NCBI GenBank assembly: GCA_965205505.1
Contig: CBDBHB010000009.1
Span: forward strand, 2,560,001-2,624,000
Source: Acidobacteriota bacterium
GTDB lineage: Bacteria > Acidobacteriota > UBA890 > WLXD01
Direction of reading: 5' to 3'
DNA length: 64,000 nt
Program-made: the position numbers and the translations under genes
In this document: piece after piece, positions 1 to 64,000 of the stretch
How the letters are laid out: each line of letters starts with the position of its first letter
How positions within the stretch are numbered: position 1 is the first letter of the stretch
Notes under the pieces: generated by a model
What the model was told of the DNA's origin: nothing
Database searches by the model: none
Seen by the model: the letters and a program-made list of their open reading frames with translations, nothing else

Positions 1-1848
1 CCCACCGGCGCCGCAACACATGCCATTCTCGCGGTTTGCCGCCATCTCAACGAGCTCGACGCCGGGAAGCCGCCGCAAGATCTCTCGGGGTGCGTCGAAG
101 ATACGGTTGTGCCTTCCGAGGTAGCAGGAGTCGTGGTAGGTGATGACGCGGTCGGTGGGTTGCGTTAGCTCCAGGCGGCCCTGTTCGAGCAGTTCGAGGA
201 TCAGCTCGGTGTGGTGTACGACCTCGTATTCGCCGCCGAAGTCGGGGTACTCGTTCTTCATCGTGTTGAAACAGTGAGGGCAAATGGTCAGCACTTTGTC
301 GACGCGGTACTGCTTCATCACCTCGATGTTGGTTTCGGCATGGATCTGGTACAGATACTCGTGCCCCATGCGGCGCGCCGGATCGCCGGTGCACGACTCC
401 TCATCGCCGAGCACGGCGAAGGACACCCCGGCAGCGTTCAGGATACGGACGATGCTGCGGGCGATCTTCTGGTTGCGCGCGTCGAAGGCGGCGGAACAGC
501 CGACCCAGAACAGGTACTCGACGCTGTCGCCAGCGGCTGCCACATCCGCCATCGTCCGGACGTCCAGACCCCGGGCCCAATCCAGCCGCGCGCTCGGGTG
601 CTGGTTCCACGGGTTGTTGCGTCGCTGCAGACCGGAGAATACCTCCCCATAGGTTTCCGGGTACTGGTCCTCGAGCATCACCTCGCTGCGCCTCAGCTCG
701 AGGATCTTGCCGAGAGGATCGATCGATACAGGGCACTCCTCGACGCATGCCATGCACGAGGTACAGGCCCAGATCTCCTCGCGAGTGATGCTGTTCTCGA
801 TGATCGGCTGGGGCGTCTGACCGGCGCCGACCAATGGCTGCTCATCGTTTAGTTGATCGCGTAGCTGCAGCACGATATCGCGCGGCGACAGTGTCTTGCC
901 GGAAAGGTGCGCCGGGCAGCTGATGTCGCAGCGTCCACACTCGGTGCAGCTGGTGAGGTCGAGCAGGTCCTTGCGTGTCAGGTCGGCGATCGACGCATAG
1001 CCCAGTACTTCGTCGTTCTCGAACGCAGCCTCGACGTCAACGGGCAGCAATCTGCCCGCCGTTCGCAGGTCCTGCAGCAGGATGTTGATCGTTGCGCTCA
1101 GGATGTGGACGACCTTCGGGGCGAAGGGCAAGGTTGCGACGAAGCCGAGCACTACGACGGCGTGGAACCACCACAGGGTGCGGTGCAGCGTGAGGAGGGT
1201 CTCGGGACCCACGCTGGCGGCGATCAAGGAGATCGCGAACCCGACCGGCGACCACCGAGGGTCGTAGGCGAGCTCACCGCTGGTGGCGGCAAGTCGCGTA
1301 CCTTCGACGACGAACCCCGTGGCGGCGATCAGCAACAACCCGAGCGGCAGCAACAGGTCGCTAGTGCTCCAACGCAGCTCCGGGTTGCCCGGGCCGTAGC
1401 GACGTATCAGCGCGAGAACCAGCCCGATGATGAACACTGCGCCCAGGGCGTCGAGCACTAGCTCGTAGCCCAGGAAGAAACCCCCGGTCCAGAAGCCGTG
1501 CTCGCGCTGCAAGAGCTTCTGGAACACGTCGTATTCGAGCGCCACGATGATCGTGCCGACAAACAGGGTGACGAACCCCCACATGATCGCCAGGTGCATT
1601 ACGCCGGCGCTGCGATCGGAGCGTGCGATGGTGCGATTCGTGGCAACCGTTGCCAGAGTCCGGGCGAGGTGCCCCAGCAAGCGTCCGGGTGGAAGCGCGA
1701 CGCTCTTGCCGCGCAGTATGCGCCGCACATGCAAGGCCAATCCGCCTACGAAGATCGCCGATGCCAAGAACGCCAGCGCAAGAAAAACCAACTCCGCCGC
1801 TCCGGAGATATTCCAGAAGACTTCGCGGGTTACAAGGTCATCAGACAA
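1..1848 (-). CDS. FadF-like membrane-bound Fe-S oxidoreductase (N-terminal TM domain, two 4Fe-4S motifs, CCG domains); 3' end runs off the window
   Basis: Manual translation from TTG 1848 (absent from the ORF track): TREVFWN, several TM helices, [62 protein letters not shown]. Confidence 0.9.
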
Positions 1849-1948
1849 GGTCGCGCCGGGATCCTCGCATGAGCTTCACGACTGAGCTATTCGCGGCGGT
1901 CCAAGGGTATAGGATGCGCGGATCAAGTCGAGAGATGAGGTGGGGCTT

Positions 1949-1975
1949 CCGAGCCCGAGCCCGAGCCCGAGCCCG
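1949..1975. repeat. (CCGAGC)x4.5 simple tandem repeat in a divergent intergenic region
   Basis: ccgagc ccgagc ccgagc ccgagc ccg read directly. Confidence 0.9.
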
Positions 1976-2026
1976 GGACGGTGGCGGCCAACGCCAGCAG
2001 GACGCCAGAATACGAAGGAGCGATCG

Positions 2027-4543
2027 GTGAGTGAGCTACCCAAGCACGCCAAGGTCGTTGTTGTCGGCGCCGGCATCGTCGGAAACAGCATGGCCTGGCA
2101 CCTGGCCCGACTGGGCTGGCGCGACATCGTGCAGATCGACAAGGGGCCGCTGCCCAATCCGGGTGGCTCGACCGGTCATGCGTCGAATTTCGTCTACCCG
2201 ATGGACCACTCCAAGGTGATGACGGAGATCACCGCCGACAGCACGTGCCAGTACGAAGATATGGGCGTGTTCCGCGAGAGCGGGGGCCTCGAGGTGGCGC
2301 GCGACGAGAAGCACCTGATCGAGCTCCGCCGCCGACTACAGTCGGCCAAGTGCTGGGGCGTCGAGGCCGAGCTTCTGACCCCCGATGAAACGCTCAAGCT
2401 GTTCCCGTGGATCGATCGGGACGTCATTCTGGGGTCGTACTGGAGCCCAACCGTCGGTGTCGTCGACTCGCTACGTGCCGGAACCATCATGCGGGAGCGT
2501 GCACAGGAGCTCGCGGCGTTGAGCGTGTTTCCCAGCACGGAGATCCTGGGCATCGATGTGGAGAACGGTAGGGTAAAGGGTGTGCGCACCTCGCGCGGTG
2601 ACATGACCGCCGAGTACGTTGTCGTTGCCTGCGGTGTGTGGAGCCCGCGCATTGCGGCAATGGCGGGCGCGACGATCCCGCTGACGCCGATCATCCACCA
2701 GATGATCGACGTCGGACCGATCGAGGCTTTCGAGGGTGCCGAGAGCGAGATCGAGTACCCGATCATCCGCGACATGAGCGTCTTCATGTATGAACGCCAG
2801 GCGGGGAACAACCTGGAGATCGGCTCGTACGCGCATCGGCCGATCATCCACGACGCGGATGACATCCCGTCCAACGACGAGGCGGCGCTGTCGCCCACCG
2901 AGATGCCGTTCACGGGCCAGGACTTCGATCCGCAGCTGGCTCATGCGATCGAGCTGCTACCGGAGCTACTGGATCGCGACGATGTCGAGATCCAGTACGC
3001 CATCAACGGGTTGCTATCGCTTACGCCTGACGGTGAGCCGGTGCTCGGTGAGACGGTCGAGGTGAAGAACCTCTGGTCGGCCGCCGCTGTCTGGATCAAG
3101 GAGGGACCTGGGGTCGGGCGCATGATCGCCGAATGGATGGTCGACGGCCAGCCGGAGATCGACCCCCACGAGCTCGACATTTCACGCCTCTACCCGTTCG
3201 CGCGCACGAACACGCATGTGGTGGCGCGAGCCTGTGAGAGCTTCAACAAGATCTACGGTGTGGTGCACCCGATGGAGCAGTGGGAGTCGTCGCGGCGAGT
3301 CCGCTGCAGCCCTTTCTACACTCAGCAAGAGTCCCAGGACGCGGTGTTTTACGAAACGGCGGGTTGGGAGCGCCCGCACTGGTACGACTCCAACCGAATC
3401 CTGCTCGAGGAGTACCAGGAGCGCATACCCGATCGCCCGAACGAATGGGACGCGCGTTGGTGGTCGCCGATCATCAATGCCGAGCACCTGGCGATGCGCG
3501 ATCGCGCCGCGATGGTCGATCTGTCGGCGCTGGCGATCTTCGACGTTTCCGGCCCGGGCGCTCTGAACTACGTTCAGAAGATGGCTGTAAACCAGATGGA
3601 CGTGGCGGTTGGCAGGGCCGTCTACACGCCACTGCTGCACCGCAACGGTGGCTTCAAGTCTGACCTGACCATCATGCGCACCGGTGCTGAGTCGTTTCGC
3701 GTGGTGTCTGGTGGTGCTGACGGAAGCCGGGACGAGAAGTGGCTCCGGGTCAACCTGCCGGACGACGGGTCGACGCACTTCGACAACCGCTCGTCGGCGC
3801 TTTGTACGCTGGGGCTCTGGGGGCCGCGCGCGCGCGACATCCTGCAATCGCTCACCCGCAACGACGTCTCGCACGAGGCCTTCCCGTTCGGCACCGCACA
3901 GCAGATCGTCCTCGATCGTGTGCCTGTATGGGCCCTGCGTATCTCCTATGTCGGCGAGCTCGGCTGGGAGCTATACATGCCGATGGAGAACGGGCGTTAC
4001 GTCTGGGATCTGCTGTCGGAAGCGGGGCGACCGAGTGGCCTGATTCCCGCAGGTATCGGCGTGTATGGCACCACCGGCCGGTTGGAGAAGGGGTACCGGC
4101 TGTTCGGCGCCGAGCTGGAGGGCGACACCAATCCGGTCGAGGCTGGTCTTGCACGCAAGACGGTCAAGGAGCAGGACTTCGTTGGCAAGGAGGCCTACGC
4201 GCAAGCGCTCGAGAGTGAGCCGGCGGCGATACTGTGCACCCTGACCGTCGACGACCACACATCGTCATCGGGCGAAGCGCGCTTCATGCTCGGTCGCGAG
4301 CCGGTGCTGACCAAGGATGGCAAGCGGATCGTCGATGCGCGCGGCCGTGGCTCATACACAACGAGCGCCGGCGCCGGGCCGTCGGTGGGGAAGTACCTGC
4401 TGATGGCGTATCTGCCTCCGGAGCACGCGCAAGAAGGTACCGAGCTACTGGTGGAGTACTTCGCCGAGCAGTATCCGGTGACGGTCGCCGTCGCAGGCAG
4501 CAAGCCGCTTTTCGATCCCGGCAACGAGCGCATGCGGAAATGA
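2027..4543 (+). CDS. Dimethylglycine/sarcosine oxidase-dehydrogenase (FAD-dependent DAO domain + GcvT aminomethyltransferase domain)
   Basis: VVVVGAGIVG Rossmann motif, GSTGHASNF, TPDGEP, GWERPHW, RISYVGELGWE; GAAGGAG RBS before GTG 2027. Confidence 0.9.
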   Translation: MSELPKHAKVVVVGAGIVGNSMAWHLARLGWRDIVQIDKGPLPNPGGSTGHASNFVYPMDHSKVMTEITADSTCQYEDMGVFRESGGLEVARDEKHLIELRRRLQSAKCWGVEAELLTPDETLKLFPWIDRDVILGSYWSPTVGVVDSLRAGTIMRERAQELAALSVFPSTEILGIDVENGRVKGVRTSRGDMTAEYVVVACGVWSPRIAAMAGATIPLTPIIHQMIDVGPIEAFEGAESEIEYPIIRDMSVFMYERQAGNNLEIGSYAHRPIIHDADDIPSNDEAALSPTEMPFTGQDFDPQLAHAIELLPELLDRDDVEIQYAINGLLSLTPDGEPVLGETVEVKNLWSAAAVWIKEGPGVGRMIAEWMVDGQPEIDPHELDISRLYPFARTNTHVVARACESFNKIYGVVHPMEQWESSRRVRCSPFYTQQESQDAVFYETAGWERPHWYDSNRILLEEYQERIPDRPNEWDARWWSPIINAEHLAMRDRAAMVDLSALAIFDVSGPGALNYVQKMAVNQMDVAVGRAVYTPLLHRNGGFKSDLTIMRTGAESFRVVSGGADGSRDEKWLRVNLPDDGSTHFDNRSSALCTLGLWGPRARDILQSLTRNDVSHEAFPFGTAQQIVLDRVPVWALRISYVGELGWELYMPMENGRYVWDLLSEAGRPSGLIPAGIGVYGTTGRLEKGYRLFGAELEGDTNPVEAGLARKTVKEQDFVGKEAYAQALESEPAAILCTLTVDDHTSSSGEARFMLGREPVLTKDGKRIVDARGRGSYTTSAGAGPSVGKYLLMAYLPPEHAQEGTELLVEYFAEQYPVTVAVAGSKPLFDPGNERMRK

Positions 4544-5307
4544 ACATCCTCGTTTGCGTCAAGCGTGTCCCGGACACGGGAGCCAAGCTGCGGCTCACCG
4601 AGGACGAGCGCGCCGTGGATACGAGGCGGCTGGGATTTACCATCAGCCCGCACGAGGAGTGCGCCGTAGAGGAAGCGGTGCAGATCATCGAGCGCGAGGG
4701 CGGCGAGGGCGTGGTGCTCACGCTCGGTCCAGGGGAGGCCGAAGAGCAGCTGCGCGACTCGATGGCCCGAGGCATGGATCGCGCCATCCTGTTGGAGATC
4801 GATGGCGAGGAGTGGGACCCGCAGCGCACCGCCGACGCCATCGTCGAATCGGTGCGCCGGGAGGCCGATGCCGGTCATCACTACGACTTGATCATGTTCG
4901 GCAACGAATCTGCCGACAGCGGGGACTTTCAGATCGGCATTCGGGTGGCCCATGCACTGGACCTACCTTGTGTTACCGGCGTCAAGGACATCGACATTCA
5001 CGGCGGTGCGCTGGAGGCACGGCGTGAGATCGCTGCTGGATGGGAGGTTTACGAAGTGCAGATGCCGGCCGTCCTCACCACCAAAGAGGGCCTGAACCTG
5101 CCGCGACATCCATCCTTGCGCGGCACGATGGGAGCCAAGAAGAAACCGCTCGATCGGAGCTCGCCATCGCACAGCGAGGGTGGCCTACGTCTGCAGCGCG
5201 TCGTCCACCCGCCGGATCAGGGAAAGGAAGTCGAGATCCTGGGTGAGGGGCCGGCGGCGGCACCGCGCATAGTCGAGCTGCTCGAAAAACTGGAGTTGCT
5301 CGGATGA
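4540..5307 (+). CDS. etfB: Electron transfer flavoprotein subunit beta
   Basis: MNILVCVKRVPD, AVEEAV, GNESADSGDFQ, LNLPR; ATGA overlap with the upstream gene. Confidence 0.92.
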   Translation: MNILVCVKRVPDTGAKLRLTEDERAVDTRRLGFTISPHEECAVEEAVQIIEREGGEGVVLTLGPGEAEEQLRDSMARGMDRAILLEIDGEEWDPQRTADAIVESVRREADAGHHYDLIMFGNESADSGDFQIGIRVAHALDLPCVTGVKDIDIHGGALEARREIAAGWEVYEVQMPAVLTTKEGLNLPRHPSLRGTMGAKKKPLDRSSPSHSEGGLRLQRVVHPPDQGKEVEILGEGPAAAPRIVELLEKLELLG

Positions 5308-6269
5308 TTCTGGGGATCATCGAGCACGACCGTGGGGTGATCGAGGCGACCTCTCTGCAAATGCTCACCCTGGGGCGCGGCCTCGCCGAGCAAACGGGAA
5401 CCTCGCTCGAGGCAGCGCTGATCGGTGACGACTCCGCATTGCTGGAGGAGACCATCAAGCCGTTCGGGATGGCGGCGATCCACCGGGTTACCCATCCGCA
5501 GCTGGATGACTACGCGCCGGCGGCATGGGCGGAGGCGGCGATTCAGCTGGGGCGCGCTCGCGGGGCGCAGGCGATCCTGGCGCCGGGGTCAGACCGCGGC
5601 AACGAGATTCTCGCGCATGTGGCGGCCAAGACCGGGCTGGCCATGGCGGCGAACTGCGCGCAGGTGGAGGCCGGGGATGTGTACCGGGTGGTCCGATTGC
5701 GCTGGGGCAGTAGCTTGCTGGAGGAGGCCGAGCTTAGCGGTGCGATCAAGCTCTTGAGCGTCGCGCCGCATACCGTCGAGGCGACCGAGGCTCGCTGCGA
5801 CAACGTGACCGTGGAAGATTTCGAGCCGGTGCTCTCGGAGGCCGACCTCAGGGTCAAGGTGACACGGCGCGACGAGACGGCGAGTTCCGGCGTTACGTTG
5901 AAGACCGCCCGGGTGGTTATCGGCGGCGGTCGCGGGGTCGGCAGCGCCGAAGGGTTCGCTGTTCTGGAAGACCTGGCCACGGTCCTAGGAGGAATTGTCG
6001 GCGGCTCGCGCGTAGCCACAAATAACGGCTGGCGGCCGCATACGAATCAGGTCGGACTGACCGGTACCCGCATTGCGCCGCAACTGTACATTGCCTGCGG
6101 CATCAGCGGCGCTATCCAGCACCTGGTGGGCTGCAAGGGTGCCAAGCACATCTTGGTGATCAACACCGATCGCGAAGCGCCCTTCTTTTCCAAGGCGGAC
6201 TACGGCGTCGTCGGCGACCTGCACGAAGTGGTCCCGGCGCTGGTGGCCGAGGTCAAGAAGCGCGGCTAG
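5304..6269 (+). CDS. etfA: Electron transfer flavoprotein subunit alpha
   Basis: GGGRG, GGSR, QVGLTG, LYIACGISGAIQHLVG, INTDREAPFF. Confidence 0.95.
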   Translation: MILGIIEHDRGVIEATSLQMLTLGRGLAEQTGTSLEAALIGDDSALLEETIKPFGMAAIHRVTHPQLDDYAPAAWAEAAIQLGRARGAQAILAPGSDRGNEILAHVAAKTGLAMAANCAQVEAGDVYRVVRLRWGSSLLEEAELSGAIKLLSVAPHTVEATEARCDNVTVEDFEPVLSEADLRVKVTRRDETASSGVTLKTARVVIGGGRGVGSAEGFAVLEDLATVLGGIVGGSRVATNNGWRPHTNQVGLTGTRIAPQLYIACGISGAIQHLVGCKGAKHILVINTDREAPFFSKADYGVVGDLHEVVPALVAEVKKRG

Positions 6270-6421
6270 TGCTCCTGCCCTCCGGGTGGCCGCGGGACCG
6301 GCCACCTTGGGCGTCGCGGCGCCTCGACGATACACCCAGCATCGCCCTCGTCGCCGCTCCTACAATTCGCGCCGGTCGCGCGCGCCACAAACGTCACCGT
6401 ACTTATGATCAGGAGCACTAG
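6266..6421. mobile_element. 156-bp MITE/REP-like element, family 2 (TIR CTAGTGCTCCTG), followed by an abutting TIR-only palindrome at 6419-6442
   Basis: CTAGTGCTCCTG...CAGGAGCACTAG; then TAGTGTCCTG-tagt-CAGGACACTA. Confidence 0.75.
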
Positions 6422-6472
6422 TGTCCTGTAGTCAGGACACTAACCGGCCATGGTGGAAACGTGGCAGGCCTG

Positions 6473-8014
6473 CTAGACGAAGGCGTCGGGCATCGACGCC
6501 TTGCGGCGCGCGATGAAATCCAGCAGCTCCTCGTCGACCGCCTCATCGATTGGTGGCGGCTCGTACGAGGCCAATTGCTCCTTCCAGAGGATATTGGCCC
6601 GCTGCACTGCGGTTGTGCTGCCGTCCTCCTCCCACTGCTCGAAGCTGGAGTTGTCGGCCACCGACGAGCGATAGAAGGCTTGCTCGAAGTTCGCCAGCGT
6701 GTGGGCTGTGCCGAGGAAATGCTGTCCGGGCTCGTTTTCGCGAATCGCGTCGAGCGCCTGACCATTGTCGGAGAGGTCGATCCCCTTGGCGAAGACCTGC
6801 ATCATGCCGAGTTGATCGGCATCCATGACGAATTTCTCGTAGCCGACCGTAAGGCCGCCCTCCAACCAGCCGGCCGCGTGCATGACGAAATTCACTCCCG
6901 CCATCAGCGTTGGAATCAGTGTTGCCTGGCTCTCGTAGGCTGCCTGGGCGTCGGCCGTCTTGGACGCCGTGAGAGCCCCGCCGGAACGGAACGGTACACC
7001 GAGCCGTCGCGACAAGGCGGCAACGGCGTAAAGCGTCAAAGCGGCCTCCGGCGTACCGAACGTCGGGGCGCCGGTCTGCATCGACATCGAGCTGGCGAAC
7101 GAGCCGAAGATCACCGGAGCGCCGGGCCGGACGAGTTGGACGAAGGTCATGCCGGCCAGCGCTTCCGCCAGGGTCTGAGCCGCGACACCCGCGGCGGTCA
7201 CCGGGCCCATCGCACCGGCGAGTATGAACGGCGTGATCAGGTTGGCCTGATTGTGTTGCGCGTACACCTCCATCGCCGCCAGCATCGAAGCGTCCCATAC
7301 GAGGGGAGACGAGGCGTTGACCAGGCTGGTCATCACCGTACGGTCGCCGAGATCGCCGCCGAAGGCGATGCGAGCTAGCTCGAAGCTGTCCTCGGCGCGC
7401 TCTCCGGCTGTCACCGAGCCCATGAACGGCTTGTCGCTGTAGCGGATATGCGCATACACCATGTCGAGATGACGCTTGTTGACCGGCACATCGACCGGCT
7501 CGCAGACCGTCCCACCCGAGTGATGGAGGTAGGGCGATAAGTACGCCAGCTTCACGAGGTTCTGGAAGTCCTCGATTGTGCCGTAGCGCCGGCCGCGATC
7601 GAGATCGGTCACAAACGGTGAGCCGTAGTTGGGAACGAACACCGTGCCGTCACCGCCGATGGTGACGCTGCGCGCCGCGTTGCGGGCGTGCTGAACATAG
7701 GTTCTGGGGGCGTTCGAGCTGACGATCTGACGACACATGCCGGACGGGAAGCGGACACGCTCGCCATCGATGTCGGCTCCCGCCTTGCCCAGCAGCTCCA
7801 GTGCACGAGGGTAGTCGCGAAACTCGATGCCGACCTCCTGGAGGATCGTGTCGGCGTTGCGCTCGATGATCTCGAGGCCCTCGTCGCCGACCAGATCGAC
7901 TGGGGCGAGCGCGCGCGTGAGGAAGGGTGCTGTGGCCGGGGTCGCCGCTGCCCGGGCCTCCTTGCGGGCCTCACGCCCGCCACCGCGCCGCCTGCGAGTG
8001 CGCCTGTCGGTCAA
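6473..8014 (-). CDS. Trimethylamine methyltransferase (MttB) superfamily protein, non-pyrrolysine (MtgB-like)
   Basis: ILQEVGIEF, EPVDVPVNKRHLD, NASSPLVWD, GAPTFGTPE, SKTADAQAAYES, HAAGWLEGGL; GGAGG RBS before TTG 8014; no in-frame TAG. Confidence 0.9.
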   Translation of the reverse strand: MTDRRTRRRRGGGREARKEARAAATPATAPFLTRALAPVDLVGDEGLEIIERNADTILQEVGIEFRDYPRALELLGKAGADIDGERVRFPSGMCRQIVSSNAPRTYVQHARNAARSVTIGGDGTVFVPNYGSPFVTDLDRGRRYGTIEDFQNLVKLAYLSPYLHHSGGTVCEPVDVPVNKRHLDMVYAHIRYSDKPFMGSVTAGERAEDSFELARIAFGGDLGDRTVMTSLVNASSPLVWDASMLAAMEVYAQHNQANLITPFILAGAMGPVTAAGVAAQTLAEALAGMTFVQLVRPGAPVIFGSFASSMSMQTGAPTFGTPEAALTLYAVAALSRRLGVPFRSGGALTASKTADAQAAYESQATLIPTLMAGVNFVMHAAGWLEGGLTVGYEKFVMDADQLGMMQVFAKGIDLSDNGQALDAIRENEPGQHFLGTAHTLANFEQAFYRSSVADNSSFEQWEEDGSTTAVQRANILWKEQLASYEPPPIDEAVDEELLDFIARRKASMPDAFV

Positions 8015-8150
8015 GCTGTTCCTCCCGGTGCGGACACCACGAGTTACCGGCCCACTAGTTCCGAAGCCGGCGGCTACACTGGGCCGTGCGCGGATTGTAG
8101 CCTGCGCGGGCAACCTATCAAGCTAGTGGTGTATTGGAGAACGCGAATCG

Positions 8151-9842
8151 ATGCGAGTCCGAAGCACATTCCGCTGGCTGATTGCCGTGGTGGCAATCTG
8201 CTGCCTCTCTGGATACGCGCCACCGAGCGCCGCCAACCTCGACCTGTTGATCACCGGCGGCAGGATCATCGATGGTACTGGCAACCCCTGGTACGCCGCG
8301 GATGTCGGCATCATCGGGGACACGATCGTGGAGATCGGTGACCTCTCGGGCAGACGGGCAGCGCGCACGATCGATGCCACGGGCAAGGTCGTCAGCCCCG
8401 GCTTCATCGACATGCACACACACGTCGACCGTGGCTTCGACCAGCCCGATACCGCCGCCATCCTCAACTACCTGCACCAGGGTGTGACGACTGTCCGGCC
8501 CGGGTCTGACGGCGGCGCGTCGCACCGCGTCTCCGAGACCAAGGCCCGATGGGAAGCGAACGGCATGGGATTGAATGCCGTCCATATGGTCGGCTTCAAC
8601 ACCGTGCGCCGCGATGTCATGGGATACGACTTCCTGCGCGCCGCCAGCGACGACGAGATCGAACAGATCCAGTCCCTCGTACGGCAGGCGATGCGTGAGG
8701 GCTCATGGGGCATCAGTGCCGGCCTCGAGTACGAGGGCCTACACCTACACGCCAGTACCGAAGAGCTCATCGAGGTTACCAGGCCGGTGGGTGAGTTCGA
8801 AGGCGTCTACATCTCCCATATGCGGGATGAGGGCGTTCGTCTGCTCGATTCGATCCGCGAGATCGTGCGCATCGGCGAGGGGGCCGGAGTACCGGTGAAT
8901 GTCACCCATATGAAAGCGGCCGGACGATTGCAGTGGGGCTTGATGACCGAGGCTGTCGAGCTGATTCAAGCAGCGCGCAATCGTGGCGTCTCGATAACCG
9001 CTGACCAGTACCCGTGGGATCAGTCCGCACCGTTCGGGTACATCACCGCGCTGGTCGATGTGCCCAACGACATGGAGGAGCTAGCGACGCTGCGGGACCG
9101 AAGCCGCGCTCGGGAGCTGTCACACGAGGACAGGATCAGCGCTCGCTCGCGCTACGTGGCGGCGCTCCAGGAAGCGCTGCGTGACGAAAACCAGCGGCAG
9201 TTGATGCGCGCATCGACGTACGAGGAGCGCGAGGCTGACTGGAGTGCGGTGGCCAAATGGGGCTGGCAGGACTTCCGCATCAAGCACACCTCCAGGCACC
9301 CCGAGTTACTGCAGAAGAACCTGCTGGACGTCGAGCGGGAGCAGGGTAGGGACGGCTTCGACATCGTCGCCGACCTGGTTCTCGACGAGCCCGACATGTT
9401 GTTCGCCGGGGGCTCGATGTCACCCGATGACCTGCGGCACGCGATGGCGCAGCCCTGGGTGATGATTAGCAGTGATGGCGCCGGCCCGCTCACGCACGCC
9501 GATTACCCTGTTCCGAGCCATCCGCGCTCGTTTGCCAGCCAGGCGGTGGCGCTCCGTCAGTATGTGCGTGACGAGGGCCTGCTTACGCTAGTCGACGCGA
9601 TACGAAAAATGACCTCGTTGCCTGCCCAGTTCCTCGGTATGAGGGATCGCGGTCTGATCGCCGAAGGGTTCAAGGCGGATCTGGCCATCTTCGATCCCGA
9701 GCGCGTCGAAGATCGGGCAACCTGGGCCGATGCGCACCGTTACGCCACCGGCATCGACTACGTGATCGTCAATGGTGGGGTGAGTATCGACGCTGGCGAG
9801 TTCAACGGCGCGCGCCACGGTAGGTTACTGCTGAAGCGGTAG
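8151..9842 (+). CDS. D-aminoacylase-like amidohydrolase with signal peptide
   Basis: DLLITGGRIIDGTG, PGFIDMHTH, SHMRDE, SSDG, HPR, KMTSLPA, GFKADLAIFDP. Confidence 0.88.
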   Translation: MRVRSTFRWLIAVVAICCLSGYAPPSAANLDLLITGGRIIDGTGNPWYAADVGIIGDTIVEIGDLSGRRAARTIDATGKVVSPGFIDMHTHVDRGFDQPDTAAILNYLHQGVTTVRPGSDGGASHRVSETKARWEANGMGLNAVHMVGFNTVRRDVMGYDFLRAASDDEIEQIQSLVRQAMREGSWGISAGLEYEGLHLHASTEELIEVTRPVGEFEGVYISHMRDEGVRLLDSIREIVRIGEGAGVPVNVTHMKAAGRLQWGLMTEAVELIQAARNRGVSITADQYPWDQSAPFGYITALVDVPNDMEELATLRDRSRARELSHEDRISARSRYVAALQEALRDENQRQLMRASTYEEREADWSAVAKWGWQDFRIKHTSRHPELLQKNLLDVEREQGRDGFDIVADLVLDEPDMLFAGGSMSPDDLRHAMAQPWVMISSDGAGPLTHADYPVPSHPRSFASQAVALRQYVRDEGLLTLVDAIRKMTSLPAQFLGMRDRGLIAEGFKADLAIFDPERVEDRATWADAHRYATGIDYVIVNGGVSIDAGEFNGARHGRLLLKR

Positions 9843-9922
9843 GCGCGGCGGCATACCATGGGCGACCTCGTCGGCTCTTCGGCCCGGCGGATCGGTTGGC
9901 CTGCGTACTGGAGGAACGCACC

Positions 9923-11494
9923 ATGCGTTTGAGCGCCCAGCCCGTCATCAGCATCGTCGCTCGCAGTGCTCTGCGCATCGGCGCGTTGCTTGGGGCCACC
10001 CTTGCCATGGCTCCAGCTGCGCCGACCGCTCCGCCGGGCCGTGCGGCCGACGTAAAGCTGATGTTCACTGACGTCACCGAGGCGGCCGGATTGGCCGTCG
10101 AACATCGTTTCGACGGTAGCGTCTCAGACATCGGGATGGCTGCCTGGGCCTCTGGCGGCATCGCTGCCGGAGACGTGGATGGCGACGGCTTCGTCGACCT
10201 GATCCTGGTGCGCGCCGATGCCGGTCAGCCGGTCTTGCTGATGAACCTACGCGACGGGACGTTCGCGCAACCGCAGCCGATCGCTGGCCTCGACCGGTGG
10301 GCCGCCGGGGCAACGCCGGCCGACTACACCGGCGATGGCTGGCTTGACCTGATTAGTGGCAACGTCGGCTCGGGTCGACCGCAGTTTCTCACTGGTGGTG
10401 CCAGTGCCCGGTTCGTCGATACTGGCGCCGGCGCGACCGTGCGAACTGCGAAGAACACGTTCTCGACTTCGCTGGCCGATATCGATGGTGATGGTGACCT
10501 CGATCTCGCGATGACGCATTGGGACCTGAACTGTCGCGACGGCTGCGCCGGCGATCACATATGGCAGAACGATAGCGACGGGGTCTTCAGAATCGCCGAT
10601 CCGCAGTGGAGGCTACCGGGCTACGAGGAGGACTACTCGTTCACGCCGAACTTCGCCGATATCAACTTCGACGGCTGGCCGGACCTGCTGGTTGCCGCCG
10701 ACTTGCGCACCAGCCGCGTGTTTCTCAACGATCTCGGACGCGGCTGGGTCGAGGCCACGGACCGCGATGTGATCACCGATAAGAACGGCATGGGCGCTGC
10801 CGTCGGAGACTACGACAACGATGGCGATCTGGACTGGTTCGTGACCAGCATCTGGTACGAAGCCAACTCGAACAGCGGCAACCGTCTGTATAGCAATCAT
10901 GGCGACGGGGTCTTCAGCGATGTCACCACCAAAGCGCGAGTACGTGACGGTGGCTGGGGATGGGGCGCGTGCTTCGCCGACTTCGACAATGATGGCTGGC
11001 TGGACATCTTCCACACCAACGGCTGGTTCACCTACGGCACCGATCGATCCAAGCTGTTCATGAACCTCGGCGGGCGATTTCGCGAGCGAGCCGCGAGGCA
11101 CGGCATTGTTGACGAGCGTTCGGGCCGTGCCGTCGCGTGCTTTGACTACGATCGCGATGGCGACACCGACATTCTGGTAGGCAACCACAACGATCTGCCG
11201 CGCCTGTATCGCAACGACGGTGGCAACGCGCGATCGTTCCTCGATGTCGTGTTGGTGGACGACGGACCGAATACCTCGGGCGTCGGGGCTCGGGTCTTCG
11301 TAACTACGAACGGCCGCACGCAGATGCGCGAGCTGCGTTGCGGCAGCAACTACGTGTCGCAAAACCCGACTGAGGCGCACTTCGGCCTGGGCAATGCGGT
11401 AAGTGCGCGCGTCCGCGTCGTCTGGCCGGACGGCGAGGTCCAACAGCTCGGCCGGGTGCGGGCGCGGCAGCGGCTGGTCGTCGAGCGTTCCTGA
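9923..11494 (+). CDS. Secreted CRTAC1-family protein (FG-GAP repeats + ASPIC/UnbV domain)
   Basis: Repeated DxDxDGxxD motifs; C-terminal GARV...GSNYVSQN...HFGLG...VVWPDG. Confidence 0.88.
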   Translation: MRLSAQPVISIVARSALRIGALLGATLAMAPAAPTAPPGRAADVKLMFTDVTEAAGLAVEHRFDGSVSDIGMAAWASGGIAAGDVDGDGFVDLILVRADAGQPVLLMNLRDGTFAQPQPIAGLDRWAAGATPADYTGDGWLDLISGNVGSGRPQFLTGGASARFVDTGAGATVRTAKNTFSTSLADIDGDGDLDLAMTHWDLNCRDGCAGDHIWQNDSDGVFRIADPQWRLPGYEEDYSFTPNFADINFDGWPDLLVAADLRTSRVFLNDLGRGWVEATDRDVITDKNGMGAAVGDYDNDGDLDWFVTSIWYEANSNSGNRLYSNHGDGVFSDVTTKARVRDGGWGWGACFADFDNDGWLDIFHTNGWFTYGTDRSKLFMNLGGRFRERAARHGIVDERSGRAVACFDYDRDGDTDILVGNHNDLPRLYRNDGGNARSFLDVVLVDDGPNTSGVGARVFVTTNGRTQMRELRCGSNYVSQNPTEAHFGLGNAVSARVRVVWPDGEVQQLGRVRARQRLVVERS

Positions 11495-11558
11495 GGGCTA
11501 ACGCGACGCGGGTGAGGACGGGCGGCCACCGGCACGGTCGGCGCGGCGCGGAAGCGAG

Positions 11559-12890
11559 TCACTCGAAAGGCTCGTCCACGCGTATCCAGAACCACAGGAG
11601 TCCAGCCACGATCGCCATCAAAGAGCCTGTGCTGAGGGCGCCAACCCATCCGAACCAACCTACGAAGATCGGTATCAGCGGCGCGGACACCACACCGGCC
11701 AAATTACCCCCAGTATTCAGAATACCGGCCGCGTTGTAGGTGTGTCTTCTAGCCACGAAGCTCGTGCCCGCCCAGTAGGTGCCCTCGGTGAACTGCGTGA
11801 GGCTGAAGCAGATCGTCAGGAAGAAGATCGCCCACGGAGCGCTCTCCGCCAGCGCGCCGAGCAAGAGGAAGACGCCGACGAGCGGCAACGCCACGGCGCA
11901 CGGCAGCCGGCAGCCCCAGCGCGGGCCGAGCCGCTGACACAGGCGGTCGCAGGTCTCGCCGCCGACCGATGCCATGACCGCGCCCGCTAGCCATGGCAGG
12001 GAGGCGACGAAGCCACCGGCCATCATGCCGAATCCGCGCACATCGATGAGATAGATGTAGAACCAGTTGAAGAAGATATAGAAGACGTAGTTCATCGAGA
12101 AGTAACTGAAGGTGAGAAGAAGTATGTTGCGGTCGCGCAGTAGCCGCTTCCAGGCTGCGGTCTTCGGTGCCTGGGTGGAAGGCTCGCCGTTGGAGGTGCC
12201 ACGCTTCGCGGCAGTCTCTCGACCGGCACGAATCAGCGCGATCTCGGCGGCGTTGGTGGCCCAGTGCTCGCGTGGATCGTCACGGCTCTGTCGCCACCAG
12301 ATCCACGCGCCCAGCACGGCCAGCGGGGCAGTGGCATAGAAGGCTCCCCGCCAGCCGATCGTGAGCATGAGCCAGGCGATGAGTGGAGGGGTGACCGCGC
12401 CGCCTAGCCCCAAGCCGGTGCTACTGACGGCGTTGGGGAGCGCCCAACGGCCCACCGGGAACCAGCGTTCGACAGCACCGCCCGTAACGGGGTAGAGAGG
12501 CGCGCGTGCCGCACCGAGAGCGGCGCGGATGATCAGCAGCGTTACGAACACCCCCACGTTGCCTGTGACGATGGTTCCCGGCAAGAGCGCGGTGGCAGCG
12601 GTGATCACAGCCCAGACACCTGTGATGATCGCGAGCACGCGGCGGGCACCGATACGCTGGCCCCAGACCCCTCCCGGGAGCTGGAACAGCGCGTAACCCC
12701 AAGTCATGGCGCTGAACACCCAGCCCATCTGCACGTTGGAGAGGCCGAACTCCTCGGTGATGAACGGGGCGGCGATGGACAGGTTCAGGGCAACGATGTA
12801 GGAGACGAAGCTCAGGCTGAACAGCAGGCCGAGGATGCGCCAGCGAACCTGTGTCGGTCCGTCGGTGCTTGTCGATGTACGCGTCATCAT
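11559..12890 (-). CDS. MFS transporter (anion:cation symporter-like)
   Basis: ~12 TM helices, YALFQLPGG, ERWFP, GWRGAFY, NTGGNLAG. Confidence 0.88.
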   Translation of the reverse strand: MMTRTSTSTDGPTQVRWRILGLLFSLSFVSYIVALNLSIAAPFITEEFGLSNVQMGWVFSAMTWGYALFQLPGGVWGQRIGARRVLAIITGVWAVITAATALLPGTIVTGNVGVFVTLLIIRAALGAARAPLYPVTGGAVERWFPVGRWALPNAVSSTGLGLGGAVTPPLIAWLMLTIGWRGAFYATAPLAVLGAWIWWRQSRDDPREHWATNAAEIALIRAGRETAAKRGTSNGEPSTQAPKTAAWKRLLRDRNILLLTFSYFSMNYVFYIFFNWFYIYLIDVRGFGMMAGGFVASLPWLAGAVMASVGGETCDRLCQRLGPRWGCRLPCAVALPLVGVFLLLGALAESAPWAIFFLTICFSLTQFTEGTYWAGTSFVARRHTYNAAGILNTGGNLAGVVSAPLIPIFVGWFGWVGALSTGSLMAIVAGLLWFWIRVDEPFE

Positions 12891-12893
12891 GCC

Positions 12894-13140
12894 CTAGCAG
12901 GCCGTGGTGAAAGAGTGGTGGGTCTGGTTACGGCGAGTTGGGGCCAGATGGAAGGCGGCCTGACACAGGCGATGCCCTAGCCATCGTCGAGGAAGGGCAA
13001 CGCCGCAAATGGCCCCAAATCGCCGTAACCCTTCGGGCGACAGGGGGTTGCGCGCGTATGCTGCGTCGTTCCTCGTCAACGATGGGGTAACCATCGCCTC
13101 CTCCTCTCTCCTTGCCTGCACTTCGCAAGACCCTGTCGCC
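12894..13140 (+). mobile_element. MITE family 1 copy lacking the right TIR
   Basis: Near-identical to 22352-22600; begins CTAGCAGGCCGTGGTGAAAG. Confidence 0.9.
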
Positions 13141-13312
13141 GCCTGAACCCGCGGACCATACCGGAAGTCTGCACCCGACACCAGAATCGTTTCGGCAAGG
13201 ACGAGCCAGTTTGGTCGTGTTTCGCGCGTTAGGGACATGCGGAGGAATCCGCAACCAGCGCGTGGCTCGCGAATGCGGCCCGCGTTCATGCGGATCAAAC
13301 GGAGAGAGCCCG

Positions 13313-15503
13313 ATGCGAGTCCTGCCTGCCATGTCGACCGTTTCCAACGCCGACCGAGCGCTGGAGGCGCCAGTGAGCTCGATGCGAGCCCGTCGTGGGG
13401 GAAGCCTCCCCCGACTGGTTTGGTCCGCCATGCTGTCGATGGTGGCGTTCTGGCTGGTAGTGTCGGGCGCTGAGGCCCAGTCGGCCAGCGGACAGCGCAT
13501 GAGGGTCCCGGCGGAGGTCTACGCTGGCGACCCCGTGCGCGAGATAGAGGCGAGATCGGCCACTTTACTGCGTGGCCGGTTCGACGAGTCGACGAGCTCG
13601 TTTCGTTTGGAGCTGGCGCCCCTCCCCGAGTGGGAGCGCCGTGCACTGGCGAGCGCCAACGACAAGCCGGGAGCTCCCCTGCAGATCGGTGTCGAACGCA
13701 GGGTGCCGCCGCGATTCCGAGGAGTCATGCGCAGCGGCGACTTGGAGTGGTCGGATACCCCCGACGGCGGGATGGCGGCGACGTTCACCGTGAGGTCACC
13801 CGAGGCCGTCGCCGTGCGGCTGGCGCTGCGTATGGCCGACTTCCCGCGTAGCGGGCAGGTCAGGTTCTTTAACGTGGCGCAGCCGGGGCAGAGCTTCGGA
13901 CCCTATGGCCGCGACGAGTTCCGGGCCCAGGCGCGCGCCGCGGCGGATGCTGGTGGCGAGCCGGGTCCGTACTGGTCGCCTGTGGTCGGCGGAGAAGAGC
14001 TCGGGGTGGAGCTGTACGTGCGGCGCCAGGCGCAGCGCCACCGACTCGAGTTCTCGATCGAGGCGGTCGCACATCTGCTCTACTCGCCGAAGTATTCCGA
14101 TCCGGCCGATATCTTCACCGTCAAGGCCTCGCAGGCATGCGAGATCGACCTCGCCTGCAGCCCAGACTGGCAGAGCACAGGCAACGCCGTAGCGCGGATC
14201 CTGTTCCAGGACGGCGGCACTTTTCTGTGCACCGGCCAGCTGATGAACGATACCGATTCCAGCACCCAAATCCCCTACTTCAGCACCGGCGACTCATTGC
14301 ATCGGTAACCAGGGAGCAGCGAGCTCGATCAACTTCTTCTGGTTCGACCAGCTGACCAGTTGCGGCGGTGGAGGCACCACCACTCAGCAGACCTCCGGCG
14401 GCGCCGCCTTGCTGTCGACTTCGAGCACCAACGGCGGCACCGACTTCTCGTTCATGCAGCTGAACCAGCCGCCGCCCGGTGGCGTCAGCCTAGCGGGCTG
14501 GACCAGCGGCACGCCTGGTCTGGGCACGTCGATCACCGGCATACATCATCCAGCCGGTGATGTGAAGAAGATCAGCCAGGGCACCTTGAATGGATTCGAG
14601 CCGTGGTCTGGGGGCACCAATACCCACCTGCTGGTGAACTGGAGCTCCGGCGTTACCGAAGGGGGAAGCAGTGGCTCGGCGTTGTTTGCGCCGAACCAGC
14701 AACTGATCGGTGTGCTCACCGGCGGGAGCTCCTTCTGCAGCGCCCCGAACGCCCCCGATCTGTACGGCCGATTCGATCTGAGCTTCAGGGCGATCAGCCA
14801 ATGGCTGGCGGCAGCGGCGCCACCACCGCCGCCACTACCGCCACCACCGCCGCCACCACCACCTGGGCCGACCGCTTGCAACGCTTTACCCGAAGCGCCT
14901 CCGACGCTCACAAACTCGGTCGACGGTTCGACGGTCGTGCTTAACTGGTCGTCGCCAGGCGGTGGGGTCAATGCCCCGACGTCGTACCGGCTCGAGGCGG
15001 GCACCGCGCCAGGCCTTGCCAATCTGGTGGATGCTGACCAGGGCAATACCACCAGCGTTACTGCCATCAACGTGGGCAATGGCATCTACTACGTCCGCGT
15101 CCGCGCCGTGAACCCGTGCGGCACCGGGCTTGCCTCGCCCGAGACCCTCGTGATCGTGGGCGGTGGCGGTACAGGAGGCGGCGGTGCGTGCACCGCTGCG
15201 CCGGGAGCGGCTACATCGCTGAGGGCCACGATCAGCGGGTCGACCGTGCGCCTGGACTGGAGCCCGCCGGTGAGCACGGCCTCCTTTAGCTCGCTGACGC
15301 GGATAAACGAGCCAACGACCTACATCGTGCAGGCGGGCTCTGCGCCTGGCCTCTCCAACCTTGCGAACAGCAATCTCCAGAGCCCGATCCCGTCAATGAT
15401 CGCCGCAGGGGTTGGGCCGGGCACCTATTACGTGCGAGTCTTGGGACGGAATAGCTGTGGGACCGGGCTATCTTCGAACGAGATCGTGGTCAGGGTGAAC
15501 TAA
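13313..15503 (+). pseudogene. Secreted trypsin-like (lysyl endopeptidase-like) serine protease with poly-Pro linker and two FnIII-like repeats; +1 frameshift near 14288
   Basis: Removing one G in accGgcgactcattgc restores STATHCIG and joins ORF 13112-14308 to ORF 14409-15503; TDFSFM and TEGGSSGS complete the triad. Confidence 0.85.
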
Positions 15504-15555
15504 CCCGCCGTAGCGATGGGGCTCGCGCGGCGGACGGGGGGTCGCGCGAGCCGTG

Positions 15556-17411
15556 ATGGGCAACGGGTTTGTCGGTACGCGGACAAGCACCGAAGGCAAC
15601 TTGCGCCGGCTAATGGTCGGCGCGGTTGTCTTGGCGCTCGCCACACTCGAGCCGCTTGCGGCGGTGCGGACGTGGCGCCGGTATGGACCGACCGCGAACT
15701 GTTGCGCTTTGCTGATGTCGTCGTGGTTGGCGAGGTCAGCCGAGTCACCGCGCGTTGGGACGACGCGGTCGCTGGTATCTACACCTACGTGACCGTGCGC
15801 GTCGACGAGGTCGTGAAAGGCAACGTAAATCGACGCCGCATCACGCTGAAACAGCTCGGTGGGCGCGCCAGGGGACAAACGCTCCGTATTGCCGGCCAAG
15901 CGACCTTCGATTTGGGCGAACGAGTAGTGCTGTTTCTCGAAGTCCGGCCACGCGACGATACCCTCTATACATCGGCCCACTGGCAGGGTAAGTGGCGCAT
16001 CGAGCGCGACGCATCGACCGGCGACGAGCGCGCCATGCGGGTGATTCCTGACGGCGCCGCGCGGCGGCGCTCGGCGCCGGCGGAGGTGCGACCCTTGCGA
16101 CGGTTCCTGCGCGATCTGCGTCGTCTTGCCGCCGAGCTCGAGGCGCCAGCACCCGCTTCCAGGATCCGCTTGATTCCGCCAGAGTTGCAAAAGAGCAGCG
16201 TTGACTCGGTGGATGTCTCCGACCCGTTCACGCTGTTTTTCGTGCGCTGGCACGAGGTGGACAGCGGTGGTGTGATCGCGGTTGATGTCGAGGCCGCCGG
16301 TCAACCCGGACTTCCCGGGGGAGGGTTCGGGGAGATCGACCAGGCGCGGGGCCGGTGGAACGGAGCCGGCAGCGCTCTGGTTCTGGGTGCCGGGGGCGGG
16401 GTTGCCGCTAATTGTTTCGGCGATCCGCGCGGTGACGGCCGGATTCGGATTTCATTCATGGATCCGTGTGGCGAGATGAGCAACACCGGCGGAACGCTGG
16501 CGATCGGCGGCGGGTCGTCTGCCAGCACGGTGGTTGTGGTAAACGGAATCAGCTTCACCAACTTCACCACCGGGACGATCGTAAACAACGACAGCGCCGT
16601 TGCCCTGTCACTGCTGACCAACTCGAACTGCTTCTCCGCCATTTAGCTGCACGAGCTCGGGCACGCGGTCGGGCTGGGTCACAGCGAGGACCCGAGCGCT
16701 ATCATGTTTCCGAGCATCAGCGGCCGTTGTTCGAGTCAGTTTCCGGGGCTCGGTGGCGACGACGTTGCCGGCCTACTGTTCGTTTACCCGACGGTTGGAG
16801 GAGGTGGCGTCGAAGCCCCTAACGCGCCCACCGGAATGGGCAACACCGTGAATGGCTCGACCGTATTCCTTTTCTGGACTGCGCCGATGCCGTTGAGCAC
16901 CGGGCAAGAGGCCGGCGTGGCAACTTCCTATGTTCTCGAGGCTGGCTCGGGGCCCGGACTCTCCGACCTGGTGAACTCGAACATTGGCAACGTGACTTCG
17001 ACGACGGCGACCAACGTTGCGAACGGCACTTATTTCGTACGCGTGCGGGGGGTGAGTGGTGGTATCCCTGGCGCCCCATCCAATGAGACCACGGTGGTCG
17101 TCGGGGGTGGAGGCGGTGGCAACTGCACGGCTGCGCCCGGCGCGCCGACCAGATTGGCGGCGGCGATCAACGGCTCCAGGGTGACGGTGAGCTGGAGTGC
17201 TCCGGGCGGCGGCAACGCGCCTACCACCTACATCATCCAGGCAGGTTCTGCCCCGCGCCTGTCGGATCTGGCCAACATCGATCTGGGCAGCGCCAACACG
17301 ACGTTGATCAACAATGCGGTTGGGCCTGGTACCTACTTTGTGCGCATGCTGGCGCGCAACAGCTGCGGCACCGGGCCGGCCTCGAACGAGATCGTCGTTA
17401 CCGTACAGTGA
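15556..17411 (+). pseudogene. Secreted metzincin (matrixin-like) metalloprotease with two FnIII-like repeats; frameshift near 15660 and in-frame TAG at 16644
   Basis: Signal peptide is in a different frame from the body; ATT TAG CTG CAC GAG CTC GGG CAC gives HELGHAVGLGH followed by Met-turn SAIMFP. Confidence 0.85.
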
Positions 17412-18301
17412 CGCTGAGGATCCTCGCCGCCCTGACAACCTCCGCCTACCTGGTGTGGCTTGTAGTCGCCAGCCCCGGGCCGGCGAAGGCCTCGGTGTTT
17501 CTGGCGGGTGTCGCCCTTCTCTACCTCTGGCTGTGGCTGTTGGGACGGGAGGGGCGCGGGAGCACGGCTGGGCCCGCCTGGCGCGACACCATCGACGTCC
17601 AAATCCTCTGCATTGTGGCGCCGCTCGCGGTCATGGCTGCGTATTGGAATTTCTTGCTGATGGTGCAATGGAACTTCGATCTGCTTCCGCGTCAGGAACT
17701 GGTGCGTTTCGATCGTCTAACGCAGGAGCAGGTGCGCCTGTATTACGAGGAGACCCAGTTCTTCCCGTTCGCATTTCCTGCCAATGTGCTATTCAGCTGG
17801 CGCGACGGGTTGCCGATGGAGAAGTACGACCTGCTCGGGGTCGTGCGGCCCGAGCGCAAGTTCTTCGCGACATTCGATGAAGGCGTCGACCGGTTCCTGC
17901 TGAACGGTTGGAGTCCCTGTGCACCGGGCATGAATGACTGTCGCAGCTTTCAAGGTGTTGGCCAGATCGCCGTCCCGCTTGATCCGGAAGGAGCGTCGGA
18001 GGTTGAGGTTGCCTTCCGAGCTTGGCTGCTGGTGCCGGGCGAGTCGGCGAGGTTGGTAGTGCGTGTCAATGGCGAGCGTGTCGGTCGGCTGCAGCTGAGC
18101 TCCACCCCGACGCGGTTCCAGTTGGCTGTCCCGACCGACAAGTTCCGCCGTGCGTTCAACCGCCTGCGATTCCGAATCGACGAGTGGTCGCAGCACCCGG
18201 CGGACGCGCCGGATGCCGTGGCAGGGCAAACTGAACCTGGTGATGGCCGGCAGCTCGAGCGTGTTGCGATGGGCTTCCTCCGCGTGACCCGGGATGGGTG
18301 A
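17408..18301 (+). CDS. Hypothetical membrane protein with a C-terminal beta-sandwich-like soluble domain
   Basis: Three N-terminal hydrophobic helices; GTGA overlap with the upstream gene. Confidence 0.65.
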   Translation: MTLRILAALTTSAYLVWLVVASPGPAKASVFLAGVALLYLWLWLLGREGRGSTAGPAWRDTIDVQILCIVAPLAVMAAYWNFLLMVQWNFDLLPRQELVRFDRLTQEQVRLYYEETQFFPFAFPANVLFSWRDGLPMEKYDLLGVVRPERKFFATFDEGVDRFLLNGWSPCAPGMNDCRSFQGVGQIAVPLDPEGASEVEVAFRAWLLVPGESARLVVRVNGERVGRLQLSSTPTRFQLAVPTDKFRRAFNRLRFRIDEWSQHPADAPDAVAGQTEPGDGRQLERVAMGFLRVTRDG

Positions 18302-18347
18302 GCGTGACGCTCGCCCGCGACACTGACTCCAGCGGGAGGGCAGAACG

Positions 18348-19337
18348 GTGACTTCCGGCGGTTCGGGTGCCCCGACGACGCAACGATTAGTGTCGGTGGT
18401 GATCCCCGTTTACCGGGGCGCAGGCCTGCTCACCGATCTTGCAAGCGAGTTGAGCGAGGCCTTCGACGAGCTCGACTACAGGTTCGAGATCATCTTCGTC
18501 GAGGACGGAAGCCCGGATGAGTCACTCGAGGAGCTCTGTAGACTACAGGGCACCGATGATCGAATCCGTGTCGTAGAGCTAGCGGGGAACTTCGGCCAGC
18601 ACGCTGCGCTCAGCGCCGGATTCGAACACGCCAGGGGCGATTTCATTGTCAGCATGGATGCGGATCTTCAGTTCGATCCGCGCGACGTGCCGCTGCTGCT
18701 CGAGCCCCTCGAACAGGGCGCTGACTTCGTCAGCGGAATTCGTAGGGGGCGCCGCGATCCGTATATGCGACGCCTGTTCTCGAGGGCCGTGAACTGGATG
18801 GCTCAATTCCCCGCCGGGGTACGCCTCGATGACATCGGCTGTCCATATAACGCGCTGACTCGACAGGTAGCGAACGACGTGTCGGCCTTCGGCGAGATGC
18901 GGCGGTTCCTCAAGCCCACCGTCGCGCGAGTGGCGCGTAAGGTTCGCCAGGTGGAAGTGCAACATCGCCCGAGGCCGAATGCCCGGCGCCGGTCCAGCTA
19001 CACGCCAACCCGCCTGGTACGTGTGTTCATGGACTTTGCCAGCGCCAGCCTTGCCGATGTGTTTTCGTGGATGTTCGTGGTCGGGCTGGCGGCTACGGGT
19101 GTGCTCGCGATTGCCACCGCAGTTGTTGCACTGGTGGCAGTAGCCGGCCGCGCTACGGTGATTCCGGTGGTTCTTCTGCTCGCCGTCACCGTGCTGGCCT
19201 TGGCTACGGCGGTGCTCGGTCTGGCCGGTGACTTCGTACAGAGAACGTATCGCTAGACCAGCGGTCGACCCCTGTACCGGGTGCGGCGAGTACACGAGCC
19301 CATGGCTCCCGTGACGGACGACGGCGAGAGCGGATAG
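18348..19337 (+). pseudogene. GT2 polyprenol-phosphate glycosyltransferase (ArnC/GtrB-like) with premature TAG at 19254
   Basis: SVVIPVY, VEDGSPD, NFGQHAA, MDADLQ; conserved RPLYRV tail lies after the TAG and the frame closes 2 bp before the next gene. Confidence 0.75.
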
Positions 19338-19339
19338 CC

Positions 19340-20326
19340 ATGCGAGTTGATGTGCTGGAAGCGGACCGGATATCCGCCTTGGATGACCTGATCGCGCGCT
19401 TCCCATACAACCCCTACAGGCACTACCGCATCCTGTCGGGACGCCGGCGTGCGAACGTGCTGCGCGCCATGATTCAACAGCCGGTCGAGGACGGCACCGG
19501 CACCGTTTACATTGCGGGCTCGATCAACCCCGCCGATCCACGCGCCGCGTGCCTGCTGCGTGAGTTGCCGTGGGAGACGGAGTTCTTCGGGCTCCCAATG
19601 GCGCGCGTGGAATCGGTCGTGCGCAGCGACGCCGAGCCGGAAGCGATGCGGGAACTGCTGCGCGCCGTGGTGGCGCGGGCGCGCGACGAGGGTGTCGCAC
19701 ATTTGGCGGAGCGGGTCGACATCGCTGATTGCCGGACCGTGCACGCGCTCGAGGATCTCGGGTTTCGGCTCATGGACACGCTCGTGACCTATATCTACCG
19801 GCACAAGGAGCAACCGCCGCAGGACGTGCGCAACATGGGAACGCTACGATCCTACGATCCCGCGGATCGTGATCAGCTCCTGGCGATCGCCGCCGAGGCA
19901 TACTCAGGCTTCCGGGGCCGCTATCACAACGACCCGCATATTGCGGATGAACGCGCCACGGCGATGTACGTCGAATGGGCGCGGCTATGTGTCGATGGCG
20001 ACTGGGCGGAGCACGTTCTAGTCACCGAGGACGGCGGCGGGATCTTGCACGGTTTCGCGACTTTCCGTTGCATCGAACCGGTATCGACCGTCGGCGGCGT
20101 TGGCGTGCACGGCGGCGGACTGGGCGGCTGCCGGCGTGATCGCCCGGGCGCGTACATGGGCCTGCTCCAGGGGGCCACGAAGTGGATCTACGGACAGGGA
20201 GCGGTGACAGAGTGTCAGACGCAGAGCGTCAACTTCCCCACCATCCGCCTCTACGAGGCTCTCGGCCAGCGATTCGTTCGCGCCGAGCATACTTTTCACG
20301 CCTGGCTTGGCACCACGGCCTGCTAG
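19340..20326 (+). CDS. GNAT-family acetyltransferase (WecD/dTDP-fucosamine acetyltransferase-like)
   Basis: LPWETEFFG, GRYHNDP, YVEW, TQSVNFPTIRLYEALG; last residues GTTAC* overlap a MITE end. Confidence 0.7.
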   Translation: MRVDVLEADRISALDDLIARFPYNPYRHYRILSGRRRANVLRAMIQQPVEDGTGTVYIAGSINPADPRAACLLRELPWETEFFGLPMARVESVVRSDAEPEAMRELLRAVVARARDEGVAHLAERVDIADCRTVHALEDLGFRLMDTLVTYIYRHKEQPPQDVRNMGTLRSYDPADRDQLLAIAAEAYSGFRGRYHNDPHIADERATAMYVEWARLCVDGDWAEHVLVTEDGGGILHGFATFRCIEPVSTVGGVGVHGGGLGGCRRDRPGAYMGLLQGATKWIYGQGAVTECQTQSVNFPTIRLYEALGQRFVRAEHTFHAWLGTTAC

Positions 20327-20410
20327 GGCATCGCCTGTGTCAGGCCGCCTTGCATCTGGCCCCAACTCGCCGTATCCAGACCCACCACACTTGGCACCAC
20401 GGCCTGCTAG
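20306..20410 (-). mobile_element. MITE family 1 short module with a duplicated TIR end
   Basis: 21-bp direct repeat CTTGGCACCACGGCCTGCTAG at 20306 and 20390; interior is the reverse complement of 22352-22438. Confidence 0.88.
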
Positions 20411-22314
20411 TGGCTCCACTCGTTGCGTTGCACCACCGGTAACTGCAGAGCGCGCTCGCGGTCGAGGTCCAACGAGCCAACATGGAGTGACAACGGTGCC
20501 TGTACCCATTTGTAGATCGAGCGCGTAAACAGTCGCGCGAAGCGCTGCGCCCAGGCGCCCAGCGTGTCGGCGTCGTGCTCCGGAAAGATAACCGTCAGGG
20601 CGCGCCGGATCTCGCCGGGCGACAGCTTCTCGCCGGCATACAGGTACAGGCAGGCGTCCAGAACGGCGAAGGGCATGAGCTCGGCTTCGGCCTCCTGCTC
20701 GTCGGCGAGCTCCGGCCCGGGCTCGGTCGCAAGCGTTTGACGAATGCCTTCGAATCCGTGGCGCTCGGCCAGACGCTCCAGGAGCGCCACTACTACGGTC
20801 TTGGGCACGTTGGCGATCACCGACAGCCCCCCTTCCAGATCTCCACCGATGGTCGTGTAGCCGACCGCTTTCTCGCTCATGTCGCCGGTCTGAAGGAATA
20901 GCCCGCCCGAGCTGTTGGCCCAGTTCCACATGCGTTGCGCGCGTAGGCGGGCCTGGATATTTTGCTCGGTCAGGTCGGTCGGGTCGGCCCCCGCCAGCAT
21001 CTCGCGTGTTGCGTCGAGCTCGCGCTCGAACGCCTCGTCGATTGCGATTGTTTGCAGGCTGACGCCGAGCTCGTCGCAGATGACCGCCGCAGCGTTGCGA
21101 GTGCCGTCTGTGGAGTAGCGGCTCGGCATGTAGAAGGCTTGAATGAGGCGCCCGGCGGCGGCGCGCAGATCATCGCCAGATTCGTAGCCGGTCAGCATCT
21201 GCACTGCTCGCCAGGCGACCAGCAGCGTCAGCAGGGAATCACGACCGCCGGACAGTGCAATCCCGAAGCGGCTGAAACAGCCAGTCTTGCTGAAGTAGTC
21301 CTTGGTACCCAGGGCGATGGCATCGTACAAATCGTCGAGCACGCGTACGCGGGTGCGCGCGCGGCCGGTCGCCATGGGCGGCAGGAAGAAGCTGCGGCCT
21401 TCGGGGAACGGGTAGGCGAGCCCACTGTTGTCGGCGATCGGCCTGTGGGAAACGAGAACGGGGACCGGCGGGGATTCCTCGAGAAACTCCTCGCAGTCGC
21501 GTCGCCAGGTGGTGTTCTCGGTGCGCAATCGACACGTTCGGTCAAGATCGACAACGCAGCTCGCCACGCCCTCGCGAAAACGAGGCGCCAGCAGCTCGCG
21601 GCGTCCGTTCTGAAAGACACAGCTGCCACCGTCGTAAATGAAGCCGTCCTGGGCGCCTACCGCGTTCGAGTAGGCGAGCGTCACCTGATTGTCGGCCGAG
21701 CGCGTCGCCAGCATCTCTAGGCGCGTTTCCAGGATGCCGACGCGGTAGGGAGAAGCGGAGATATTGATAATCAGCTCGGCACCCGAGTAGCAGCGTCTGC
21801 GCATGGGCCCGTCCGGCGACCAAACATCCTCGCAGACCTCTACTGCCAGGCGTCCGAACTCGAACTCGAACAAGTGATCACCCAAGGGCACTCCGTTTGC
21901 GTCGAGCTGCAGGTAGGCGCTCCCATGCGAGAACGTACGGCCTTCGTAGAAGATGTTGTAGGTCGGCAGCTTTTCCTTCGGCACGAGTCCGAGCACGCGT
22001 CCGCCGTGGATGACTGCCGCCGCGTTGAAGAGCTGGCCACCGACCGCAACCGTGAGCCCGACTACCAGCACAGAACCGAGATCCCGCGTCGCTGACGCAA
22101 CCCTTTCGAGCTGACGGCGTTGCTCGACCACGAAGCCGCGCCACTGGATGAGGTCCTCGGGCGGGTAGCCGCCGATCACCTGCTCGCTGAAACAGCCGAC
22201 CGTCACGTTGTCGTCCGCCATCTGACGAGCGCATGCGATGACCTGGTCGGTGTTGCTAGCAGTCGCGCCTACGATCGTGTTGACGCTGGCAAGGCCGATC
22301 TTGATGAGTCGCAT
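20407..22314 (-). CDS. nadE: Glutamine-dependent NAD+ synthetase
   Basis: Nitrilase domain (GYPPED, KEKLPTY, VCEDVW) + ALSGGRDS, QNIQARLR, GYTTIGGD. Confidence 0.93.
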   Translation of the reverse strand: MRLIKIGLASVNTIVGATASNTDQVIACARQMADDNVTVGCFSEQVIGGYPPEDLIQWRGFVVEQRRQLERVASATRDLGSVLVVGLTVAVGGQLFNAAAVIHGGRVLGLVPKEKLPTYNIFYEGRTFSHGSAYLQLDANGVPLGDHLFEFEFGRLAVEVCEDVWSPDGPMRRRCYSGAELIINISASPYRVGILETRLEMLATRSADNQVTLAYSNAVGAQDGFIYDGGSCVFQNGRRELLAPRFREGVASCVVDLDRTCRLRTENTTWRRDCEEFLEESPPVPVLVSHRPIADNSGLAYPFPEGRSFFLPPMATGRARTRVRVLDDLYDAIALGTKDYFSKTGCFSRFGIALSGGRDSLLTLLVAWRAVQMLTGYESGDDLRAAAGRLIQAFYMPSRYSTDGTRNAAAVICDELGVSLQTIAIDEAFERELDATREMLAGADPTDLTEQNIQARLRAQRMWNWANSSGGLFLQTGDMSEKAVGYTTIGGDLEGGLSVIANVPKTVVVALLERLAERHGFEGIRQTLATEPGPELADEQEAEAELMPFAVLDACLYLYAGEKLSPGEIRRALTVIFPEHDADTLGAWAQRFARLFTRSIYKWVQAPLSLHVGSLDLDRERALQLPVVQRNEWSH

Positions 22315-22351
22315 TGGATCCTTGCTCGGCTCGCTGGGTGTGTCACAACTG

Positions 22352-22630
22352 CTAGCAGGCCGTGGTGAAAGTGTGGTGGGTCTGGTTACGGCAAGTTGGG
22401 GCCAGATGGAAGGCGGCCTGACACAGGCGATGCCCTAGCCATCGTCGAGGAAGGCCAACGCCGCAAATTGCCCCAACTCGCCGTAACCCTTCGGGCGACA
22501 GGGGGTTGCGCGCGTATGCTGCGTCGTTCCTCGTCAACGATGGGGTAACCATCGCCTCCTCCTCTCTCCTTGCCTCCACTTCGCAAGTCCCTGTCGCCAG
22601 ACCCACCACACTTTCACCACGGCCTGCTAG
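22352..22630 (+). mobile_element. Complete 279-bp MITE family 1 with ~34-bp TIRs
   Basis: CTAGCAGGCCGTGGTGAAAGTGTGGTGGGTCTGG ... CCAGACCCACCACACTTTCACCACGGCCTGCTAG. Confidence 0.93.
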
Positions 22631-23481
22631 TCCTGCAGGACCTTGTCTAGCAGGAGTAGCGCCAGATCCGGATTCCACAGGCGGCCAGCTCCGCTTTCAA
22701 TCGTGCGTCGGGCGATCTCGGGTGAAAGCGCCGGCCGGTAGGCTCGCTCCGACGTCAGGATGTTGTACACATCGCAAATGCCGATGATTTGCGCCCCGAG
22801 CGGAATATCCTCGCCGGCCAGCCCGTCCGGGTAACCACTGCCATCCCAGCGTTCTTGATGCGATCGAACCAGGAGCGCGACGCCGGCCAGGCTTGCGAAA
22901 TCACCGAGGATCTCTGCGCCGAACTCGGGATATTGCTTGACCAGCAACCACTCTTCGGCGGTCAGCTTGCCTTGTTTGTTGAGCACGGATTCCGGCACCC
23001 GTAACTTGCCGATGTCGTGGACCAGCGCGGCGATCTCGACGCACGTCGTTTCCGTGGCGCCTATCTCGTGCTCCTCGGCCATCTTCCGAGCCAGCTCTGC
23101 CACGGTTTCGGAGTGGCGTTCCACGAGGCTGTCGCGCTTCTCCACACTGGCCATGATCTCTTCGAGACGCTCGCGAAGAACCGAACTCTCGAGCGGCTCG
23201 TCGCCGAGCTGGGCGAGTAGGTCGTCGGTGGAGGCGATGTCGGCCGTGGTCGGAGCGTCCCCGCTCTCGGCAGACGAGGCGGTATGGGGCACCGTGCCGC
23301 CAACCGATGCCGGTGCGGCAGGCACCCCACCCGACAACATCAGACGCAGCGCGTCAGCGATAACCTCGCTAGGCTCCTTCGCGGATTGCTCACAAATATC
23401 TTCCACGCGTGCCCATAGGCGACTCGGCACGTAGACAACCTGCTCGACGAAGCCCCCCGGCTTTCTCGTTCGTTTCGACAC
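22627..23481 (-). CDS. HD-GYP domain protein with an N-terminal ribbon-helix-helix-like segment
   Basis: HDIGK, ERWDGSGYPDGL, ERAYR; GGAGGA RBS before GTG 23481. Confidence 0.85.
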   Translation of the reverse strand: MSKRTRKPGGFVEQVVYVPSRLWARVEDICEQSAKEPSEVIADALRLMLSGGVPAAPASVGGTVPHTASSAESGDAPTTADIASTDDLLAQLGDEPLESSVLRERLEEIMASVEKRDSLVERHSETVAELARKMAEEHEIGATETTCVEIAALVHDIGKLRVPESVLNKQGKLTAEEWLLVKQYPEFGAEILGDFASLAGVALLVRSHQERWDGSGYPDGLAGEDIPLGAQIIGICDVYNILTSERAYRPALSPEIARRTIESGAGRLWNPDLALLLLDKVLQD

Positions 23482-23562
23482 GAGTCCTCCCACGCGCGGG
23501 ATGGTCAAGAACTGCCCGATGCACTGCTGGACATTCGCTGTTGCTTGTCTATGCTGCGCTCC

Positions 23563-23910
23563 ATGATACCTCTACGAGGGCATCGGGCCTGTGCGATATC
23601 GCTCTCGGCCATGCTGCTGGGTGCTGCCATGGCCTGCGCTACCCTCTATCCGCACCTGGCACCGATCGACGATGATCAGATTCGCATCGAGATCTACGAT
23701 GCGCTGGTTGACGACGAGCGCATAGACGCCGAGGCCATCAGCGTCGAGTCGCGCGACGGCGTTGTGATCCTCGCTGGAGTGGTGGCCTCGCTGGACGAAG
23801 TGAGGCGGGCGCTGCGCCACGCAGGTCGCGTGCCGGGAGTGCAGCAGGTAGTCAACCGATTGCGTGTCTTGCCCTCGGAAGCGCAGCCGAGCGCCGACGG
23901 CTTGCTATAG
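23563..23910 (+). CDS. BON domain lipoprotein
   Basis: Lipobox-like AMAC; DDQIR...I.V...DGVVILAG...VPGVQQVVNRL. Confidence 0.8.
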   Translation: MIPLRGHRACAISLSAMLLGAAMACATLYPHLAPIDDDQIRIEIYDALVDDERIDAEAISVESRDGVVILAGVVASLDEVRRALRHAGRVPGVQQVVNRLRVLPSEAQPSADGLL

Positions 23911-24471
23911 CAACTTCAACGCCTGCACAATCAGCAGCGCGGTCATTACCGCTACAGTGCGAAGCTCGCGGTTCCGGCGCGCTTGATGCCACGAGAAGGG
24001 CGAGGGCTTGGCGGCGCTGTCCTGCCAAGGGTCGATGTGACGGACTCCCGGGAGTAGACGAGGCACCTGTTCGGCATATTCCTTGTACTCACCTCCGAAC
24101 AGCGACTGCAGGCGCAACTCCTCGACGTGCATCGTCGGTAGGTAGAACCCCAGGTATAGCACCGCGAAGCCGCTCAACCAGATCGTTGTACGTGCGGCTA
24201 GCAGCGCCAGCCCCAGCCCGATCGCCAGGCTACCCAGGTACAGTGGATTGCGCACGTACCGGTACGGTCCGCCGCGTGTGAGCTCGACGTTGCGGACCAG
24301 ATGGCCACAGGCCCACACTCTGATCGCTTCACCAACGACGACCACAGCGGCTCCGATCACGAAGCGCTCGCCCGACGTGCGGCTGAGAGCAACGTACAAC
24401 AGCGCGAACAGAATGCCGGCGTGTACGCGGTGGTACGACGCCCATGCCCGCCAGCGTTCGATGAGACGCAT
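23905..24471 (-). CDS. Isoprenylcysteine carboxyl methyltransferase / PEMT family membrane protein
   Basis: GPYRYVRNPLYLG, EELRL..LFG.EY..Y...VPR. Confidence 0.85.
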   Translation of the reverse strand: MRLIERWRAWASYHRVHAGILFALLYVALSRTSGERFVIGAAVVVVGEAIRVWACGHLVRNVELTRGGPYRYVRNPLYLGSLAIGLGLALLAARTTIWLSGFAVLYLGFYLPTMHVEELRLQSLFGGEYKEYAEQVPRLLPGVRHIDPWQDSAAKPSPFSWHQARRNRELRTVAVMTALLIVQALKLL

Positions 24472-24474
24472 GCC

Positions 24475-25518
24475 TTACCGTTCCAGTTCCAGTCGCGAGA
24501 GGCCTGCGACGATGATCTGCCGGGCGGAGATCGCATCGAGGCAGGCGTTGGTACCCAGCGGGCAGCGCCGTTGGTGGCAGTGCGAGCATTCCAGGCGCTC
24601 GCAGACCACCTCGTCGGCAGGTGCCAGGGGACCGAGGCGGGCCGGATCGGTGGGCCCGAACACCGCCACGGACGGTGCCCCACAGGCTACCGCGAGATGT
24701 AACGGGGCGCTGTCTCCGCCGATGAACAGCGCAGCGCGTTGGAGTAGCGCGCTGAGCTGCGGCAATGTGGTCGGTACCGATACGTGGTTGCCGACGCCTG
24801 CCGCCTTCGCGAGGGACTGTGCTGCCGCTTTCTCGCCGGGGCCCCAGATCCAAATCACGGGCCGCCTCGTACGCTTGTGCAGCTCGCGTGCGGCGCTCAC
24901 TAGGCGCTCCGGCTCGTAACGCTTGCTCGGCCAGTTCGCGGCTGGATGCAGCACGATCGGGTCTTCGACGCCGAGCCCAGCGAGATAGGAGTCGATGTAG
25001 TGCTCGTCGTCGGAGTTAGTGAGCCGCGGCCATTCGACCTGAGGTTGCGCAATGCCGGCTTGCTGTGCGAGGTACAGGTAGCGGTGCACGACGTGAACGT
25101 CGTTCGGGGCGACCGCCGTGCGGTGGTACAGGTACGCCGTCAAGGGCTCTCGCGCCGAGGCGCCAGCCCATCCCAGAGTGCGGGATGCGCCTAATCGGGC
25201 CACCACAGCCGATTTGAACAACCCTTGGAAGTCGATCGCTAGCTCATAGCGCTGTTCGCGCAACGCGCCGACATGCTTGCGAATGGCGCCCACAATCGGT
25301 GGCCGAATCCACCGCCGTCGCCACGTTTGGATATCGAGCTCGTGCACCTGCAGTGGCCCGGGCAGTCGGCGCACCAGCTCAGCGGAGGCTCGCTCCACAG
25401 CCCAGCCGAACTGTGTCGATGGCCAGGCTTTGCGCAGGGCAGCGTACGCTGGAAACGTGTGCACGACGTCGCCGATCGAGCTCAGTCGCACGATCAGCAC
25501 GCTCTTGGGTGCGCTCAA
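24475..25518 (-). CDS. waaC: LPS heptosyltransferase I (GT9)
   Basis: IVRLSSIGDVVH, IDFQGLFKS, DSAPLHLA, FGPTDP. Confidence 0.82.
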   Translation of the reverse strand: MSAPKSVLIVRLSSIGDVVHTFPAYAALRKAWPSTQFGWAVERASAELVRRLPGPLQVHELDIQTWRRRWIRPPIVGAIRKHVGALREQRYELAIDFQGLFKSAVVARLGASRTLGWAGASAREPLTAYLYHRTAVAPNDVHVVHRYLYLAQQAGIAQPQVEWPRLTNSDDEHYIDSYLAGLGVEDPIVLHPAANWPSKRYEPERLVSAARELHKRTRRPVIWIWGPGEKAAAQSLAKAAGVGNHVSVPTTLPQLSALLQRAALFIGGDSAPLHLAVACGAPSVAVFGPTDPARLGPLAPADEVVCERLECSHCHQRRCPLGTNACLDAISARQIIVAGLSRLELER

Positions 25519-25997
25519 GGGTCGGTTGCGTGCAGGCGATCGATCAGCTCGCCGGTGCTGTGACGCTTGGCATCGCCGACGATCGCGACGCGACCGCCGA
25601 CAGACTCGACCGTCGCCGCTTCAGGGACGCCATGCTTGTAGTCCGTCCCCTTGCAGTGCACGTCTGGGCGCAACGCGCGGATCAGGCGGTCGGCGGTCGA
25701 GTCGCCGAACACCGTCACCATGTCGACGCATCGCAAGACGGCCACCATTTCCGCCCGTGCCTCGGCCGGCAGGAGTGGGCGACCGGGGCCCTTGAGTGTC
25801 GTGACCGTCGCGTCGTCGTTGATTGCGACTATCAGCACGTCGGCCTCGGCGGCCGCGGCAGCGAGGTAGCGTACGTGTCCCACGTGCAGCAGGTCGAAGC
25901 AGCCGTTAGCGAGGGCGATGCAGGCCCCTTGCCGGCGCTGCTGCCGCACCCACTCCAAGGCTGCCGATGCTGTAAGTATCGGCGCGGGGCCCTTCAA
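25515..25997 (-). CDS. rfaE2: D-glycero-beta-D-manno-heptose 1-phosphate adenylyltransferase (RfaE domain II)
   Basis: ANGCFDLLHVGHVRYL, LKGPGRP, KGTDY, HSTGELI. Confidence 0.9.
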   Translation of the reverse strand: MKGPAPILTASAALEWVRQQRRQGACIALANGCFDLLHVGHVRYLAAAAAEADVLIVAINDDATVTTLKGPGRPLLPAEARAEMVAVLRCVDMVTVFGDSTADRLIRALRPDVHCKGTDYKHGVPEAATVESVGGRVAIVGDAKRHSTGELIDRLHATDP

Positions 25998-27010
25998 GAG
26001 TCGCCATCGAGCGCGGCGGCGAGCTCGCTATGCGGGATCGTGGCGGTGCCGTGCTTGAGCACTACCAGGCCTGCGGCTACGGTGGCCAGCCACGCGGCTG
26101 TAACGACGTCGGCGCCGGCCGCCAGCGCCAGCGTCAGCGTGGCAATCACTGTGTCGCCGGCGCCGGTAACATCGGCGATCTGATCGGTGCCGTGGATCGG
26201 CAGGTGCGCCGGTGGGTGATGCTTCTGGAAGATCGCCATGCCTTGCGAGCCGCGTGTGATCAGCACGTGTTCGCAATCCAATCGGTCCAGCAGCTCGGAT
26301 CCGGCGCGCTCGATCGCCTCGCGATCGTGATTGAGATGGATGTGCAAGGCGCTCTCCACCTCCGACTCATTGGGCGTAACGGTGGTTGCGCCAGGGAAGT
26401 CGAGTAGGCGATGCCGCGAGTCCACGGTGACCGGTATGTTCGCTACGGCGGCGGCCGCCCGTAACTCTGCGTAGGCGGCCGGCGAGACCGTCCCTAGCCC
26501 GTAGTCAGAAACCAGCAGTGCGTCAGCGTTCGTGAGTTTGGCGGTGAGGTGCTTGATGGCATCGACATCGGCGCGCGGTTGCCAGACGTGCTCGTCGTCG
26601 ATACGCAGGATCTGCTGGCGCACTGTGTGGGACCCGCCCGCCATGACCCTTGTCTTCACCGGTGTCGACCCGTCGTCGCGTCGATCTACACCGCTGATAT
26701 CGATACCAGCGTTGGCAAGGGCGTTCGAAAGCTGCCGTCCGGCGGCGTCGTCGCCCACATGACCGAAGACCGTCACCTCGGCGCCAAGCGCTGCGACGTT
26801 CAAGGCAGCGTTGCCGGCGGCGCCCGGCCGTATGTCCTCGCCCTCGTAGCGCAGCACTAGAGCCGGCGCCTCACGTGATACACGTGTAGTCGAGCCTAGC
26901 AGGAAGCGGTCGGCAACCAGATCGCCCCACACGACCACGCGCCGGTCGCGAAATGCCTCGATCCAAGGGCGCAGATCGGCGAGGGGTCTCGAATGGGGCT
27001 GGGTGACCAT
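25994..27010 (-). CDS. rfaE1: Heptose 7-phosphate kinase (RfaE domain I, PfkB family)
   Basis: RVSREAP, GAAGNAALN, SDYGLG, TPNESE, DVTGAGDTV. Confidence 0.9.
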   Translation of the reverse strand: MVTQPHSRPLADLRPWIEAFRDRRVVVWGDLVADRFLLGSTTRVSREAPALVLRYEGEDIRPGAAGNAALNVAALGAEVTVFGHVGDDAAGRQLSNALANAGIDISGVDRRDDGSTPVKTRVMAGGSHTVRQQILRIDDEHVWQPRADVDAIKHLTAKLTNADALLVSDYGLGTVSPAAYAELRAAAAVANIPVTVDSRHRLLDFPGATTVTPNESEVESALHIHLNHDREAIERAGSELLDRLDCEHVLITRGSQGMAIFQKHHPPAHLPIHGTDQIADVTGAGDTVIATLTLALAAGADVVTAAWLATVAAGLVVLKHGTATIPHSELAAALDGDS

Positions 27011-27088
27011 CGGTTGAACCGAAGCGATGCCGCCACAGGCGGCGAGCGGGTAGGCGCTCGCTAACTTAACCGTGGCTGCGTCAGAGCG

Positions 27089-28114
27089 TCAACTGGTCGC
27101 ATTGCTGCGGCCAGCGCGCCATAGCGGTTCGAGTCCGTCGAGCGCCTGCTCGACGGCAAGGCCGGTCATGCAGCGGTGATCGATAGGACAGTTCGTTGCC
27201 AGGCACGGCTGACAGAACGCGGCGACGCTGGCGACCTGCAGGTGAGGTCCGAGTGGTCGCGTGCGGCGCGGATCGGTCGGCCCGAAGAGCACCAGCGTTG
27301 GGCTGCTCAGCGCGGCCGCCAGGTGCGCCGCACCGGTATCGTTGCTGATGACCGCCCGGCAGCTGCTCAACAGCGCCGCCAGGTCGATGATGTCGGTACG
27401 ACCTGCGAGGTTCACGCAAACGTCGTCGCAAGCCGCCGCCACCTGTGCGCCGACTCCGACATCCTGGGGGCCGCCGAGTATCACCGGGAGGGCCCCCCAG
27501 CGCCGCGCTGCCGCGCTCGCCAACGCGCCGTAGGATGCGGCTGGCCAGCGCTTCGCCGGACCATTGGCGCACCCGGGTACGACTCCCAGAATCGGCTGAT
27601 CCGTGTCGACTAGCCGCCGGACACGATCATGAGTGTTCGCCGGCGGAGCCAGCAGCACATCTTCCGGCCGAGGCGGCGCGGCCTTCAGTGGCTCGAGCAG
27701 GCGTGCGTACCGAGAAGCGTCGTGGATCGGGGCCAGGGTATCGGTTTGGGGCAGGGCCTCGGTCAGCAAGAACCCGCGCATGTCGGTGGCGTAACCGATA
27801 CGTCGCCGCACGTTGGCCAGGGCTGCCACCAAGGCCGGCTCGAACGCATTCGGCAACAGCAGGGCTCCCGCTGGAGCGAGGCGAGCGACGCCGCTGACGG
27901 CGCGGCGGAGGCCGAGAAGGCGGCCGACACCGGTACGCTGAAGATGCGGCAGCACCCGGCCGCGAACGCCGGTTGCTTGCAGGAGGCGTCCATGGGATTC
28001 AGGACCCCAAAGCACCAGTTCGTCTACCGTGCGCTCCAGGGCTCGGATCGTCGGCACGGCCATCACCGTATCTCCGAGCCAGGTAGGCAACCGCACGATC
28101 CAGCGCCCGCGCAT
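27089..28114 (-). CDS. waaF: LPS heptosyltransferase II (GT9)
   Basis: PTWLGDTVMAVP, GPAKRWP, NDTGAAHLA, FGPTDP. Confidence 0.85.
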   Translation of the reverse strand: MRGRWIVRLPTWLGDTVMAVPTIRALERTVDELVLWGPESHGRLLQATGVRGRVLPHLQRTGVGRLLGLRRAVSGVARLAPAGALLLPNAFEPALVAALANVRRRIGYATDMRGFLLTEALPQTDTLAPIHDASRYARLLEPLKAAPPRPEDVLLAPPANTHDRVRRLVDTDQPILGVVPGCANGPAKRWPAASYGALASAAARRWGALPVILGGPQDVGVGAQVAAACDDVCVNLAGRTDIIDLAALLSSCRAVISNDTGAAHLAAALSSPTLVLFGPTDPRRTRPLGPHLQVASVAAFCQPCLATNCPIDHRCMTGLAVEQALDGLEPLWRAGRSNATS

Positions 28115-28129
28115 GTCTGCTTATTCCCC

Positions 28130-28183
28130 CACTTCGCAAGACCCTGTCGCCAGACCCACCGCACTTTCACCACGGCCTGCTAG
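28130..28183 (+). mobile_element. MITE family 1 right-end fragment
   Basis: Matches 22577-22630; terminal CTAG supplies the stop of the acyltransferase. Confidence 0.88.
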
Positions 28184-29052
28184 GGGCGCTCTCGCCACCG
28201 ATCGTGCATCCAAAGCCAGGCCTCGGGACAAGCGCGCACGTACCGCTCGATACGAGCGGTGACGGCGGCGGTGATTTTCAGGACGGCATCGTCATCCCCC
28301 GACGTGGAGACCTCGATGGGCGGATCGATCGCCAGCCGATAGTGGTCGTCGTGCGGTACCGCAAACATCGACAGAATCGGCGCGTTCGAGCGTAGATGAA
28401 ACTGCGCCACGGCGGGGGTAGTGGCCGCCAAACGATCGAAATACGGAACGAACACCGCTTCCGGCGGCAGGGTGTTTTGGTCGGCCAAGATCGCCAGCAC
28501 CGAGCCCGCGCGCAGCGCCCGCAGAGCCGGCCGGAAGGCGTTGTGTTTGGGGAGCACGCGCGCGCCGGTGCAGGATCGGAGTCGCGTGACCAGCTGGTCG
28601 AGCCGCGAGTCGTCCAGTGGCCTGGCGATAGATACCAGCGGCACGCCGAGCTTAGCGAGGGCAACGCCGGCCAATTCCCAGTTGCCGTAGTGGGCCCCCG
28701 CGAGGATTGCGCCGTTGCCAGCGTTTAGTGCCCTCTCGAAATGGGCCATCCCGTCGTCGGGGCGGATGATCTGCTCCACCGGGTGATCGACTAGCCGTGG
28801 GCTCCAGAGCAGCTCCAGTGCGGTGCGGCCCATCTGCTCGAAGCTCGCTAGTGCGGTGTGCTCGTGCCAGGCCCGGTCGCGGTCGGGATAGGCACGGCGT
28901 AGGTTACTCAGGGTCCTGGCCCGATGACGTCGATCGAGACGATAGGCGAGGCGCCCGAGGCCTTTGCCGCGTGCGGCGGCGGTGGCCAGGTCCCACTGCG
29001 GCACGCGTGCTGCCACCGTCTCGGCCAACCGGGCCACGAGCGTCACTGACAT
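28180..29052 (-). CDS. Lipid A late acyltransferase (LpxL/HtrB family)
   Basis: AHYGNWE, LADQN, PEAWLWMHDRW. Confidence 0.88.
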   Translation of the reverse strand: MSVTLVARLAETVAARVPQWDLATAAARGKGLGRLAYRLDRRHRARTLSNLRRAYPDRDRAWHEHTALASFEQMGRTALELLWSPRLVDHPVEQIIRPDDGMAHFERALNAGNGAILAGAHYGNWELAGVALAKLGVPLVSIARPLDDSRLDQLVTRLRSCTGARVLPKHNAFRPALRALRAGSVLAILADQNTLPPEAVFVPYFDRLAATTPAVAQFHLRSNAPILSMFAVPHDDHYRLAIDPPIEVSTSGDDDAVLKITAAVTARIERYVRACPEAWLWMHDRWRERP

Positions 29053-30095
29053 ATATCCGGGCTGGCGGCGATCCGAGGGAGCAGCCAGGCCTCGAACTCG
29101 GTCGGTCGCGCCAGGCTCAGGCGATACGACCAGACATGGATCTGCGGTGCTTGTGGTTGCTTCAAACGCTGTAGGCGGACGGCGTCTTTTTCGGTGGTTA
29201 CGAGTATTGTCGCTCCGGCGCCGATTGCCATGCGCTGGAGACTGGCGAGGTCACGATCGGAATACCAATGGTGGTCCGGAAAGGCTCGCCTGGCGCGCAC
29301 GTCGATGCCATGTGCTTCGAGCGTGCGGAAGAACCGCTGCGGGCGGGCAATCCCTGCGAAGGCTGCGCAGGAGGCACCGAGCTCCGTCGCCGCATCGGGA
29401 GGCGTACGCGGGTCCCATGTGTCGAGTGGCCAGTGGCCCGGCTCGCTACTTCGTACCTCGAAAGTCGGTCGATCGGGGTATCGGCTAGCGAGCTCACGGC
29501 GGGCGTGCCCGTCGGCTTGTTCACTCACCACCAAGATAAATGCGTCGGCTCGCCCTGCGGCTCCGGCCCCCTCCCGCAGGCGACCACCTGGCGGCGGCGA
29601 TTGCTCCCAGAAAGGGCGGCTGGCATCGACTACCAACAAGTTCACGTCACGCGCGACGCGCACGTGCTGGTAGGCGTCGTCGAGTACGTAGACATCGGTC
29701 TGCAAGACCCGCTGCTCCAGTAACTCCGCAGCCTCCTCGCGCCGCGCCGCCACCGCCACCGGGACGCCGTCGAGCGTACGCGCGTACCAGGCGGGCTCGT
29801 CGCCGGCTGCCTGCACATCGATACATAGGCCGTGGCCGTCGCTTACCACGCTCGGGCGGCGATCGTGTCGGGAGTAGCCGCGGCTGATGACGGCTGGCTT
29901 GTGGCCGGCGCGTTGCAGCACCTGCGTCACTGCTGCCACGACCGGCGTTTTTCCCGTTCCACCCATCTCCAGCGCACCGATGCTGATCGTTGGTCGTCGA
30001 AGCCGCTGCGTGGCAAGCACCCCGCGGCGATACAACTCGGCGCGGCCACGCGCTACGAGGCCCCAGGGGATCCCCAGGAATCCCAGCACGCTCAC
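29043..30095 (-). CDS. lpxK: Tetraacyldisaccharide 4'-kinase
   Basis: GGTGKTP, SRGY, GDEP, LDDAYQH, FPDHH, TTEKDAVR. Confidence 0.93.
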   Translation of the reverse strand: MSVLGFLGIPWGLVARGRAELYRRGVLATQRLRRPTISIGALEMGGTGKTPVVAAVTQVLQRAGHKPAVISRGYSRHDRRPSVVSDGHGLCIDVQAAGDEPAWYARTLDGVPVAVAARREEAAELLEQRVLQTDVYVLDDAYQHVRVARDVNLLVVDASRPFWEQSPPPGGRLREGAGAAGRADAFILVVSEQADGHARRELASRYPDRPTFEVRSSEPGHWPLDTWDPRTPPDAATELGASCAAFAGIARPQRFFRTLEAHGIDVRARRAFPDHHWYSDRDLASLQRMAIGAGATILVTTEKDAVRLQRLKQPQAPQIHVWSYRLSLARPTEFEAWLLPRIAASPDICQ

Positions 30096-31366
30096 GTTCG
30101 AAGCTCCGGTAGGCAACGAAGCAAGACGCGGGCGGTGCGTCGGCCGGCCGACGCGTCGCGTAGTGCCACGATGCGGGCACGCTCGCCCATCTGTCTTCGT
30201 CGCTCCGGGTTGTCGATTAGCTCGACAATACGCTCGCCGAGGGCGTCAGGGTCGGCAACCCGGTACGCACCGCCGGCGTGCACGAGCTCGCTCGCCAGCG
30301 CTGCGAAGTTCTCGGTGCTGGGGCCGAACAAGAGGGGGCGTGCCTGGATCGCTGGCTCGAGCATGTTGTGACCGCCGGTGGAGACCAGGCTGCCGCCCAC
30401 GAATGCGATATCGCCGAGACCGTACGCTGCGGGTAGTTCGCCGATCGTGTCGAGCAAGATCACTTCGCCGTCAGTAGCACTCGGGCGAGTGCGGCGGGCG
30501 CACCTGAAACCAGCATGCTGAACGAGTGCCTCGACCTCGTTAAAACGTTCGGGGTGCCGGGGTGCAAGCAACAGCCGTGAATCGGGATAGCGTTGCAGCA
30601 CGCGACGGAAGGCACGAAGGACCTTCTGCTCTTCGTTGTCCATCGTGCACCCGGCGACGATCAGGGGTCGTGCGCCATCGGTGCGTAGCAGTTCTTCCAG
30701 CTGGGCGTGAAGATCGACTGATGGACAGAGGGCCTCGGCGTCGGCTTTCAGGTTGCCGGTTACAAAAACATCTGCTGCGGCGATCCCTATGGTGCGAAAA
30801 CGCTGCCCTTCTACGTTCGTGCGCGCGCACACTACATCTATGAGCTCGAACGGGGCCGCCCAGATGCGACGCAGTCGTTCATAGCGACGACATGAGCTCG
30901 CCGACAGGCGGGCGTTTACAAGCGCTGTACGCACTCCGTGTGCCCCACAGGCACGTAGGAGGTTAGGCCATATCTCGGTCTCAACCAGCAGCAGCGCGCG
31001 CGGCGCCAACGTCCGGAGGTAGCGGTCGACTGCGCCGGGTATGTCCAGCGGCATGTAGAAGGTAGCGTCGGCGTCTGTCTGTCGGGCGATTTCTTGACCG
31101 GTGGGCGTCGTGGTCGACAGCAGTATCGGCACACCCGGAATCATCCGTCGCAGGTGAGGGATGAGCCCACTTGCTGCATGTACCTCACCCACCGAAACGG
31201 CGTGTATCCATATTCCCCCACGATGCTGCGCGAGCCGCTCCGGGACCCGTCCGAGGCGTTCCTCGAGGGCGACGGCGTAGCGGCCGCCGAGAACCCGATG
31301 AAGGGCCGCCCGTGGCGCCAGCAGGCACAGGCCGAGAGTATAAAGCAGGGTATAGGTGGCGAACAC
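30092..31366 (-). CDS. waaA: 3-deoxy-D-manno-octulosonic acid transferase
   Basis: WIHAVSVGE, ETEIWPN, APRHPERF, GGHNMLEP. Confidence 0.95.
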   Translation of the reverse strand: MFATYTLLYTLGLCLLAPRAALHRVLGGRYAVALEERLGRVPERLAQHRGGIWIHAVSVGEVHAASGLIPHLRRMIPGVPILLSTTTPTGQEIARQTDADATFYMPLDIPGAVDRYLRTLAPRALLLVETEIWPNLLRACGAHGVRTALVNARLSASSCRRYERLRRIWAAPFELIDVVCARTNVEGQRFRTIGIAAADVFVTGNLKADAEALCPSVDLHAQLEELLRTDGARPLIVAGCTMDNEEQKVLRAFRRVLQRYPDSRLLLAPRHPERFNEVEALVQHAGFRCARRTRPSATDGEVILLDTIGELPAAYGLGDIAFVGGSLVSTGGHNMLEPAIQARPLLFGPSTENFAALASELVHAGGAYRVADPDALGERIVELIDNPERRRQMGERARIVALRDASAGRRTARVLLRCLPELRT

Positions 31367-31375
31367 GATGGGACT

Positions 31376-31458
31376 CTAGTGTCCTGTAGCAGAGGTTTGT
31401 TGCATATTGTGGCGCGCGTGACTGAGTCGAGTCCAAGGAGGCTCGACGACAGCGATGC
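31376..31458. mobile_element. Degenerate family 2 element end
   Basis: CTAGTGTCCTGTAG start; aligns by eye with the reverse complement of 6335-6421 (TTGTGGCGCGCGyGAC...AGGAG...CGACGA..GCGATGC). Confidence 0.6.
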
Positions 31459-31571
31459 ACCATTAGAGTCACACTCCGCCTGTCATGACGCCATGGCGGC
31501 GGTTGCGCAGGTTGTCGCGAGCTGGTGACGCGATGTTGGCCAGCAGTCAATCATAGTCTGGTGCGCATGCG

Positions 31572-32636
31572 ATGAAAGACGCAGCCGAGCCCGTGAACCT
31601 ACTCGACTTGCCGCCCTCCGACTGGCGGCAGGCGCTAGCTGAAGCCGGTCTGCCCGCCTATCGCGGCGAGCAGCTCGCCCATTGGGTCTTCGGACGTGGA
31701 GTGTTCGATTTCGGTGTCATGACCGACCTGCCGATTGGGCTCCGAGCAAGCCTGCCAGCACTATTCCGGCTCGAGCCGCCGACGGTGGACAGCGTCTTTC
31801 GATCCGTCGATCACAGCCGCCGCTATCTGTTGCGTATCGACGCGGGAGAGCTCGTGGAGTCAGTCACGATGCCGTATGAGCGGCGCACCACGTTCTGCAT
31901 CTCGTCCCAGGTCGGTTGCCGCTTCGCGTGCGGATTCTGTCAAACGGGAAAGCTCAAGTTGCTCCGGTCGCTCTCGTCCGGCGAGATTCTCGGGCAGGTG
32001 CTGCGGCTGCGCGCCGAGGTTCAGCAGCCGAGCTCGCGACTCAATGTGGTGTTCATGGGGCAGGGCGAGCCTCTCGACAACGCCGCCGCCGTATTCGCAG
32101 CCGTCGATGCCATGCAAGACCCCAACGGACTGTCGTTGGGCTGGCGTCGCATAACCGTCTCGACCGTGGGGCTGGTTCCCGCCATTCTCGCGCTCGCCAA
32201 GCTGGGGGCGCGGCGCCCACGAATCGCGGTCTCGCTGAACGCGTCGACTGACGACGTGCGTTCTGATCTCATGCCGGTGAATCGCAAGTACCCCATTGCC
32301 GCGCTGATCGGCGCGCTGCGGGAAGTGCGCTGGCGCAATCGCGAGAAGCTGACCTGCGAATATGTGCTGCTCAGCGGTGTCAACGACACCGACGCCGACG
32401 CCCGACGTCTCGGCGGCCTGCTCGGAAGCCTGCCGGCGAAGGTGAACTTGATTCCGTGGAATCCGATCCCAGGAATGGCCTATCAGCGGCCGTCACCGGA
32501 GCGCGTCGAGCAGTTTCGCCGCGTGGCACGGAACAGTGGCCTGGATGTGCTGGTTCGCTACAGTCGCGGGGCCGACATCGGAGCTGCGTGCGGGCAGCTA
32601 GCGACCGCCGCCGCGGGCTCTGGGCCGGGGCGCTAG
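31572..32636 (+). CDS. rlmN: 23S rRNA m2A2503 / tRNA radical SAM methyltransferase
   Basis: CISSQVGCRFACGFCQTG, FMGQGEPL, DIGAACGQL. Confidence 0.95.
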   Translation: MKDAAEPVNLLDLPPSDWRQALAEAGLPAYRGEQLAHWVFGRGVFDFGVMTDLPIGLRASLPALFRLEPPTVDSVFRSVDHSRRYLLRIDAGELVESVTMPYERRTTFCISSQVGCRFACGFCQTGKLKLLRSLSSGEILGQVLRLRAEVQQPSSRLNVVFMGQGEPLDNAAAVFAAVDAMQDPNGLSLGWRRITVSTVGLVPAILALAKLGARRPRIAVSLNASTDDVRSDLMPVNRKYPIAALIGALREVRWRNREKLTCEYVLLSGVNDTDADARRLGGLLGSLPAKVNLIPWNPIPGMAYQRPSPERVEQFRRVARNSGLDVLVRYSRGADIGAACGQLATAAAGSGPGR

Positions 32637-32911
32637 CAGGCCGTGGTGAAAGTGTGGCGGGCCTGGCGACAGGGTCTTGCGGGGCGCAGGCAAGGAGAGA
32701 GGAGGAGGCGATGGTTACCCGATCGTTGACGACGAACGACGTAGCATACGTGCGCAACCCCCTGTCGCCCGAAGGGTTACGGCGATTTGGGGCCATGTGC
32801 GGCGTTGGCCTTCCTCGATGATGGTTAAGGCATCGCCAGCGTCAGGCCGCCTTGCATCTGGCCCCAACTCGCCGTAACCAGGCCCGCCACACTTCCACCA
32901 CGGCCTGCTAG
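32633..32911 (-). mobile_element. Complete 279-bp MITE family 1 copy, inverted and more diverged
   Basis: Both TIRs present; terminal CTAGs provide the rlmN and purE stops; internal CTAG reads TTAA. Confidence 0.92.
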
Positions 32912-33423
32912 AGATCTTCGCCCGCCAGGCGATTCTCGAGGTCGGCCTGCATCGCGTCAACATTCGCGGCCTGCTGACGGCGATCGGCGTCCACCTTGTC
33001 GGCCATATCCGCGTCCCGTAGCGCCAGTATTCGGGCTGCCAGATGCGCCGCATTGACCGCCCCCGACTTGCCGATACCGACGGTCGCTACGGGAACCCCG
33101 CCCGGCATCTGAACCGTCGCCAGCAGCGCGTCGAGGCCGCCGAGTGCCGAGGCCACCAGCGGTACGCCGATCACTGGCAGGCGGGTGTGCGCGGCGATCG
33201 CGCCGGCAAGGTGGGCGGCGCCGCCGGCCCCCGCGATGATCACTTCGAGCCCCCGCTCGGCTCCGTCTGCAGCGTACTTGGCCACTGACCGCGGGCTGCG
33301 ATGTGCCGACATCACGCGAACCTCGTACGGGATACCGAGCTTCTGAAGAATCCGTACCCCGGATACCATCACGTCGAAATCCGAAATGCTCCCCATCACT
33401 ACGGCAACGCGTGCAACGCTCAT
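32908..33423 (-). CDS. purE: N5-carboxyaminoimidazole ribonucleotide mutase
   Basis: MGSISD, SAHR, GAGGAAHL, VQMPGGVPVAT. Confidence 0.96.
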   Translation of the reverse strand: MSVARVAVVMGSISDFDVMVSGVRILQKLGIPYEVRVMSAHRSPRSVAKYAADGAERGLEVIIAGAGGAAHLAGAIAAHTRLPVIGVPLVASALGGLDALLATVQMPGGVPVATVGIGKSGAVNAAHLAARILALRDADMADKVDADRRQQAANVDAMQADLENRLAGEDL

Positions 33424-34700
33424 CCACAGGCCCCAGTTCTCCGACCGATGTCGCGTCGGTAGTGCATTCCCTCGAACTCGATCGTGTCGATCGCGTCATA
33501 GGCCGCATCGAGAGCGGCGGACAACGATTCACCCAGGGCGGAGACGCCCAACACTCTCCCGCCAGTAGTAACCAATTCCCCTGAATCCTCTGCGGTGCCG
33601 GCGTGGAACACCATCAGGTCGTCGCGTGCCGTCAACGCCTCGAGCCCGACAATCGGGTCGCCCTTCCGGTAAGGCCCCGGGTAGCCCTGCGCCGCCAAGA
33701 TCACACAGGCAGCGTGCTGCCGAGACCAACGCAACGGCCTATTCGGCAAGCTGCCAGCGGCAACGCCGGCGAATAGCTCGCCGACGTCCTCATGCAGCAG
33801 TGGCAGCACTGCCTGCGCCTCCGGATCGCCGAAGCGGCAGTTGTACTCCAGGACAAGAGGCCCCTCGTCGGTGAACATGAGACCGCCGTACAGCACACCC
33901 GCAAACGGGCGATCCTCCGCGGCCATGCCGTCGATCGTGACCTGCAAAATCCCTCGCGTCAGCTCGTCCGCGGTGGCGGCGGATATCACCGACTCAGCCG
34001 GCGCATAGGCGCCCATCCCGCCGGTGTTGGGCCCGCGGTCGCCGTCGAGCGCTTGCTTGTGGTCTTGCGACGGCAGCAGCGGTACGACGTGCCGTCCATC
34101 GGACAGTGCCATCAACGTGACCTCGGTGCCCTCGAGAAACTGCTCGATCACCACGACGTTGCCGGCGTCGCCAAAGGTACCGTCGCTCATTGCGCTGATC
34201 GCCGCGGCAGCCGAGTCGGCATCGTGACAGATCAGCACGCCCTTCCCGGCGGCGAGGCCGTCGGCCTTCACGACGAGTGGAAAACCCCATGGCGGCTGGC
34301 GGGCGAAGTCGAGCGCCGGTGCCGATTCGCTGAAGATCTCGAAGTCGGCGGTCGGGATGCCGTGCCGTCGCATGAACGCCTTCGCGAACGCCTTGCTGCC
34401 CTCGAGGATCGCGGCCGGCTTGCGGGGCCCGAAACACGGGATGCCGACCTGCTCGAGAATTTCGGCGATTCCGTCAGCCAGAGGGACCTCAGGGCCGACA
34501 ACCACGAGGTCGACGGAGTGCTCCTGGGCGGCGTGCGCCAGCGCCCCCAGGTCGCCGGCGTTGATCGGCCAGCAAGTCGCGTGGCGCGCGATGCCAGCGT
34601 TTCCGGGCGCACAGTACACGGTATCGACGCTGTCGCTCCGTTGCAGCGCCCACACCAGCGCGTGCTCACGCCCGCCGCCTCCGACTACCAGGACGTCCAT
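33420..34700 (-). CDS. purD: Phosphoribosylamine--glycine ligase
   Basis: GGGREHAL, KADGLAAGKGV, GPNTGGMGAY, RFGDPE. Confidence 0.97.
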   Translation of the reverse strand: MDVLVVGGGGREHALVWALQRSDSVDTVYCAPGNAGIARHATCWPINAGDLGALAHAAQEHSVDLVVVGPEVPLADGIAEILEQVGIPCFGPRKPAAILEGSKAFAKAFMRRHGIPTADFEIFSESAPALDFARQPPWGFPLVVKADGLAAGKGVLICHDADSAAAAISAMSDGTFGDAGNVVVIEQFLEGTEVTLMALSDGRHVVPLLPSQDHKQALDGDRGPNTGGMGAYAPAESVISAATADELTRGILQVTIDGMAAEDRPFAGVLYGGLMFTDEGPLVLEYNCRFGDPEAQAVLPLLHEDVGELFAGVAAGSLPNRPLRWSRQHAACVILAAQGYPGPYRKGDPIVGLEALTARDDLMVFHAGTAEDSGELVTTGGRVLGVSALGESLSAALDAAYDAIDTIEFEGMHYRRDIGRRTGACG

Positions 34701-34887
34701 TTGTGGCTCTCAGCGTCAGGTGAACAATGCAGAACGAGGGCGCGCAGAACACCACCCGTCATGATCCAGGCCGGTGGTCCGGATTCGGCTGGAGGGTGTT
34801 ATCACACGCTTCGCGAGTGGGCAACAAGCGATCCATGAGGCTGCGGGCGGCCCGATCGGTTGGCCGACAGGACTGGCGCGAAGGCGT

Positions 34888-34916
34888 TTGACGGCCTCAC
34901 TCGAAGTCGGTAGGCT
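34888..34916 (+). promoter_or_regulatory. Sigma70-type promoter for rpsU
   Basis: TTGACG-17bp-TAGGCT. Confidence 0.6.
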
Positions 34917-35021
34917 TGCTCTTTCTGGCCGCTCTACGGCACGCCGTTCGTGCGCAGGCAAGAAGAAACAGGAGCCGGTGCATCGCTCCCGCGCTCAGCT
35001 CCGCAACCAGGAAACCGAACC

Positions 35022-35225
35022 ATGGCTTTCGTCCGCGTCGAGGATGGCGAGTCGATCGAACACGCCCTGCGGCGGTTCCGTCGCTTCGTGCAGCGAGAGA
35101 ACATTCTCCGCGACGCCAAGCGCCACTCGCACTTCGTCAAGCCGGGCGAGCGCCGGCGTGCGAAGCAGGCAGCGGCGCGACGTCGGTGGCGGCGCCGTCA
35201 GCGCCGCATGCGCGCCGATCCATAG
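35022..35225 (+). CDS. rpsU: 30S ribosomal protein S21
   Basis: V.V.DGESIEHALRRFRR...FVKPGERRRAK. Confidence 0.93.
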   Translation: MAFVRVEDGESIEHALRRFRRFVQRENILRDAKRHSHFVKPGERRRAKQAAARRRWRRRQRRMRADP

Positions 35226-35238
35226 GCGGCGCTCAGCG

Positions 35239-36522
35239 TCAGTCCGGCGCTGACTTCCCCGGAGCGGGCGGCCCCGTTGCCCGTGCCTGCCACGCCCAGA
35301 TCACCAGCGCCGGCAGATACTCCACCAGACGCGGCCACCAGGGCTCGACCCAAAGACTGCTATCGCCGGTGTTGGCGACCAGAATCCAGTAGGCCGTGGG
35401 GGCCAGGGTGCATAGTGCTATCCAGCCGATGTCGACTGCCGCCGCGGCAAACGGCAACGCCCAAAGCAGGTACCAAGGGTGGATCGTCGGCATCAGCAAG
35501 GTGAACGCGAGAAGCAACCAGTAGCCGGCGCGCACCGGGTCGTCGCGGCGCCGCCAGAGCCACAGCAGAAGCCCGAGCCCGAGACCAGCGCCGATAGCCT
35601 TTGCCGCGGCCAGCGAGCCGCTCGCGGCGTGCAGTACGAAGAACGCACCGTCGTTGAATCGCCAGCGCCCGGCATAGTCGAGCCAAGGCTGGAGCATGAC
35701 GGCCCCGGCATCGAGGAAGGGAGCGTAGCCAAGAAGCAGGGCGCCGGCGAACAGCGGCAAGTGCCAACGTCTCCGATTGCGGAGAATCAGCGGGACGAAT
35801 ACCAGGGGCCACGCCTTGAGGAGCACGCCACAGGCCAGTAGCAGCGTGCTCAGCACGGCACGCCCCCGAGCGTGAGCCAGTAGCGCTGCCAGGACAGCCG
35901 CGATGGCCCAGCCGTCGAAGTGCCCACTGGCGGCGAACTCCATCGCCGGCAGCGGGTGTAGCGCGTAGATTGCCAGCTGCCATCGAGGGCGCCTCCAGGC
36001 GCGCAAGCAGCCGAGGAGCAGGACGATGGCGAGCAGATCGCCTAACGCCGCCACCGCCTGAAACGTCTTGATGCTGTTACCCAGGCCATAGGTAACTCCG
36101 AAGAGTACCTGCGCCAAGGGAGGATAGATCGTGCGAATACGGGGATAATTGATTCGTGACCACTGTTCATCGCGAAGAGTCTCGAGTGCGGCGGCGGCGG
36201 GGGGCTCTGCATACGGGTTCCTGCCTGCTGCTTGTACCCTTCCATCCCAGCGGTAGCGATAGATGTCATCCGACAGGGTCGGTGGCATGCTGAGCAACAG
36301 CAGGCGTAGGGCGAGGGCTGTGAAAAGGACCGTACCGGTTACGACCTGGCGCCTGGACGGGCTCCAAGCGGGCCATACTCGAGCCAGCGACCAGCACATG
36401 AGGGCGTGGCAGATGCCGGCCAACAGCATCAGCGATACGGCGGCGCGGGCGTTCGCACGCAGGTCGCCGAGGCCCCAGAGGCCGAGCATGCACGCCGCCA
36501 GCATCGCCGAGCTGGCCGTCAA
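35239..36522 (-). CDS. GT-C membrane glycosyltransferase (GT87/DUF2029-like); start uncertain (36522 or 36504)
   Basis: SDDIYRYRWDG, NPY, TIYPP, SGHFD, HPWY. Confidence 0.8.
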   Translation of the reverse strand: MTASSAMLAACMLGLWGLGDLRANARAAVSLMLLAGICHALMCWSLARVWPAWSPSRRQVVTGTVLFTALALRLLLLSMPPTLSDDIYRYRWDGRVQAAGRNPYAEPPAAAALETLRDEQWSRINYPRIRTIYPPLAQVLFGVTYGLGNSIKTFQAVAALGDLLAIVLLLGCLRAWRRPRWQLAIYALHPLPAMEFAASGHFDGWAIAAVLAALLAHARGRAVLSTLLLACGVLLKAWPLVFVPLILRNRRRWHLPLFAGALLLGYAPFLDAGAVMLQPWLDYAGRWRFNDGAFFVLHAASGSLAAAKAIGAGLGLGLLLWLWRRRDDPVRAGYWLLLAFTLLMPTIHPWYLLWALPFAAAAVDIGWIALCTLAPTAYWILVANTGDSSLWVEPWWPRLVEYLPALVIWAWQARATGPPAPGKSAPD

Positions 36523-36543
36523 GGCGACCAGGAACGTGCGGGC

Positions 36544-38019
36544 ATGAGTGGTTCCGGGCTGCTGGTGGCCGGCTACCTCAGCGTGTTGCTGTTGTTGTCG
36601 ATCTTCGGGTTGCACAGGCTCTACCTGGTATCGCTATATCTGCGCACTCGGCGCGCGGCACCGAGCGACCCGCCGCCGCCGAAGGTTTGGCCGATGGTCA
36701 CCGTGCAGCTGCCGGTGTTTAACGAAATGTATGTTGTCGAACGTCTCATCGATGCGGTAGCCCGCCTCGAATATCCTGCCGATCGACTCGAGATCCAGGT
36801 GCTCGACGATTCCACCGACGCCACGTCGGAACGCATACGGCAGAGGGTCGCGTCGCTGCGACGCGAAGGGTTCGACATAAAGCACCTCCGACGCACCAAC
36901 CGAAACGGATTCAAGGCCGGCGCGCTGAAGGCCGGCATGCTCAGCGCGCGCGGCGAGCTCCTCTGTATTTTCGATGCCGACTTCGTGCCCACGCCAGAGT
37001 TTCTGCGCCGCACCGTACCGCATTTCACGGATCCGACGGTGGGCATGGTGCAGGTTCGCTGGAGCCATCTGAACCGCGACCGCTCAGCGCTTACGCGGAT
37101 TCAGGCGATGTTCCTCGACGCGCACTTCGCGATCGAGCACGCCGCCCGGAGTCGGGCCGGCAGGTTCTTCAACTTCAACGGCACGGCCGGCGTGTGGCGG
37201 CGTGCGGCGATCGAAAACGCTGGCGGATGGGAGCACGACACGCTGACGGAGGATCTAGATCTCTCATACCGCGCGCAGCTGGCGGGATGGCGGTTCGTTT
37301 ATCTGAACGAGCTGCGGGCGCCGGCGGAGCTGCCGGTCTCGATAGGGGCCTTCAAGAGCCAGCAACGTCGCTGGACAAAAGGCGCCGTGCAAACGGCGCG
37401 CAAGCTGCTGCCCACCATTTGGAGGGCCCCGCTGCCCTGGCGCACAAAACTAGAGGCGAGCTTCCACCTCGGTGGCAATTTCGCCTACGTGCTGATGGTG
37501 ATGCTATCGCTGCTGGTGTTTCCGACCATGCTGGTGCGCGCCCCCTACGGAACCTCCGATCTGCTGCTTCTGGAGTTGCCGATCTTGCTCTTCGGCACCG
37601 GCTCCGTCGCCGTGTTCTTCGTGGTGGCTCAGCATCAGCTCGGACGATCGGTGGGCGTCGCCGCACGGAGGCTCCCGGCGCTGATGGCCCTCGGGGTGGG
37701 GTTGGCCCTGAACAACACCGTTGCGGTTGCGGCTGGCATGAGCCGTGCTCCAGGTGAGTTTGTGCGCACGCCGAAGCTCGCCGCGACGGCGAGCGGAGCA
37801 TCGACCTATCGCAGCACGCTCGGTGTCCTACCGATCATCGAAGCGGCAATGGCGCTGTATTTTGCCGCCGCGACGAGCATTGCCGTAGTGCTTCAGATGT
37901 GGGTTTGCCTGCCCGTTCTGCTGTTGTTCCTCGGCGGCTACGGCTGGGTAGCGTGGATGTCTGTGGCCGAGCTGGCGGCGCAGTCGATGCTCCCGGCCGT
38001 GGCGCATGGCTCTCGATAG
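36544..38019 (+). CDS. Processive GT2 (cellulose-synthase-like / CslA-type) glycosyltransferase
   Basis: TVQLPVFNE, QVLDDSTD, GFKAGAL, FDADF, TEDLD, QQRRW. Confidence 0.9.
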   Translation: MSGSGLLVAGYLSVLLLLSIFGLHRLYLVSLYLRTRRAAPSDPPPPKVWPMVTVQLPVFNEMYVVERLIDAVARLEYPADRLEIQVLDDSTDATSERIRQRVASLRREGFDIKHLRRTNRNGFKAGALKAGMLSARGELLCIFDADFVPTPEFLRRTVPHFTDPTVGMVQVRWSHLNRDRSALTRIQAMFLDAHFAIEHAARSRAGRFFNFNGTAGVWRRAAIENAGGWEHDTLTEDLDLSYRAQLAGWRFVYLNELRAPAELPVSIGAFKSQQRRWTKGAVQTARKLLPTIWRAPLPWRTKLEASFHLGGNFAYVLMVMLSLLVFPTMLVRAPYGTSDLLLLELPILLFGTGSVAVFFVVAQHQLGRSVGVAARRLPALMALGVGLALNNTVAVAAGMSRAPGEFVRTPKLAATASGASTYRSTLGVLPIIEAAMALYFAAATSIAVVLQMWVCLPVLLLFLGGYGWVAWMSVAELAAQSMLPAVAHGSR

Positions 38020-39475
38020 TCCGCGACTGCGCTTCGCGCCGAGCCCTACCGGAAGGCTGCATCTAGGCAACGCGCGCACCGCGCTGATCAACTGGCTGGT
38101 GGCGCGCGCCGCGAACGGAACGCTGGTGCTGCGTATCGAGGATACCGATGCCGCACGTAACGTCGCCGGAGCCGAGCAGCACACGTACGAGATTCTTCGC
38201 TGGCTTGGAATCGACTGGGACGAGGGACCCGACGTCGGTGGCGACTGCGGCCCCTACAGGCAATCGCAGCGCGGCGAGCTTTACCGCGATGCGGTGGCGC
38301 GGCTGCTCGAGGCCGAGCAAGCCTACTACTGCTTCGAAGGCCCCGGCGAGCTGCGTCGCGCGCAGGAGGAGGCACGCCAGAGAGGCCGGCCGTTCCGACA
38401 CGCGTGCCGTGAGCTGACGCGGCCGGAATCGCTCCGCCGCGTCGAAGCCGGAGAGCCGGCGGCGGTGCGGTTTCGCACCCCGGATCGGGCGGTGCGGTTC
38501 GAGGACGGCCTGCGTGGCGCCACCGGCGTGCAGGCCGGCGAGGTCGACGACTTCGTCGTGGCCCGCCGCGACGGAACCCCGACGTATCAGCTGGCGGTCG
38601 TGGTCGACGATCACGGCATGTCCATCGATCACGTGCTGCGTGGACAAGACCACCTGTCCAACACGCCCAAGCAAATACTCCTCTACGAGGCCTTGGGTTG
38701 GTCCCCACCGTGTTTCACTCACCTGCCGTTGGTTCTGGGCGCGGATCGGGCGCGACTGTCCAAACGCCACGGCGACGTCACCGTCGAGCAGATGCGCGAC
38801 GACGGGATCTTGCCCGAGGCGCTCGCTAACTACCTAACGTTGCTTGGCTGGGCACCGCCCGATGGCCGAGAGGTGTGGCGGCTGGAGGAGTTGGTGGCAT
38901 CCTTCCAGGTCGCCGGCCTGTCGTCGGCCAACGTCGGACTCGACTTGAGCAAGCTCGAGTGGTTGAACCAGCAACATCTGCTCGCGCTCCCGCTAGACGA
39001 CGTTCTGGAGCGCGCCAGCGGGGCGCTTGCGGGGGCCGGCATCGAGCTGCCGACAGCCGGTCCGGCGCGGCAATGGTGGCGGGAGCTCGTGGACCTGTTG
39101 CGTCCGTCGCTACGTCGAATCGACGAGTTGCCAGACCGGTTCGAGAAGCTGAAGGGTGCGCCACCGAGCGCCATCCAGACGGAGCTCGATCCCGAAGACC
39201 ACGCCATGCTGTCGGCGTTCGGCCGCGCCAGTTGCGACGGCGAGCTGACCACCATCGACGACTTCAAGGCTGCGGCTCGTCGCATCGGCGAGGCGACCGG
39301 CCGGCGTGGCCGAGCATTGTTTCAGCCGCTCCGCAACGCCCTGACAGGGGAAGATCATGGCCCGGAACTGGCGAGGTTGGTGCCGTTGATCGAGAACGCC
39401 CGAAGACGTGGCGTCAACCCCGACATCCACACCGTCGCCGAGCGCATCGCGTCGCTGGTTGCGGCGCGTGGCTGA
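38006..39475 (+). CDS. gltX: Glutamate--tRNA ligase
   Basis: RFAPSPTGRLHLGN, LRIEDTD, PYRQSQR, RLSKRHG, anticodon-binding domain present. Confidence 0.9.
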   Translation: MALDSPRLRFAPSPTGRLHLGNARTALINWLVARAANGTLVLRIEDTDAARNVAGAEQHTYEILRWLGIDWDEGPDVGGDCGPYRQSQRGELYRDAVARLLEAEQAYYCFEGPGELRRAQEEARQRGRPFRHACRELTRPESLRRVEAGEPAAVRFRTPDRAVRFEDGLRGATGVQAGEVDDFVVARRDGTPTYQLAVVVDDHGMSIDHVLRGQDHLSNTPKQILLYEALGWSPPCFTHLPLVLGADRARLSKRHGDVTVEQMRDDGILPEALANYLTLLGWAPPDGREVWRLEELVASFQVAGLSSANVGLDLSKLEWLNQQHLLALPLDDVLERASGALAGAGIELPTAGPARQWWRELVDLLRPSLRRIDELPDRFEKLKGAPPSAIQTELDPEDHAMLSAFGRASCDGELTTIDDFKAAARRIGEATGRRGRALFQPLRNALTGEDHGPELARLVPLIENARRRGVNPDIHTVAERIASLVAARG

Positions 39476-40193
39476 GTGGCTGATCGGCCGGCACGCTGTC
39501 GTCGAGGCGCTCGCCGGATCGGCGCGTCGCGTGCATGAGGTCTGGACGCTTGCCGGCCGCCGCTCGGCGGCCATCGACGAGGTCCGCAACCGCGCCCAGG
39601 TGGCCGGTGTCGCGGTACGGGGAATCGAAGCTCGCGAGCTCGGTGGCGTGGCCCCTGGCGCGACCATAGCGGCGCGCTGCTCGGCCTTCCGGTATCGCGA
39701 CGAGGCCGACTTGCCAGCCGCCGCCCCGTCTGTCCCGTCGCTGGTCGTCGTGCTGGACGGCATACAGGATCCGCAGAACCTTGGCGCCATCGTTCGAACC
39801 GCCGAGGCGGCGGGTACCGTAGCACTTTGCATCCCGACTCGACGTGCCGCCCAGGTGACGCCGGCGGTCGTGCGCGCCTCGGCCGGGGCCACCGAGCACC
39901 TGCCGGTCCATCGGGTGACCAATATCGCGCAGGCTCTCGAGCACCTCAAGAGCCTCGGCTACTGGGTCGTCGGACTGGCCGCCTCTGGCGCTACACAGTG
40001 GGATCAGATCGACTATCAGAGGGCGGTGGCGCTGGTGGTGGGTGCCGAGGGTAGGGGACTGCGGCGCCTCGTAGCCGATCGTTGCGACCACTTGGTGACC
40101 CTGCCGATGCGTGGGCGTGTCCAATCGCTGAACGCTAGCGCGGCATTCGCCACTGTGGCATTCGAGGTGGTTCGCCAACAACAGGCCGGCTGA
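39468..40193 (+). CDS. rlmB: 23S rRNA Gm2251 2'-O-methyltransferase
   Basis: LDGIQDPQNLGAIVR, GAEGRG, SLNAS (SpoU family). Confidence 0.9.
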   Translation: MAEWLIGRHAVVEALAGSARRVHEVWTLAGRRSAAIDEVRNRAQVAGVAVRGIEARELGGVAPGATIAARCSAFRYRDEADLPAAAPSVPSLVVVLDGIQDPQNLGAIVRTAEAAGTVALCIPTRRAAQVTPAVVRASAGATEHLPVHRVTNIAQALEHLKSLGYWVVGLAASGATQWDQIDYQRAVALVVGAEGRGLRRLVADRCDHLVTLPMRGRVQSLNASAAFATVAFEVVRQQQAG

Positions 40194-40227
40194 TGCTCCA
40201 GATTGCGCCGAACCGGGGTCGGCAGGC

Positions 40228-40256
40228 TTGCCGGGTCTAGGAGCAGAACCTATAGT
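40228..40256 (+). promoter_or_regulatory. Sigma70-type promoter of the tRNA-Thr operon
   Basis: TTGCCG-17bp-TATAGT. Confidence 0.6.
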
Positions 40257-40335
40257 TCGCCTGCAAAGCAGCCCTCTGCCGCGCGCTTCCTTGGGCGCGG
40301 CCACACCGATCCAACTTGCCCAGGGTTGCCAGCGG

Positions 40336-40408
40336 GCTGGCGTAGCTCAGTTGGGAGAGCAGCTGATTTGTAATCAGCAGGTCGGAGGTTCGAGTCCTCT
40401 CGCCAGCT
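40336..40408 (+). tRNA. tRNA-Thr(TGT); integration site (attL)
   Basis: GCTGGCG/CGCCAGC acceptor stem, CTGAT-TTGTAA-TCAG anticodon arm, GGTTCGAGTCC. Confidence 0.95.
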
Positions 40409-41187
40409 CCTCGAAAGTCCCATGAGATCAATGGGTTATGGGATTATTCGGTATCCGCCTATCTCAAGAAAGATCATTCGGGGTCGTCCTGGGGGTCGGT
40501 ATCGGTCCGACTTGTGCTTCTCGACGCTCGAGCCGCTTCCCGCTGCCGCAGCTCCTGTCTCCGCCGCTCGTTCGCGACCCATGGCCGCGGTGGCAGAGAC
40601 GCACCCGCTCCTGGCCAACGACGTAGTCGACCAGGCGCATCGGAGCCTGGATTGTGGCGCCTGGTGAGGCGAATGAGACTTTGGTGGTTGCAGCTGCTCG
40701 AGTGCGCATGCGACACCCAGGCGCCGGAGCGTTGAGACCCCCTGCGGCGCCCGGTTCTAGCCTCTACAAGGCCCGTAGACGCGCATGGGTGCGGTGCAGG
40801 TAAGTAGCTGTCGAAAGCTCGACGCGCATGGGAGGCGCGCAACCGCGTACACGTAGAGTCACCGGCCCCCTCCAACGGCCCTACGTCGTCGCCTGTGCGT
40901 GCTGTGCATGGATCTCGAGGCGCTGACCTTGCCCATTTGCCCCATTTGCGCGCTCGAGGCTCGGCGGCCGTTAGAAACGATCTGTGGGCCTCGTAGGGGG
41001 CCGGCCTCCGAGATCACGCCGCGTAGCAGCCCGCTAGCAGCGTCTCGACACGAGATGACCCCGACCAGCAGCGCCTCGCCCGCGATGCGCCGGTTTGCTA
41101 TGCCGCTCGGTCACTCCCGCACGGTCTGGGGCTCGAATGTGGCATCATTTCCAGACTATCGAAGTAGATCACCTGCCGAGGTCCGGC

Positions 41188-41865
41188 GTGCTCGACGCTG
41201 AAAGTGTTTTCTGGTTCGCCAGTACCATCGCCCAGTGTGTGGTGGCGTTGTTAGCGTTCGCTGCGTTCGTGGCAGTGTGGCGGCTCGATTCCATCACAGA
41301 TTCTCGCAAGGGTACGGCTGAACGCTTGAAAGAAGACATACGGACCGCGCTGAGCCGCTACGCGACCACGGCACAGACGGTCTTGGCCTTCTTTGAGGCA
41401 CAGGGGAGAACCTTCCCGGAAGCCATCATCTGCGGTGATCTCGGGGGGATATGGCAGCAATCACATCGCAATTGGGCCACGCTACACGAAATCGGTCAGG
41501 TGCTTACAGCGCATCGTGACAAGCTATGCTGTTCCAGTCCCAGCGCCGCGATGGACGAGGCGTGGCTCGCCACGAACGGCATCACACGGTCACTTCTCGA
41601 CGATATCGAGAAGTACACGAAGCAGATTGCTCCGACAGTCAAATTGATCGGATCTTTGCGCCGTTGGCTCCGACTAGTTACCTGTTGCAGCTTGAGCACG
41701 ATAGCGCTGAGCCTGATCGTGATCGCTGGAACGAAGCTCCTCGTAGAACACCATCCGGCGCTCTACTTCGCGTTTCTTGTGCTAGCGACGGCAACAGCCG
41801 CAACGCTGCTGTCAGCGAGCCAGCTCGGTCGAGCCATCTTCCAACAGCCAGAAGCGTGGGAGTGA
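41188..41865 (+). CDS. Hypothetical membrane protein (1 N-terminal + 2 C-terminal TM helices), element cargo; start uncertain
   Basis: Long ORF with hydrophobic segments flanking a helical soluble region. Confidence 0.6.
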   Translation: MLDAESVFWFASTIAQCVVALLAFAAFVAVWRLDSITDSRKGTAERLKEDIRTALSRYATTAQTVLAFFEAQGRTFPEAIICGDLGGIWQQSHRNWATLHEIGQVLTAHRDKLCCSSPSAAMDEAWLATNGITRSLLDDIEKYTKQIAPTVKLIGSLRRWLRLVTCCSLSTIALSLIVIAGTKLLVEHHPALYFAFLVLATATAATLLSASQLGRAIFQQPEAWE

Positions 41866-42008
41866 CGCGCGGCGCCGTGCGCGTAGGAGGCGAGTCCAAA
41901 ACGCGGTGCACTATTCGCCCGAACGGCAGCAAGTAGCGCCGCGCAACGAACCATCCTCCTAGCGTGGTAGGGTCAGCGTCGCAACTCTCTCCACCAGGAG
42001 GCACCCTG

Positions 42009-42533
42009 ATGGGACGCCTAATTCTCTTCGCGGCCACTCTGTTTCTGTTGGCCGCGCCTGCCAGCGCCCAGCAACAAGACGATCGTATCCTGAAAGGGGT
42101 TGTGGACTGGAGCTCCCGAGTCGAGCATCGAGACGACGGACTGAGCATTCTGACTTACGACCTATCAGAATCATCGAGGAATCCACGTGCTAAGGAAGTA
42201 TTTACCTACATCGTCTTTACGTCGATAGACCCTCCTGGTCTAAGCCCAATCGTTACCTTAAATCTAACTCCTCCTGAATTCTCTCGGAACTACTACACTC
42301 TGGCGGTGGTGAACTTCGGAAACCGAACTGCTACCGGAAAAGTCACCCTGAAACTCACCGGTCCTACCAGATGGACTCGAACATTCCGAAACGCGACGGT
42401 GCCGGGTCCTGGCTACGCGGTGTTCTATTTCCAGGGACAACCGCTGAATCGAATAGGGAACTACCTTCTCAAGGGATCGTTCACGCGTGCAGGGTCGATG
42501 AAGTCTCGCTTCTGCGCTGGATGCCTCCGCTAG
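42009..42533 (+). CDS. Hypothetical secreted beta-rich protein, element cargo
   Basis: AGGAG RBS, signal peptide ending ASA-Q, visibly lower GC. Confidence 0.7.
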   Translation: MGRLILFAATLFLLAAPASAQQQDDRILKGVVDWSSRVEHRDDGLSILTYDLSESSRNPRAKEVFTYIVFTSIDPPGLSPIVTLNLTPPEFSRNYYTLAVVNFGNRTATGKVTLKLTGPTRWTRTFRNATVPGPGYAVFYFQGQPLNRIGNYLLKGSFTRAGSMKSRFCAGCLR

Positions 42534-42939
42534 AGCCCGGCGCTGACAATGACCGGGGCTTGCGGGCGGGAGCCCCTTTCCCCGAGTCAAACTGAGACAC
42601 TACCCAAGTTCGCGCCGTTTCCGTCGCTTGGCGCCCCGGGCTACGGCTGTCATCAACGGCCAGGCGTGTCCCCGCTGCGGATTCCGGGCGCTCTCGCCAG
42701 GTCCTCGAGGGCCTTCCGAGCCTCCGACAGCGTAATCACGGCCTCACGCAGATGAGCGTCGACTAGGCCGTCGGTGAACCACTCACTGTCGCCCGCGTGC
42801 GAAGCAGGCGGCCACAGGTCTTGCTGACGACAACGCCGAAGTGTCGCTGTTTCAATGCGTCGATAAGGCGGCAAGCTGTGCGGGTCGTTCAACGATTCAG
42901 GCATCCCACCTCTGTGGACAGCACTTCGGCTTGCTCCAG

Positions 42940-43194
42940 CACTGCGCAGGGTGTCGTTACCGAGCACATGGACGGCGCTGTCATTGGTCTCCAGCGCATC
43001 GTAGAAGGCCAGCTCATCCTTGGATAGCCTCAGATCTTCACCGCGGGCACTTGCCTCACGCATCTCCGGGGGTCAACTGGATCAGCTCCGTGATCACCTG
43101 TGCGGTCTCAATGGCTCCGCCCGACAAACAGGAAAGGGCGGCGCAGGCCGTGCTCCAGCAAGCGGTGGTGCTGTCCGTCGGCTGGGCGGCGTGA
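42940..43194. pseudogene. Two back-to-back fragments of a type I restriction HsdR C-terminal region
   Basis: Minus strand: [45 protein letters not shown]; plus strand from 43117: PPDKQERAAQAVLQQAVVLSVGWAA*. Confidence 0.8.
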
Positions 43195-43274
43195 CACCAG
43201 ATCTGGGGCCGCAGTTGGCGATACGACGCACTGGCCTGCGTCTACGAGGCACGTGCCCCCCGTGCCCCGGTCCT

Positions 43275-44240
43275 TCAGCGTCTCGCCCCGGTCCGCGGCA
43301 GCGCGGCGGAGATCGCCACGAGCTTCGTCCGCACCGCGGCCGCATGCCCGCTCCACTCCGCTATCACTTCGTCCTTCGCCACGAGCTCACCGCCCCACAC
43401 CTTGAGCGTCTGCTCCGCAAGGTGTCGCTGCGCCCGCTCCTTTAGCGCCCTCTCCCCCACCGCGTCCAGGAACTCGGCAGGCTGCGCAGTCTCGTCGCGC
43501 TCCGATACCCACGCCTCGACGTCTTCGAGCCGGTAGCCATGTGGCCGACCGACCGACCCACGACGCGCCACCGGCATCCCGGCGTCTACCATCTTGGAAA
43601 TCCCTTTCACGCTCCGGCCCAACGCCGCCGACAGCTCCGCACGGCCTAGCAGCTTCTCGACTCCCAGGATCTCGTCGGTGTGCGCGCGACCCAGGAACGA
43701 GCCGCCCTCGAAAGCTTCGCCCGGCTTTTGGAGTTTCCACAACTCTTCCACAGCCGCGAGGTATTCCCCGGGAAGGTCACCACCGGCAAAGAGCGTGAAG
43801 TTCTCGAGGTGCTTGTTCGCGTTCAGGTTCGCCGACGTCGTGTAGAGCACGTCCAGCTTCCCGCCCAGCACGAGGACGAATTTCGCGTGCGAGTTCCACA
43901 CCCGGAGCGCCTGGTCGCCGAATAGGTGGCGCGCGCGGCCACAGTATCGCGGCTGCCTCGATTCGAAGGAACGGTCAACGAGTAGACGGAGAGGCTTGAT
44001 CCGCCCGTCCTGTAGCAGCCGCTCCGCCCGCTCAATGTCGGCGTTCGCCGCCGTCCAGGTCGACACCGTGACGTCGCTCGGGCCGCACCGCTCGAGCAGC
44101 TCTTCTATAGCGTCGATCAGCGACCAAGTCCCATCGGAGAGGCCATGGATCGAGCAACCGTCCGCGAGCCCTTCGAACGCCTCCGAGGGTCCTTTGCTGT
44201 TGCGACCGACCCACGCCGAGCGCTCCTGACCTTCAGGCAC
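43275..44240 (-). CDS. Fusion of a PLD-like nuclease domain and a lambda Nu1-like small terminase (wHTH + coiled coil)
   Basis: HAKF...TSANLN; LGRAELSAALGRSVKGISKMVDAGMPVARRGSVGRPHGYRLEDVEAW resembles the gpNu1 N-terminus. Confidence 0.72.
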   Translation of the reverse strand: MPEGQERSAWVGRNSKGPSEAFEGLADGCSIHGLSDGTWSLIDAIEELLERCGPSDVTVSTWTAANADIERAERLLQDGRIKPLRLLVDRSFESRQPRYCGRARHLFGDQALRVWNSHAKFVLVLGGKLDVLYTTSANLNANKHLENFTLFAGGDLPGEYLAAVEELWKLQKPGEAFEGGSFLGRAHTDEILGVEKLLGRAELSAALGRSVKGISKMVDAGMPVARRGSVGRPHGYRLEDVEAWVSERDETAQPAEFLDAVGERALKERAQRHLAEQTLKVWGGELVAKDEVIAEWSGHAAAVRTKLVAISAALPRTGARR

Positions 44241-44264
44241 CCCAACCCCCCCCTAGGGCCGCAC

Positions 44265-44325
44265 AAAAAATTAACGAGATTCTGCGCCGTCCACTCCCGT
44301 TAGCGATGACCTCGGCGAAGAACCT
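44265..44325 (-). other. Putative lambda-like cos site (cosQ-cosN-AT-rich tract)
   Basis: Minus strand AGGTTCT-18bp-ACGGGAGTGGACGGCGCAGAATCTCGTTAATTTTTT immediately upstream of the terS-like gene. Confidence 0.55.
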
Positions 44326-44381
44326 ATAGGCACCCCCACCCCCTGCCGGTGGCCGCGCTCGAAGCGATCGCCGCCGCTTGA

Positions 44382-45476
44382 TCACGATGTCACCGGCCGA
44401 CGGTGCTCGTAGCCGTCGTGGCGAGTCTCGGCGTAGGGATCTTCCAGGTCCGCGAACTCCTGCAAGAACCGCTGGCCGGATTCGTCCAGGTCGGCGAGCG
44501 GTACAAGGTCGCCAACGGTCTTGACGTCCTCGCCGCCGAGTTGGTCTTTCCAGTGGTCAGGCTTCGGCCTCGGCTTCGGTGGCTCGATCACCGTTGAACG
44601 TTGCTCATCGGTGGACGTCGTTGCCGGCGTTGCCGGTGGTCGTGCTGGCTCGCTCGCTTGCTCCGCTCTCATCTCTGCATGTGCCTCGGCGAGCGCTTGG
44701 TCGAGGTCGACAGGCTTGCCCCTTACCCCGCCGCTTTTTGCGGCTGTCGGTGGTGGTGAGTCACCCGGATGTGGCGGTTCCTCTCCGATGGGCCCGCCGC
44801 TCGATTTCCACGGATCGGCGCCCAAATCGCCGCCGGCCTCCTTGTCTCTCTCAGGCGCCCCGACGGACGGCGGCGGCGGAGCCTCCAGCGCAGCCGCAGC
44901 CGCGGCCGGTTTCCTCTGTTCAATGAAGGGGGGGGCGCTGTAGGCGCCCCCCTTCTCAGTTACTTGGACAGTTAGGGGGCCTGTGAGTCCGGGTTGAATG
45001 GACTGTGAGTCCGGGTTGGAGCACTTTTTGGACTGTGTGGCCGGGTTGGACTTGGGGCCAGTCCCTCCACCGCGTAGCAGCCAATACGTATTCGAGCGGC
45101 GCCCGTGGCTGCGGCCGGTGAGTAGCTTCCCCTTCCGTTCTAGCTCGCGAATCCCGCGCCGGATTGTCCGCGCCGAAACTCGCGCTTTGGCTGCCATTAA
45201 CTCGACGGACGGAAACGATTTGCCGGTGCCTTGGCTCGCGTGGCGCAGCAGCATAAATTCCACAAACTTCGCGCGCCATGAGGTCTCGTCGTCGTCGCAG
45301 ATTTCCGCCAAGGCTGTCAGCGCCATAAATCCCCTCTTCGGCTCTGGCGTTTCCGGTGGCTTCGATGCCATCGCCATCGGGTCACCGAGCACCACGGCGG
45401 CGGTGCCGCCTGCCCTTTCAAGAACGTCGCGCGGAGCGGCACGCTCCACTGGCGCCAGCGTCGCGGACCTAGACAT
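44382..45476 (-). CDS. HTH-domain replication initiator-like protein
   Basis: SFPSVELMAAKARVSARTIRRGIRELERKG...RSNTYWL wHTH; internal iteron-like repeats. Confidence 0.72.
   Translation of the reverse strand: MSRSATLAPVERAAPRDVLERAGGTAAVVLGDPMAMASKPPETPEPKRGFMALTALAEICDDDETSWRAKFVEFMLLRHASQGTGKSFPSVELMAAKARVSARTIRRGIRELERKGKLLTGRSHGRRSNTYWLLRGGGTGPKSNPATQSKKCSNPDSQSIQPGLTGPLTVQVTEKGGAYSAPPFIEQRKPAAAAAALEAPPPPSVGAPERDKEAGGDLGADPWKSSGGPIGEEPPHPGDSPPPTAAKSGGVRGKPVDLDQALAEAHAEMRAEQASEPARPPATPATTSTDEQRSTVIEPPKPRPKPDHWKDQLGGEDVKTVGDLVPLADLDESGQRFLQEFADLEDPYAETRHDGYEHRRPVTS
44981..45050. repeat. Three iteron-like direct repeats CTGTGwGkCCGGGTTG-type (putative origin)
   Basis: Copies start at 44981, 45003 and 45033; adjacent GC hairpin at ~44925-44955. 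Confidence 0.75.
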
Positions 45477-45732
45477 GACGCTCCGCCCAGGCTTTCGGAT
45501 TCGCCCACCACTCAAGTACTTCGGCGGCGTCGTAGAGTTTGCGCCCGCCAACTTCTCGGGGCTCCGGAAACTTCCCATTGCGGCGCAGGCGCCATCTGGT
45601 CTTACGACTCAGGAGTCCCAGGCGATCGAGATCCCGCTCGCTCCACGCGAGTTGTCCAAGCAACTCGTCGGCGTTGCTCGCCTGCTCAGGCTGCTGGCGC
45701 GGCTTACTTACCACGGATCGCTGACGTTTCAC
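45469..45732 (-). CDS. AlpA-like HTH transcriptional regulator
   Basis: LSRKTRWRLRRNGKFPEPREVGGRKLYDAAEVLEW. Confidence 0.75.
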   Translation of the reverse strand: MKRQRSVVSKPRQQPEQASNADELLGQLAWSERDLDRLGLLSRKTRWRLRRNGKFPEPREVGGRKLYDAAEVLEWWANPKAWAERHV

Positions 45733-45736
45733 CGCC

Positions 45737-45946
45737 CTACTCCCGGATTCCGCCGGTGACGCTACTGCGTCGGCTATCTATCAGGCGCTCGAGATCCGAT
45801 CGTCTGATGAGGCGGACACCGGACGGCGTCCGAGTCGCGCGAAGCTTTCCGCAGTTGGTCCACAGCCGGACTGTCGCCGGAGTTACGCCCGCGAGCCGAG
45901 CGGCTTCCGCTGGAAGTAGGACGGGGTCGTTCGATGCTTCTTTCAT
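45737..45946 (-). CDS. Excisionase-like / MerR-type HTH DNA-binding protein
   Basis: PAEAARLAGVTPATVRLW...GKLRATRTPSGVRLIRRSDLE. Confidence 0.8.
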   Translation of the reverse strand: MKEASNDPVLLPAEAARLAGVTPATVRLWTNCGKLRATRTPSGVRLIRRSDLERLIDSRRSSVTGGIRE

Positions 45947-46054
45947 TTAGCTAGGCATTCTGCCAGCCTGGCTTGTGTGGTGCAACATATAACATATAGA
46001 ATTACGTTTAAACGATTGGCGCGGAAATCGAGCCCTTTGTCTGTGAGGAGAGAG

Positions 46055-46777
46055 ATGCCGAAGCGAACTCCATCAATCAGCCCCGAGATCAGGGCCGGCC
46101 TTGCCCGGCACAAGGCAGAGAAAGCGAATCCGGCGTATCAGGAGTGGCTCTCGAAGCTGAAGGCAGCATCGAAGCGAATCGGCGACACTGCTGCCGCTCG
46201 GCTCACGTGGCTGTGCGCGTTCGCGCGAGAGAATCTGGAAACGGCCGATCGGGTCGAGCTCGGAGAGTGCTTAGTCGCCTTCGGCCACGGCGGGTTCCCA
46301 GCGTTCCTCGTCGGCGGCGTCGATTTGCCACCCCCACTCGCCGACGAAGATCTCGATCGGCTCCATAAGGAGGTCCGCGGGCTGTTGAGGAAGCTTGTCG
46401 GTGAGCCGGCGGGCCAGGCGGTCGAGGTGCCCTTTGTCGAAGGAGCACGACCGCATCTCGTTCGCGCGACGAATGTCGGTGACCAGCCGGCCATCTTCGG
46501 GCTGACCTGGAGCCAACAAACCGTCTATAGCGCCGTCTTCACGGAACTCCTCGAAATCGTGAACCGCCACGGAGACCGCTTGCGCGCGTGCGACGAATGC
46601 GGGGGTCCGTTCGTAAGGATCCGGCGCCAACAATACTGCTCGCGGGCGTGCTCACAGCGCCGCCGGTCCGCTAGGTGGTACGAGCGGCATGGGGAGGAAG
46701 CCCGCCAACGAAGGAAGGACGACTACCAAAGGAAGGTCGCTCCGGCCAGGGTCAGGCGCCGCAAGAGGGGAGGCTAA
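46055..46777 (+). CDS. CGNR-type zinc finger protein
   Basis: RLRACDECGGPFVRIRRQQYCSRAC followed by a basic tail; GAGGAG RBS. Confidence 0.7.
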   Translation: MPKRTPSISPEIRAGLARHKAEKANPAYQEWLSKLKAASKRIGDTAAARLTWLCAFARENLETADRVELGECLVAFGHGGFPAFLVGGVDLPPPLADEDLDRLHKEVRGLLRKLVGEPAGQAVEVPFVEGARPHLVRATNVGDQPAIFGLTWSQQTVYSAVFTELLEIVNRHGDRLRACDECGGPFVRIRRQQYCSRACSQRRRSARWYERHGEEARQRRKDDYQRKVAPARVRRRKRGG

Positions 46778-46786
46778 GTGAGACAG

Positions 46787-48076
46787 CTACGCAAGCGCGG
46801 TCTCCCGCCCGAGCGCCACCACCTTGCCTGCGGTCGCCGGGTCGAGCGCAGCGACGTGCTGACCCCATAATTGGAGCGCCTCGCGCTTTTCGCCGAGCAA
46901 ATCATATGCGGTGTAATGCACCGCTGTCGTGCCCACCGGCGCATGCCCGGCGATCGCCGAGACGACGCTGCCAGGGGTCTTGCAGATGCGCTTGAGGCCG
47001 TCGAGGACCGTGCCTCGCAGATCTCGAATCCACCATTCTTCACCGAGGTCAGCAGCGTCGCGAACGCGCTGGTAGGCGTCCCGGTAGTTCGTGAAGGCCA
47101 AGCCGTCGCGAGTCGGCGACGGGAACATGAAGCCGCTGCGATCCTCGAAGGCGTGCAGCTCGGATAGGACTGCGCGCGGTTGCGACGAAAGCGGTATCAG
47201 GTGATGCTCCGGCGCGTGACGCGAGCGTCGCAGCTTCGTTCGGGCCTTGGGAATACCCCACACCCCGTCGCCATCAGTATCGACTTCATGCCACGCGCCC
47301 TCGAAGACCTCCATGGGGCGAAGGCCGGTGAGTGCCAGTAACCGAAAGCCGAGCCCGGCAAGGCCACCTTCTCTCCGGAAAAGGGGCAGGAGAGTCCGGA
47401 GCTCCTCGTCGGCCAAGATCCGCTTTCGCGGCTTCTCGAGGGCCGGATCCTGGAGGCGAGCCGCCGGATTCCCCGTGAGGCCAGGCTCGTCGCGGTCGAG
47501 GCCCCACGTGTAGATACGGGACAGCAGCGCCGCGGTTCGATTCCGGGCGGTATAGGCACCGCGGTCCTCGTACTCGTCGAGCAGCTCGACGATGTCACGC
47601 TTCCGGATCTCGCCCGCCGGCCGATCACCCCACCGGCCGATCAGGACCTTCTCGACGAGGTTTTCTTCTGCCCGAGCCGACTTTGCGACCTTCCTTACCT
47701 TCGCGTACCGAGCGATGTACTCACGCGCGAGTTGCTTGAACGTGACGGCCTCTCGCGCCTCCCGTCGCTCGGCGGCCGGATCGAGCCCGATGCGGACATC
47801 CTGCAGGACCTTCTTGGCGCGCTTACGCGCCTCGGCCAGCGATATTCGCTCCGGGTCCGTCGCGCCCGGTCCTTTCCTCGGTGAGTCCTCAGTGAGTCCC
47901 AGCGTTACCCGCGGGCGCTTCCCGCCCTTCCAGTAGGAAACGGTGAAGGTCTTCCGCCCGGAAGGGCTCACGCGAAGGATCAATCCGGGCACCTCGATGT
48001 CGTGATAATCTGTGCGCCCTGCCTTCGGCACCGATAAGCTTTTGATCCCTTGCGCGGTCAACTTCGTCTTCGGCAT
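46787..48076 (-). CDS. Tyrosine integrase with an N-terminal arm-binding domain (P4-like)
   Basis: PGLILRVSPSGRKTF arm domain; LTGLRP (R), IRDLRGT, AGH...HY catalytic residues. Confidence 0.93.
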   Translation of the reverse strand: MPKTKLTAQGIKSLSVPKAGRTDYHDIEVPGLILRVSPSGRKTFTVSYWKGGKRPRVTLGLTEDSPRKGPGATDPERISLAEARKRAKKVLQDVRIGLDPAAERREAREAVTFKQLAREYIARYAKVRKVAKSARAEENLVEKVLIGRWGDRPAGEIRKRDIVELLDEYEDRGAYTARNRTAALLSRIYTWGLDRDEPGLTGNPAARLQDPALEKPRKRILADEELRTLLPLFRREGGLAGLGFRLLALTGLRPMEVFEGAWHEVDTDGDGVWGIPKARTKLRRSRHAPEHHLIPLSSQPRAVLSELHAFEDRSGFMFPSPTRDGLAFTNYRDAYQRVRDAADLGEEWWIRDLRGTVLDGLKRICKTPGSVVSAIAGHAPVGTTAVHYTAYDLLGEKREALQLWGQHVAALDPATAGKVVALGRETALA

Positions 48077-48118
48077 ATGCTTCTCGGGGTCAGTTCGGGG
48101 TCGGTAGTCAGCCGCCAC

Positions 48119-48147
48119 TTGCTGACACAATCCGACCCCAGTATACT
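48119..48147 (+). promoter_or_regulatory. Outward-facing sigma70-type promoter in the element's right arm
   Basis: TTGCTG-17bp-TATACT. Confidence 0.5.
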
Positions 48148-48283
48148 CGCTAATACGCCTTAGCTATAGGGTATTAGCCATTTCATGCAGGGTCACGGAG
48201 TGGCGTTCGGGGGCAATATTTGATGATTTGTAATCAGCAGGTCGGAGGTTCGAATCCGCCCGCCAGCTCTGGTTGTACCTAGA

Positions 48284-48366
48284 GGAGAGTTGCCCGAGCG
48301 GCCAAAGGGAGCAGACTGTAAATCTGCCGGCTAATGCCTACGGAGGTTCGAATCCTCCACTCTCCA
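48284..48366 (+). tRNA. tRNA-Tyr(GTA)
   Basis: GGAGAGT/ACTCTCC stem, GCAGA-CTGTAAA-TCTGC, long variable arm. Confidence 0.95.
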
Positions 48367-48585
48367 CCTTCGTCTCTTGGCGCCTGAGTCACCAGCCGGC
48401 CGCCATCCGGCACCACCGCGACGACCTGTTGGTGGCCGGCGCCAGCGTCGGCACCAGGCCCGGCGTCCGCCTGTTCGACTACACTGGCAGCCGGCTTCTC
48501 GACCTCGAGGTCCTCTCCGCCGGCGTCCAGTAACTTCTGGCCGTACGGGTGCGGTTGCTCGAGCGCTGGCCTCCGCGCCCCCGAC

Positions 48586-48614
48586 TTGGCGCCTGTGTTG
48601 AGGGGTGATAGCAT
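48586..48614 (+). promoter_or_regulatory. Sigma70-type promoter upstream of tRNA-Gly/Thr-tuf
   Basis: TTGGCG-17bp-TAGCAT with extended -10 TG. Confidence 0.45.
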
Positions 48615-48658
48615 ACCCGTTCTCGCACAGGAGAACTCTGTGCACACCACGGTACGAG

Positions 48659-48732
48659 GCGGGAATAGCTCAATCTGGTAGAGCGCCAGCCTTCCAAGCT
48701 GGGGGTTGCGGGTTCGAGTCCCGTTTCCCGCT
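48659..48732 (+). tRNA. tRNA-Gly(TCC)
   Basis: GCGGGAA/TTCCCGC stem, CCAGC-CTTCCAA-GCTGG. Confidence 0.95.
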
Positions 48733-48813
48733 CTGTGCGCGGCGTCGGGGCGAATCGGCTGGCCATCCACACGGGACACACCGACGCGATAGCCACGTTT
48801 TGCTTTCGGGAGG

Positions 48814-48888
48814 GCCCACGTGGCTCAGTGGTAGAGCGCTTCCTTGGTAAGGAAGAGGTCACCGGTTCAATCCCGGTCGTGGGCTCCA
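48814..48888 (+). tRNA. tRNA-Thr(GGT)
   Basis: GCCCACG/CGTGGGC stem, TTCCT-TGGTA-AGGAA, encoded CCA. Confidence 0.95.
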
Positions 48889-48953
48889 CCAGTTTGATCG
48901 AAACACATGCGGCAACCGAACAGCGTGCCTGAACTACGTCAGAGGAGAATCTG

Positions 48954-50147
48954 ATGGCGAAGGAGAAATTCGAACGGACGAAGCCGCATGTAAACGTGGG
49001 GACGATTGGGCACGTGGACCACGGCAAGACGACGTTGACGCAGGCGATCACGCTGATTTTGTCGAAGTTGGGACGAGCGGACTACACGCCGTTCGATGAG
49101 ATCGACAAGGCGCCCGAGGAGAGAGAGCGAGGGATCACGATCGCGATAGCGCACGTTGAGTACGAGTCGGAGACAAGGCATTACGCGCACGTGGACTGCC
49201 CAGGGCACGCGGATTACATCAAGAACATGATCACGGGTGCGGCGCAGATGGACGGAGCGATCTTGGTGGTGTCGGCGGCAGATGGGCCGATGCCGCAGAC
49301 GCGGGAGCACATATTGCTGGCAAGGCAGGTGGGAGTGCCGGCGATGGTGGTGTTTCTGAACAAGGTCGACATGGTGGACGACGAGGAGCTGCTGGAGCTG
49401 GTGGAGCTGGAGGTACGGGAGCTGCTGTCGACGTATGAGTTTCCAGGGGACGATCTTCCGGTGGTAAAGGGATCGGCGCTGCAGGCGGCGGAGTCGGGAG
49501 ATCCGGAGTCGGAGGCCGGCAAGCAGATTCTCGAGTTGGTGGAAGCGCTTGACAGCTATATACCGGAGCCGAAGCGAGCGCTGGACCAGGCTTTCATGAT
49601 GGCGATCGAGGACGTGTTCACGATCTCTGGACGAGGCACGGTGGTAACGGGCCGAATCGACCGGGGAGTGGTGAAGACGGGAGAAGAGGTGGAGATCGTC
49701 GGGATTCGCGAGACGCAGAAGAAGGTGGTGACGGGAGTAGAGATGTTCCGGAAGATTCTCGATGAGGGTCAAGCCGGAGACAACGTGGGCGTGTTGTTGA
49801 GGGGAACGGACCGAGATGATGTGGAGCGGGGGCAGGTGCTGGCGAAGCCAGGAACGATCAAGCCGCACACGAGGTTTTCGGCCGAGGTGTATGTGTTGAC
49901 CAAGGATGAGGGAGGTCGACATACGCCGTTCTTCAAGGGATACCGGCCGCAGTTTTATTTCAGGACGACGGATGTGACCGGCTCGGTAGAGTTGCCCGAA
50001 GGCGTGGAGATGGTGATGCCCGGGGACAACGTGACGATCGCCGGAGATTTGATCACACCGATCGCGATGGAGAAGGGTCTGCGGTTTGCTATCCGCGAGG
50101 GCGGACGAACGGTGGGCGCTGGCACGATCACTGATATCCACGAGTAG
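48954..50147 (+). CDS. tuf: Elongation factor Tu
   Basis: [29 protein letters not shown]. Confidence 0.99.
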
Positions 50148-50154
50148 ATACGAG

Positions 50155-50228
50155 AGGGCAGTAGCTCTAATTGGCAGAGCACCGGACTCCAAATCCGGGG
50201 GTTGTGGGTTCGAATCCCTCCTGCCCTG
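50155..50228 (+). tRNA. tRNA-Trp(CCA)
   Basis: AGGGCAG/CTGCCCT stem, CCGGA-CTCCAAA-TCCGG. Confidence 0.95.
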
Positions 50229-50264
50229 CCTCTTGAACGCGACGAGGCGGTAGAAGTAGCGGGC

Positions 50265-50459
50265 ATGTGGAATCGCTGGAAGACGTTCGTTCGTGAGGTC
50301 AGGGACGAGGTGAAGAAGGTCACCTGGCCAAAGCGCAACGAGGTTTATGGCACCACCACGGTGGTGATCATGACTTGCATCATTTTCGGTGTGTATTTGT
50401 GGTTCGTCGATGTCGTCATGAGTCGCATCATCACGTGGCTCTACGCGGCGTTCGGTTAG
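50265..50459 (+). CDS. secE: Preprotein translocase subunit SecE
   Basis: EVKKVTWP + single TM helix; position before nusG. Confidence 0.93.
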   Translation: MWNRWKTFVREVRDEVKKVTWPKRNEVYGTTTVVIMTCIIFGVYLWFVDVVMSRIITWLYAAFG

Positions 50460-50481
50460 CACGGCTGAGATCGAGACCAAC

Positions 50482-51168
50482 GTGACCAAACAGGCCGATA
50501 AGAACCTCGAGGCAGCGGCCCGGGCCCTGGGCCTAGAGCCTGATATCTCTGTCGCCGAGGAACCCGCGCCGTCCGCCGAAGAAGCGCCCGTCGAGGCACT
50601 ACCCGACGGCGGATCCAGCGTTCAGCCGGACCCGGAAGACGGCACGAGCTGGTACGTCGTTCATACCTATTCAGGCTACGAGCGCAAGGTACAGCAGAGC
50701 TTGGAGGAGCGCGTACGTACGCTCGGCCTGGGCGAGGAGATTCGCGAGATCCTGATCCCGACCGAAGACGTCGTGGAGATGAAATCGGGCAAGAAGGTGG
50801 TCACTTCCAAGAAGTTCTTTCCCGGCTACTTGCTGGTGCGTATGAAAATGGCGGAGGAGCTCTGGCATTTGGTCAAGAACACGCCGCGCGTCACCGGGTT
50901 CGTCGGCGAGGGACGCAACGCCATCGCGCTCACCCAGTTGGAGGTCGACAAGATACTCAATCGCATGGAGGAGTCGGTCGAGGCGCCGAAGCCCAAGTTC
51001 CAGTTCGCCAAGGGCGAGACGGTGCGGATCGTCGACGGGCCGTTCACCAATTTCTCGGGCAAGGTTGACGAGGTCGACAACCGCCGCAGCACCCTCAAGG
51101 TGATGGTATCGATCTTCGGCCGCGCCACGCCCGTTGAGCTTGACTTCTTTCAGGTCGAGAAGGCCTGA
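50482..51168 (+). CDS. nusG: Transcription termination/antitermination factor NusG with an acidic N-terminal extension
   Basis: WYVVHTYSGYE, FFPGY, KOW motif DGPF, IFGRATPVEL. Confidence 0.97.
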   Translation: MTKQADKNLEAAARALGLEPDISVAEEPAPSAEEAPVEALPDGGSSVQPDPEDGTSWYVVHTYSGYERKVQQSLEERVRTLGLGEEIREILIPTEDVVEMKSGKKVVTSKKFFPGYLLVRMKMAEELWHLVKNTPRVTGFVGEGRNAIALTQLEVDKILNRMEESVEAPKPKFQFAKGETVRIVDGPFTNFSGKVDEVDNRRSTLKVMVSIFGRATPVELDFFQVEKA

Positions 51169-51195
51169 GCATGTATTCGCAGCGAGTGACGACAC

Positions 51196-51660
51196 ATGGC
51201 TAAGAAGATCAAGGCCGTAATCGGGCTCGTAAAGCTGCAGATCCCTGCCGGTAAGGCGACGCCGGCGCCGCCTGTCGGCCCGGCGCTCGGCCAGCACGGC
51301 GTCAACATCATGGACTTCTGCAACGCGTTCAACTCCGCTACCAAAGATCAGCCGGGGATGATCATTCCGGTTGTGCTCACCGTCTACAACGATCGCACGT
51401 ACTCGTTCATCACCAAGACGCCGCCGGCCGCAGTCTTGCTGAAGAAGGCCGCCAACATCGCGTCCGGATCGGGGGAGCCGAACAAGGACATCGTGGCGAC
51501 CGTGACACGCGAGCAGGTAGAGGAGATCGCGAAACTCAAGATGCCCGACCTCAATGCGTTCGATGTCGACGCCGCGGTGAAGATCATCGCCGGAACGGCG
51601 CGCTCGATGGGCATTGAAATAGCTGGTCTCGAGGCCGAGCAGGCCGTGGTGAAAGTGTGA
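51196..51660 (+). CDS. rplK: 50S ribosomal protein L11 with a MITE-derived C-terminal tail
   Basis: [22 protein letters not shown]. Confidence 0.97.
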
Positions 51661-51896
51661 TGGGCGTAACCCTTCGGGCAAGTGGGAGTTACGGGCGAAT
51701 GGCGTCGTCGTTCCTCCTCGACGATGGCTCCAGCATCGCCTCGTCGTCGATCCTTGCCCGCGCCCGTAAGTCCCACTTGCCAGACCCACCACACTTTCAC
51801 CACGGCCTGCTAGGGCATCGCCTGTGTCAGGCCGCCTTGCATCTGGCCCCAACTCGCCGTAACCAGACCCACCACTCTTTCCCCACGGCCTGCTAG
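51636..51896. mobile_element. MITE family 1 variant (short form 51636-51813 plus appended module 51810-51896) between rplK and rplA
   Basis: CGAGCAGGCCGTGGTGAAAGTGTG left end; right TIR present twice; internal inverted repeat GCAAGTGGGAGTTACGGGCG / CGCCCGTAAGTCCCACTTGC. Confidence 0.88.
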
Positions 51897-51909
51897 AGAG
51901 CGAGATCGA

Positions 51910-52605
51910 ATGCCCAAGCACGGTAAGCGCTACGCGCAGGCGAAGGTGGCAATGGAAGCACGCGACCACAGCATCAACGAGGCCGTTGCAGCACTGAGGT
52001 CGGCGGCGTACGCGAAGTTCGACGAAACGCTCGAAGTAGCGGTTAATCTCGATGTTGATCCTCGGCACGCAGACCAGATGGTGCGCTCGAGCGTGGTGCT
52101 GCCGCACGGCACGGGCAAGACCAAGCGCATCTTGGTGTTCGCGCAAGGTGAAAAGGTCAAGGAAGCTGAGGAGGCCGGTGCTGACCACGTCGGCGGCAAG
52201 GACCTGGTCGACAAGATTACCGGTGGTTGGCTGGAGTTCGACGCGGTGATTTCTACCCCCGACATGATGCGCGAGGTCGGCAAGCTGGGCCGTGTGCTGG
52301 GGCCGCGCGGGCTGATGCCGAATCCGAAAACGGGCACGGTGACTTTCGATGTGGGCAAGGCCGTCGACGAGATAAAGGGCGGCAAGCTCGACTTTCGAGT
52401 CGACAAGAACGGTGTTGTCCATGCCCCGTTGGGGCGCCTTTCCTTCGACGAGCAGCAGTTGGTGGACAACATCCGAGCGATGTTCGAGGCGGTTATGCGT
52501 GCCAAGCCGGCAGCTGCCAAAGGTAAGTACGTCAAGAGCGTGTACCTGACAACGACGATGGGCCCGAGTGTGGCTGTCGACGTCGACGAAGTGAAGCTGC
52601 AGTAG
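51910..52605 (+). CDS. rplA: 50S ribosomal protein L1
   Basis: [31 protein letters not shown]. Confidence 0.98.
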
Positions 52606-52613
52606 GTGATCTG

Positions 52614-53138
52614 ATGAACCGATCCCAGAAACAGGAAGAGATTGAGTGCTTGGGCGCGACGATCGGCCAGCTGGCGCACGCTTTCCTGGTCGACTTCACC
52701 GGGCTCAGTGTGGCGCACTCAACGGATCTGCGTACTCAGCTTCGTGAGAATGACGGCGTCATGCGGATCGTCAAGAATCGCCTCGCAAAACGCGCCTTCG
52801 CGGATACGGCACTGGGCCAGGCTGAGTCGGCTTTCGTTGGGCAGACAGCGATCGTCTATCCGAACGGTGAGGACGCGGTTGCGATCGCCAAAGTCCTGCG
52901 TGACTTCAACAAGGAGCACGACATCGGCGGTGTCAAGATCGGCCTTGTCGATGGTCAGCTGATCACCCCCGAAGAGTTTCAGAGTTTCGCGGACCTGCCA
53001 TCTCGCAATGAGCTCGTCGCGAAGGTTGTGTACCTGATGCAGTATCCGATCACGGGTCTGGCAACCGCCTTGAACAGCATCCTGCGCAACTTTGTCGTGG
53101 TGTTGGATGCGGTCCGACAACAACAAGAGAACGAATAA
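52614..53138 (+). CDS. rplJ: 50S ribosomal protein L10
   Basis: [20 protein letters not shown]; synteny. Confidence 0.95.
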
Positions 53139-53182
53139 GCCGGCCGCCCGCCGGGCGTAGCCGAGTAAGCCGGAGGAATACC

Positions 53183-53566
53183 GTGGCCAAGCAGCTTTCA
53201 AGCGAACAATTCATCGAACAGATTGAGAACATGTCGGTCCTTGACCTGGCCAATCTGGTCAAGGAACTCGAGGAGAAGTTCGGCGTCAGCGCGCAGGCGA
53301 TGGCCGTACCCGCTATGGCTGCGGGCGGTGGCGCTGCCGAGGCCGAGGAAGAGCAGGACTCTTTCGATGTCACGCTGATCACGTTCGGCGACAAGAAGAT
53401 CAATGTGATCAAAACCGTCCGCCAGGTCACGAGCCTGGGCCTGAAGGAGGCCAAGGAGCTTGTCGACAACCTGCCGCGGGCGGTCAAGGAAGGCGTTAGC
53501 AAGGAAGAGGCTGAAGAGCTGAAGTCCAAGTTCGAGGAAGCCGGCGCCCAGGTCGAGCTCAAGTAA
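53183..53566 (+). CDS. rplL: 50S ribosomal protein L7/L12
   Basis: [20 protein letters not shown]. Confidence 0.98.
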
Positions 53567-53723
53567 GGCTTGCAGAGCAGAGATGTCGTGGCGCTCTGCG
53601 GGAGTTGCGGGGCACGCGCAAATTCCGTTCCTCACGCACCGTTCCGGTGCGCGAGGTCGGATTCTGTTTCTGTGTTCATTGAAGTACTGACGGGGGCACA
53701 GTTCCCCGAGGGAGTCCCGGTTC

Positions 53724-57839
<4,116 letters not shown>

Positions 57840-57894
57840 TGGCCCGGGCGTACACAGTTGTCAGAGTTTTCCCGTCGAACAAGGTGGTGGGATC

Positions 57895-62094
<4,200 letters not shown>

Positions 62095-62120
62095 CGGCGT
62101 TTTCTGAGCCGCCGGTCGGA

Positions 62121-62148
62121 TTGACTGACGCAAGGCGACTGCTATACT
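62121..62148 (+). promoter_or_regulatory. str operon promoter
   Basis: TTGACT-16bp-TATACT with TGn extension. Confidence 0.6.
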
Positions 62149-62322
62149 GAGCGCCTGCCTAGGGGCACAGGGGGGTCGTGCGGGCTGACCACGCGGCCCT
62201 CAATCGACATCATTTGTTTTTCCGCCTAGGGTTGCTCCGGCCCCTGGCCCCCACCTGACTCGTGGTTGGGAGGGAGCTTTGCCTGCGGCGGACGAACCCG
62301 GAAACGGTTGTAGAGGTATTTC

Positions 62323-62697
62323 TTGCCTACCGTCAACCAACTGGTGAGGAAGGGGCGTAAGCGGGTTACCGCCAAGACGTCGAGTCCGGCCCTGCAGAGG
62401 TGTCCGCAGCGTCGCGGTGTGTGTACCCGTGTGTATACGACGACCCCGAAGAAGCCCAATTCGGCGTTGCGCAAAGTAGCGCGTGTGCGTTTGACGAACG
62501 GAATGGAAGTTACCTCATATATCCCCGGCATCGGGCATAACTTGCAGGAGCACTCCATCGTTCTGATTCGCGGCGGCCGCGTTAAGGATCTTCCTGGAGT
62601 CAGGTATCACGTCATTCGTGGCACGCTCGACGCCTCGGGCGTCGACGGCCGTAGGCAGGGTCGGTCGAAGTACGGAGCCAAGCGGCCCAAGTCCTGA
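62323..62697 (+). CDS. rpsL: 30S ribosomal protein S12 (TTG start)
   Basis: [25 protein letters not shown]. Confidence 0.99.
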
Positions 62698-62816
62698 CGC
62701 CTGCTCGCCTTTGTCGGCGTGTTCCGCCGGCCCTTCCCTCCTCTTTCCGGCAAAACTAGGGGAATTGTGTACAGCCACCGGCCGGGCTTCGTGCCCTGTG
62801 GTGGCGGAGAAAAACC

Positions 62817-63293
62817 ATGCCGAGAAAAGACGTCAAGGTCAGGCAGCACGCTGTCGCACCGGATGCGATCTACGACAGTCGTCAGCTCTCTAAGTTCATC
62901 AACCACCTGATGCTCGCCGGTAAGAAGAGCCTGGCTCAGCGGTTGGTGTACGACGCTCTCGAACGTGTCAAGGAGAAGTCCGAGGATGACGACGCGTTGG
63001 GGGTCTTCAAGCGCGCCATAGACAACGTACGTCCGGTGCTCGAGGTGAAGTCGCGGCGCGTCGGTGGTTCGACTTATCAGGTTCCGATCGAGGTTTACCC
63101 ACGTCGTCGTACGTCGTTGGCGATGCGGTGGCTAATTGCCGCGGCACGTTCACGCGGCGAGCGGACAATGTCCGAGCGTCTGTGTAACGAGTTGCTCGAC
63201 GCCTCGAGCGGTCGCGGCTCAGCCGTGAAGAAGAGAGAAGACACCCATCGGATGGCAGAGGCCAACAAGGCCTTTGCGCACTACCGCTGGTAA
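62817..63293 (+). CDS. rpsG: 30S ribosomal protein S7
   Basis: [25 protein letters not shown]. Confidence 0.99.
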
Positions 63294-63314
63294 AGACTCG
63301 CAGGAGTAACGACT

Positions 63315-64000
63315 GTGCCTCGCAAGGTGGCGCTCGCGTCAATACGCAACATCGGCATCATGGCGCATATCGATGCCGGTAAGACGACGACGACCGAGCG
63401 CGTTCTTTACTACACCGGGATCACCCACAAGCTCGGCGAGGTCCATGAAGGGACCGCCGAGATGGACTGGATGGTTCAGGAGCAGGAACGCGGCATCACC
63501 ATTACGTCAGCCGCCACCACATGCATGTGGAGGGACCATCGCATCAACATCATCGATACGCCGGGCCACGTCGATTTCACCGCCGAAGTCGAACGCTCGC
63601 TACGCATTCTCGATGGAGCCGTTGCGGTGTTTGATGCGGTGGCCGGCGTGGAGCCACAGAGCGAGACTGTATGGCGTCAGGCGAACAAGTATCGCGTGCC
63701 GCGCATCGCCTTTGTCAACAAGATGGATCGCGTCGGAGCCAACTACGAGCGCTGCTTGCAGATGATGGCGGATCGCTTGCACACGAAGCCGGTACCGGTG
63801 GTGATTCCGTGGGGCGCCGAGGACAACTTCATCGGCGTGATCGACGTCGTGCGCCGCAGCGCCCTGCGCTACAACAGTGATGATCTGGGTACCGAGCCGG
63901 TGGCGGAAGAGATCCCAGCAGAATATCTTGCCGATGTCGAAGCTGCACGAGAGAAGGTGCTGGATGCGGCGAGCGAGATCGACGACGCCATACTCGAGAA
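63315..64000 (+). CDS. fusA: Elongation factor G (partial; runs off the window)
   Basis: Manual translation: [41 protein letters not shown]. Confidence 0.98.

Follow-up and report, generated by a model that had tools for sequence, protein, structure and literature searches.

An insertion of 7,860 bp was located in a tRNA-Thr(UGU) gene of an Acidobacteriota genome, inside the window (the whole 64,000-nt stretch of DNA that was analysed, along which all coordinates are given). The target gene, tRNA-Thr(TGT) at 40336..40410 (+), was identified with ARAGORN and Rfam (tRNA, 71 bits) and was still intact after the insertion. The repeat search (family D1) showed a direct repeat of 46 nt with 43/46 identical positions and a spacing of 7,860. 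attL (40364..40409) covers the tRNA from its anticodon loop up to the 3' end, and the native tRNA has the same sequence in congeners G019 and G020. attR (48224..48269) is a partial tRNA-Thr copy with 3 mismatches located 14 nt ahead of tRNA-Tyr, and was also supported by alignment with the empty sites of congeners. These empty sites were present in all three congeners holding the locus (G018, G019 and G020), where tRNA-Thr(TGT) and tRNA-Tyr are 14-35 nt apart. An earlier reading of this DNA (hereafter the sequence-only reading) had proposed an att-bounded island of approximately 7.8 kb in tRNA-Thr, and both the 46-nt repeat and the missing insertion in the three congeneric genomes agreed with it.

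Integration, regulatory and replication genes

The integrase gene (46787..48130, −) encodes a P4/CP4-57-type tyrosine integrase of 447 aa with matches in Pfam, PHROG and NCBIfam (Arm-DNA-bind_3 1.7e-14, Phage_int_M 7e-9, phrog_1 1.2e-44). The first gene of the leftward operon (45737..45946, −) encodes an excisionase/MerR-type HTH protein of 69 aa which matched HTH_17 (4.9e-9), MerR (7e-8) and TIGR01764 (9e-6) as well as BldC-family models. The integrase and the xis-like HTH were both confirmed by these matches as they had been called before. For the AlpA-like HTH, the gene and the HTH similarity were present but both Pfam scores were under their cut-offs; this AlpA-like or excisionase-like protein of 87 aa (45469..45732, −) matched HTH_17 at 3.1e-5 (24.6 bits, cut-off 27) and Phage_AlpA at 2.6e-3 (18.1, cut-off 21), and in PHROG it matched phrog_66 and phrog_2790 at about 1e-6. 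Divergent from xis, a gene at 45977..46777 (+) encodes a protein of 266 aa whose C-terminal part holds a CxxC...CxxxC zinc ribbon along with a basic tail (phrog_1271 1.7e-8, residues 199-252). This protein is a candidate master regulator. The previous label of CGNR zinc finger was not confirmed for this protein, as Pfam produced no match at E<=0.1 or 0.01 and the one lead was a neighbouring cluster in ESM-Atlas with zf-CGNR in 24% of its members.

A lambda-O-like replication initiator with a wHTH was identified at 44382..45578 (−) by HTH_36 (2.4e-8) and six PHROG families of 'replication initiation (O-like)' with values from 1e-7 to 2e-3. The true start of the initiator is probably M35 at 45476, and its homology with sister copy 3 begins at 45432. 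Three 22-nt iterons with the consensus GGACTGTGAGTCCGGGTTGG (repeat family D2) are found within the gene at 44977..45050 and form the presumed origin of replication. The iteron 20-mer also has three occurrences in the initiator gene of copy 3. The iteron-containing wHTH initiator described in the sequence-only reading was thus recovered with its O-like matches and its in-gene repeats.

Nuclease-TerS fusion gene

A gene at 43275..44240 (−) encodes a protein of 321 aa in which a PLD-superfamily (NucT-like) nuclease is joined to a small terminase subunit (TerS) of putative Nu1 type. The nuclease half matched phrog_16945 endonuclease (3.9e-31, residues 19-176) and the TerS half matched phrog_57 TerS (2e-14, residues 196-314, equal to positions 11-142 of 199 of phrog_57). 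Pfam PLDc_2 did not match the nuclease half, and no PDB sequence was recovered for it by profile search; the TerS half gave weak matches with the DNA-binding domain of lambda Nu1 among PDB sequences. The AlphaFold model of the fusion had a pLDDT of 85 and shows helices in the TerS half, and the best Foldseek matches were the NgoAVII R protein, Zucchini, SauUSI, NucT and Nuc (E 1e-4 to 1e-3). The residues H118, K120, S136 and N138 of the PLD motif HxK...SxN were nearly invariant among 49 sequences. The predicted fold and the conserved motif place the nuclease half in the PLD (HKD) superfamily. The PLD-TerS fusion called earlier therefore stood, with the two PHROG matches and the PLD fold given by AlphaFold and Foldseek.

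Alignment with sister copies showed that about 75 C-terminal residues are missing from the window TerS, while full-length sister copies retained the whole TerS including a basic tail. The TerS of the full-length copies also matched PF07471 Phage_Nu1 and PF07278, both under their cut-offs. In lambda Nu1, the C-terminus is the part that binds TerL. The window TerS does not have this region, and the window fusion may therefore mix with the TerS of a helper or act mainly as a site-directed nuclease, rather than recruit a TerL of its own.

The nuclease half had dN/dS values of 0.05-0.09 and the TerS half values of 0.11-0.24 with dS mostly 0.5-1.2, in a set that includes one near-identical pair (the TerS halves of two G018 copies, dS 0.08). 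Between the window and copy 2, both without the TerS C-terminus, dS was 0.55-0.59 and dN/dS 0.07-0.14. The fusion gene is under strong, long-term purifying selection in elements without terL.

The fusion gene is preceded by a conserved non-coding leader of about 107 nt (44241..44347, −). The leader has a 22-nt direct repeat pair at 44229-44250 and 44322-44343 (repeat family D17), and the block was kept in 5/5 intact sister copies despite differing upstream genes. It is a candidate promoter, TerS-binding site or cos/pac region, but the cos-like site named in the sequence-only reading was not confirmed.

Cargo and missing virion genes

Two cargo ORFs from the ORF list are located on the left side of the element. 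The ORF of 256 aa (41095..41865, +) had no match in Pfam, PHROG, NCBIfam or PADLOC. The ORF of 189 aa (41964..42533, +) sits in the lowest-GC part of the element (GC 0.536 at 42000-42499) and has three paralogues elsewhere on the same contig (C9) with 42-58% identity. A pseudogene fragment of the C-terminal part of a type I restriction hsdR was identified at 42653..43063 (−) by PF11867 (3.3e-10), with the match confined to residues 1-40 (the first 40 codons). Sister copy 2 has this fragment in the corresponding place with 97.8% identity. This fragment and the truncated TerS C-terminus upstream of it were absent from the sequence-only reading.

The regulatory, replication and integrase ORFs of the element were all open. 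None of the 11 ORFs scanned with Pfam and PHROG matched capsid, portal, TerL, tail, lysis or primase families, as had been claimed before, and the same databases showed no capsid-remodelling, conjugation or packaging-partner genes in the window element.

Sister elements and origin

The search for related elements in relatives that was suggested earlier produced a family of six fusion loci in two genomes with the same fusion gene. There were three full fusion genes and one fragment in the element's own genome, and two full copies and one frameshifted copy in G018; the family is genus-restricted. The integrases of the copies were 28% identical or had undetectable similarity, and the replication module was an O-like initiator, a DUF3631 protein or a DnaB-like/primase.

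These differences bear on the possibility of an autonomous integrative plasmid-like element with the integrase and the iteron replicon as its core. The TerS-like gene would then be a relic that is carried along, or its product would bind DNA as a regulator or act as a nuclease when the element replicates or is resolved. Such an element would fit the intact, conserved initiator with its iterons and the lack of conjugation genes and packaging partners. However, the one gene common to all family members was the fusion gene and not the replicon, and it was strongly constrained. A plasmid-like element is quite improbable.

None of the five fusion loci scanned for gene families had a TerL, portal, capsid, tail or lysis gene in intact form, and tblastn with a TerL and a portal gave no match in the sixth (L002). 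Remnants of gpA-type terL were present right after the fusion in sister copies, either as stubs of 25-40 codons or as a frameshifted internal pseudogene covering residues 194-486 of 622. An origin by prophage deletion was real, as these remnants show. According to the sequence-only reading, a satellite would be contradicted by relatives with the same genes followed by terL, portal and capsid in a full prophage; terL did adjoin the fusion, but as stubs or a pseudogene, and a full prophage was never seen. Directly after the fusion, the sister elements carry defence genes in PADLOC (PifA, PDC-S11, PD-T4-3 and QatA/C/D), a type of cargo described as typical of satellites in the available text of PMC10085698.

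Sister copy 2 is an insertion of 10.6 kb, and its orthologous site was empty in G018, where the flanks overlapped by 11 nt. The window element and copy 2 were both missing at the orthologous sites of a sister species with flanks 91-95% identical. The module on the integrase side (from about 45.5 to 48.1 kb in the window) recurred with 98-100% identity in contigs of runs from four studies (P1-P4), and the window may itself derive from one of these studies; one contig with the module (X6) differed in the middle part. No attP/attB junction, circle or virion read was found in the assembled contigs. The tRNA-to-tRNA joints seen in assembled contigs belonged to other organisms.

The terL stubs and pseudogene in sister copies, together with the hsdR pseudogene and truncated TerS of the window, would also be expected if a lambda-like prophage had been deleted down to an inert remnant. 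Against an inert remnant are the open regulatory, replication and integrase ORFs, a dN/dS far below 1 over dS of 0.5-1.2, the two elements missing between closely similar flanks and the recurrence of the integrase-side module beside a different middle part in X6. This explanation was considered very unlikely. A defective prophage was likewise rejected, with one pseudogene fragment (hsdR), open core ORFs, a constrained fusion and an insertion missing in sister species.

Nuclease and TerS in ordinary phages

In one related genome (G006), the gene of a stand-alone TerS that shares 40% identity with the TerS half lies ahead of a complete TerL gene and a portal gene. In 6/7 phage contexts examined, the nuclease gene preceded terS or terL by 0-940 nt, and among 30 long representative proteins the nuclease was fused to TerS in seven and to TerL in one. 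Proteins annotated in GenBank as 'NucT-like nuclease' in Arthrobacter and Gordonia phages shared 32-39% identity with residues 20-185 of the fusion protein. Judged by these similarities, its two halves are both of phage-packaging pedigree. The fusion as an invention of the satellite was rejected, since ordinary phages have the same nuclease family beside their terminase genes or fused to them.

The search for a helper prophage found none in the element's own 96%-complete genome, where intact gpA-type TerL, TerL_ATPase and lambda-type portal were all without a match. Among 26 related genomes, G006 was the only one with an intact gpA-type TerL. Nothing related was found in IMG/VR.

The lack of a helper and the rarity of gpA-type TerL among relatives would suit a non-satellite integrative replicative island that moves by other routes and keeps the nuclease-TerS as an anti-phage or interference effector, in which the Nu1-type wHTH would guide the protein to the cos/pac region of lambda-like phages entering the cell, for cleavage by the PLD domain. 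The continued selection on the two copies without a TerS C-terminus and the nature of the sister elements as defence islands (PifA, Qat, PD-T4-3 and PDC families) point in the same direction. However, no PADLOC model matched the fusion, full-length copies kept the TerS complete to its basic tail, and the nuclease in phages is a terminase partner and not a defence gene. An effector island is unlikely, and interference and a satellite life are not exclusive.

Proposed satellite and its significance

The preferred reading, with a probability of about 0.5, is that the element is a PICI/VEIME-like phage satellite of a genus-restricted lineage derived from a lambda-type packaging operon. The element has no shell genes but has an integrase, an origin and a packaging gene, and therefore probably rides in the particles of another phage. 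It would descend from a lambda-like temperate phage (Nu1/gpA, cos-type), of which it kept the early region and the first of the packaging genes. The P4-type integrase and the Xis/AlpA-like HTH proteins would excise the island from tRNA-Thr(UGU), and the O-like initiator would fire the iteron origin within its own gene. The nuclease-TerS would then bind in or near the conserved leader and divert helper terminase and capsids to island DNA, after which the island would re-integrate in a new host. We infer induction, helper dependence, a packaging site and transfer of the island. The reading is supported by the att repeat and empty sites, the swapped modules of the family, the lack of virion genes, the selection on the fusion gene beside a decayed terL, the packaging pedigree, the iterons shared with copy 3 and the defence cargo of sister elements. 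Points against it are the failure to find a helper, a junction, a virion read or an IMG/VR relative, the truncated window TerS with an hsdR pseudogene behind it, the lack of primase and capsid-remodelling genes, the sub-cut-off AlpA match and the terL remnants left by prophage deletion. Of the earlier proposal, the PICI-like satellite was favoured by anatomy, absence at sister sites, selection and defence cargo, but a 'new satellite type' was not established.

It was proposed tentatively, at somewhat less than even odds for both parts together, that the islands are the first satellite family of Acidobacteriota, with a long-kept PLD-nuclease/TerS fusion, no terL and defence cargo, and that the PLD (NucT-like) nuclease is an unrecognised terminase accessory. 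In the second part, the nuclease would have a function analogous to that of the HNH partner in HK97-type terminases; it adjoins several unrelated TerS/TerL families, and its fusions to TerS are repeated while that to TerL is single. No description of an Acidobacteriota satellite family or a PLD terminase companion was found in the literature, where supplementary tables of surveys might list such elements. In the available text of PMC10085698, Proteobacteria and Firmicutes account for most known satellites and 'Acidobacteri' has 0 occurrences. If true, satellites would be extended to soil Acidobacteriota, a major and poorly studied phylum, and the movement of PifA and Qat defence systems in it would be explained. 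Phage terminases may recurrently be accompanied by a PLD-type nuclease, which could explain DNA cutting in some cos/pac phages and how a satellite both redirects and sabotages packaging.

Comparison with known systems

The element resembles PICIs, including the TerS-encoding SaPI-type and the AlpA-bearing Gram-negative kinds, as a small att-bounded island with an integrase, a putative divergent regulatory pair, an AlpA/Xis-like HTH, its own replicon and accessory genes behind a terS homologue that closes the core, without structural or lysis genes (PMC10085698, available text). For the AlpA/Stl-type divergent module of PICIs its candidates are the sub-cut-off AlpA-like ORF and the divergent 266-aa zinc-ribbon gene, and for the packaging-hijack gene (terS, ppi, rpp or cpm) it has the phrog_57 TerS homologue. 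In contrast to PICIs, this TerS forms a fusion with a PLD nuclease and lacks its C-terminal part in the window copy, the primase-replicase (pri-rep) is replaced by an O-like initiator with in-gene iterons, the integrase is convergent with the regulator, and no capsid-morphogenesis, Ppi or Rpp gene is present. At 7.86 kb the element is under the usual size of about 10-15 kb, although the integrase at one end and the specific site are shared. PICIs are induced, packaged and transferred at high frequency by a helper phage, and for the element no helper was found.

VEIMEs are virion-encapsidated integrative mobile elements of marine bacteria and are likewise small, with integrase, AlpA, replication genes, TerS homologues, HNH packaging-associated endonucleases and no capsid (PMC9618062, in the portion available). 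Their nuclease is HNH while that of the element is PLD-type and TerS-fused, and they were defined by recovery as concatemers from virus particles (same source). For the element, the scans of IMG/VR were negative. PICMIs of Vibrionaceae are also very small with defence cargo and no capsid remodelling, but they integrate at the fis end with three core proteins and no terS, whereas the element is in tRNA-Thr and has terS (bioRxiv 10.1101/2023.07.18.549517, available part). With P4-like satellites, only the integrase and AlpA-like HTH were shared; psu, delta, sid, epsilon and the alpha primase were unmatched in the element. The capsid, protease, portal and head-tail connector genes which cfPICIs carry were not found in it with Pfam and PHROG.

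The similarity with lambda gpNu1/gpA consists of the phrog_57 TerS half, the weak Nu1 matches and the gpA-type terL remnants in sister copies. The differences are the N-terminal nuclease, the lack of an intact gpA and the missing C-terminal region of the window copy. A Nu1-type TerS has an N-terminal wHTH, then an oligomerisation region and a C-terminal tail that binds TerL, and its gene adjoins terL. The window copy has the wHTH and helices but not the C-terminal part; the terL next to sister copies was a remnant, and an intact one was seen beside the stand-alone TerS of G006. In HK97-like cos phages, an HNH endonuclease is the partner of the terminase. This partnership is also mentioned in the available portion of PMC9618062. 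The HNH partner is a small nuclease directly upstream of terS/terL at the genome end, as was the PLD nuclease in its 6/7 contexts, but the fold here is PLD/HKD and the role of the PLD nuclease in cos cleavage is putative. Finally, the 'NucT-like nuclease' of Arthrobacter and Gordonia phages matches the same PHROG family as the nuclease half, but is a stand-alone protein encoded by complete phages.

Insertion site and boundaries of the island

The window's genome was 96%-complete, with a size of 5.98 Mb in 9 contigs. ARAGORN placed a tRNA-Thr(TGT) at 40336-40410 and a tRNA-Tyr at 48284-48368, and a repeat search found a direct repeat of 46 nt (43/46 identical) at 40364-40409 and 48224-48269 with a spacing of 7,860 bp. 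This att repeat corresponds to the 3' part of tRNA-Thr, reaching back to the anticodon loop. On the same flank of three congeneric genomes (G018, G019 and G020), tRNA-Thr(TGT) and tRNA-Tyr are separated by only 14-35 nt, which identifies the 7.86 kb as an insertion. The left att copy matches the native tRNA sequence of G019 and G020 exactly; the right copy, with host flank behind it, has the mismatches. This layout fits a crossover near the tRNA 3' end and would place the integrase gene beside the element-derived arm. The island interrupts a conserved cluster of tRNA-Thr, tRNA-Tyr, tRNA-Gly, tRNA-Thr, tuf, tRNA-Trp, secE and nusG (48284-51168). An Rfam scan returned two tRNAs and nothing else, and promoter and terminator scans gave no signal above shuffled controls.

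Gene content of the island

Read from the right end on the minus strand, the island starts with a P4/CP4-57-type tyrosine integrase (447 aa), to which a plus-strand gene of 266 aa is convergent. The "CGNR" label given to this 266-aa protein in the sequence-only reading found no support in Pfam, and its sole backing was a language-model lead. A minus-strand operon follows with an excisionase/MerR-type HTH (69 aa), an AlpA-like HTH (87 aa) that scores under Pfam's cut-offs, a wHTH (HTH_36) initiator matching several PHROG "replication initiation / O-like" families and, as the last gene, the fusion of a PLD-type nuclease with a terminase small subunit (TerS) (321 aa, 43275-44240). The C-terminal HsdR domain of type I systems was matched by only the first 40 codons of a 136-codon ORF, which is therefore a pseudogene fragment. 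No family was matched by either of the two cargo ORFs on the plus strand (189 and 256 aa); the 189-aa ORF (41964-42533) has three paralogues elsewhere on the same contig (58, 58 and 42% identical).

Three 22-nt iterons were located by the repeat search within the initiator gene. A sister element has three copies of the iteron 20-mer in its own initiator gene, with initiator proteins just 67-77% identical, and this retention within diverged genes supports a predicted lambda-O-style origin. A plasmid-like integrative element is an improbable rival reading.

Nuclease-TerS fusion

The fusion proposed from the sequence alone was confirmed by PHROG matches to both halves, a PLD-type structural model and near-invariant residues. 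Residues 19-176 matched phrog_16945 ("endonuclease", 3.9e-31) and residues 196-314 matched phrog_57 (terminase small subunit, 2e-14). A PDB sequence search matched the lambda Nu1 DNA-binding domain weakly (E 0.036), and the full-length sister fusions also matched PF07471 Phage_Nu1 and PF07278, each under cut-off. The nuclease-family profile gave 0 matches against PDB sequences. AlphaFold with a 49-sequence alignment reached a pLDDT of 85 (an earlier model from 12 sequences had a pLDDT of 55 and was not usable). The best solved structures in Foldseek were all of the PLD superfamily, with nucleases on top (NgoAVII R, Zucchini, SauUSI, NucT and Nuc), and H118, K120, S136 and N138 were almost invariant in the alignment.

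The nuclease half was also found as a terminase neighbour in ordinary phages. Alone, it was matched by tblastn in 57 GenBank phage records, mostly of Arthrobacter and Gordonia phages and annotated "NucT-like nuclease". The nuclease gene of Arthrobacter phage Andrew (gp58) and the start of terS overlap. In Gordonia phage BetterKatz the nuclease is the terminal gene of the genome (gene 1, gp1), and terS, terL and portal begin 0.9 kb further on. The metagenome scan gave 5 loci, with informative context in contig L056 alone; in this contig and in three of four IMG/VR contigs the nuclease lies 0-770 nt upstream of terS or terL genes of differing families (phrog_309/979, phrog_83/9 and phrog_2), while the fourth (L081) had no recognisable gene downstream. 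Across 1.84 billion representatives, HMMER recovered 1,426 nuclease relatives at E≤0.001. The domain scan covered all 30 listed representatives of at least 300 aa, with three close relatives left out, and among these 30, phrog_57 TerS was found in seven, phrog_645 in four and a TerL fusion in one. The protein P0178 (1,080 aa) joins a PLD-type nuclease to a large terminase subunit (phrog_9). Thus, the nuclease being beside or fused to terminase genes in ordinary phages, the fusion is a phage-type packaging gene and not an invention of satellites.

Loss of terL, truncation and selection

Full-length fusions have 387-401 aa, including a further C-terminal segment that ends in a basic tail. The window's copy and copy 2, a sister element in the same genome, share a breakpoint after "...KLVAISAALPRT", past which both continue with the same foreign sequence including the hsdR fragment. 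In the three full-length copies, the opening 25-40 codons of a gpA-type terL come after the fusion's stop codon. Copy 3 also retains part of the terL interior (residues 194-486 of 622), with a frameshift. In the related genome G006, a 40.7-kb contig (contig 2, L033) encodes a stand-alone Nu1-type TerS, with 40% identity to the fusion's TerS half, followed by an intact 622-aa gpA-type TerL and a 581-aa portal. The stand-alone TerS proteins P0071, P0046 and P0113 share 62-64% identity with that half. Together, these remnants and the G006 arrangement show that the packaging module comes from a lambda-type packaging operon which has since lost terL. Short pieces of the gpA-type TerL N-terminus (residues about 38-99, or 132-191), some with internal stops, are scattered through the window's genome (C7:465452-465619, C9:62421-62543 and C2:16401-16580) and G018 (C15:225180-225347, C15:219491-219619 and C7:27230-27358).

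The fusion is under strong constraint: its dN/dS was 0.05-0.09 for the nuclease half and 0.11-0.24 for the TerS half, and remained low for the pair with the shared truncation (window and copy 2). The dS was mostly 0.5-1.2, values that ruled out a reading of the copies as recent duplicates, with 0.08 in one pair (the two G018 copies, TerS half). The terL-less state, and the truncated state too, are hence old and maintained, which argues against inert remnants.

Family of sister elements

Full fusion genes number three in the window's genome (100, 91 and 82% identical), which also has a fragment. G018 has two, plus a third copy with a frameshift. Among the 401 Acidobacteriota genomes sampled, full fusions were restricted to these two, with a fragment in G019. 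All fusion copies are located in integrase-bearing islands and the other modules vary between them; all copies have in common only the fusion gene with some 107 nt of upstream sequence. Copy 2 encodes a DUF3631 protein and an integrase that shares 28% identity with that of the window, copy 3 has a different integrase with an initiator of the window's type, and the G018 elements encode DnaB-like/primase proteins, with one element at tRNA-SeC. Copy 2 is a 10.6-kb insertion, and the orthologous G018 site is empty with its flanks overlapping by 11 nt. The repeat search recovered no att repeats for the sister elements; BLAST with the att sequence recovered one for copy 3. A 52-codon fusion fragment (G000:C7:15308-15463, L010:10311-10463), which corresponds to residues 152-203 and matched the window's copy at 94% identity in tblastn, is probably the leftover of another element; a tRNA-His/tRNA-Arg pair lies some 1.2 kb away.

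The cargo after terS in sister copies often consists of defence genes (PifA, PDC-S11, PD-T4-3 and QatA/C/D by PADLOC). A composite defence island of 32.5 kb, with copy 3 at its integrase end, runs from tRNA-Thr(CGT) to a 40-nt partial repeat of that tRNA (G000:C9:2956518-2989122; L061, L009). It holds an AbiJ-like PDC-S32, a 1,653-aa PDC-M54A STAND NTPase, PifA and a NucS-like PDC-S11 protein, along with an Mrr fragment, a second partial integrase and IS elements. In G018 contig 13 (L001:11526-17463), a PD-T4-3-like GIY-YIG gene and QatA/unknown/QatC/QatD are directly 3' of a full-length fusion in the island adjoining tRNA-SeC. PADLOC matched neither the window's cargo ORFs nor the fusion. A non-satellite island with the fusion serving as an anti-phage effector is an unlikely reading, rated ahead of the plasmid-like one.

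Helper and mobility

No intact gpA-type TerL, TerL_ATPase or lambda-type portal was found in the window's 96%-complete genome. A head-protease fragment and an ORF matching HK97-type capsid, adjoining IS transposases (G000:C9:3007505-3009754; L037:12505-14754), are the debris of a separate prophage and lie about 20 kb away from copy 3. Among 26 related genomes, an intact gpA-type TerL of this kind was found in G006 only, and its phage-sized contig could serve to model the helper type. No relatives came up in IMG/VR when it was scanned with the fusion alignment, full-length fusion, initiator and zinc-ribbon protein (266 aa).

Assembled (Logan) contigs of four sequencing runs gave no excision evidence. 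Candidate tRNA joints ("skips 7875/7888") were rejected: their two sides were separated by other letters, and they had depths of 70-500, compared with 4-13 for the organism itself. They therefore derive from tRNA clusters of other organisms. Contigs from four studies, possibly including the one that the window itself came from, matched the integrase-regulator end (about 45.5-48.1 kb) at 98-100% identity. A 9.7-kb contig of another study (run X6, record 26), compared over window 39600-49000, carries the island's left end and integrase-regulator end at about 99% identity and differs in a middle part of about 6.3 kb; it is a module-swapped variant of the same element. Because of the selection and mobility data, an inert remnant is the least likely of the rival readings and very improbable.

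Proposed model and comparison with known systems

The best-supported model, with a probability of about one half, is a PICI/VEIME-like phage satellite lineage derived from a lambda-type packaging operon. The integrase and Xis would excise the island, the initiator and iterons would replicate it, and the nuclease-TerS would act on the conserved leader (the common non-coding stretch of about 107 nt), capturing the helper's terminase and capsids, while cargo would sit after terS. As the TerS C-terminus is missing in the window's copy, its fusion may act via mixed oligomers with the helper TerS or as a targeted nuclease. Full-text literature searches, which covered main texts, found neither PLD-terminase fusions nor Acidobacteriota satellites described. 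Compared with PICIs, the window's island lacks the pri-rep module of that class, and its helper dependence is predicted. The satellite model agrees with the generic satellite description in the literature, including PMC10085698 and PMC9618062.

Follow-up and report, generated by a model that had tools for sequence, protein, structure and literature searches.

A gene in the 64,000-nt stretch of Acidobacteriota DNA analyzed here (the window) encodes a protein in which a putative PLD-type nuclease is joined through a linker to a small terminase of the Nu1 type. The open reading frame (43275..44240, minus strand) begins with GTG, and the ORF listing agrees with the initial annotation of this DNA that it is a single frame of 321 aa; its parts were assigned with PHROGs, a structural model, and profile searches. 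With moderate confidence, we regard the product as a packaging-specificity protein of a PICI-like element that carries a terminase-coupled nuclease. In the current view, small terminases recognize DNA and have no catalytic activity, and it is the large terminase that cuts, with help from an HNH protein in some phages. A literature search that left supplementary files aside found no description of an architecture combining a PLD-type nuclease with a terminase.

The two domain calls had been made from motifs, and each is recovered by profile or fold searches. Neither is supported by Pfam, where the sole match of the protein is to HTH_17 at an E-value of 0.042, under the cut-off. NCBIfam gave no match for the ORF, and PADLOC gave merely a weak helix–turn–helix match to mad1.

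The PLD-superfamily domain spans residues ~7–178 (43707..44222, minus strand) and was delimited with phrog_16945 and Foldseek. The PHROGs family phrog_16945, labeled “endonuclease,” matches residues 19–176 at an E-value of 3.9e-31. When an AlphaFold2 model of the fusion protein (mean pLDDT 90.2, pTM 0.72) was submitted to Foldseek, 18 PDB matches were obtained at E ≤ 0.001, and all those listed are PLD-superfamily chains, including SauUSI (5.7e-5), NgoAVII, Zucchini, Nuc (1byr), PLD3/4, polyphosphate kinase, and phosphatidylserine synthase. NucT (6ehi) came next in the list, at 5.2e-3. The Foldseek probability to PLD-family structures is 1.00, and the target-normalized TM-scores to Nuc, Zucchini, and NucT lie between 0.54 and 0.60. 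At the sequence level, a profile of the N-terminal domain searched against PDB sequences matched no solved structure and returned noise only (CheY, E 0.16), and the domain has no match in Pfam. By the model, the N-terminal domain has the PLD fold.

The putative catalytic motif, H118-x-K120 ... S136-x-N138 ... N142 ... E146, lies at 43803..43889 (minus strand) and was defined from alignments. All six named residues are at least 90% conserved in an alignment of 86 sequences, and H118, K120, S136, and N138 are invariant among 17 closer sequences. In the classical PLD motif, an Asp stands at +5 after the Lys, and Lys and Asn are separated by 15 residues. The HAK...S.N motif lacking the usual Asp that was pointed out at the outset is indeed present, as H118-A-K120 ... 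S136-A-N138 with Leu at position 125, where the canonical +5 Asp would stand; the spacing from K120 to N138 is 18 residues. Nuc (1byr), NucT (6ehi), and Zucchini (4ggj, 4gel), plus the nuclease domains within NgoAVII (4rct) and SauUSI (7clg), share the fold and the H-x-K ... S-x-N ... N ... E pattern. Compared with these single-motif PLD nucleases, the domain in the window has no detectable sequence similarity, lacks the motif Asp, is three residues longer in spacing, and is tethered to a terminase subunit, and its activity is putative. We infer that the domain is a nuclease, and infer likewise the chemistry that it would use. PLD enzymes are established to need the pairing of two domains for an active site to form, and the occurrence of two tandem PLD domains in five of 232 relatives is as expected if this holds here.

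The C-terminal half resembles the small terminase of phage lambda. The small-terminase family phrog_57 matches residues 196–314 at an E-value of 2e-14, and the match ends at position 142 of the 199 in the profile. The gpNu1 likeness claimed earlier is visible in a HMMER alignment to 1j9i and 6hn7 (E 0.036), as a GMPV wing followed by ...V..W..ERD, and becomes significant once a profile of the domain is used (6hn7_B 6.7e-8, 1j9i 1.3e-7, 7lw0 5.5e-6). HMMER and the domain profile place the Nu1-type winged helix–turn–helix at residues ~197–250 (43491..43652, minus strand), where the model has helices at 200–207, 211–219, and 238–249. Two long helices follow, at residues 254–282 and 289–313 (43302..43481, minus strand; from the model and the phrog_57 alignment), and correspond to the self-association region of small terminases. 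The window protein has no match to the Pfam families Phage_Nu1 and DUF1441 at E ≤ 0.1; its relative P0071 reached 26.5 bits, short of the cut-off of 35.1. The likeness to lambda gpNu1 (1j9i, 6hn7_B, 7lw0; phrog_57) consists of the winged helix–turn–helix with its GMPV wing and the long helices after it. In contrast to gpNu1, the window protein has an additional N-terminal PLD domain of 195 aa, lacks the C-terminal tail, and has no terL gene adjoining it.

Two-domain homologues, for which a search had been suggested, do exist. P0001, P0002, P0003, and P0007 carry both domains, down to 70% identity, and two further full copies occur in the same genome. Comparison with these relatives revealed that the small-terminase C terminus of the ORF is shortened. 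The window copy stops at residue 321, and its relatives run 56–73 residues further, the tail of ~70 aa being present in P0001, P0002, P0007, P0046, and P0071 and in the copies at loci L065 (401 aa) and L001. Among close relatives, the tail-bearing form is commoner than the tail-less form, which is found in two copies in this genome. The missing tail had been overlooked in the initial annotation.

The C terminus of lambda gpNu1 binds gpA, the large terminase. By analogy, the absent tail would contact the large terminase in tail-bearing forms, which makes recruitment of the large terminase by the window copy doubtful. The tail has been replaced by an unrelated segment (42605..43390, minus strand) that carries in-frame stops relative to the sister copy. 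Within this segment lies a 136-aa ORF (42653-43063), the first 40 residues of which match type I restriction R subunits in their C-terminal domain. From ~43150 to 42610, the sequence is ~99% identical to the second element of this genome, compared with just ~85% for the gene bodies, so the truncation may be recent.

These observations give some weight to an alternative in which the gene belongs to a defective satellite or cryptic island, and in which recombination has cost the fusion copy its terminase-binding tail and, with it, any working part in packaging. We consider such decay unlikely. In addition to the missing tail and its recent-looking replacement, it would account for the His at position 144, a site occupied by Arg in at least 90% of relatives, for the fact that an intact large terminase was not found in this 96%-complete genome, and for the state of a relative at locus L002, which is split and flanked by transposases. 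Against it, every catalytic-type residue is kept apart from position 144, the integrase, att repeats, and regulators of the element look intact, and the frame is open over 313 residues, with a dN/dS of 0.06–0.16 relative to the sister copy that carries the same truncation.

Comparison with three relatives (dS 0.5–0.9) gave dN/dS values of 0.057–0.073 for the PLD half and 0.14–0.26 for the small-terminase half. Both halves of the fusion are under purifying selection by these sequence comparisons; with a truncation that may be recent, the estimates do not necessarily hold for the truncated form. The idea that selection has maintained the truncated form ever since the two elements diverged was dropped, as the replacing segment is ~99% identical between them.

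The satellite-type setting that had been assumed for the gene is borne out by its surroundings, as the gene sits in a satellite-like element of 7.9 kb bounded by 46-nt direct repeats at a tRNA-Thr gene. A repeat and tRNA search identified the left att repeat (40364..40409, plus strand) as the 3′ half of tRNA-Thr(TGT) (40336-40410). The right repeat (48224..48269, plus strand) is 93% identical and lies 7860 nt away, start to start. A leftward operon begins with a small MerR/HTH_17-type regulator or excisionase (45737..45946, minus strand; Pfam and PHROGs, with an HTH_17/MerR match in the element at E 4.9e-9). It is followed by a small AlpA/HTH_17-like regulator or excisionase (45469..45732, minus strand; Pfam and PHROGs) and by a replication-initiator-like gene (44382..45578, minus strand) that matches HTH_36 and phage replication-initiation PHROGs (E 1.2e-7). 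On the other side lie a divergent 266-aa ORF of no clear family (45977..46777, plus strand), a possible regulator with a weak phrog_1271 match at its Cys-rich C terminus, and a tyrosine integrase with arm-binding, central, and catalytic domains (46787..48130, minus strand; Pfam and PHROGs). Pfam and PHROGs scans of nine element ORFs found no virion or lysis families, and no terL gene adjoins the fusion gene within the element.

By gene set and att repeats, the element is satellite-like and resembles a PICI. Like PICIs and SaPIs, it is a small integrase-bearing island without virion genes that combines alpA- and merR-type regulators and a replication module with a gene of the terS type. It differs from them in its Acidobacteriota host and in the fusion of terS to a nuclease. 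According to PMC6092414, PICI and SaPI satellites use either a small terminase of their own or Rpp proteins that redirect a small terminase.

Public sequencing data were compared with positions 39800-48800, and contigs from four runs gave no clear excision joint. Joints of high depth between tRNA-Thr and tRNA-Tyr have 27–39 other letters between their sides and match only in the tRNA parts; they therefore come from other organisms. One low-depth joint (depth 3.7 and 6.8, side 31–37) is too weak to indicate an empty site. No RNA data are listed among the 20 public entries containing part of the stretch. Between 43000 and 46100, there is no sigma-70-like promoter, and a single terminator-like site was found, under the shuffle mean.

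Each of the two other full copies in the genome is next to an integrase, and one of these two elements also has a replication-initiator-like gene. The genome also contains a fragment near an integrase and a primase. Downstream of one sister copy remains a 183-aa piece of a gpA-type large terminase (phrog_15, E 1.7e-52), a further point of likeness to the lambda arrangement. In the genome as a whole, TerL_ATPase had no match, and the three matches to GpA_ATPase were all partial, two being interrupted by internal stops.

Directly upstream of the fusion gene lies a conserved noncoding block (44241..44350, minus strand). It contains a 22-nt direct repeat (44229-44250 and 44322-44343), whose first copy overlaps the start codon. 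The block is a candidate terminase-binding region, resembling cosB or pac, or alternatively a candidate promoter or operator region. Since it occurs in this genome only at the three gene copies, no cos site of a helper could be named.

We propose that the protein joins a single-motif phosphodiesterase of the PLD superfamily, similar to Nuc and NucT, to a small terminase of the lambda Nu1 type. In free phages, these functions belong to separate, usually adjacent genes of one packaging module. The winged helix may bind repeated sites within the 100-bp block that is conserved directly ahead of its gene, and the long helices would oligomerize the protein. Paired in this way, two PLD domains could build a single HxK...N...E active site. 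This site would then cut or trim DNA at or near the start of packaging, together with a lambda-gpA-type large terminase supplied by a helper phage. Dimerization, the DNA target, any need for a helper phage, and the ability of the tail-less copy to recruit a large terminase are all inferred.

Elsewhere, members of the nuclease family are mostly stand-alone proteins of ~190–240 aa. A search for related loci, with an alignment of 17 sequences as the query, yielded 45 nonredundant IMG/VR loci, 30 of which have a large terminase within the next three same-strand ORFs and four more a small terminase only. A terS or terL neighbor is thus present in 34 of 45 viral contigs, and a terminase gene lies beside the nuclease in 65 of 80 metagenome loci. 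In Gordonia phage Brylie, the nuclease is gene 1 and precedes terS, terL, and the portal gene. At 19 of 55 viral loci, the start of the gene lies no more than ~250 nt from a contig end.

Related genes in Arthrobacter and Gordonia phages, annotated in GenBank as “NucT-like nuclease,” share 32%–39% identity over 72%–84% of the N-terminal domain. The proteins stand alone at ~217–244 aa, and they are known from annotation alone; our literature search found no paper on a “NucT-like” phage nuclease.

Because the family is ordinary in packaging modules, its members most likely serve packaging itself. The suggestion that the fusion is a nuclease weapon against helper DNA is not supported by a family that is an ordinary phage gene upstream of terS and terL. 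A version of that idea fits the truncated copy, in which a tail-less small terminase would bind cos or pac, co-oligomerize, and tether the nuclease at the packaging site of the helper or of the element itself, blocking or cutting helper DNA. The tail-less architecture does occur in two copies in this genome, and PDB entry 6hn7, judging by its title, shows the PICI protein RppC in complex with a small terminase of the lambda type. PMC6092414 also describes satellite proteins that act on the small terminase and hinder helper packaging. We nevertheless judge interference very improbable, given that the tail-bearing form prevails among close relatives, that truncation and selection show no link, and that there is no known helper phage.

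Packaging may also be the wrong context altogether. In 37 Arthrobacter phage records, the homologue does not adjoin a terminase, and in the one record inspected, that of phage Andrew, it is gp58 and lies beside a gene for a single-stranded DNA-binding protein among the early genes, 3.6 kb from the right end. DNA methyltransferases, HNH endonucleases, and ParB-like genes share the neighborhood of the PLD gene, and the solved relatives Nuc and NucT are nonspecific nucleases. The domain could accordingly be a nuclease for DNA metabolism, degradation of host DNA, or anti-defense that lies at the boundary of early and terminase genes, with fusions as accidents of adjacency. This alternative is improbable in our estimation, since purifying selection acts strongly on the PLD half inside the fusion, and since in several minimal elements the fusion is the only phage-like gene besides the integrase and replication genes.

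The pattern of fusions also argues against mere accidents of adjacency. The initial annotation had raised the prospect that homologues are always two separate genes, and most are, with ~95 of 108 matches in the homologue search covering the N-terminal domain only; “always” did not stand, as fusions recur in different architectures. A survey of 29 long relatives, in which the counts include the close relatives P0001 and P0007, found phrog_57 in eight, an HTH_23/phrog_645 domain in three, and a fused large terminase in one (P0134, 1080 aa). In P0145 and P0126, the PLD domain is followed directly by a small-terminase helical region (hhalign probability 95%–97%), an arrangement that differs from that of the window protein, so small-terminase fusions have at least two architectures. 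Across the family, the domain has been joined to three different partners, one of them a large terminase, and the order of the domains takes at least two forms.

The presence of the PLD domain beside terminases in most of the contigs examined, together with these several fusions, suggests an extra enzymatic step, either during packaging or at the site where it starts, one that has been unstudied so far. Such a step is open to direct test in Gordonia and Arthrobacter phages that can be cultured. Kala et al. are said to have described in 2014 an HNH endonuclease, gp74, that is associated with the HK97-type terminase. As in that system, a small nuclease gene proposed as a terminase partner lies beside terS and terL at the genome end. 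The PLD family differs from the HNH protein in fold and chemistry, and PLD chemistry needs no metal ion. Nor is the PLD gene simply a replacement for HNH, because HNH endonucleases lie upstream, together with the PLD gene, in four of 32 loci examined. A broader and more tentative possibility is that PLD nucleases of this family form an unrecognized, widespread third terminase component with a role like that of HNH proteins in HK97-type phages. In some lineages it would have been built into the small or the large terminase subunit, and satellites might carry the fused form to have one gene recognize the site and also make the cut where their own packaging begins. With this finding, satellite-like elements that carry terS are extended to Acidobacteriota, and the fusion gene can serve as a single-gene marker for locating such elements.

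A second tblastn match in the window, at 60904-61032 (E 0.003–0.004), lies inside a 1399-aa ORF and was treated as chance. This ORF comes after one of 1371 aa, and from their size and position the two are presumed to be RNA polymerase subunit genes.

The fusion gene (43275-44240, reverse strand) is a single open reading frame (ORF) of 321 aa with a GTG start. PHROGs profiles split it cleanly in two: the "endonuclease" profile phrog_16945 covers residues 19-176 (E = 3.9e-31), and the "terminase small subunit" profile phrog_57 covers residues 196-314 (E = 2e-14), where phrog_141 matches more weakly. Among Pfam families HTH_17 alone was matched, below threshold; NCBIfam gave no match to the ORF, and PADLOC returned a weak helix-turn-helix (HTH) match and nothing more. 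The initial annotation had proposed a PLD-type nuclease domain joined to a gpNu1-like small terminase (TerS). Both assignments are borne out by PHROGs, by fold comparison and by a domain profile; the curated Pfam families give no support.

An AlphaFold2 model computed from an 86-sequence alignment has a mean pLDDT of 90.2 and a pTM of 0.72. When compared with the PDB by Foldseek, it yields 18 matches at E ≤ 0.001, and every one listed belongs to the PLD superfamily. They include SauUSI (5.7e-5), the NgoAVII R protein, Zucchini, PLD3/PLD4, polyphosphate kinase, phosphatidylserine synthase and Nuc; NucT follows next in the ranking (5.2e-3). Nuc, Zucchini and NucT, which are small nucleases of a single domain, give target-normalised TM-scores of 0.54-0.60. 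Positions at least 90% conserved in the alignment are G37, W62, D89, S91, R95, G108, H118, K120, F121, S136, N138, L139, N142, position 144 (Arg) and E146, which give the superfamily pattern H-x-K ... S-x-N ... N ... E. The Asp of the classical motif is absent, and the spacing exceeds the classical one by three residues.

For the terminase half, a single-sequence search placed three lambda gpNu1 entries in its top four (E ~0.04), aligned through the GMPV wing. The suggested kinship with gpNu1 held when a nine-sequence TerS-domain profile was used, with lambda gpNu1 structures matched down to 6.7e-8 (6hn7_B, 6.7e-8; 1j9i, 1.3e-7; 7lw0, 5.5e-6). In the AlphaFold2 model this domain has an HTH and, after it, two long helices (254-282 and 289-313). 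The window protein ends after the second of these, whereas the related proteins P0001, P0002, P0007, P0046 and P0071 and the copies at loci L065 and L001 run 56-73 residues further, through a conserved helix to a Lys/Arg-rich end. The phrog_57 match reaches profile position 142 of 199 in the window copy versus 181 in P0001. The gpNu1 protein of phage lambda binds gpA through its C-terminus; by analogy, the window copy may be unable to recruit a large terminase (TerL).

At position 144, which is Arg in its relatives, the window copy carries His. That it is a recently damaged, decayed allele is a minority possibility. Against three relatives, at dS 0.5-0.9, the PLD half has a dN/dS of 0.057-0.073 and the TerS half one of 0.14-0.26, and these low values indicate that the fusion as such has been maintained. 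The same replaced tail occurs in a second copy in this genome (91% identity), and long-term retention of the short form was considered. This idea was dropped because a sliding comparison of the two copies found the replacing segment (~43150-42610) to be ~99% identical and the gene bodies only ~85%. The tail replacement is therefore probably recent, and the selection figures cannot be carried over to the short form. The 136-aa ORFs of the two copies differ at three residues.

Full-length homologues spanning both domains exist. The window's genome (96% complete) has two more full copies (91% and 82% identity; frames open over 398 and 402 aa) and one fragment. An integrase gene adjoins both full copies, the L065 element carries a replication-initiator-like gene as well, and the fragment has an integrase and a primase nearby. 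After the 82% copy comes a piece of a gpA-type large terminase, 183 aa long (phrog_15, E = 1.7e-52). A search of the window's genome and 60 related ones gave a match in five of the 61, and the full fusion was found only in the window's own and one of the same genus. Relatives in other assemblies, labelled Acidobacteriota, include an intact copy that adjoins integrase and primase/helicase genes (L001) and one at L002 (7570-9049) that is split into two frames and flanked by transposases, with three transposase ORFs upstream.

Likeness between elements at the DNA level is confined to the gene and ~100 nt upstream. This upstream block ends at the start codon, was present in four of four copies compared, and in the window's genome is confined to the three copies of the gene. 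Its core is T-rich amid GC-rich surroundings, and it carries a direct repeat of 22 nt at a spacing of 93 nt, the second copy of which overlaps the start codon. No sigma-70-like promoter was found in 43000-46100. The block moves with the gene, as expected of a site recognised by the terminase or of a promoter/operator, either of which is a candidate role.

The initial annotation had named, as a refuting condition, homologues that are always two separate genes. Most relatives are separate genes (~95 of 108 indexed-search matches cover the N-terminal domain alone and are ~185-250 aa long), but fusions recur in more than one architecture. An HMM census of 236 fetched proteins found the PLD domain in 232, a Nu1-type profile as well in 15, and a tandem PLD pair in five. 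By PHROGs, 29 long relatives include eight with PLD plus phrog_57 and three with PLD plus HTH_23/phrog_645. Another of the 29, the metagenomic protein P0134 (1080 aa), joins two tandem PLD domains to a complete phrog_9 large terminase with ATPase and nuclease. Two motifs are needed per active site in the PLD superfamily, and the tandem forms fit this requirement. In P0145 and P0126 a small-terminase helical region directly follows the PLD domain after 30-40 residues (hhalign probability 95% and 97%), and any HTH would lie N-terminal to the PLD domain (weak match, iE 0.086). This order differs from the PLD-wHTH-helices of the window protein; the fusion therefore has more than one origin.

Searched exhaustively for the nuclease family, a set of 1.84 billion representatives yielded 1298 proteins at E ≤ 0.001, of which 685 reach E ≤ 1e-10. 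Relatives occur at 55 IMG/VR loci, in 19 of which the gene starts within ~250 nt of a contig end. The next three same-strand downstream ORFs were scanned at 45 loci, after removal of eight near-duplicates, one locus without a called ORF and one without downstream sequence. A large terminase was present in 30 of these and a small terminase alone in four more (TerS phrog_83, 34561, 57, 141 and 309; TerL phrog_9, 15, 2 and 19179). On the upstream side, inspected in 32 loci, four have an HNH endonuclease; L049 has an additional small-terminase match, and L010, L012 and L035, which had no downstream terminase match or no downstream scan, have a terminase gene. Metagenome loci were scored with HMMs built from the IMG/VR neighbour ORFs, plus PHROGs: a terminase gene lies beside the PLD gene in 64 of 80 by HMM and in a further one by PHROGs. 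Of the other 15, nine extend <500 nt downstream. Seven loci have their small-terminase match on the opposite strand.

The family occurs in 57 GenBank phage records, where it goes by "NucT-like nuclease" or "endonuclease"; the phages are those of Arthrobacter (37), Gordonia (16), Microcystis (2) and Corynebacterium (1), with one unclassified. In Gordonia phage Brylie the PLD gene comes first (gene 1); three small genes lie between it and terS, terL and portal. We found no paper treating the PLD-like/NucT-like family together with phage terminases (supplementary files lay outside the search), and among the papers listed by broader searches no title or abstract opening describes a PLD-terminase architecture. 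The family is thus far known solely through database annotation, and its role is testable in culturable actinobacteriophages.

The favoured reading, to which we give an even chance, is that the fusion protein is a satellite packaging protein that joins a terminase-associated PLD nuclease to a Nu1-type small terminase, whereby the nuclease would be held at the site that the terminase half recognises. It is rather unlikely that the PLD domain is a nuclease acting outside packaging. Evidence against packaging as a universal role comes from Arthrobacter phage Andrew, in which the gene adjoins that of the ssDNA-binding protein, 3.6 kb short of the right end. More doubtful still is the earlier suggestion of a weapon aimed at helper-phage DNA, which might apply to tail-less copies; it is less likely than packaging, since the packaging modules of phages have this nuclease as well.

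The element lies between 46-nt direct repeats at 40364-40409 (the 3' half of tRNA-Thr(TGT)) and 48224-48269 (93% identical; 7860 nt start-to-start). Between them are an integrase (46787-48130), a divergent ORF of 266 aa and a leftward operon encoding, in order, a MerR/HTH_17 protein, an AlpA-like protein, a replication-initiator-like protein (HTH_36), the fusion protein and the 136-aa ORF, which matches a type I restriction R-subunit C-terminus. Two cargo ORFs are unassigned, and no element ORF matches capsid, tail, portal, large-terminase or lysis families. PMC6092414 gives the PICI layout as int, an alpA/merR regulator, replication genes and sometimes terS. The element has the same layout. 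Contigs of four public runs covering it contained no usable excision joint.

Several further observations were made. The divergent 266-aa ORF (45977-46777, forward strand) with a Cys-rich C-terminus and a weak phrog_1271 match is in the place expected of a satellite master regulator. The segment 42605-43390, holding the 136-aa ORF, has a ~99% identical counterpart in another of this genome's elements, and metagenome contigs reach a summed depth of 292-925 on bin 42810-43110 versus ≤20 in neighbouring bins, which suggests widely shared or multi-copy sequence. On contig C7 of the same genome, a 407-aa ORF without family match (L066, 6420-7643, reverse strand) contains a 53-residue piece of the fusion protein's linker region at 92% identity; it adjoins a primase, with an integrase near, and may mark another rearranged element. 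DNA methyltransferases recur between the PLD gene and terminase genes at viral loci (L041, L046, L052, L053, L014 and L031), one fused to a ParB-like domain. A stand-alone relative near a contig end (L085, 2600-4558; 51% identical, one of the two closest in the metagenome scan) has a 652-aa transposase match (phrog_310) after it and could belong to a transposable phage; the 5 kb around it show no terminase. The insertion site (40336-40410 and 48284-50230) is an ordinary cluster of tRNA-Thr, tRNA-Tyr, tRNA-Gly, tRNA-Thr, a 397-aa ORF that we take to be EF-Tu, and tRNA-Trp, broken by the element; in other organisms' contigs from the same samples, the gap from tRNA-Thr to tRNA-Tyr is only 27-39 nt.
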